Of a DNA stretch of 33,856 bases, positions 1-33,856 are shown piece by piece; the first letter of the stretch is position 1; the number at the start of each line of letters is the position of its first letter. Source of the stretch: Lachnospiraceae bacterium (GTDB lineage: Bacteria > Bacillota > Clostridia > Lachnospirales > Lachnospiraceae). The stretch lies in NCBI GenBank assembly GCA_045617445.1, contig JAZLIP010000061.1, positions 1 to 33,856 on the forward strand, written 5' to 3'. A program made the translations under genes and the position numbers. Below the pieces are notes generated by a model. That model ran no database searches, was not told where the DNA came from, and was given only the letters and a program-made list of their open reading frames with translations.

Positions 1-141
1 AATATTATGAGCAGTTTTATATGGCGAAGTAACAACATGAGCAAAAGAAAAGCCTTGAAAAGGCGATTTTGCGAATGGTGTTCTGAATAGTTACATTTGT
101 TTAAGAATTTAAACTTTATTGTGTGAAGGATTGTGAAATAA

Positions 142-1020
142 ATGGAAAAGGATTATATAGTACGCGCGATGGCCGGCAACGGACAGATTCGCGCTTTTGT
201 GGCGACTACAAGAAATTTGACCGAATATGCGAGATGCAGTCATAATACAAGTCCGGTAGTTACGGCGGCACTTGGTAGGATGCTTACAGCGGGAGCTCTT
301 ATGGGCGGAATGATGAAAGGTGATGCGGATTTACTTACGCTAAAGATTCAAGGTAATGGTCCTATGAGCGGAATTACAGTGACCGCAGATTCTAAAGGAA
401 ATGTTAAAGGCTATCCGAATGTTCCGGATGTTATGCTTCCGCCAAACAGTCAGGGGAAACTCGATGTCGGTGGTGCTATAGGATTGGGCGTGTTAAGTGT
501 AATCAAAGACCTGGGACTTAAAGACCCATATGTTGGACAGGTTGAACTTAAGACCGGTGAGATTGCCGAGGATCTTACTTATTACTTTGCAACCTCTGAA
601 CAGATACCTTCGGCGGTAGCTTTGGGGGTGCTCATGAATAAGGAAAACACGGTACGATGTGCGGGCGGATTTGTTATTCAATTAATGCCTTTTGCAAGTG
701 ATGAGCTTGTTGATGAATTGGAAAAGAAGCTTGCAATTTTGCCATCAATTACAACACTCTTAGACCGGGGGATGACACCTGAGGATATACTTGAGTTTGT
801 TCTTGAAGGGTTTGAACCTAAGATAGTTGACCGACTTGATACACAGTTTTTATGTAATTGTGATAAAAAGCGTGTGGAGAAAGCATTAATCAGTATTGGA
901 AAGAAAGATATTGATGAAATGATTTCCGAAGGGAATGAAATAGAGTTAAAATGTCATTTCTGCAATAGTGCATACCATTTTAGTATAGATGAACTTAAGG
1001 AATTAAGAAGCAAGATTTAA
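142..1020 (+). CDS. hslO: Hsp33 redox-regulated chaperone
   Basis: 292-aa ORF. It has an Hsp33-like N-terminal core (VRAMAGNGQIRAF..TT) and the C-terminal zinc redox switch C-x-C (FLCNCDKK) plus C-x-x-C (KCHFCNSAY). GAAGGA RBS-like sequence upstream. Confidence 0.9.
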   Translation: MEKDYIVRAMAGNGQIRAFVATTRNLTEYARCSHNTSPVVTAALGRMLTAGALMGGMMKGDADLLTLKIQGNGPMSGITVTADSKGNVKGYPNVPDVMLPPNSQGKLDVGGAIGLGVLSVIKDLGLKDPYVGQVELKTGEIAEDLTYYFATSEQIPSAVALGVLMNKENTVRCAGGFVIQLMPFASDELVDELEKKLAILPSITTLLDRGMTPEDILEFVLEGFEPKIVDRLDTQFLCNCDKKRVEKALISIGKKDIDEMISEGNEIELKCHFCNSAYHFSIDELKELRSKI

Positions 1021-1053
1021 AAGTAATGATTGAAATAAAAGTGAGGTAAACAC

Positions 1054-3153
1054 ATGAAAAGTAATGTACCTGAGTTGTTTGGAAGTATGGTATTTAATGA
1101 TGCAATTATGCGCGATAAGCTTCCAAAGGATATTTACAAATCATTAAAGAAAACAATCGAAGATGGCAGAGATCTTGATATAGCAATTGCGAATGTAGTG
1201 GCAATTGCTATGAAAGACTGGGCAATTGAAAAGGGCGCAACTCATTATACGCATTGGTTTCAGCCGTTGACCGGAATTACTGCGGAAAAGCACGACAGCT
1301 TCATTTCACCACAAAATGATGGAAAGATTATAATGGAATTTTCCGGAAAGGAATTGATTAAGGGTGAACCTGATGCATCAAGTTTTCCGTCAGGTGGACT
1401 TAGGGCAACTTTTGAAGCAAGAGGTTATACGGCATGGGATCCGACTTCTTATGCGTTTGTTAAGGATGGTGTCCTTTGTATTCCGACAGCTTTCTGTTCT
1501 TACGGCGGTGAGGCACTTGATAAGAAAACGCCGTTGTTACGTTCAATGGAGACACTTAATGAACAGGCAATTCGAATTTTGCGACTTTTTGGTAATTCCT
1601 CTGTTAAACGTGTAATTACTACGGTTGGTCCGGAACAGGAGTATTTTCTTGTTGACAGGGATGTATATGAGAAAAGACGTGATTTGATATATTGCGGACG
1701 TACATTGTTTGGTTCTATGGCACCAAAAGGTCAGGAACTTGATGACCATTATTTTGGTGCAATTAAACCACGCGTTCTTGCGTATATGAGTGATCTTAAT
1801 GAGGAACTGTGGAAACTTGGAATTTTATCCAAAACGGAGCATAATGAAGCAGCTCCTGCTCAGCATGAGATGGCACCTGTTTTTACTACTGCAAATATTT
1901 CCATTGACCATAATCAAATTACAATGGAAGTAATGAAAAATGTTGCCAAGAGACATAATCTTGTGTGCCTTCTTCATGAAAAACCTTTTGCCAAGGTTAA
2001 TGGTTCAGGTAAGCATAACAATTGGTCAATGGTTACTGATGATGGAGTCAATCTTCTTGAACCCGGAAAATCACCTCATGAGAATGCGCAATTTCTTCTG
2101 TTTTTGACGGCAATTATTAAGGCTGTTGATGAATATCAGGATTTAATGCGTGTTTCGATTGCATCGGCAGGAAACGATCATCGTCTTGGCGCGGCTGAAG
2201 CACCGCCGGCTATTATGTCCATATTCTTAGGTGATGATCTGGAAGCAATTCTTGATTCCATTGAGAAGGATATTACGTACAATAATATGGGCGCAGGTAA
2301 AATGGAAATCGGTGTTCATGTCTTACCTTCATTTCCAAAGGATACGACAGACAGGAACAGAACATCACCGTTTGCATTTACCGGTAACAAATTTGAATTC
2401 AGATCCTGCGGTTCTTCAACTTCGGTATCAGGTCCGAATACGGTACTCAATACGATTGTTGCCGAGGCTTTATCTGAATTTGCTGATGAATTGGAAAAAG
2501 CGGATGATTTCACAAAGACATTAAATGATCTTATAAAGAGAACTATTTCGAAACATAAGAGAATCATATTTAATGGTGACGGTTACTCTGATGAGTGGAC
2601 AAGGGAAGCAAAGAAAAGAGGATTGCTTAATCTTCCGACGACAGTTGATGCGATGCCGACATTGCTTGATGCAAAGAATGTTGAGCTTTTTGAAAAACAT
2701 AGAATTTATACAGAAACAGAGCTTAAGTCAAGATATGACATACAGCTTGATGCGTATAGCAAGACAATTAATATTGAAGGTTTGACTATGGTTGAAATGA
2801 CTAAGAGAGAAATTCTTCCTGCAGTGAATCGTTATGTTTCGGCACTTGCGCAAGCCGCATCTACAAAAGCCATGTTGTCTTCAAACATTAAATGCGGTTT
2901 TGAAATGGATCTTATTAAGAAGTTATCAAATCTTGAAGATAAAGCTTACGGAGAGGTCAACAGACTCGAAAAATTGCTCAATGATGCTGAACCTTTTGAT
3001 GAAGCCGACAAGTTGGTTTTGGCAAATTATTATAAGAGCAAAGTCATTCCTTTAATGAATTCCCTTAGGGAATTGTGTGATGAAATGGAGAGGAACACTG
3101 ATTCTAAAGTATGGCCGTTCCCTACATACGGGGATTTACTTTTTTCAGTTTAG
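1054..3153 (+). CDS. glnN: Glutamine synthetase, type III (GlnN-type)
   Basis: 699-aa ORF, the size of type III GS. Conserved blocks [31 protein letters not shown] and [17 protein letters not shown] about 7 nt before the ATG, and only 33 nt downstream of hslO. Confidence 0.85.
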
Positions 3154-3169
3154 TTGTGATTATTTTGGA

Positions 3170-3236
3170 AAGTCCTGTTTCAGATGAGCCATAGCATATT
3201 AATACGCTATGGTTGGCTTATTTGTAAACAGGATTT
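3170..3236 (+). terminator. Long nested stem-loop downstream of glnN (non-canonical terminator candidate)
   Basis: The outer stem AAGTCCTGTTT (3170-3180) pairs with AAACAGGATTT (3226-3236), including one G-U. The inner stem is CCATAGC (3189-3195) with GCTATGG (3206-3212). It starts 17 nt after the stop codon. There is only a short T run, so terminator function is uncertain. Confidence 0.4.
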
Positions 3237-3256
3237 AATTAATCGGGAGAAATCTA

Positions 3257-4819
3257 GTGATATTTACATCTAAAGCATTTGTTGTTTTTTTGCTGCTGTT
3301 ATTTATAATTTATTTTCTGACAGAAAAAGTACTGCCCAAATTCCAGTGGGTCATACTACTCTTTTTTAGCATGTTTTTTTATGCATATCTGTCGAGAAAA
3401 TATCTTCTGTATATTTTGCTGCCTATTACAACCTCCTGGATATATGGACTATTAATTGGACATATCAAAAAAAGATTTGATTTTGAAACGGAAAAGCCGG
3501 ATAGAGCCGCTCCGGATTATAAGGAAAGAAAAAAACTTGTTAAACACAATTGCGAGATTAAGAAGAAAATAATGCTTACTGTAGTAATTACTATTAATCT
3601 TGCGGTTCTTGTTTATGTTAAATATGCAAATAATCTGTTTGTGTTACTTGGTAAAGATGTTGAAGGAGTAATTGTTCCGCTTGGGATTTCCTTCTATACT
3701 TTTATGAGCATAGGTTACTGCATTGATGTGTTCAGGGAAGTTGTAGTGCCCTTGGGTAATCCGTTTAAGCTTGCTCTTTATGTTTCATATTTTCCACATA
3801 TCAGCCAGGGACCTATCGGGCATTTTGAAAAACTTGGTGAGCAGCTCTTTACAAATCATTCGTTTGAATACGACAGATTTGTAAAGGGACTTATCAGAAT
3901 TCTATTTGGTTATTTTAAGAAAATAATCATTGCGAATAATCTTGCGCAAATCGTAGATCCGGTATTTGACAATTACAGAGATTATCATGGATTGTCATTC
4001 GTTTTTGCAACACTTATGTATGCGATACAGTTGTATGCCGATTTCTCGGGGTATATGGATATTTCGCTTGGTGCTTCTTCATGTCTTGGAATCACCTTGG
4101 AAGAAAACTTTGAAACTCCCTATTTTTCTACAAATATTTCTGAGTACTGGAGGAAATGGCATATTACATTGGGCGCTTGGTTTAGAGATTATCTTTACTA
4201 TCCTATACTCAGAAACAAGAAATTCTCATCACTTAACAAGAAACTTAGAAAGAGCGGACACAAGAATTTGGCAAGATATCTTACCACATCTATCGGACTT
4301 CTGATAACCTGGGGATGTATCGGTATTTGGCATGGCACGACGCTTAACTATATGGTACATGCTTTGTGGCATGCATTCTTTATTATACTTGGAATTGTTC
4401 TTGAAGATAAATATGCTGCGTGTCGACGTTTTTTTAAGATTAATGAGAAATCAAGGATGTTTAAGTGCTTTCAAATAGTAAGGACCTTTCTTATAGTAAA
4501 TATTGGGTATGTATTTTTTCGATCAAATGATCTTAGGGAAGCATTATATATTTTGCGAGCTGTTTTCACAGATTTTTCGGGCGGCTTTTTGTCACTTATC
4601 GGTTCCTTTGATAAATCGTTTTTTACATTAATTTCTATTGGGGTCATTGTGCTGATTGCTATTGATATTATCGATTTAAAGAAGGGCTTTTTCAAATGGT
4701 TTATGGAACTTCCGATTGTTTTCCGGTATGCGATTTTATATTTGGTAGCTTTTCTTGTTCTTGTATATTCGTTTGAGCAACCAGTAAGCAGTGGGGCTTT
4801 TCTTTATTTTGATTTTTAG
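3257..4819 (+). CDS. MBOAT-family membrane-bound O-acyltransferase (AlgI/DltB/PatA-like)
   Basis: 520-aa polytopic ORF with the MBOAT signature WRKWHITLGAWFRDYLYYPI and a second conserved His block, GIWHG. GTG start 6 nt after a GGGAGA RBS. Confidence 0.85.
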   Translation: MIFTSKAFVVFLLLLFIIYFLTEKVLPKFQWVILLFFSMFFYAYLSRKYLLYILLPITTSWIYGLLIGHIKKRFDFETEKPDRAAPDYKERKKLVKHNCEIKKKIMLTVVITINLAVLVYVKYANNLFVLLGKDVEGVIVPLGISFYTFMSIGYCIDVFREVVVPLGNPFKLALYVSYFPHISQGPIGHFEKLGEQLFTNHSFEYDRFVKGLIRILFGYFKKIIIANNLAQIVDPVFDNYRDYHGLSFVFATLMYAIQLYADFSGYMDISLGASSCLGITLEENFETPYFSTNISEYWRKWHITLGAWFRDYLYYPILRNKKFSSLNKKLRKSGHKNLARYLTTSIGLLITWGCIGIWHGTTLNYMVHALWHAFFIILGIVLEDKYAACRRFFKINEKSRMFKCFQIVRTFLIVNIGYVFFRSNDLREALYILRAVFTDFSGGFLSLIGSFDKSFFTLISIGVIVLIAIDIIDLKKGFFKWFMELPIVFRYAILYLVAFLVLVYSFEQPVSSGAFLYFDF

Positions 4820-4884
4820 AAATCGTTTTTGTAAACGGTCGGATATTTGGAAGTCTTTAACAGGTATAATAAGGATTTTGTTTT

Positions 4885-5844
4885 ATGAAAAATTTAGTGA
4901 AATTTGTATCGTTTTTTTTGATTGGGATTGTTACGTTTATTGTTTTTGTGTTGATTATTCCCGATCAGTATGAGGAAATATATCAGCGTTCCATTGTAAA
5001 ACAGTATGAGTATTTGAAAAGTACCGATGACAGTAAGGTGATTTTTGTCGGGAATTCATCTTTGATGTTTGGCCTTGATCTTGATGAAATGGATAAAATG
5101 CTTGCACCGTACAATAAGAAAAGTGTACTACTTGGCGGACATGTGAGCTATGGTCTGCAGTATTTCATTGAAATGACGAAAGACAATATAAAACGAGGGG
5201 ATGTCGTGGTTATTGAATTTCCGGGTCCGATAGATCTTAACAATTTTAATCCGGATTTGCTTCTTACGGGAATCGGTAAGAAATATGAGATGTATAAATA
5301 TTTTCCCAAAGATAAACTGAGATATGTTATTTCAAGATATCCCAAATATGTGAAAGATAATTTGAATTATTTTCTTGGAAACGGTTATCATTCGGGCGGT
5401 CCGTATTCGATGGAAGCAATGGATTACAGAGGGTCAATGGTAATTGAACGAGGTGAGTGTGAAATACCGATGCCTTACGATTACGCAACTCAAATTGATG
5501 AGCAATATCAATGGTTTGCTATTGAAGGATTTGTTCCAAACACGGAATTTGTAAATTATTTAAATGAATATACAAAATATTGTGAAAATCTTGGTGTGAA
5601 GGTGCTGTTCACGGTTCCGGTTTATCTTGATGAATCGGTTCTTTCTTCTGCGGAGGATATGGATAAATATGATGAATCCTGGGCAGAAGTATTGGCGGGT
5701 GAATATGTATCGCATCAGAGAGATTATATTTTTTCAAGGGAATTTATATTTAATCAATCCGCGCATCTGAATTCGAAAGGTGCTTTGTTACGAACTGACA
5801 AGTTATATGAAGATATTAAGGAATTTGTTACCGGTCAGGACTGA
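4885..5844 (+). CDS. Membrane-anchored SGNH/DltD/AlgX-like partner of the MBOAT protein (putative extracytoplasmic O-acyltransferase)
   Basis: 319-aa ORF with one N-terminal TM helix (FVSFFLIGIVTFIVFVLII). The soluble domain has a Ser block VIFVGNSSLMFG and a C-terminal His block SAHLNSKGA. It lies directly downstream of the MBOAT gene. Assignment is by motif and context only. Confidence 0.5.
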   Translation: MKNLVKFVSFFLIGIVTFIVFVLIIPDQYEEIYQRSIVKQYEYLKSTDDSKVIFVGNSSLMFGLDLDEMDKMLAPYNKKSVLLGGHVSYGLQYFIEMTKDNIKRGDVVVIEFPGPIDLNNFNPDLLLTGIGKKYEMYKYFPKDKLRYVISRYPKYVKDNLNYFLGNGYHSGGPYSMEAMDYRGSMVIERGECEIPMPYDYATQIDEQYQWFAIEGFVPNTEFVNYLNEYTKYCENLGVKVLFTVPVYLDESVLSSAEDMDKYDESWAEVLAGEYVSHQRDYIFSREFIFNQSAHLNSKGALLRTDKLYEDIKEFVTGQD

Positions 5845-5852
5845 ACAGTAAC
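5826..5852. repeat. R-element copy 1 (palindromic TGTTAC...GTAAC repeat)
   Basis: tgttaccggtcaggactgaacagtaac. GTTAC pairs with GTAAC. It is near-identical to 15431-15469 and 33054-33081. Its left half encodes the last codons (VTGQD*) of the upstream CDS. Confidence 0.7.
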
Positions 5853-5880
5853 GGTAGTCGGTTAGTAAGGAGAGTGAATT

Positions 5881-8800
5881 ATGGCATTACGACTGTTTCT
5901 TGGCGGCGCAGGAAGCGGCAAATCTACGCAAATGTACAAAAGGATAATAAATGAATCGATTGCCAATCCAACAACCAATTATGTTATTTTGGTTCCGGAG
6001 CAGTATACGCTGTCCACGCAATATAAGCTGGTATCCATGCATCCTAAAAAAGGAATTTTGAATATTGATATTTTAAGTTTTGAAAGACTTGCATATCGCA
6101 TTTTTGAAGAGGTTGGATATTTGAATGCTCAGGGTGTTGTTCTGGATGATATCGGTAAGAATCTTCTGTTACGGCATATTGCCAAAATGCATGAGGATGA
6201 ACTTACATCACTCGGTGGAATATCCGGTAAACTTGGATATATAAGTGAAGTTAAATCGGTTATCTCGGAATTTATGCAATATGGTATCGGTGAAAATGAA
6301 GTAAAGGAGCTCATTAAACAGAGCGCCGGTAAAGGGCAGTTAAACAGTAAACTCACAGACCTCGCTTTTCTTTACGGCGAATTCCTTACGTATATAAAAA
6401 ATAAATATGTTACTGCTGAGGAAGTGTTGAGCAAAGTTAGCAATGTGGTACATTTGTCGGACAAAATAAAGCATTCAGTGATTGTGCTTGACGGATATAC
6501 CGGCTTTACTCCGGTACAGTATGATTTGCTTACACGTCTTATTGACAATTCCCAAGATGTATATGCATCAATACTTTTGGATGTGCGTTCGCAGAAAACA
6601 ACGGCTGAAATCATAGGAGAGCCGGAGGAAAATGAGCTTTTCTATCTTAGCAAAAAGACTTTGGTAAAGCTGCAACAGATTGCGGATGAACTTAGAATAA
6701 ATGAACGGGAGATAGTTCGTATTGATGACGATATACCTATAAGATTTGGCTTTGTTGCGGAAGAAAATCATAAGAACGAAATTCCTAAAATGCTTGTGCA
6801 TCTTGAACGCAATCTGTTTAGAGAATGTGAGAAAGCATATTGTGATGAAGCTACAGGCGATATCAGAATTTTTTGCGGAACCAATCCTGATGATGAAGCA
6901 ATGGAAGCTGCCGTGAGAATTTGTGAGCTGATGCGAAATAAGAATTACAGGTATAGTGATATAGCTGTGGTTAGTGGTGATATTGCAATTTATGAGGGTG
7001 CAATATCGCGTGCATTTTCAAGATATGATTTACCCTTCTTTATTGATAAGACAAGGCCTGTTTTGCTAAATCCGCTTATTGAATTTATTCGTGCAACCAT
7101 TGAAGTTGTTGTTTCGGATTTCTCTTATGAAAGTGTATTCAAATTTCTTAGAAGTAATATGCTTGATATTGAGTGTGATGATATTGATGAGTTGGAAAAT
7201 TATGTTTTAAAACATGGGGTGTCGGGAAAGAAAAAATGGTCCCAACCTTTTGTGATGCGTGGTACTACGGAAGAGGATAAACTGTCGGGACTTAACAGAA
7301 CACGCGAAATTGTATTTGATGCTTTTGGGACACTTTTGAGTGAACTTGGTGATTGCACTGCAAATCATGTGGAAATTTACGCAAGTGCGATTTATAATTT
7401 TTTAATATCCCATAATGCGGACAAATGCATGGCGGATTATGAACTGCATTTTAAAACAATCGGAGATGATGCAAGAGCCAAGGAATTTGAAAAGATATTT
7501 GATGAGGTAATTATACTGCTTGAGAAGATGGTGGAGCTTCTTGATGGTGAGGAGATTTCATTCGAGGAATTCGGCGAATTGATGGATGCGGGTTTTGCGG
7601 AAATTCGAACAGGGGTAGTGCCGAGAACAAATGACTATATACAGGTTGGAGATATAACAAGAACCCGCCTTAGGGATGTAAGAGCGTTGTTTTTCGTAGG
7701 GGTTAATGACGGGATTATTCCGAGCAGGAATAATGGCGGTGGAATAATTTCCGATATGGAAAGAGAATTTCTTAAGGATAATGACAAAGGAATTGAACTG
7801 AAGCCGACAGTGCGAATGCAGGCTTTTACCGAACGACTTTATTTGTATATGTTAATGGCTAAACCTTCGGAAGTTTTGTACCTTTCTTACAGTCTTATGT
7901 CTGATGAGTATGAAAGTATAGCGCCTTCGTATCTTATAAAGCAGGTAAGGCGGATGTTCCCGAAATTGAAAGAGGAAAAAGGAACCGGGCAATTGTCAAC
8001 CCGAGTCTTTAATCGGAAGTCAGCGCGTTTTGAATTGAGTCGTCATCTGCAGGAAAACCTGACAAAACAAGATGTACTATATAACGGACTACTAAGTGAA
8101 GCGCGCAGGATATCTGACGATGCTTCAATTTTTGAGGTATTTCACAACAATGTCGTGAGTTCTGTTACAACAAAAGAAGATTCAATTGGCAAAACGGTTG
8201 CGAATATTCTTTTTGGTAAAGAAATTGAATGTTCGGTCACACGGCTTGAAACGTATGCTAAGTGTGCATTTAGTCATTTCGTTAAATATGGGCTTCAACT
8301 GAAGGAAAGAGAAATTATGTCTTTTGAAGCGAAGGATATAGGTAGTGTATTCCATGATTCGCTTCAAAAGTATGCATTGTTGCTTAAAGAACGTGGCAGA
8401 AATTGGACTGATGTTACCGAAGAAGAAAAGAAAGAATTGATTGAAGAGGCAATTACAAGATGTATTAACAGCGGAGAATATGATGCTATCTATGGTTCTT
8501 TCAGAACGAAGTATATGTTTAACAGAATGAATCGTATTTTGAAACGAACAGTAGATACTCTTTCAATTCAGTTGCAAAAGGGTAGATTTGTTCCATATGC
8601 TTATGAGTTTGGTTTCTATTCTACAGATGATTACACAACGCTTAATATTAAATTATCGGATGAGGAAAGAATTCGACTTCGGGGAAGAATAGACCGAGTC
8701 GATTTGTGCGAGGATGACGGCAACGTTTATGTTAAGATTATTGATTACAAGTCCGGAAACAAGAAATTTGATCTTGCTGCGATATATGAAGGACTTGATT

Positions 8801-9372
8801 TGCAGTTGGTCGTGTATTTGAATGCGGCTAAGGAAGCATTGGAAAAACGGGAAAGAGAAAGTGGCTTAAATCGGGAAGTTGTTCCTGCGGGAATACTTTA
8901 CTATCATATCGATGATCCGCTGATAGATGCCGATGAAGTGAAGAATGATGATGATATAAATGCGAAAATCATTTCAAAGCTTAAAATGCAGGGACTCATT
9001 AATTCCGAGCGAAGCGTTATTTCTCTTATGGATGAGGAAATGACAGATTCATCTCAGGTTATTCCTGTTCGTTTCGGAAAAAACGGAGAGTTTGCAAGGG
9101 GCAGTTCTGTGGCGTCTAAAGAGCAGTTTGAAATTATGTCTGAATATGTTGTAGAGAAAATTGCAACTATGGGAAAAGAAATCATGGATGGGCGAATTGA
9201 TGTTAATCCTAAGTTAGATTCCAACATGAAGCCGATGGCATGTAAATATTGTGATTATTCTAATATATGCGGATTTAAGACAGTGGTTTCGGATGATGCG
9301 GATGATGCAACAGATGATTACTCGAAATGTTCCTATGAGGAATTGTTTCAGAAAATGAAGGATAGTAAGTAA
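5881..9372 (+). CDS. addB: Helicase-nuclease AddAB, subunit B
   Basis: 1163-aa ORF with an N-terminal Walker A GGAGSGKST. The C-terminal nuclease region has the four Cys pattern expected for the AddB Fe-S cluster (AKCAF ... CKYCDYSNIC). AAGGAGAG RBS, and the gene is directly upstream of addA. Confidence 0.9.
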   Translation: MALRLFLGGAGSGKSTQMYKRIINESIANPTTNYVILVPEQYTLSTQYKLVSMHPKKGILNIDILSFERLAYRIFEEVGYLNAQGVVLDDIGKNLLLRHIAKMHEDELTSLGGISGKLGYISEVKSVISEFMQYGIGENEVKELIKQSAGKGQLNSKLTDLAFLYGEFLTYIKNKYVTAEEVLSKVSNVVHLSDKIKHSVIVLDGYTGFTPVQYDLLTRLIDNSQDVYASILLDVRSQKTTAEIIGEPEENELFYLSKKTLVKLQQIADELRINEREIVRIDDDIPIRFGFVAEENHKNEIPKMLVHLERNLFRECEKAYCDEATGDIRIFCGTNPDDEAMEAAVRICELMRNKNYRYSDIAVVSGDIAIYEGAISRAFSRYDLPFFIDKTRPVLLNPLIEFIRATIEVVVSDFSYESVFKFLRSNMLDIECDDIDELENYVLKHGVSGKKKWSQPFVMRGTTEEDKLSGLNRTREIVFDAFGTLLSELGDCTANHVEIYASAIYNFLISHNADKCMADYELHFKTIGDDARAKEFEKIFDEVIILLEKMVELLDGEEISFEEFGELMDAGFAEIRTGVVPRTNDYIQVGDITRTRLRDVRALFFVGVNDGIIPSRNNGGGIISDMEREFLKDNDKGIELKPTVRMQAFTERLYLYMLMAKPSEVLYLSYSLMSDEYESIAPSYLIKQVRRMFPKLKEEKGTGQLSTRVFNRKSARFELSRHLQENLTKQDVLYNGLLSEARRISDDASIFEVFHNNVVSSVTTKEDSIGKTVANILFGKEIECSVTRLETYAKCAFSHFVKYGLQLKEREIMSFEAKDIGSVFHDSLQKYALLLKERGRNWTDVTEEEKKELIEEAITRCINSGEYDAIYGSFRTKYMFNRMNRILKRTVDTLSIQLQKGRFVPYAYEFGFYSTDDYTTLNIKLSDEERIRLRGRIDRVDLCEDDGNVYVKIIDYKSGNKKFDLAAIYEGLDLQLVVYLNAAKEALEKRERESGLNREVVPAGILYYHIDDPLIDADEVKNDDDINAKIISKLKMQGLINSERSVISLMDEEMTDSSQVIPVRFGKNGEFARGSSVASKEQFEIMSEYVVEKIATMGKEIMDGRIDVNPKLDSNMKPMACKYCDYSNICGFKTVVSDDADDATDDYSKCSYEELFQKMKDSK

Positions 9373-9402
9373 ATTGGATTATATGAGGTATATGGGCTGA
9401 AA

Positions 9403-12400
9403 ATGGGATTCACAGATGAGCAAAGACGGGCAATTGAATTAAGGGATAAGAATCTTCTGCTTTCTGCTGCGGCGGGATCGGGAAAGACGACGGTGCTTGT
9501 TGAACGTATTATTGGACGCATTCTTGATGAAGATAATCCGGTTGATGTTGATCGATTACTGGTTTGTACGTTTACAAAGGCTGCGGCCGAGCAGATGAAA
9601 GACAAGATATTTAGAGCAATTGAAGAGAGAAGAATCGCTGACCCTTATAATAAGCATTTAATTAAACAGGCATCGCTTATTCACAATGCGCATATAACTA
9701 CGATACATGGTTTTTGTCTTGAAGTAATACGGAATCATTTTCATGAAATCGGGTTAAATCCTGATTTTAGAGTGGGGGATGAAGGCGAATGCTCTCTTAT
9801 GCGTAATGATGCGCTTGAATTGGTTTTGGAGAATGCCTACAAGGAAGGCAGAGAATCTTTTGTTATCACGTCTGAATCAATTGCATCTAAAAAGGATGAC
9901 AGAAGTCTGCCACCGGTTATCGAAAGATTATACAATCTTGCGGTCAGCAATCCTTACCCTGAATTGTGGCTTGAATCATGTCTTGAGCCTTTTGAAGTGG
10001 AAAATTATGAAGAATTTGGCGGATTGGAATTTGTAAGATATCTTATCTCTTATGTCAAAGCAAGCTTTGAAGATGCACTTAAAAGTGCAAAAAATGCTTA
10101 TGAAATATGCTGTGATATTGATGGCCCGTATATGTATAAGGAGGCATTTGACTCTGATATAGAGTTCCTTGAAAATATGTGCGAACTGTCAGCGTATGAT
10201 GAATATTATAATGTGTTGAAAGGGTTAGCCTTTAAAACGCTTGGGCGAGCAAAAAAAAATGGACCTTATGTAGATGTTGACATACAGAACCGGGTAAAAA
10301 ATATAAGAGAATCCTATAAAAAGGGAATAACCGCAATTGCATCGGAAATTTTTGGAAAAAGCCTTTTGGAACAGTTCGTACTTATGAAAAAAACATATCC
10401 GATTGCATGTGAACTTGTAAAGCTTACAATTGAGATGAAAAACAGATATTCCGAAATGAAACGCAGGAAGAATATAGTTGATTTTAATGATTTGGAGCAT
10501 TTCTGTATTGAGATTCTTGAAAGCTCCAATTCTGAAACAGCAAACGAATATCGGAATTATTTTGAAGAAATATATGTGGACGAATATCAGGACAGTAATC
10601 TTGTTCAGGAGAAGATGCTTACTCTTATTTGTCGCCGAAACAATATGTTTATGGTTGGTGACGTCAAACAAAGCATATATAAATTCCGAATGGCACGACC
10701 TGAACTTTTTATGGAGAAGTATGATTCTTTTTCTGACAGTGATGGTGAAAATATACGAATAGACTTGCATCATAATTTCAGAAGCCGTGAGAGTGTTCTT
10801 GATTCGGTCAATGAATTGTTTTATAAAATAATGTCAAAAGAAAACGGTGGAATTGATTACGATAAGAAGGCTGCACTTTACGCAGGCTTAAAATTCCCAC
10901 CGGTTTCCGATAAGTTTAAGAAGACAGAGTTACTTCTTGTGAATAAGGAGGATGGAATAAACAGTAAGGAACTTGAGGCTAAGGCAATTGCATTTAGGAT
11001 AAAAAGAATGTTTGCCGATGGTCAGGAGGTTACGGATGAATCAGGAGAAAGTCTTCGTGCATTGAAATATTCGGATATTGTTATTCTTCTTAGGAGCGCT
11101 TCGGGATATGATGAAATTTTCAAAAGAATTCTAAGTGCAGAAGGAATTCCTGTTGATGTTGTAAGTGCCACCGGCTATTTCTCGGCACGTGAAGTTTCAG
11201 TGTTGCTTGATTACTTGAAAATTATTGATAACCCAAAACAAGATATACCTTTGACGGCATGTTTACGTTCGTATTTCGGTGGATTTAGTAACAGCGAACT
11301 GGTTTTTGTTGTGAAAATCAAGGAAAATGCAGAATTATATGAGAAACTGAAATTTATTGCCAATGCATCTAAGGAGGAAATTGAAACTGCCGGTAAGGAG
11401 TTTCCTGATGCATTTGATTTCGGGAAAATACAAGTAAAAGTCAGAACTTTTCTTGAAGAGCTTGATAGATGGCGACAGAGAGTACCTTATACACCAATTT
11501 ATGAAATACTTAATGAAATAATAGATGGAAATTATGGACTGAGTGTTTTGTCGGAGAAGAATGGAGAGAAAAAATATGCCAATCTTAATATGCTTCTTAA
11601 GAAAGCACGTGATTTTAGCGAAACAAGTTTTAAAGGTCTTTTTCATTTTGTAAGATATATTGAGGTCCTTCATAAATATGATATTGATTATGGTGAGGCA
11701 AATGTTTCTTCTGCTGATTCGGATGCAGTCAAAATCATGACCATTCATAAGAGCAAAGGTCTTGAATTCCCGATATGTTTTATTGCGGGTATGAACAAGA
11801 AATACAATTTTTCGGACAAAGATGGTTTGGTTGTGCCTGATATGGATTACGGTCTCGGAATTGATTATATAGATCTTGATAAGAGAATCAAAGAGAAAAC
11901 ATTGCTTGAAATTGTGAATTCACGCAAAATTGTCGATGAAAGTTGTAATGAAGAACAACGTATTTTATATGTTGCGATGACTCGCGCTAAGGAAAAATTA
12001 ATAATGACCGGAGTAGTCAAAGAAGCCGAGGAGTATTTTACGAAAGCGAAGAATTTGTCTAAATGTATTTCGTACCTGGACTTGTTTTCCTATGCAAACA
12101 GTATTGAAGAGTTGAAGAATGTTGCGGTCAATACAGTATCAATATCATCACTTGTCGAGGCTGAAGTTTCCGAAGGAATAAATCTTGAATTGAATCGTTT
12201 ACAAATTGAAAATATACTTTGCGGAAAAGAATCGGTTCCGTTATCTGAGTTTTTAATTGAAAGAATGAACTATTCTTATTTGCATGAGAATGACGCGGAT
12301 GTTTGTCGGAAGATTTCGGTTACGGAATTAAAAAAGAGAAGTATGCATGTGCCGGTGAGTGAAAATGATTTGCCGGAGGATAGTGTGCAACTGATTAAAA

Positions 12401-12948
12401 CTGAACGCGAAACGAGAATTCCCAAATTCCTTGAAAAAAAGATAGAAAAATTACCGGCAAATGTTCATGGTACGGCAGTTCACAGGGCTTTTGAATTGTG
12501 GGATTACAATGAAGACTGTGATTTTAAGTCAATTGAAGGTTTTCTTGCAAAGACCTCAAAGGATGGACGTTTGGAAGAAACATTGGCCGCTGATATTAAG
12601 GTACATGAGATAGCGGATTTTTTGAACAGTGATATTGCAAGGCGAATGAAAGCTGCTTTTATGAGGGGAGAATTAAAACGCGAGCAGCCGTTTGTTTTTG
12701 AAACAGAGGGAATGCTTGTTCAAGGAATAATTGATGCATTTTTTCTTGAAGATGATGAAATAGTAATTGTAGATTACAAAACAGATCGGGTTGGAAGCGT
12801 TTCCGAACTTGCTGACAGATACAAAGTTCAGCTTGAATATTACGGAAAAGCTCTCTCACGTATACTTGAAAGAAAAGTGAAAGAATTGGTAATATATTCA
12901 ACCTATCATAAAAAAACTGTAATTATTAATTCGACTGTGATAAACTGA
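9403..12948 (+). CDS. addA: Helicase-nuclease AddAB, subunit A (UvrD/Rep-type helicase plus RecB-type nuclease)
   Basis: 1181-aa ORF. SF1 helicase motifs AAAGSGKTT, VDEYQDSN, TIHKSKGLEFP and LYVAMTRAKEKL. C-terminal nuclease block GIIDAFF..IVIVDYKTD. Confidence 0.92.
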   Translation: MGFTDEQRRAIELRDKNLLLSAAAGSGKTTVLVERIIGRILDEDNPVDVDRLLVCTFTKAAAEQMKDKIFRAIEERRIADPYNKHLIKQASLIHNAHITTIHGFCLEVIRNHFHEIGLNPDFRVGDEGECSLMRNDALELVLENAYKEGRESFVITSESIASKKDDRSLPPVIERLYNLAVSNPYPELWLESCLEPFEVENYEEFGGLEFVRYLISYVKASFEDALKSAKNAYEICCDIDGPYMYKEAFDSDIEFLENMCELSAYDEYYNVLKGLAFKTLGRAKKNGPYVDVDIQNRVKNIRESYKKGITAIASEIFGKSLLEQFVLMKKTYPIACELVKLTIEMKNRYSEMKRRKNIVDFNDLEHFCIEILESSNSETANEYRNYFEEIYVDEYQDSNLVQEKMLTLICRRNNMFMVGDVKQSIYKFRMARPELFMEKYDSFSDSDGENIRIDLHHNFRSRESVLDSVNELFYKIMSKENGGIDYDKKAALYAGLKFPPVSDKFKKTELLLVNKEDGINSKELEAKAIAFRIKRMFADGQEVTDESGESLRALKYSDIVILLRSASGYDEIFKRILSAEGIPVDVVSATGYFSAREVSVLLDYLKIIDNPKQDIPLTACLRSYFGGFSNSELVFVVKIKENAELYEKLKFIANASKEEIETAGKEFPDAFDFGKIQVKVRTFLEELDRWRQRVPYTPIYEILNEIIDGNYGLSVLSEKNGEKKYANLNMLLKKARDFSETSFKGLFHFVRYIEVLHKYDIDYGEANVSSADSDAVKIMTIHKSKGLEFPICFIAGMNKKYNFSDKDGLVVPDMDYGLGIDYIDLDKRIKEKTLLEIVNSRKIVDESCNEEQRILYVAMTRAKEKLIMTGVVKEAEEYFTKAKNLSKCISYLDLFSYANSIEELKNVAVNTVSISSLVEAEVSEGINLELNRLQIENILCGKESVPLSEFLIERMNYSYLHENDADVCRKISVTELKKRSMHVPVSENDLPEDSVQLIKTERETRIPKFLEKKIEKLPANVHGTAVHRAFELWDYNEDCDFKSIEGFLAKTSKDGRLEETLAADIKVHEIADFLNSDIARRMKAAFMRGELKREQPFVFETEGMLVQGIIDAFFLEDDEIVIVDYKTDRVGSVSELADRYKVQLEYYGKALSRILERKVKELVIYSTYHKKTVIINSTVIN

Positions 12949-12965
12949 ATCTATGAATTTCATAT

Positions 12966-12999
12966 AGTTACTATTCAGTGGTAGGTGGGAACAGTAACT
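12966..12999. repeat. R-element copy 2 (variant)
   Basis: agttactattcagtggtaggtgggaacagtaact. Perfect 7-bp arms AGTTACT/AGTAACT plus an inner TTC/GAA pair. It lies 18 nt after the addA stop and shares GAACAGTAAC with copies 1 and 3. Confidence 0.55.
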
Positions 13000-13029
13000 G
13001 CGAATATTATAGAGTAAGCGGAGGGCATA

Positions 13030-13596
13030 ATGAAGGTTAAAATAGATTACAAAACTGTTTGTTCCGTCCTTTTTGGATGCTTTGTTGTTTCTGCTGTTAA
13101 TTTTATTATAGCATCTAATGCTAATGGGCTTAAACGTGTCGAAATTATATTATGCGGTGGTGTTGTAATTGTTTTGGCTTCGCTGTACGGAAGTATTACC
13201 GGGATTTTTGTTCCTATCACTGCAGGCTTTGTATGCGCCTCGGTTTTGCCGGGAACTTTGGCAATGGAAGAACTTGTGGTTCTTTTGATACTTGGCTTTT
13301 CTTCAGGACATTATTCCGATAAATTTAAAATTACCGAAGGAGAGTTTAAGGGTCGATGTGTTGTGGATTTTATTTTAATCCAAACGACGCTTAATGTGGT
13401 ACTGTCTATATTTGTTTGTCCTATGATTGCTTTTGCGTTTGGCGGCGGTGAAATTGTTAAAGAGTTTCATTTGGGACTGAACCTGTTTTGTATGGCGCTA
13501 CTGTTAGTGATTTTTGTTTGTACGCCTGTTCTTATGATTTTGAGCCGGTGGTTTCGCAAAAAGAATGCAATTGTTGAAGTTACTGTGAATAACTAA
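13030..13596 (+). CDS. Small polytopic membrane protein, function unknown
   Basis: 188-aa ORF with about 5-6 hydrophobic segments. GGAGGG RBS before the ATG. I recognise no diagnostic motif. Confidence 0.6.
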   Translation: MKVKIDYKTVCSVLFGCFVVSAVNFIIASNANGLKRVEIILCGGVVIVLASLYGSITGIFVPITAGFVCASVLPGTLAMEELVVLLILGFSSGHYSDKFKITEGEFKGRCVVDFILIQTTLNVVLSIFVCPMIAFAFGGGEIVKEFHLGLNLFCMALLLVIFVCTPVLMILSRWFRKKNAIVEVTVNN

Positions 13597-13611
13597 GAGG
13601 AAGTATTTGAT

Positions 13612-15429
13612 ATGCTGATTGTTTTGCTAAATTGGATTTATGTGTTTGTGACGTGTTTTATTGTAGGAAATTTTGTTTTACTTCGAATTATGAAGAACCG
13701 AAAATGTGATGTTTCATCTAAGATAGTAGCCGGAATGGCGGTAATTACCGCTTATGCCGGCTATTTCAGTTTGTTTTTGGGTGTTGGAGTTTGCGCCAAC
13801 ATTGTTCTTTGCGTTTGTTGTGTGTTACTTTTGATTGTTGACAAAAAATACTATACCACAGGTATTAAAACGCTATTGTTACTGCTAGGGCAGAAAAGAA
13901 AAGTTAAAGATTACCTTTATACGGTGATTTCAATTGTTGTTGCTTTGATGGTTGTGATATTCACCGCTTCGGGTCGATTTGCATATGACACAGGGCTTTA
14001 TCATGCGCAGAGTATTCGGTGGATTGAAGAATTCGGAGTTGTAAAAGGGCTTGCGTATATGCAGACACGACTTGGATTTAACAGTTCATATTTTTGTTTA
14101 TGTGCACTGTATAGTTTTTCGGACATTTCAAATTCTCTCCACACTTTGTCGGGGTTTCTTGGAACACTTGTAATGCTTCACGCAATAAACGGAATTAAGA
14201 AGCATTTTAGATTTTTCTATTTGGCACCATTTGCGTATTTTGTTATAACTGCTTTTGAAATCATATCGCCGACAACTGATTTTGCTACGATTTGGTTTGT
14301 ACTGTTTTTGTTTACGAAATGGGTTGAGCTTATTATTGAAAATCAGGGCATCAGAGAATTTGATTACGAGTCAATGCAACCGGCACCTGCGGATGATATA
14401 TATGAAATACGACCGTTTACGTATTTGTGTGTGTTTGCCGTTTTTCTTCTTACAATCAAGCTTAGTGCGGCATTTCTTGTGTTGCTTGCTGTGAAACCGG
14501 CAGTTGATCTTATAAGGAAGAAACGTTTTAAGGATATTATTTTGCTTATTGTATCAGCGTTGATACTTATTATTCCTTATTTTGTACGAAATGTTATAAT
14601 TACCGGATGGCTTATTTATCCTTTGCCGGGAATTGATTTATTTAATTTTGACTGGAAAATTCCTTTATCGGGAGTTGAATATGAAGCGGATGAAATTGTT
14701 GTTTGGGCGCGATATACAAAAGATGCCAAACTTATTAATCAGTCTTTTGGAGAATGGGTGCCGGTCTGGTGGCGTGAACAAGGCAGTGGAAACAGATGGC
14801 TTACACTTTCGATGCTGCTTGGTATTGTACTGTTTATAATCAAACTTTTTATGTCGTTTGCTTTGAAAATTTCGTTATACATCAGGAAAAAACATGGGGA
14901 ATTTGTAATTGTCAGTCCAAATATGCGATTTTATAATGAAATGACATATTTTGAGTGTGCAGTATTGTTAAATATTGCATTTTGGTTTATTAAGGCACCT
15001 TCGAACCGATTTGGATATGGTTATATTCTGTTCCTTCCGTTGTTGCTTTTGACTGATGTGGGCTACGCTTTTGAAACCGAAATTTTTAAAGAGAAAATAT
15101 CAAATATGATTAGGTTATTTTTTTCAGCCTGTTGCTGTTTTGTTGTTTTGGTTACTATGCTTAAAGGACTTGGTTATTTTGCAATTTCAGATATTGATGT
15201 AATCAGAAACACTGAAATAGAGGATTACATTGTCTGCCAGAAGGACTATGAAAAATGTGATTATTCTACTAAAGAATGGGAAGGAATGAACCTGTCATTT
15301 CCGAATGAGGAAGGTGCGCAGATATGGTATGATGCGTTTCCTGCAATTTTATATGAGAGTAACCTTGACGGGATAGAGCGTCGGGGACCAAAAATTAGGG
15401 ATGGATTCCGATTATTAAAAGAAAACTAA
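13612..15429 (+). CDS. Large polytopic membrane protein with C-terminal soluble domain (polymerase/glycosyltransferase-like, family unassigned)
   Basis: 605-aa ORF with more than 10 hydrophobic segments. A conserved-looking loop, RFAYDTGLYHAQSIRWIEEFG, follows the fourth helix, and there is a ~90-aa hydrophilic C-terminus. GAGGAAG RBS, 15 nt after the preceding gene. Confidence 0.6.
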   Translation: MLIVLLNWIYVFVTCFIVGNFVLLRIMKNRKCDVSSKIVAGMAVITAYAGYFSLFLGVGVCANIVLCVCCVLLLIVDKKYYTTGIKTLLLLLGQKRKVKDYLYTVISIVVALMVVIFTASGRFAYDTGLYHAQSIRWIEEFGVVKGLAYMQTRLGFNSSYFCLCALYSFSDISNSLHTLSGFLGTLVMLHAINGIKKHFRFFYLAPFAYFVITAFEIISPTTDFATIWFVLFLFTKWVELIIENQGIREFDYESMQPAPADDIYEIRPFTYLCVFAVFLLTIKLSAAFLVLLAVKPAVDLIRKKRFKDIILLIVSALILIIPYFVRNVIITGWLIYPLPGIDLFNFDWKIPLSGVEYEADEIVVWARYTKDAKLINQSFGEWVPVWWREQGSGNRWLTLSMLLGIVLFIIKLFMSFALKISLYIRKKHGEFVIVSPNMRFYNEMTYFECAVLLNIAFWFIKAPSNRFGYGYILFLPLLLLTDVGYAFETEIFKEKISNMIRLFFSACCCFVVLVTMLKGLGYFAISDIDVIRNTEIEDYIVCQKDYEKCDYSTKEWEGMNLSFPNEEGAQIWYDAFPAILYESNLDGIERRGPKIRDGFRLLKEN

Positions 15430-15430
15430 G

Positions 15431-15469
15431 TGTTACAGGTCAGGTACTGAACAGGTACTGAACAGTAAC
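15431..15469. repeat. R-element copy 3, with internal 11-bp tandem duplication
   Basis: tgttacaggtcaggtactgaacaggtactgaacagtaac. It begins 2 nt after the stop codon. caggtactgaa is present twice (15441-15451 and 15452-15462). With one unit removed it differs from copy 1 by one substitution and one indel. Confidence 0.75.
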
Positions 15470-15551
15470 TCCATCGCAAGATAACGTTTTACTGTATTTT
15501 TCGACGGATTTGTGATATGATTGTAAACAGGATTCTGCAATCATAGAAGTC

Positions 15552-15580
15552 TGTTACTGCTCGGGAATCGGACAGTAATC
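15552..15580. repeat. R-element copy 4 (diverged)
   Basis: tgttactgctcgggaatcggacagtaatc. The arms are TTACTG/CAGTAA. It has the same TGTTAC...ACAGTAA(T/C)C frame as the other copies. Confidence 0.5.
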
Positions 15581-15678
15581 GTGTCAGAATCCGGTTTGGT
15601 ACGCTGGTTTTTAAATAGTCGGGTAATAAAGTCCGGTTAATTTAAAGCGGTTGTACTAGTTAGTGGGAGAGAGCAAAC

Positions 15679-16932
15679 ATGGATAGCAACAAGGATAGAA
15701 GAAGGAAAGTTCAATCGGTGCAGGATATGATTGGTATCGGTTCGGAATTTGAAAGGTCGATGCATGGTTCCTTTGACGGAATAGGGCAATCGGGCAGAAA
15801 TAACAGGAATCCTAATATGCCGCCTATGATGAATCAAGGCATGAATCAGGGAATGAATCCTAATATGCCACCTATGATGAATCAAGGCATGAATCCACGG
15901 CAAAATAGTATTTTCCCAAATGATGCCAGTGAAAGGCTTGCAAATGAACTTAGAAAGAATATAAATGGTAGAAATGGTGCGGAATCAAGGGATAATCGTG
16001 AACATTCGAAAAAAAGACACGGGTATTCGGAAAGAAGCGGTGATAATTCAGAAAAATACAGGAATAATTCACAAAATAGCAATTCTGTTGCAAGTTTGCT
16101 GAGAGAATTTTCGGGGATTGCACCATATGCATATTGCGCAATTCTTGTGATATGTCTTATGACGGCATTGATTGCCTACGGAACAACGCATAAAGGGACT
16201 TCTTCCTATAACATTCCTACTGACGGAACTATATTGACGGGGGTTATTCCTGAATTGTTTTTAAAAACTTTGGATGGTGCGACTTCAAATGTTGGTATGT
16301 CGGAAGATGGTACATCGCAAATACCCGAGGCACCCGTTGCAAATACTGATCTTACGGGAAATTCGGGAAGCAGTCAGGTACATACTGTTCCATCAGGAAC
16401 TGATAATGTATCGGGGGCAGCAATGGTCGTTGATAGCGGTGCGGGTGTTCAGGGATATTCGGAAGCTGCTTCTTATTCCGAATTGCTTACACAGATAGAG
16501 AGTGCAATTGCAATCGGTGATGTGAACTTCGTAGGAAGTAAACTTTGCTATAAGGATGATGAAGGTAATATTTGCGGTTATCCGCAGTCGGTAGTGGATT
16601 ATTTCGTATCATATATGTCTTTGGAATCTGAGAAGAGAGCCGGCTTTATTTCAGAAATTACAGCTGATAAATATTCATATACAAACGGTGACGTGTATGT
16701 TGTTTGCCTTCCAAAGATTAAGTTTGTTGTAAATATGGGATATGATAATACGACGGTTTCTTTGTCGGGATTTGCCGATCAAGTTGTAAATGCCGGTGAG
16801 AAAGCGGAAATTGCTCCGTTGTTACCTTGTATGTATACAATTGTTATAAGTAATGACGAATGGCCGGAGTCGACGACAAGATCACTCGAGGCAAATGTGA
16901 ATGAAACACAACTGGCGATAAATATTAAATAA
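15679..16932 (+). CDS. Bitopic membrane protein: disordered N/Q/M/P-rich cytoplasmic N-terminus, one TM helix, extracytoplasmic C-terminal domain; function unknown
   Basis: 417-aa ORF with a GGGAGAG RBS. The N-terminal ~150 aa are low-complexity (NPNMPPMMNQGMNQGM repeated, then R/S/N-rich). A single TM helix (YAYCAILVICLMTALIAYG) is followed by a Ser/Thr/Gly-rich linker and a ~170-aa globular-looking region. Confidence 0.65.
   Translation: MDSNKDRRRKVQSVQDMIGIGSEFERSMHGSFDGIGQSGRNNRNPNMPPMMNQGMNQGMNPNMPPMMNQGMNPRQNSIFPNDASERLANELRKNINGRNGAESRDNREHSKKRHGYSERSGDNSEKYRNNSQNSNSVASLLREFSGIAPYAYCAILVICLMTALIAYGTTHKGTSSYNIPTDGTILTGVIPELFLKTLDGATSNVGMSEDGTSQIPEAPVANTDLTGNSGSSQVHTVPSGTDNVSGAAMVVDSGAGVQGYSEAASYSELLTQIESAIAIGDVNFVGSKLCYKDDEGNICGYPQSVVDYFVSYMSLESEKRAGFISEITADKYSYTNGDVYVVCLPKIKFVVNMGYDNTTVSLSGFADQVVNAGEKAEIAPLLPCMYTIVISNDEWPESTTRSLEANVNETQLAINIK
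15808..15897 (+). repeat. 48-nt in-frame tandem repeat (about 1.9 units) inside the CDS
   Basis: aatcctaatatgccNcctatgatgaatcaaggcatgaatc occurs at 15808 and again at 15856 with a single substitution. Each unit encodes NPNMPPMMNQGMN. Confidence 0.9.
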
Positions 16933-16990
16933 TGGGAGCCGGCTTAAGATAAATGAGTGGAGCTAAAGTAAAATCAAAGTGGGGAAAGCA

Positions 16991-17722
16991 ATGAAATTGA
17001 AAAAAGATGAACTCAAGTTATCTGTTATAATGCCATGTTACAATGAAATGGGTACACTTGAGGATGTAATTGACTCGGTAAGAAATTGTGGAATTAAGAA
17101 TTTAGAAATAATCATAGTTGATGATTGTTCTACGGATGGTACGCGTGAATTGTTGCAGACGGAACTTGGAAAGAAGGTAGAACGTGTATTGTATCACAAA
17201 AAAAATATGGGAAAGGGTGCCGCTCTTCGAAATGGTTTTCAAGCTGCAACAGGTGATCTTGTTGTAGTTCAGGATGCTGATTCGGAATACGATCCGAAAG
17301 ATTACCTGACGCTTATAGAACCTTTTACTACAGGTCGTGGTGATGCCGAGGTTGTATATGGAAGCAGATATGCCAGAAGTGAAAAATATATGATTAAACG
17401 TTTCTATCATAGTGCTGGGAACAAATTTCTCACATTCATGTCAAATGTATTTTCTGATTTGGCTCTTACTGATATGGAAACTTGTTATAAAATGTTCAGA
17501 AGAGAAATAATTCAAAGCATTCCTATAAAGGAAGACAGATTCGGTTTTGAACCGGAGATTACGGCAAAAATTGCCAAGAAGAAATGCAAGATTTATGAGG
17601 TCCCGATTTCTTACTACCCAAGAAGTTATGATGAAGGTAAGAAAATCGGAGTTAAAGATGGTTTCAGAGCGATTTATTGTATTTTGAAATACAATTTGTT
17701 TGATCATTCATACAGAGGTTAA
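16991..17722 (+). CDS. GT2 glycosyltransferase, DPM1/Ppm1-like polyprenyl-phosphate hexose synthase (soluble form, no C-terminal TM helices)
   Basis: Motifs SVIMPCYNE, IIIVDDCSTDGT, VQDADSEYDP, FGFEPEITAKI and YEVPISYYPRSYDEGKKIG. I prefer the ATG at 16991 (GGGGA RBS 5 nt upstream) over the GTG at 16979 used by the ORF track. Confidence 0.8.
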   Translation: MKLKKDELKLSVIMPCYNEMGTLEDVIDSVRNCGIKNLEIIIVDDCSTDGTRELLQTELGKKVERVLYHKKNMGKGAALRNGFQAATGDLVVVQDADSEYDPKDYLTLIEPFTTGRGDAEVVYGSRYARSEKYMIKRFYHSAGNKFLTFMSNVFSDLALTDMETCYKMFRREIIQSIPIKEDRFGFEPEITAKIAKKKCKIYEVPISYYPRSYDEGKKIGVKDGFRAIYCILKYNLFDHSYRG

Positions 17723-17728
17723 TTTAGA

Positions 17729-17753
17729 AAGAATCCGCCATCGGCGGATTCTT
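17729..17753 (+). terminator. Hairpin terminator candidate after the GT2 gene
   Basis: AAGAATCCGCC (17729-17739) pairs perfectly with GGCGGATTCTT (17743-17753). The loop is very short and the downstream T tract is only moderate (ttgtcgatt). Confidence 0.55.
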
Positions 17754-17814
17754 GTCGATTCATGATAAAAGGAAGAGTTTAGAAACGCACATTTCGTTTG
17801 GAGGGGAACAGATT

Positions 17815-19293
17815 ATGAATTGGAAACAATTAATGTGTGATGAGCGCATAAGACAAAATAATTACAGGAAAAACCGTCCGTCAAATGATTTGAGAACGGA
17901 GTTTGAGAAAGATTATCACCGTATTATTTCAAGTGCGTCTTTTAGAAGGTTACAGGATAAAACACAGGTCTTTCCGCTGGACAAAAGTGATTTTATAAGG
18001 ACAAGGCTGACACATTCACTAGAGGTTTCCTCTTTCGCCAAATCCTTGGGACAAACTGTCGGGACATCTGTAATTAACCAAAAACTCGATCCTGATTTTG
18101 ACGAGCAAACACGTGATGATATATGTAATGTACTTCAATGTGCGGGGCTTATTCACGACATAGGCAATCCTGCGTTTGGACATTTTGGCGAGAGCGCTAT
18201 TCAGGACTGGTTTAAGAAGAATCTTGAAAAACTGGAGTATGACGGTGTTAAGCTTACCGAAATTCTAACCTCGCAGATGCAACAGGATTTTTATAATTTT
18301 GAAGGGAATACTCAGGCATTCCGAGTTGTTACCAAGTTGCATTTTCTTGTGGACGAGCATGGAATGAATCTGACAAAAGCATTGCTTGCAACAATCATTA
18401 AATATCCGTGTTCTTCACTTGAAATACGTTATGATAGAACTGATGAAAATCGCGATATAAAGCATAAGAAAATGGGCTATTTTTGCGCGGATGCTGAGAA
18501 TTTCATCAATGTTGTTGAAAGTTGCGGGACAAAGGGCGTTAGACATCCTTTGACTTATCTTTTGGAAGCGGCGGATGATATTGCCTATAATACCGCGGAT
18601 ATTGAGGATTCGATTAAGAAGGGGTGCATTGACTATTCGAAGCTTCTCTTGGAACTTAAAACTTTTGCTGACAAAATTAGAATCGAAAAATTTATTGACA
18701 GTGAAAATGTAACCGATGCGGCATTTGAAAATATAAATACATTGATTGCGAGTCTTGAAAAGTATCATGCACGTGCAGTTGATTGCGGATATAGCAATCC
18801 TGATTTGTATGCGGTTTCCAATTGCATGGTTGTTGCACAGGGGATATTGATTAAATGCGCAACGGATTCTTTTGTAGACAATTATGATGCAATAATGGCA
18901 GGTGATTTTAAACGTGATTTGCTTTCTGCTTCAAACGGAAATTATATTATTGATGCACTTTCCGATATTGCATACAGGTATGTGTTCATTTCGAAACCTA
19001 TTTTGAAATTAGAGGTTGCTGCAGATTGTATTTTTGATTTCCTTCTTACAAAATTTGTAAATGCTTTTATCTACTATGACACATCTTTATGGAACCGTAA
19101 GAAAAATGCTGTTGCCGATAAACTTACAAGACTTATTTCAGATGATTATTTAAGGATATATAAAGTATATTCTGAAGGTATGAGTGAAGATGTCAAACTT
19201 TATTTACGTTTGTTGCTGGTTACTGATTATATTTGCGGTATGACTGACGGATTTGCCAAGAGACTTTATCAGGAACTTAATGGAATAAGCTGA
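17815..19293 (+). CDS. dgt: Dgt-type deoxyguanosinetriphosphate triphosphohydrolase (HD-domain dNTPase)
   Basis: Motifs DYHRIISSASFRRLQDKTQVFPL, RTRLTHSLEVS and GLIHDIGNPAFGH resemble enterobacterial Dgt. I prefer the ATG at 17815 (GGAGGGG RBS). The track start at 17752 lies inside the upstream hairpin. Confidence 0.85.
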   Translation: MNWKQLMCDERIRQNNYRKNRPSNDLRTEFEKDYHRIISSASFRRLQDKTQVFPLDKSDFIRTRLTHSLEVSSFAKSLGQTVGTSVINQKLDPDFDEQTRDDICNVLQCAGLIHDIGNPAFGHFGESAIQDWFKKNLEKLEYDGVKLTEILTSQMQQDFYNFEGNTQAFRVVTKLHFLVDEHGMNLTKALLATIIKYPCSSLEIRYDRTDENRDIKHKKMGYFCADAENFINVVESCGTKGVRHPLTYLLEAADDIAYNTADIEDSIKKGCIDYSKLLLELKTFADKIRIEKFIDSENVTDAAFENINTLIASLEKYHARAVDCGYSNPDLYAVSNCMVVAQGILIKCATDSFVDNYDAIMAGDFKRDLLSASNGNYIIDALSDIAYRYVFISKPILKLEVAADCIFDFLLTKFVNAFIYYDTSLWNRKKNAVADKLTRLISDDYLRIYKVYSEGMSEDVKLYLRLLLVTDYICGMTDGFAKRLYQELNGIS

Positions 19294-19386
19294 GTGTTTA
19301 ATATTTCTTTCGGAATGGAGATTAGCGTGAAAGATAAATTTAAGCTTTTAAAATGACAATTGTGTTTAGAAAAAATATGTGAGTAC

Positions 19387-21333
19387 ATGGCTTTGGGTAT
19401 GGTATTCTTACTCATTATTTTTGTTGCTTTTCTTAATCTTAAGAGATGCACAAATTATGTGGAGTTTGATGAGGCCAAGCTTTACAGACATTGTATTGAA
19501 ATGTTTAGGAATAAATCGATTCTGATTGAGGGATGGGATTATATTTCAACAATGGAACTGGATTGTACATTACTGTTTGCACTTCCGATTTATGCGGTAA
19601 TTAAGGATATATATCTTGCATTCGGGATTGCAAACCTTATATTCCTAGGAATATATCTGGTTGTTATATGGGACATATTAAATAAAATAACCGCCAAAAG
19701 AATATATAAATATTTTGCCGTAGTAATGTTCCTGCTTCCATATAGAATCGGGATGCTTGAATATCTTAATATGATGTTCTTTAATGGCGGGCAGTATGTG
19801 GTGAAGGTTCTGATTCCGCTCATTGCAATCGATCTTTTTACTGAGGAACCTTCGGAACTGTTTAAAATAAAAAATATAATTTTTCTGTGTTTGTTCGGAT
19901 TCCTGTTTGTAATTACTTCGATGTCGAGCGGAACTTATGTATTGTTAAGCGGAATAATTCCATTGATATTCTGTGCTTTTTATAATGTCATTATTTCGGG
20001 AACATGGAAGAATATGAATCGTAGAAGAATTTTTCTGATTGTATATTCATTTGTATGCTTCTTGATAGGATATTTTTTGTGCAGAGTATTGAATGTGGCA
20101 CCAAACAGTGAGGGTACGGATTTTACGGCCGTAGTTGATTTCGTTGATAACATTAAGCTTACATTTTGGGGATATTTAAGCATTTTCTTTGATTCGGCCG
20201 CTGTCTCCGTTTTAAGTCTTAACGGACTTAAATATCTTGTTAGAATTGGCTTTACCGTTATTTTTACAATTTTGATTATTATTAATGTAAGGAAAACGTT
20301 TGATTTTAAACATGCGAAGAGTACCTTGGCTGAAGATATGTTGAGATTTCTGACGTTTCCTTTTGTGGTTACTGCGATTATTCTTAATCTTACGAGATGC
20401 TGCTTTAGTGATGTTTACTATCCGGAGCGATATTTCTTTATCGGAATAGTTCCTCTGTTTTTGAGCTTTCCGTATTTTATGAGTAATATCGAAAAGCTTG
20501 AAAACAAATTGCTTTCAAAATGTTTGGAGTTTGTTGTTTTCATGGTTATTGCGTTGATGATTCCTGTTTGTATTCAGGATACGATTGCCGGAATCAGAAC
20601 AGGATATGAAGGCGGATATGCGCATGTGAAAACACTTTGCGATTACGTAAAGAGAACAGATGTTAATACTGTATATTTCCTGCATAATTTGCCGGATTGT
20701 GAAGTCGCAAGACTTTTTGATGCGGACAGAAAGTATACTATTATTAAACTTAATGATGATGGCGTTCCGACACTTGATTCAAGAGATTTTTATTCTGCGG
20801 CTACGGACAGAGGCTATTATGATGATACAAATTTCCTTGTAGTTAGGGAGGGGAGCGGATATTTTGAAATGCTTCCGGAATATCTTAGAAGCTCGTATGT
20901 TGAAGAAACAAGGGTTGCCGGTTACGTGATTTATAAATCCATGGAAAACAAGTTTGATAATATGTCGGGATTTCCGGCTACAGGTGCTGATTATGCTGTG
21001 GATTACGCATATACTCCTGGATATACTTATTTTGGAAATATAAATTTGTATGGTTATCTTGAAACACAGAGTACGGATAATTTCGTTTTGCTTAGTCCGG
21101 AAATCATGAAATATCCGGGGAACGAAACAATATCTCTTTATTTTGAAACTATGAGCGGAAGTGGTTCGTTATGTCTTAGAGACAAAGATATGAATATAAT
21201 TGATGAAACCGTGATTGAAGAGAATACTGAGAAGGTGACGCTAAATTCTGATTACGTCGGTATGTGTTATGTGACTGTATTTTTGAATGATGGTGCGAAT
21301 GCAGTAATCAAGAATCTGGTATATGCTCCGTGA
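19387..21333 (+). CDS. GT-C-like polytopic membrane glycosyltransferase candidate (ArnT/PMT_2-like first loop) with C-terminal soluble domain
   Basis: About 648 aa with many TM segments. The first loop after TM1 reads VEFDEAKLYRHCIEMF, resembling the DE..Y....EM loop of ArnT/PMT-type GT-C enzymes. The hydrophilic C-terminus is ~230 aa. The start is uncertain (ATG 19387 or TTG 19360). Confidence 0.55.
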   Translation: MALGMVFLLIIFVAFLNLKRCTNYVEFDEAKLYRHCIEMFRNKSILIEGWDYISTMELDCTLLFALPIYAVIKDIYLAFGIANLIFLGIYLVVIWDILNKITAKRIYKYFAVVMFLLPYRIGMLEYLNMMFFNGGQYVVKVLIPLIAIDLFTEEPSELFKIKNIIFLCLFGFLFVITSMSSGTYVLLSGIIPLIFCAFYNVIISGTWKNMNRRRIFLIVYSFVCFLIGYFLCRVLNVAPNSEGTDFTAVVDFVDNIKLTFWGYLSIFFDSAAVSVLSLNGLKYLVRIGFTVIFTILIIINVRKTFDFKHAKSTLAEDMLRFLTFPFVVTAIILNLTRCCFSDVYYPERYFFIGIVPLFLSFPYFMSNIEKLENKLLSKCLEFVVFMVIALMIPVCIQDTIAGIRTGYEGGYAHVKTLCDYVKRTDVNTVYFLHNLPDCEVARLFDADRKYTIIKLNDDGVPTLDSRDFYSAATDRGYYDDTNFLVVREGSGYFEMLPEYLRSSYVEETRVAGYVIYKSMENKFDNMSGFPATGADYAVDYAYTPGYTYFGNINLYGYLETQSTDNFVLLSPEIMKYPGNETISLYFETMSGSGSLCLRDKDMNIIDETVIEENTEKVTLNSDYVGMCYVTVFLNDGANAVIKNLVYAP

Positions 21334-21398
21334 GCGGAGTTTTAAATAAAATGAAAGGAAAAGTTATTGTTTTTTGATGGCAGTGACACGAATATATA

Positions 21399-22460
21399 TT
21401 GAAGAAAGAAAAATTGCATTATCTTGATATTGCAAGAGGAATTGGAATAATTGTAGTTATACTTGCGCATGTTGATACGGGTGATAATCCGGTATGTTCA
21501 TGGATTGGCTCTTTTTGCATGTCAATTTTTTTTGTTGTTTCGGGAGCGCTTCTTTTCTATCTTGACGGATGGCGCAAGGAATCTTTTTGGAGTATTGTCG
21601 TTAAGAGGCTTAAAGGTGTTCTTTATCCGTATTTTACTTTCAGTGCACTTGTTATTGCATTTTATGCTTTTTTGCGTATTGTATTCAGACAGGGCAGCTT
21701 TTCAAATATTCTTGAAATTGCAAAGAGTACGGTTCGCTTAGAGGGCTATGATGCACTTTGGTTTATGCCGACACTTTTTTTTGCGGAATTGATTTTTCTG
21801 CTCTATATGCGTTTTGTTCCGGAGAAGAAAACAGGAAGAAGTAAAGATATACTTGAATATTTGGGATTTTTCGTTACGCTTGCCTTAAGCTTGATTTTAT
21901 ATGCAATTCTACATTACGGGATTATTGAAGAGTATGCCGATGGATGGTTTGGCGTAGTCAAGATTACACGTGTATTAATGTCTGCCGTTTTTATTTATGC
22001 CGGTTATTTCTATTTTAAGTTTAAAGATAAATTAATTGCCTGTAACAGAAAAGTTGTATCAGCTGTTATGATTGCAATTCTTCTTCTTGATCCGATTGTG
22101 TGTCAGCCGAACCATTTTGTAGATTATGCATTTGTAAGAATTGTAAGTTTACCATTACTTTATGTTTGCGGTATTCTTGTGCCGGTTGCTATTCTCTATT
22201 TGCTTGAGGTATATAACGTAAGAAGTAAATGCTTTGAATTTTTTGGAAAAAATTCACTTACTATGATGGCAACTCATAATCCGATTCCTTTGCTTGTGAC
22301 GGTGAGGAGTTTGTATAAAGATTTTGCTCCGGGCATTTACCGTTATCTTGATGATGTGATTATTCTTGTGATTATTGTTTTACTTGAAATCCCACTTGTA
22401 ATGTTGATTAACAAATTTTTGCCATTTCTTGTGAGATTTCCTAAAAAAGGAACTAAGTAA
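21399..22460 (+). CDS. Acyltransferase family 3 (OafA/WecH-like integral membrane O-acetyltransferase)
   Basis: 353-aa polytopic ORF beginning KLHYLDIARGIGIIVVILAHV, a typical AT3 N-terminus with the conserved His. The apparent TTG start makes the start position uncertain. Confidence 0.7.
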   Translation: MKKEKLHYLDIARGIGIIVVILAHVDTGDNPVCSWIGSFCMSIFFVVSGALLFYLDGWRKESFWSIVVKRLKGVLYPYFTFSALVIAFYAFLRIVFRQGSFSNILEIAKSTVRLEGYDALWFMPTLFFAELIFLLYMRFVPEKKTGRSKDILEYLGFFVTLALSLILYAILHYGIIEEYADGWFGVVKITRVLMSAVFIYAGYFYFKFKDKLIACNRKVVSAVMIAILLLDPIVCQPNHFVDYAFVRIVSLPLLYVCGILVPVAILYLLEVYNVRSKCFEFFGKNSLTMMATHNPIPLLVTVRSLYKDFAPGIYRYLDDVIILVIIVLLEIPLVMLINKFLPFLVRFPKKGTK

Positions 22461-24007
22461 TGAACAGTGGAAACCGAACTTCAAATACTATCAGAAATAC
22501 CTCCGTTGCTCTTGTATGTCAGGTGATAAGAACGGTATTTAGTTTTATTTGCCGTGTCGTATTTGCAAGATGTCTGGCGAGGGTTTATCTCGGACTTGAC
22601 GGTGTGTTTGCAAATGTAATAGGTATACTTTCATTGGCTGAACTTGGCATCGGTTCTGCGCTTGAGTATGAATTGTTTCAGGCAGTAGCAAAAGGCGATG
22701 ATGGGGAAACCGCCGCTATGGTGAAGTATTATAAGAAGATTTTTTCATTCATCAGCATTGCGATTTCCGGGATAGGTGTAATTGCAATTCCTCTTGCCAA
22801 TTGGTATGTCGGAAAATACGGTAATCTTGAGGGAGTGTCCGAAAGTATTACACTTATTTATCTGCTTTATCTTGCGAATACGGTTATTTCATATTTGAAT
22901 CTTGATAAGAAAGCAATTATATGTGCATATCAGGATACTTATATTGATTCCATTGCAAAGGAAGCAATAGTAAGCGTCCAAAATATCGTACAATTCGTAT
23001 TGCTTATTTGCACACGAAATATTATTGTGTATCTAATCTGTCAGGTTTTATTTACCTTCATATACAATCAAACAATCAGAATCATTGCGATTAAGCGATA
23101 TCCTGCCATTAATATTTCAAATCCGCCGGAGGTATCCGCAACAAAAAAACGCAGGATGCTTGAGAATGTCAAAGCACTTTTTATTGTTCGATTGTCAATT
23201 GCACTTGTATCTGCGACCGATAACCTGATTGTAACAGCTTTTTGCGGGCTGGAGATGACCGGTGTAAACAGCAATTATACGGTAATAATGTCATGCCTTA
23301 ATAACTTTGCATACAAAATACGTGAAAGTTTAACACCAAGTCTCGGAAATTTGAATGCGAAGGAAAATGATGAGAAGAAAATCAGCATTCTTTATGAATT
23401 GATGTTTGGAAGCTTCTGGTTGTATATGTTGTGTACTGTCGGTTTCAATTGTCTTGTTCAGGATGTTGTTCTTCTTTGTTTTGGTGAACGCTACATTATT
23501 GAGTATCCTGTAGTAGTAATTACAGGTGTTAATTTTTTTGTACTTCAAATGCAGGTGCTTCCGGATATGTATAAATCAACTTTGGGATTATTCAAATACG
23601 GAAGATTTGTTGCATTAACCAAAGGCATTCTTAACATTATTATTTCAATACTTTTGGGAAAAGTCTGGGGTGTGTTTGGTATTCTTTTTGCCACATTTAT
23701 TTCGATGGTTGTCACTGAGGTTTGGTATACGCCATATATTATTTTCAAAAAAGGTCTTAATCGCTCGCCGCTTGGGTATTATAAGAAAATATTGCTGCTG
23801 TGGGGTGAAGCAGTATTGATTTTTACAATTACATATTATATATGTGAGCTGTTTAAATTGCCGCTTATTTTGGATATGTGTGCGCGTTTTGCGGTGTGCA
23901 TGATTGTACCGAATGTTATAGTCTATATTTTTCATCATAGAACCGAAGCATATAGTAATTTGGTCGGAAGAATTTATCTCCGTGGGAGAAGACACCCACT
24001 TCTATAA
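22460..24007 (+). CDS. Wzx-type (MOP superfamily) oligosaccharide flippase
   Basis: 515-aa ORF with about 12-14 TM segments. The N-terminus NTIRNTSVALVCQVIRTVFSFICRVVFARCL..GLDGVF..ILSLAELGIGSAL is typical of polysaccharide biosynthesis flippases. Its ATG overlaps the upstream stop (TAATG). Confidence 0.75.
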   Translation: MNSGNRTSNTIRNTSVALVCQVIRTVFSFICRVVFARCLARVYLGLDGVFANVIGILSLAELGIGSALEYELFQAVAKGDDGETAAMVKYYKKIFSFISIAISGIGVIAIPLANWYVGKYGNLEGVSESITLIYLLYLANTVISYLNLDKKAIICAYQDTYIDSIAKEAIVSVQNIVQFVLLICTRNIIVYLICQVLFTFIYNQTIRIIAIKRYPAINISNPPEVSATKKRRMLENVKALFIVRLSIALVSATDNLIVTAFCGLEMTGVNSNYTVIMSCLNNFAYKIRESLTPSLGNLNAKENDEKKISILYELMFGSFWLYMLCTVGFNCLVQDVVLLCFGERYIIEYPVVVITGVNFFVLQMQVLPDMYKSTLGLFKYGRFVALTKGILNIIISILLGKVWGVFGILFATFISMVVTEVWYTPYIIFKKGLNRSPLGYYKKILLLWGEAVLIFTITYYICELFKLPLILDMCARFAVCMIVPNVIVYIFHHRTEAYSNLVGRIYLRGRRHPLL

Positions 24008-24035
24008 GTGGGTGAATGAGCGAGCGAGTCTTGAA
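23972..24035 (+). repeat. S-element copy A
   Basis: atttatctccgtgggagaagacacccacttctataagtgggtgaatgagcgagcgagtcttgaa. It is homologous to 30567-30624 and 33011-33055. It overlaps the last 12 codons and the stop of the flippase ORF. Confidence 0.75.
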
Positions 24036-24108
24036 AATATCGGTCTTATGAGAAAAATAAGGAAAATGGTTGTGCGGAAATAAATGTTTAATTCGAAGGT
24101 GTGCTGTT

Positions 24109-25878
24109 ATGATAATGACAAGAATTACAGGCGGGCTTGCAAATCAGATTTTTGAATATATGACTGCCTATGCTTTATCAGTTAAATATGATGTGGAACT
24201 GATTCTTGATGTGTCAGAGACCGCTTCACAATTTCGGGGATTTCTTTTGGATGAACTCAATATTCCGGATTACAGGAAGGTTTATTATGATTATAAGCCT
24301 GCAAACGTAGGTGATTTGTATATTCATGAAGATATTTTGAAGAATTATACCATCTGCGTTCATTACCTGTATGCGAAAGGAAATAATATAACGACTGTGC
24401 CGTTTGGAAAGTTGTTGACAACATTTTCGCTTGAAGAAATCGGAGAGTGTATTAAAAACGGTGAAAATGTATATATATACGGTTCGTTTGATGAGAAGGC
24501 ATTGTATCTTAAGAAACCGTATTGGAAGGATTTGCGAGCACAGATTTCAATGAAGAATCCACCGGCGATTTTTGATAAATTTGTTAGTCGGACGAATAAC
24601 GAGGAAACGGTTGCACTTCATATAAGACGCGGTGATTATATGTTTGTTGACAGAGTTACGGTTCCTTCGGGGGACTATTACAGAAGTTCGATTTCCTATT
24701 TTAGAAAACGACTTAACAACCCGAAGTTTTATGTATTTACCGATGATGCGGAGTGGGCATCGGGAGAACTTGGGTTTGCTGAAGATATTTTCTATTTCTC
24801 AGGATTTGGAGGAATGGATATTGATATATGCGAGATGTTTTGTATTTCAAAATGCAAATATAAAATACTGAGTTATTATAGTGGATATTCTTCTTTGGCA
24901 GATTTACTTAATACCGATAAGAATTGTATTACGATACGCGGTTATAATGACAATCGCAGTTATATAAGCTTTACCGAACGTGCGGTAATTGATGCGAAAC
25001 TCATTATAAAACATGTCATAGGTAAGTTCAAAAACAGAAAAAATACATCTGAGAATCCGTTTATCTCCATAGGAAAAAAACAGAAGCTTAATTTGGAATA
25101 TGAAACGGTACGTGAACAACGAGTGAAGTCACAGAAACTGTTGCAGGCAATTCTTGATACACCGGACGACAATCTTGACAAAGATTTTATTGAAACAATT
25201 GATGAGTTTGGACTGGATTCGATATTTGTTTCGGCTGATGCAATAAAACAAATTTTGCGAAAGAAATTTATTGCTTTGGTGAATTGCAATATGGATGAAA
25301 GTGCATGGCTTATATTGCATAAAATAAGATTTGAATTTGATGACTCTGATTTTGAAACAGCAGTTTGCAAATTGTATGAAAGGTTATCACTTGCGTACGG
25401 TAAGAATGAGGAACCGGTTAATTATATTATGATGCCGGGAGCGCATTACTCAGATCCGTCGGTACGTCTTCACGGGTTGACTCTTATGGGAGTCAGATAT
25501 AAAGAGTGCGGAAATTACGTGAGTTTTATCTTTAAACCAAACAGGTTTTACAATCATTTCCTTGATATTTACGAAATGCTGACGGATGCCGATAAGACAA
25601 ATTACCATTGCAGGCAGTTTAAGGAAGAAAAATTTCAAAAGACTAAAGCATTTTTGGGAGAACTGCTGCGAAGCGATTGTATAAATCGTATATATTATGA
25701 AGATGCTGATTCCTTGGAATTAATCAATGAATGTGTTGATGCTTTGGATAGTAACTTGCGTGAAAATTCAGAAATAGAAATTGTAAAATGGACACAGAAT
25801 ATAGCCAAATTCAGAATGATTGAAATAGATGAAAGATTGCCGTTAATAAGAGCATATGATTTAGAACTGATAAAGTAA
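24109..25878 (+). CDS. GT11 alpha-1,2-fucosyltransferase fused to a ~300-aa C-terminal domain of unknown function
   Basis: GT11 motifs ITGGLANQIFEYMTAYAL, ALHIRRGDY and YVFTDDAEWA lie in the first ~290 aa. The remaining ~300 aa are hydrophilic with no motif I recognise. I prefer the ATG at 24109 (GAAGGTG RBS) over the TTG at 24070. Confidence 0.75.
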   Translation: MIMTRITGGLANQIFEYMTAYALSVKYDVELILDVSETASQFRGFLLDELNIPDYRKVYYDYKPANVGDLYIHEDILKNYTICVHYLYAKGNNITTVPFGKLLTTFSLEEIGECIKNGENVYIYGSFDEKALYLKKPYWKDLRAQISMKNPPAIFDKFVSRTNNEETVALHIRRGDYMFVDRVTVPSGDYYRSSISYFRKRLNNPKFYVFTDDAEWASGELGFAEDIFYFSGFGGMDIDICEMFCISKCKYKILSYYSGYSSLADLLNTDKNCITIRGYNDNRSYISFTERAVIDAKLIIKHVIGKFKNRKNTSENPFISIGKKQKLNLEYETVREQRVKSQKLLQAILDTPDDNLDKDFIETIDEFGLDSIFVSADAIKQILRKKFIALVNCNMDESAWLILHKIRFEFDDSDFETAVCKLYERLSLAYGKNEEPVNYIMMPGAHYSDPSVRLHGLTLMGVRYKECGNYVSFIFKPNRFYNHFLDIYEMLTDADKTNYHCRQFKEEKFQKTKAFLGELLRSDCINRIYYEDADSLELINECVDALDSNLRENSEIEIVKWTQNIAKFRMIEIDERLPLIRAYDLELIK

Positions 25879-26029
25879 TTGGCTGTTACGGGTAGAGACT
25901 TAACAACAATCATATTAGGAATTATATCTATCGGCATTTGATATGGATAGCATTTAAGATATAAACGCTCCAAAATTTGATGTGATTCGTTCACGTCGGT
26001 TTTTGACCGGAAAGGGTTGGTTAAGAATA

Positions 26030-27871
26030 ATGCTTAATAAGATTAAGAATAACAGAATAATTAACAGCCGGGCATTTACAAGCTTAATAATTATTTTGCT
26101 TGCGATTTATCCTATGCGTTTTTGTAATCGTGGATTGGATCTTTGGGATACGGGATTTAATTTGATTAATTTCAAGTATGATGATATAGGAAGCGTTGGA
26201 TCTATGAATTTTTTTGCTTATTTTCTGGCAAATCAAATAGGACATGTTTTTATGTACCTTCCGATTGCGAATACACTTCTTGGAGCAAGAATTGTATGCA
26301 GTTTGTTTATTTCTGCCGAAGTAGTAATATGCAGTCTTTTTTGTATCGGTAAGTTAAAGCTTAATCGGTGGATGGTATTTGCCGGCGAATTCCTTGCGGT
26401 AAGCATTTGCTACAGTCCTTCGGTTATTTTGTATAATCATGTTTCTTTTCTGCTCCTGCTTATTTCCGTTATGCTCATCTATATTGGACTAATGGAGGAG
26501 AAAAAGTATTGTTTGTTCTTGGCAGGTGTGTGTCTTGGTCTGGATGTTTATGTACGATTTTCAAATGCGGTATTTTCGATGCTGATTTTGGCGGTTTTTT
26601 ATTATTTATATCTCAAAAAAGTCAAATTGCCGGGTGTGGTAAAGTGTACGGTTTATTGTATACTTGGTTTTGCTGTTTCGTTTTGCACTGTTTTTACCGG
26701 TATTGGAATACGCTATGGGTTCAATGCTTATTATGATGGGATTGCGAAATTGTTTTCTATGTCTGAAACGGTGGAAACTTATTCTGCATATACAATGCTT
26801 CGGGAAAGCATAATGGGATATTTAAATGGGGGTAAGCTTCTTCTTGCCGTAGTTGTAACTGCTGTACTTGCAATGCTTTTTTATCATCTGTTTTCGTGGA
26901 AATTTGGGAATGCAAATACTGCCAAAATAAAGCTCACGGTTTCCATACTTTTTTCCGGATGTTTAATAGTGTTTTTGGTCGGAGTAAAACTTATTGGTAT
27001 CAATCCTTCTTTTTATGGAATGATTTATTATTCGGCCGGGATGCTTGCCGATTTGGTAATACTTTTCTTTGTTGTAAGTTTCCTGAATAAAGAATGTGAT
27101 TTAAATCAAAAACTTCTTGCTGCATTACTTTTTCTTTGGGTTGTAGTGTTGTCGGTAGGAAGCGGTACAGGCATTTCTCCTGTTATTAACAGTATGTTTC
27201 TTGGAACACCGGTATTGTTTGCCAAGCTTTATGATGGAATAAGGAAAATGTTTGAAGATAACGGGAAATGTTTGGAGCAATTCCATCAGAATGGAGGGTT
27301 GCTAAAAAATGTATATAAATATTTTGAAATGTGCGAGTTCAAAGTCTTTTTAACAAATATATTTGCTGTGCTTTTGATTGTTGTGTTTTTGCAATGCAGT
27401 TTGTTTGGTGCAGTTTATGTTTATGAAGAGGCACTAAACGGTATTTCCGGAAATAGTGAAGTCGCTGATAATCGGGTTCTTTCGGGAATGAAGATGAGTG
27501 AAGAAAGAGCAGGGTTTATTAGCGGGCTTAGTGAATATGTTTCAGGGAATAATTTATATGGAAGTGATTGTATTGTTTACGGATACGCACCGGGGCTTGC
27601 TTATGCACTTGAGTTGAAGCCGGTAATTCCATCATGGCCGGATCTTGAATCCTACAGTGCAGAATCAATGTCTGAGGATGTTGAAAAGCTTTGCCTTGAA
27701 ATTGAAGAAGGTAAAAGGATGTGTCCGGTACTTGTTATAGATAATGAACCATCAACGGGCGGTGTGCCCGATAATCCCTCAAAGATTCGTGTTATTGAAG
27801 ATTTGAAAGAACAGTTTGACTATGAAGAAGTATATACAAACGGAAGGTATTCTATTTGGAGAAGTATATGA
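26030..27871 (+). CDS. GT-C-like polytopic membrane protein with C-terminal soluble domain
   Basis: About 613 aa with many TM segments. An acidic first loop, GLDLWDTGFNLINFKYDD, follows TM1. The hydrophilic C-terminus is ~170 aa. The start is uncertain (ATG 26030 or GTG 25982). Confidence 0.55.
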   Translation: MLNKIKNNRIINSRAFTSLIIILLAIYPMRFCNRGLDLWDTGFNLINFKYDDIGSVGSMNFFAYFLANQIGHVFMYLPIANTLLGARIVCSLFISAEVVICSLFCIGKLKLNRWMVFAGEFLAVSICYSPSVILYNHVSFLLLLISVMLIYIGLMEEKKYCLFLAGVCLGLDVYVRFSNAVFSMLILAVFYYLYLKKVKLPGVVKCTVYCILGFAVSFCTVFTGIGIRYGFNAYYDGIAKLFSMSETVETYSAYTMLRESIMGYLNGGKLLLAVVVTAVLAMLFYHLFSWKFGNANTAKIKLTVSILFSGCLIVFLVGVKLIGINPSFYGMIYYSAGMLADLVILFFVVSFLNKECDLNQKLLAALLFLWVVVLSVGSGTGISPVINSMFLGTPVLFAKLYDGIRKMFEDNGKCLEQFHQNGGLLKNVYKYFEMCEFKVFLTNIFAVLLIVVFLQCSLFGAVYVYEEALNGISGNSEVADNRVLSGMKMSEERAGFISGLSEYVSGNNLYGSDCIVYGYAPGLAYALELKPVIPSWPDLESYSAESMSEDVEKLCLEIEEGKRMCPVLVIDNEPSTGGVPDNPSKIRVIEDLKEQFDYEEVYTNGRYSIWRSI

Positions 27872-29424
27872 AGAAATTAGTTGATATGGTAAATGTGAAG
27901 ACAGTGATTGGTTTAGCCGCGGTTTCGCTATTGTTGTTTATGTCATTTAACTGGCTTATATTACGTAGAACGGATTATCTGCTTCTGACGGAAGATAAGG
28001 TCAGAATGATTGCGTATGTAGTATTTGGCGGTGTGTTTTTACTGCTTTCGCTGTTTTTGTGTCATGCCTGCGGCAAAATAAGATTGGATAAAGTGTTTCT
28101 TGTTTTGTATTTTACTTTGGGCGTTATTTATATTGGTGTAACACCCCTATCTTCGACACCTGATGAAACAGAACATATGCTTAGAGCTTATGGGATTTCA
28201 ATCGGTGATTTAGTACCGGAACAGAATGAAAATATGGAAGGCGGAAGCTATGTTCCTAGTAATCTTTTGTATTGTTGGAACAGGGGCGGCGCTACGCTCA
28301 AAGATATGAAGGAACATCTTTTTATGTATTCAAACGAAGAAAAAGAATTTGTTACCTATTCCAATACGGCACTTTATTCACCACTTACTTATCTGCCACA
28401 GGCTGTCGGGATTTTTGTAACTCGTTTGATTGTGAACCGACCTTTTCTTATGGCGTATGCCGGAAGATTTGCCGAACTTGTTACGGTTGGAATTTTACTT
28501 TCTATTGCAATAAGAATTGCTCCTGTTGGAAAACAGATTATTTTTGCATTATCCTTACTTCCTATAAATATGTATGAATGTGCATCATTAAGCGGTGGAG
28601 GACTTACATATGCAATGATTGTTTTGATTGTGTCATATTGCCTTTATTTAAGGTATACGCATATCGGAATGATGTCTGTGCGGGAGAAAATCTATCTCCA
28701 TATAATGCTTCTCTTTGTGGCATCATGTAAGATAGTATATGTACCATTTGTTTTGATGGCGTTCGTGATTCCAAGGGCGAAATTTGGAAACAGGAAGAAT
28801 TATATTACAAATATTTGTATTGCTGTGGTAATTGTTCTTCTTGCATCCGTTGGTTGGTTAAGCATCAGTTCAAGATATTTGATTGAATATAATTCGGGAG
28901 TATCATCACCCGATCAGGTTAAGTTTATTCTTTTACATCCGTTTGCTTATTTGCAGGTTATTGCAAATACGTTATCAAGTGAAGGAGATTGGATAGTACG
29001 GACGTTTTTTGCGGAATTCTTAGGATATTTTGATGTACAGGGAAATATAGTAATGATTGTTATGTCGGCCGCAAATATTATTTATGTGTGCGTGGAAGAT
29101 AAGATTACCGTGAAACTTGATATGTTAACAAAGATTTTTACATGGGTATCCGTTGGCTTGTCATTGATTTGTATTTTTTCAAGTCTGTATGTTCAGTGGA
29201 ATCCTGTTGGAAATAATGTAATTACGGGTTTGCAGGGACGATATTTTCTGCCACTTGTATATCCGATTGTTATTTTGATTAAGAAATTTGTAAATTGTCG
29301 TAATAAGGACGATATGGAAGTGGCTCCTTACTTTGGCGGCGCAAATGAAATATGCGGAAGTAAGATAATTGTATGTTTCGTGAATGTTATGACAATTGCA
29401 ACACTATTTGTACATTATATTTGA
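27868..29424 (+). CDS. DUF2142-like polytopic membrane protein (GT-C-like)
   Basis: About 518 aa. The loop motif TPDETEHMLRAYGIS matches the PDE..H..RAY signature I associate with DUF2142. An ATGA start/stop overlap with the upstream gene (27868-27871) and a GGAGAAG RBS indicate translational coupling. Confidence 0.6.
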   Translation: MKKLVDMVNVKTVIGLAAVSLLLFMSFNWLILRRTDYLLLTEDKVRMIAYVVFGGVFLLLSLFLCHACGKIRLDKVFLVLYFTLGVIYIGVTPLSSTPDETEHMLRAYGISIGDLVPEQNENMEGGSYVPSNLLYCWNRGGATLKDMKEHLFMYSNEEKEFVTYSNTALYSPLTYLPQAVGIFVTRLIVNRPFLMAYAGRFAELVTVGILLSIAIRIAPVGKQIIFALSLLPINMYECASLSGGGLTYAMIVLIVSYCLYLRYTHIGMMSVREKIYLHIMLLFVASCKIVYVPFVLMAFVIPRAKFGNRKNYITNICIAVVIVLLASVGWLSISSRYLIEYNSGVSSPDQVKFILLHPFAYLQVIANTLSSEGDWIVRTFFAEFLGYFDVQGNIVMIVMSAANIIYVCVEDKITVKLDMLTKIFTWVSVGLSLICIFSSLYVQWNPVGNNVITGLQGRYFLPLVYPIVILIKKFVNCRNKDDMEVAPYFGGANEICGSKIIVCFVNVMTIATLFVHYI

Positions 29425-29515
29425 TGATGTAAACTATAGCAGTCAAGGAGTTGCGATGTGAAATCAGCAGGCGAATTAAAGCCGGGAAATATAGTAACAG
29501 GAGGTTTTGGGTTTT

Positions 29516-30133
29516 ATGAAATTAAAAATCAGAATAATTTTGAATTTCTACAGAATAATTTACGCATGGCTTGTTATGAAATTTAATAAGAATGGAGAAG
29601 TTATGCGTATAGATCTTGCTTTTTGGAAGGAATGCAGAAGGAAGACGGAAGTTAGTGATTTTATGGCATTTTCATCCTTTCTGCTGGAATTGCCTGAATA
29701 TCGCAGTCTTTTTTTATACAGAATACGACGTAATTCATTGATTATAACAAGAAAACTGTTTAAAATATTTTTTCCACCACTTGAAACACTCTATATTGAT
29801 ACTGAAGATATCGGTGCAGGTTTCTTTATTCAACATGGTATGTCTACAGGGATTGATGCCGAAAAAATCGGAGAGCGCTGTTGGGTTAATCACAATGTGA
29901 CCATTGGGTTTAATCTTGGTGCCAAGGGTGCTCCAATCATTGGAAATGGTGTTAGAATTACTGCCGGAGCAGTTGTGCTTGGTCCTGTTACACTTAAAGA
30001 TAATTGCATTGTGGGTGCAAATGCAGTGGTTACGAAGGATGTTGAAGAAGATGCTATAGTTGGTGGTGTGCCTGCTAAGGTGATAGGCAAAAATGAGGAG
30101 TTTAAGTTATATCCGGAGGCAACTAATTTGTAA
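29516..30133 (+). CDS. Left-handed beta-helix (hexapeptide-repeat) O-acetyltransferase, CysE/EpsC-like
   Basis: Hexapeptide run IGERCWVNHNVTIGFN..APIIGNGVRITAGAVVLGPVTLKDNCIVGANAVVTKDVEEDAIVGGVPAKVIG. I prefer the ATG at 29516 (AGGAGG upstream) over the TTG at 29507. Confidence 0.75.
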   Translation: MKLKIRIILNFYRIIYAWLVMKFNKNGEVMRIDLAFWKECRRKTEVSDFMAFSSFLLELPEYRSLFLYRIRRNSLIITRKLFKIFFPPLETLYIDTEDIGAGFFIQHGMSTGIDAEKIGERCWVNHNVTIGFNLGAKGAPIIGNGVRITAGAVVLGPVTLKDNCIVGANAVVTKDVEEDAIVGGVPAKVIGKNEEFKLYPEATNL

Positions 30134-30140
30134 AAATATG

Positions 30141-30169
30141 TTGACAATTAAACGGAAGAGAAGTATTAT
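30141..30169 (+). promoter_or_regulatory. SigA-type promoter of groESL
   Basis: TTGACA (30141-30146), a 17-nt spacer, then TATTAT (30164-30169). It sits directly upstream of the CIRCE operator. Confidence 0.8.
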
Positions 30170-30177
30170 ACACTATG

Positions 30178-30204
30178 TTAGCACTCGATAGGAAAGAGTG
30201 CTAA
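30178..30204 (+). promoter_or_regulatory. CIRCE operator (HrcA binding site)
   Basis: TTAGCACTC-GATAGGAAA-GAGTGCTAA, a perfect match to the CIRCE consensus TTAGCACTC-N9-GAGTGCTAA. It lies between the promoter and groES. Confidence 0.95.
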
Positions 30205-30271
30205 CAAAAAGAAGCCAATATTATTTACACTGGTAAATATGAGACAATATTTAATTTTAGGAGGTAGAATC

Positions 30272-30556
30272 ATGAAATTAGTACCATTAGGTGACAGAGT
30301 TGTACTTAAGCAACTTGTAGCAGAGGAAACTACAAAATCGGGAATTGTATTGCCGGGTCAGAGTAAAGAGAAGCCACAGCAGGCAGAGGTTGTTGCGGTT
30401 GGTCCGGGAACTGTTGAGGATGGTAAGGAAATCAAGATGGAAGTTAAGGTTTCAGATCAGGTAATTTACTCTAAATATGCCGGTACAGAAGTTAAACTTG
30501 ATGATGAAGAGTATATTATTGTAAAGCAGAGTGATATTCTTGCAATTGTGAAATAG
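30272..30556 (+). CDS. groES: Co-chaperonin GroES
   Basis: 94-aa product MKLVPLGDRVVLK..TKSGIVLPG. GGAGG RBS 7 nt before the ATG at 30272. The track start at 30239 is an in-frame upstream extension. Confidence 0.95.
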   Translation: MKLVPLGDRVVLKQLVAEETTKSGIVLPGQSKEKPQQAEVVAVGPGTVEDGKEIKMEVKVSDQVIYSKYAGTEVKLDDEEYIIVKQSDILAIVK

Positions 30557-30566
30557 TTGTTACTAT

Positions 30567-30624
30567 GTTATCTCAGTGAGAGAGCGCCTCACTTCTATAG
30601 GTGTGGGATTGAGCGCGTCTTGAA
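30567..30624 (+). repeat. S-element copy B (inside the groES-groEL spacer)
   Basis: gttatctcagtgagagagcgcctcacttctataggtgtgggattgagcgcgtcttgaa. It is homologous to copies A and C and fills most of the 91-nt groES-groEL spacer. Confidence 0.75.
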
Positions 30625-30635
30625 TTTAAATTTAG

Positions 30636-32270
<1,635 letters not shown>

Positions 32271-32299
32271 TCGGGTAACGAGCCAAATCGCGAATAAAT

Positions 32300-32349
32300 A
32301 AGAACGACTCCTAAGTGTTTATACTTAAGGAGTCGTTCTTTGTTTATTC
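32300..32349. terminator. Bidirectional rho-independent terminator between convergent groEL and HAD genes
   Basis: The ~16-bp stem AAGAACGACTCCTAAGT (32300-32316) pairs with ACTTAAGGAGTCGTTCTT (32323-32340), with one bulged A. It is followed by tgtttattc and preceded by aataaata, so it is T-rich on both strands. Confidence 0.85.
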
Positions 32350-32386
32350 ATGATTTGCGGTTCATATTCGAAGATAAAAGTATTAA

Positions 32387-32980
32387 TTAATATCCCAATA
32401 TTTCCCGTGTTATGTATGGCGTGTTTTCGTATTTGTGTGTCTTTATTGAATATTTCCTTGCGGCTTCTAAATTTTCTTCCAAATCATCAATAAACAGGCA
32501 GTTTTCAGGAATAAGATTGTACCTTTCAATCAAGAGCTTGTATATTTCTAAATCAGGTTTAATGACGTTTTCTTTGTAAGAGAAGATTCCACCGTCGGTA
32601 TGTTCAATAAAGTTCATTGCATCTTTGTTTGCATATAAGGCCTGATGTGAAAAGTTGGAAAGGTAAAGCACTTTAATGCCCTGACTTTTTAATTCTTCAA
32701 TCCAAGGGATTGCATAATCACGTTTTCTTATAATTCCTTTAAGATCTTTAAAAGCATCTTTTAGATGATGACTTATTTCAGGATCGTTTTTGGCAAATAA
32801 TTCAAGTATTTCTTCTGTTGTAAGAATGCCACGGTCAAATTCCTTCCAAGCATCGTGGTGTACGGATGCTTTGGCTATTCTTGCAATCATTGCAGAGTCG
32901 AAGCCTTTTTCTTCAAGGAATTCCCTCCATGCAAAATCAACCAAAACATTTCCAATATCAAATATTACTGTTGTTATCAT
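32387..32980 (-). CDS. HAD-superfamily phosphatase (YihX-like subfamily IA)
   Basis: 197-aa ORF. Motif I variant VIFDIGNVLVDF resembles the YihX-type FDLGNV. The late motif is LFIDDLEENLEAA. Confidence 0.75.
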   Translation of the reverse strand: MITTVIFDIGNVLVDFAWREFLEEKGFDSAMIARIAKASVHHDAWKEFDRGILTTEEILELFAKNDPEISHHLKDAFKDLKGIIRKRDYAIPWIEELKSQGIKVLYLSNFSHQALYANKDAMNFIEHTDGGIFSYKENVIKPDLEIYKLLIERYNLIPENCLFIDDLEENLEAARKYSIKTHKYENTPYITREILGY

Positions 32981-33010
32981 TTGTTAAGTGTCCTTTCTAC
33001 GTAAATATAT

Positions 33011-33055
33011 ATTTATCTCAGTGAGAGAAGCCTCATTTCTATAAGTGGGTGATTG
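33011..33055 (+). repeat. S-element copy C (truncated after GATTG)
   Basis: atttatctcagtgagagaagcctcatttctataagtgggtgattg. It lies between two minus-strand genes but in the same orientation as copies A and B. Confidence 0.75.
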
Positions 33056-33081
33056 TTACCGGTCAAAGGCTGCACAGTAAC
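33054..33081. repeat. R-element copy 5
   Basis: tgttaccggtcaaaggctgcacagtaac. The first 12 nt are identical to copy 1 and it has the same ACAGTAAC end. It lies within the last 9 codons (SYCAAFDR*) of the minus-strand CDS. Confidence 0.7.
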
Positions 33082-33856
33082 TGTTAAATGTTTCTTCATC
33101 CATATATTTTGAAAATGCATGCAGTGCATAGGGAATATTTCCGTTTTCAATTTCAGTCTGCATATTTTCTTCCAAAGCAAATTTAGAGGCAGCTTCCGTT
33201 TGCACGGAGGAATAGCCGTTAAAACCAATTGATGCAAAATATGAAAAAAACATATCCTCATTGAAACGCCAGAAAAAATCCAGCAGAAATTTCTTTGACC
33301 GAATCAGATCAAGAGAATGGCGAACATGTCTTAAGGAGAATCCACCATTACCAACGTGTATTTTATCGGGGTGTTTTACTATAAGTAACTTAATCCTGTC
33401 TTTGGGCGTATATGGTCTGCTAAAGGGACCGTTTAGCCAGGGCGCACCCCAATAATCAATATGTTCCTTTTTGGATTGACTGATGAAGTCATCAAGGCAA
33501 TAATCCATTGTATTTAATATGTAAGTATCTGATTGAGCAATCAACATATACTCATAATCGTAAAAAGGAAAATAGAATTGCTCTGAAAGGAGCAAACGGC
33601 TGTAAGTTTTATTGGATTTGAAATATTTATTCTTAAACGGCAGAAATTTGGTTCTGCTAAGAATATCCTGATTACCTGACTGTTTGGAACCATCTTCGGA
33701 ACAATGTTCATTTTTATACAATTCCACTACAATGTTTTCATACTCCGAAATATCCATCAGGAAAGGATGTACAAAGAAAATATCATAGCCATTTAATACC
33801 GAACAATTTCTTTTGATGGATAGGATTTCTGATTTGGCAGGTTTTTCATTGTATAT
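33056..33856 (-). CDS. DUF5672-like protein (putative glycan-related), 5' end outside the window
   Basis: On the minus strand the frame stays open from the track ATG (33757) to the window edge (..IYNEKPAKSEILSIKRNCSVLNGYDIFFVHPFLMDISEY..), so the gene is probably 5'-truncated here. The motifs WGAPW and GNGGFSLR recall DUF5672, but that family call is from memory only. Confidence 0.5.
   Translation of the reverse strand: MYNEKPAKSEILSIKRNCSVLNGYDIFFVHPFLMDISEYENIVVELYKNEHCSEDGSKQSGNQDILSRTKFLPFKNKYFKSNKTYSRLLLSEQFYFPFYDYEYMLIAQSDTYILNTMDYCLDDFISQSKKEHIDYWGAPWLNGPFSRPYTPKDRIKLLIVKHPDKIHVGNGGFSLRHVRHSLDLIRSKKFLLDFFWRFNEDMFFSYFASIGFNGYSSVQTEAASKFALEENMQTEIENGNIPYALHAFSKYMDEETFNSYCAAFDR

Follow-up and report, generated by a model that had tools for sequence, protein, structure and literature searches.

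What are the three similar, very short stretches of DNA that recur on one strand of a Lachnospiraceae contig, and how did one of them come to lie between groES and groEL? The window (33,856 nucleotides [nt], the whole of contig JAZLIP010000061.1 in assembly GCA_045617445.1) had first been read from its letters alone, and this sequence-only reading located three + strand copies at about 23972-24035, 30567-30624, and 33011-33055; the copies are there, with the sequences that it quoted. We refer to them as copies A, B, and C and ask whether they are truly related, where each begins and ends, and by what route they are likely to have spread.

Three copies of one element

The similarity among the three stretches is not accidental. 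Their 16-nt core, TTATCTCNGTGRGAGA, is matched three times in the window against an expectation of 0.11 (a count of three is reached in none of 100 shuffles), pairwise identity among the copies is 87 to 92% over 39 to 54 aligned nt, and nhmmer detects homologs of them elsewhere, in other genomes, at E-values as low as 1e-19. These results refute a chance resemblance of three AT-rich intergenic stretches, for which the shortness of the copies is the sole point in favor and whose probability we put close to nil. All three are genuine copies of one small mobile DNA element that carries no genes and belongs to a known general type. An nhmmer profile search of the window found none beyond A, B, and C.

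The core of about 45 nt originally described is a real repeat, but the empty and occupied alleles presented below show that its leading TTAT is flanking target sequence and lies outside the element. As such, the elements proper span 23978-24035 (A), 30572-30624 (B), and 33017-33055 (C), and the features of the three copies are as follows:

23973..23977, + strand: TTTAT target motif (TAM-like), host sequence flanking the left end of copy A; border carried over from another locus
23978..24035, + strand: copy A, short form of 58 nt, consisting of the left-end module plus the tail ...GAGCGAGCGAGTCTTGAA (from sequence and alignment)
23993..24014, + strand: left-end hairpin of copy A, CACCCACTT-CTAT-AAGTGGGTG, 9 perfect bp (from folding and family pair counts)
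24031..24035, + strand: right-end boundary motif TTGAA (TEM-like) of copy A, differing from TTTAT at positions 3 and 5
30567..30571, + strand: GTTAT (TTAT) target motif at the left end of copy B, 11 nt past the groES stop codon
30572..30624, + strand: copy B, short form of 53 nt, within the groES-groEL spacer (from sequence and alignment)
30587..30607, + strand: left-end hairpin of copy B in decayed form (a T-T mismatch, a G.G, and a wobble pair)
30620..30624, + strand: right-end boundary motif TTGAA of copy B
33012..33016, + strand: TTTAT target motif at the left end of copy C
33017..33055, + strand: copy C, 39 nt, left-end module only, right-end tail absent

The tail GAGCG..GTCTTGAA is common to A and B, as had been noticed from the letters, and copy C ends at GATTG, its 3′ end having been lost. 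Each copy stands in a different relation to its neighboring genes. Copy A supplies an open reading frame (ORF) at 22460-24007 (515 aa) with its last 11 codons and its stop codon, which probably amounts to a C-terminal replacement relative to the ortholog of this ORF in the related lineage L035; the stop codon itself (TAA, 24005-24007) lies across the point in the left-end hairpin at which the loop gives way to the 3′ arm. Copy B lies between groES (Cpn10 by Pfam) and groEL (Cpn60) without disrupting the stop codon of the former or the ribosome-binding site of the latter (AGGAGG, 30634-30639), 9 nt upstream of which it ends. Copy C, which points the same way as the others, lies between two minus-strand genes and is antisense to both, namely, a DUF5672 gene (33056-33757, −), whose stop codon it adjoins, and a HAD hydrolase gene (32387-32980, −).

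Two other stretches of the window deserve mention. The sequence GATTGCGAGTCTTGAAAA (18741-18760, in the ORF at 17752-19293) is similar to the short form where its left module meets the tail, probably by chance (exact match of 12 nt; E = 0.21). Near-perfect 41-nt direct repeats, GAATCCTAATATGCC[G/A]CCTATGATGAATCAAGGCATGAATC, at 15807-15895 within the ORF at 15679-16932 suggest a repetitive Asn/Pro/Met-rich protein segment.

Empty sites and exact borders

The groES-groEL spacer is indeed enlarged, as the sequence-only reading had it: it measures 91 nt (groES stop at 30556, groEL ATG at 30648), versus 42 to 53 nt in four related lineages. The nearest relative, L035 (GroEL 94% identical), is syntenic with the window across the three sites and has the element at none of them:

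groES-groEL spacer: 91 nt in the window, 42 nt in L035
515-aa ORF to GT11 gene: 62 nt in the window, 36 nt in L035
HAD gene to DUF5672 gene: 75 nt in the window, 12 nt in L035

When the element is subtracted from the groES-groEL spacer, the remaining 38 nt align end to end with the spacer of L035. The spacers of the other relatives measure 47 to 53 nt, and a search of about 120 kb from five related lineages returned no copy of the element. Copy B is decayed, given that it folds like shuffled sequence and has three non-Watson-Crick positions in its hairpin (see below), and it is best read as an old insertion that has been tolerated in the groESL transcript.

Several further observations concern the groESL region. 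In L095/L096 (9913-10000; GroEL 93% identical), the groES-groEL spacer is 88 nt long owing to an unrelated hairpin insert (GTCATTAAGGTACCGC...GCGGATTCCTTATGAC), such that this spacer seems to tolerate structured inserts repeatedly. The window has the usual HrcA-controlled arrangement upstream of groES, with a near-consensus promoter (TTGACA-17-TATTAT) and, after it, a CIRCE operator (TTAGCACTC-N9-GAGTGCTAA), together at 30141-30206. In the related metagenome-assembled genome (MAG) L034, the GroEL gene call at 8996-11035 is 679 aa long, versus an expected ~540 aa, and a look-up of the exact GroES protein of the window returned no record.

The exact borders come from a different species, SGB_5634, in which the element (L006) is flanked by a tRNA terminator on one side and a gene for a MATE transporter on the other. 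Conspecific contigs, collected by means of their 99%-identical MATE protein, display three alleles at this locus. The empty allele (L103-L107 and four more similar places) reads ...CTTGTCTTAT joined directly to TAAAAATG, with the longer right flank TAAAAATGATTGG. The occupied, long-form allele (L006) reads ...CTTGCCTTAT, then the element (CTCAGTG...GTCTTGAA), then TAAAAATGATTGG. A third allele (L100 and L101) is rearranged: it is without the left hairpin and has an extra insert of 84 nt. This insert begins with TTAT, is situated within the inner segment of the element, and may be a nested insertion; comparison of L100/L101 (3745-3955) with L006 (192-373) also shows the first hairpin to be flipped, its loop reading ATTGAA in the former and TTCAAT in the latter. 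Two more contigs, L099 and L102, end inside the element, as is typical of assembly breaks at repeats.

Comparison of the empty and occupied alleles gives unambiguous junctions (between T and C on the left and between A and T on the right), and the element therefore begins at the C of CTCAGTG and ends with ...TTGAA. At this one locus, in a species other than that of the window, it is inserted directly 3′ of TTAT without any duplication of the target site, and the empty site consists of the motif plus the right flank (the donor-joint form; L103-L107 versus L006 and L100). The left-hand rule extends across the family: TTAT is found directly 5′ of nine of nine Lachnospiraceae copies (the three of the window included), and TTTAT is found 5′ of the AT-rich relatives described below. 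A recombinase with a 2-bp overlap was considered and rejected, since a 2-bp crossover core common to both sites would leave the right flanks unequal by one T. The examination of relatives for empty sites thus yielded absence of the element at the L035 sites and presence or absence among strains at the MATE locus.

Among the roles first suggested for the repeats, that of a MITE-like mobile element has come closest. Like classical MITEs (for example, RUP and Correia elements), the copies are small, noncoding, multicopy, and present or absent between strains. Classical MITEs, however, have terminal inverted repeats and target-site duplications. No inverted repeat joining the termini was found in L006 or in copies A and B, and with neither such repeats nor a target-site duplication present, the strict MITE model is rejected.

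A modular family and its hairpins

Scanning one genome per species for the exact core pattern returned matches in few Lachnospiraceae MAGs (JAZQNM, JAZQQJ, and a Pseudobutyrivibrio MAG), all of them short elements, and the Lachnospiraceae copies number nine in all. Longer members, of about 120 to 180 nt, carry extra hairpins. One version, of about 180 nt and found in L006 and L003, has four parts. The first is CTCAGTGAGAGAAGA, situated directly after TTAT, with the left-end hairpin CCCCCACTT-CTAT-AAGTGGGGG (here H1) followed by ATTGA; the second is another hairpin, TCTCAGTGGGGG-TTCAAT-CTCCCACTGAGA (H2); the third is a GC-rich segment of nested hairpins; and the fourth is a tail hairpin ending in GTCTTGAA. 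Judged by their sequences, the window copies are short, internally deleted members of this dispersed family. Copies A and B, together with the copies at loci L007, L004, and L001, keep both ends but differ in their internal deletions, the pattern expected of non-autonomous mobile elements; the right end is missing from window copy C and from L002. Deletion in the short forms of the window has also removed the 5′ arm of the right-end hairpin. In two strains of the Pseudobutyrivibrio species (L001, 6457-6484, versus L093, 3376-3408), the element occupies the same pepP-polA site, one of the two copies having lost the loop of its second hairpin through a 5-nt deletion.

A scan of metagenomes for the hairpin core revealed, on AT-rich contigs, a related family whose members are about 115 nt long. 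These share the left hairpin, have a counterpart of the second one, and add a third (H3), and they are multicopy and sometimes tandem or partial (three copies in L025 and four in L021). On the left, TTTAT borders them directly before CGATTC, and on the right they end in TTCAC or TTTAC. In both families, the right-end hairpins (the tail hairpin or H3) are unlike H1 in sequence. Overall, the family is modular, with a fixed flanking motif and a conserved left-end hairpin.

The sequence-only reading had drawn two mutually exclusive hairpins that would use the same segment, and these fared differently. Its hairpin 2 (CAYTT-CTAT-ARGTG) is upheld, being the left-end hairpin H1 of the family: it has 9 perfect bp in copy A, and, across 25 family members, 89.8% of its cells pair, with one clearly covarying pair (U-A in 12, C-G in 6, and A-U in 2). 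Its hairpin 1 (GTGRG/CYCAY), for which a "compensatory" substitution in copy A had been cited, does not hold up, given that 392 of 500 shuffles do as well. Of the nine Lachnospiraceae copies, six have an unpaired A.C at the position said to be compensated; two others have A-U there and the last has G-C. The window copies each depart from the A.C consensus by a single one-sided change. With the compensation of hairpin 1 failing over these nine copies, a switch between the two structures is unsupported. The second hairpin of the family, H2, which the window copies do not have, does covary: 6 of its 12 pairs are changed on both sides, and its covariation score was reached by none of 500 shuffles. 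ATTGAC together with the H2 loop has the look of an outward promoter, but this idea was dropped: a scan for promoter consensus sequences did not return it, and the window copies do not contain it.

Folding separates the three window copies. Copy A folds better than its shuffles (z = −2.5 as RNA and −4.3 as DNA), whereas copy B (z = −1.2 and −0.8) and copy C (z = 0.0 and −0.3) fold no better than theirs, and their hairpins contain three and four non-Watson-Crick positions, respectively. The long form of about 180 nt folds far better than shuffles (z = −8).

Conserved hairpins within transcripts raise the question of whether the element serves its host as a cis-acting RNA module (a processing, stability, or attenuator hairpin) kept by selection in transcripts such as that of groESL. 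The covariation that keeps H1 and H2 is in line with such a role, as are the wobble pairs counted over both helices (22 G.T versus 11 A.C, which slightly favor the + strand and are only weakly informative), the sense orientation to a neighboring gene in seven of the nine Lachnospiraceae copies, and a minus-strand reading (H1, then TCTTCTCTCA) that scores as terminator-like. However, the genes flanking the copies (encoding GroEL, GT11, HAD, DUF5672, PepP/PolA, GlnRS, and the MATE transporter) are functionally unrelated, which argues against a gene-specific regulatory RNA. Moreover, both orientations occur, the groES-groEL spacers of related lineages are without the element (with that of L095/L096 having its own, unrelated insert), strains differ in its presence at the MATE locus, and copies B and C fold like shuffled sequence. 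Nor does the element match an Rfam family. No Rfam 15 family reaches its gathering score anywhere in the window; scans at the gathering threshold of the window and 18 loci, and permissive scans of three regions, put nothing over any copy, with the best sub-threshold matches being Termite-leu (18 bits versus 51) and CRISPR-DR8 (17 bits versus 39), and the permissive scan of the groES-groEL spacer gave only noise. We therefore regard a host-serving RNA as rather improbable.

The 3′ domain of the long form, of which the window copies retain only the last 14 to 18 nt, has a distribution of its own. It is about 135 nt long and strongly structured (module 2 hairpin, ACGCTCCGCGAGGATGCG..., nested hairpins, and tail hairpin), and most of it, from the ACGC... 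segment to the tail hairpin, recurs without the left end in a gut phage contig (L037; MT836069.1, "Bacteriophage sp.," human feces, 1122-1596). There, an unrelated hairpin and ATAAAA precede the inner segment, many of whose stem positions are compensated relative to L006; this segment is situated just downstream of a cobalamin riboswitch (94.5 bits). A second phage contig (L038, 1-51) has the start of the GC-rich inner segment, with only the start visible due to the edge of the locus cutting the segment. BLAST searches of the long and AT-rich forms against plasmids and phages gave as their sole match one partial phage match, to the inner module. Scans of viral contigs returned no match to the hairpin core, 54 matches to the 16-mer (all chance occurrences in coding DNA), and one match to the start of the inner module. 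It is conceivable, if a long shot, that the 3′ domain is a functional RNA, perhaps an omega-RNA-like scaffold, or that the left module mimics a type I-B CRISPR repeat; if true, an omega-RNA-like scaffold would recruit a TnpB-type nuclease in trans and thereby protect the gene-less copies.

The CRISPR likeness can also be taken further, to the proposal that the copies are dispersed mimics or derivatives of a CRISPR repeat, each a solitary unit recognized by a Cas6-type nuclease. Module 1 of the AT-rich family without H1 (TTTTATCGATTCTATAAGA+ATTGAAGC) matches 21 of 28 positions of the type I-B repeat of Clostridium thermocellum, GTTTTTATCGTACCTATGAGGAATTGAAAC (PMC3737339); ATTGAA directly follows H1, much as the 8-nt handle comes after a stem-loop repeat, and the reverse complement of the Lachnospiraceae module 2 is GTTTATCTCAGTGGGAGATTGAAC. 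This comparison was made post hoc, and the Rfam match to CRISPR-DR8 is sub-threshold and on the opposite strand (E = 0.35 to 0.57). All copies are solitary, with neither arrays nor spacers, and a k-mer scan near the copies detected one array, of type II and with an unrelated repeat, leaving this proposal very unlikely. The array in question lies on an AT-rich contig with four copies of the element (L021, 14396-14915; 36-nt repeat GTTTGAGAGTAGTGTAATTCTATATGGTGGTTAAAC), on which a partial solitary copy of the type II repeat also occurs in a tracrRNA-like position just upstream of the start of a Cas9-like gene (8257-8400).

Routes of mobilization

The copies are probably short, internally deleted, gene-less elements of the IS200/IS605 type, that is, non-autonomous and PATE-like. 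This reading rests on hallmarks of IS200/IS605 elements, namely, exact insertion 3′ of TTAT, the lack of a target duplication, and the lack of terminal inverted repeats, along with subterminal hairpins (at both ends in the long forms and in the AT-rich family) and a right-end motif related to the flanking motif, all of which point to "peel and paste" transposition. Under such a mechanism, a Y1 (HUH) transposase supplied in trans would recognize the hairpins near the element ends and cut the top strand just after the flanking TTAT/TTTAT and again after the right-end TTGAA. The excised single strand would then be reinserted 3′ of another TTAT, preferentially on the lagging-strand template, and this single-strand route would neither produce a target duplication nor need inverted terminal repeats.

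IS608 and ISDra2 carry tnpA, with or without tnpB, and have two nearly identical end hairpins. The window copies differ from them in being gene-less and only 39 to 58 nt long. The family resembles IS608 and ISDra2 (PMC5027513) in inserting 3′ of a fixed tetra- or pentanucleotide with no target duplication and no inverted terminal repeats, and possibly in a bias toward the lagging-strand template. For IS200/IS605 elements in general, left-end insertion is always 3′ of a tetra- or pentanucleotide specific to the element, and members of this group prefer the lagging-strand template (PMC5027513). In the window, the GC skew of the + strand is +0.23 and all three copies are on that strand, placing all three top strands, including that of the antisense copy C, on the presumed lagging-strand template. 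In eight of the nine Lachnospiraceae copies, the top strand matches both GC skew and the direction of most genes, an agreement that is confounded with the direction of transcription, and the AT-rich family displays no clear orientation bias.

A closer parallel is found among the PATE-like ISGst elements of Geobacillus stearothermophilus (PMC10055086), which, like the copies described here, are gene-less, with asymmetric ends and subterminal hairpins. In both cases, TTTAT abuts the left end, the right-end motif differs from it at positions 3 and 5 (TTCAC in the described ISGst elements [PMC10055086] and TTGAA in ours), and the empty site is made up of the motif joined to the right flank. In the AT-rich relatives, the pair of motifs is exactly that reported for ISGst2, TTTAT (TAM) and TTCAC (TEM) (PMC10055086), the comparison with ISGst elements being one of motifs and anatomy. 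The Lachnospiraceae copies are unlike ISGst elements in their right-end motif (TTGAA), in the dissimilarity of their left and right hairpins, and in that no cognate tnpA or tnpB was found.

Against the IS200/IS605 reading stand this dissimilarity of the two hairpins and the absence, in the short forms of the window, of the 5′ arm on the right. The matches of the genome scan and the fetched DNA contained neither tnpA or tnpB nor a full-length element with these ends; a tblastn search of about 460 kb of fetched DNA with an IS200 TnpA query returned nothing, and no right-end tail was found far downstream of a left end, as would be the sign of a full-length element. The mobilizing enzyme, presumably a Y1 TnpA, is one that we infer.

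The missing transposase also bears on a further possibility, that the family is a repeat of the REP/BIME or BOX kind, owing its spread to a domesticated enzyme of the RAYT type, or to recombination or gene conversion between copies, and not to an IS200/IS605 transposase. Like pneumococcal BOX and enterobacterial REP/BIME sequences, the copies are short, modular, intergenic hairpin repeats, often at gene ends and within operons. Their modular mosaic, with modules added, lost, and flipped at a single locus (L006 versus L100), is what such repeats would lead one to expect, as are the tandem and partial copies in L021 and the many copies situated directly after terminators. RAYT enzymes are themselves Y1 HUH proteins of the same superfamily, so this proposal differs mainly in the acting enzyme. 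However, exact insertion 3′ of a fixed TTAT, together with a related right-end motif, is the signature of IS200/IS605 elements, and the AT-rich relatives carry the TAM/TEM pair of ISGst2; to our knowledge, and comparing by description, BOX and REP/BIME repeats have no fixed flanking tetranucleotide with exact, duplication-free insertion. There is also no GTAG-type tetranucleotide at the foot of the hairpin, where AAGA is found 5′ of H1. A REP- or BOX-like origin is, in our estimation, unlikely.

Read as IS200/IS605-type elements, the window copies would have had a mobile past: the junction of left module and tail common to A, B, and L007 suggests that the short forms once moved as such. Copies B and C, with their decayed hairpins, are presumably immobile fossils by now.

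Our literature search returned no relevant described repeat family of comparable kind from Lachnospiraceae or Clostridia, and the family itself appears undescribed, although its kind is known. What is new are the exact borders, the target motif, and a plausible mobilizing mechanism for a previously undescribed repeat family of gut Lachnospiraceae, along with a caution that a covariation argument built from three copies can mislead. Such repeats break metagenome assemblies, as in the two contigs that end within one (L099 and L102). They also rewrite the ends of genes, with 11 codons replaced by copy A, and can occupy essential operons, as copy B does in groESL, and each marks a TTAT site of the sort that an IS200/IS605 transposase, and possibly also an associated RNA-guided TnpB nuclease, would recognize.
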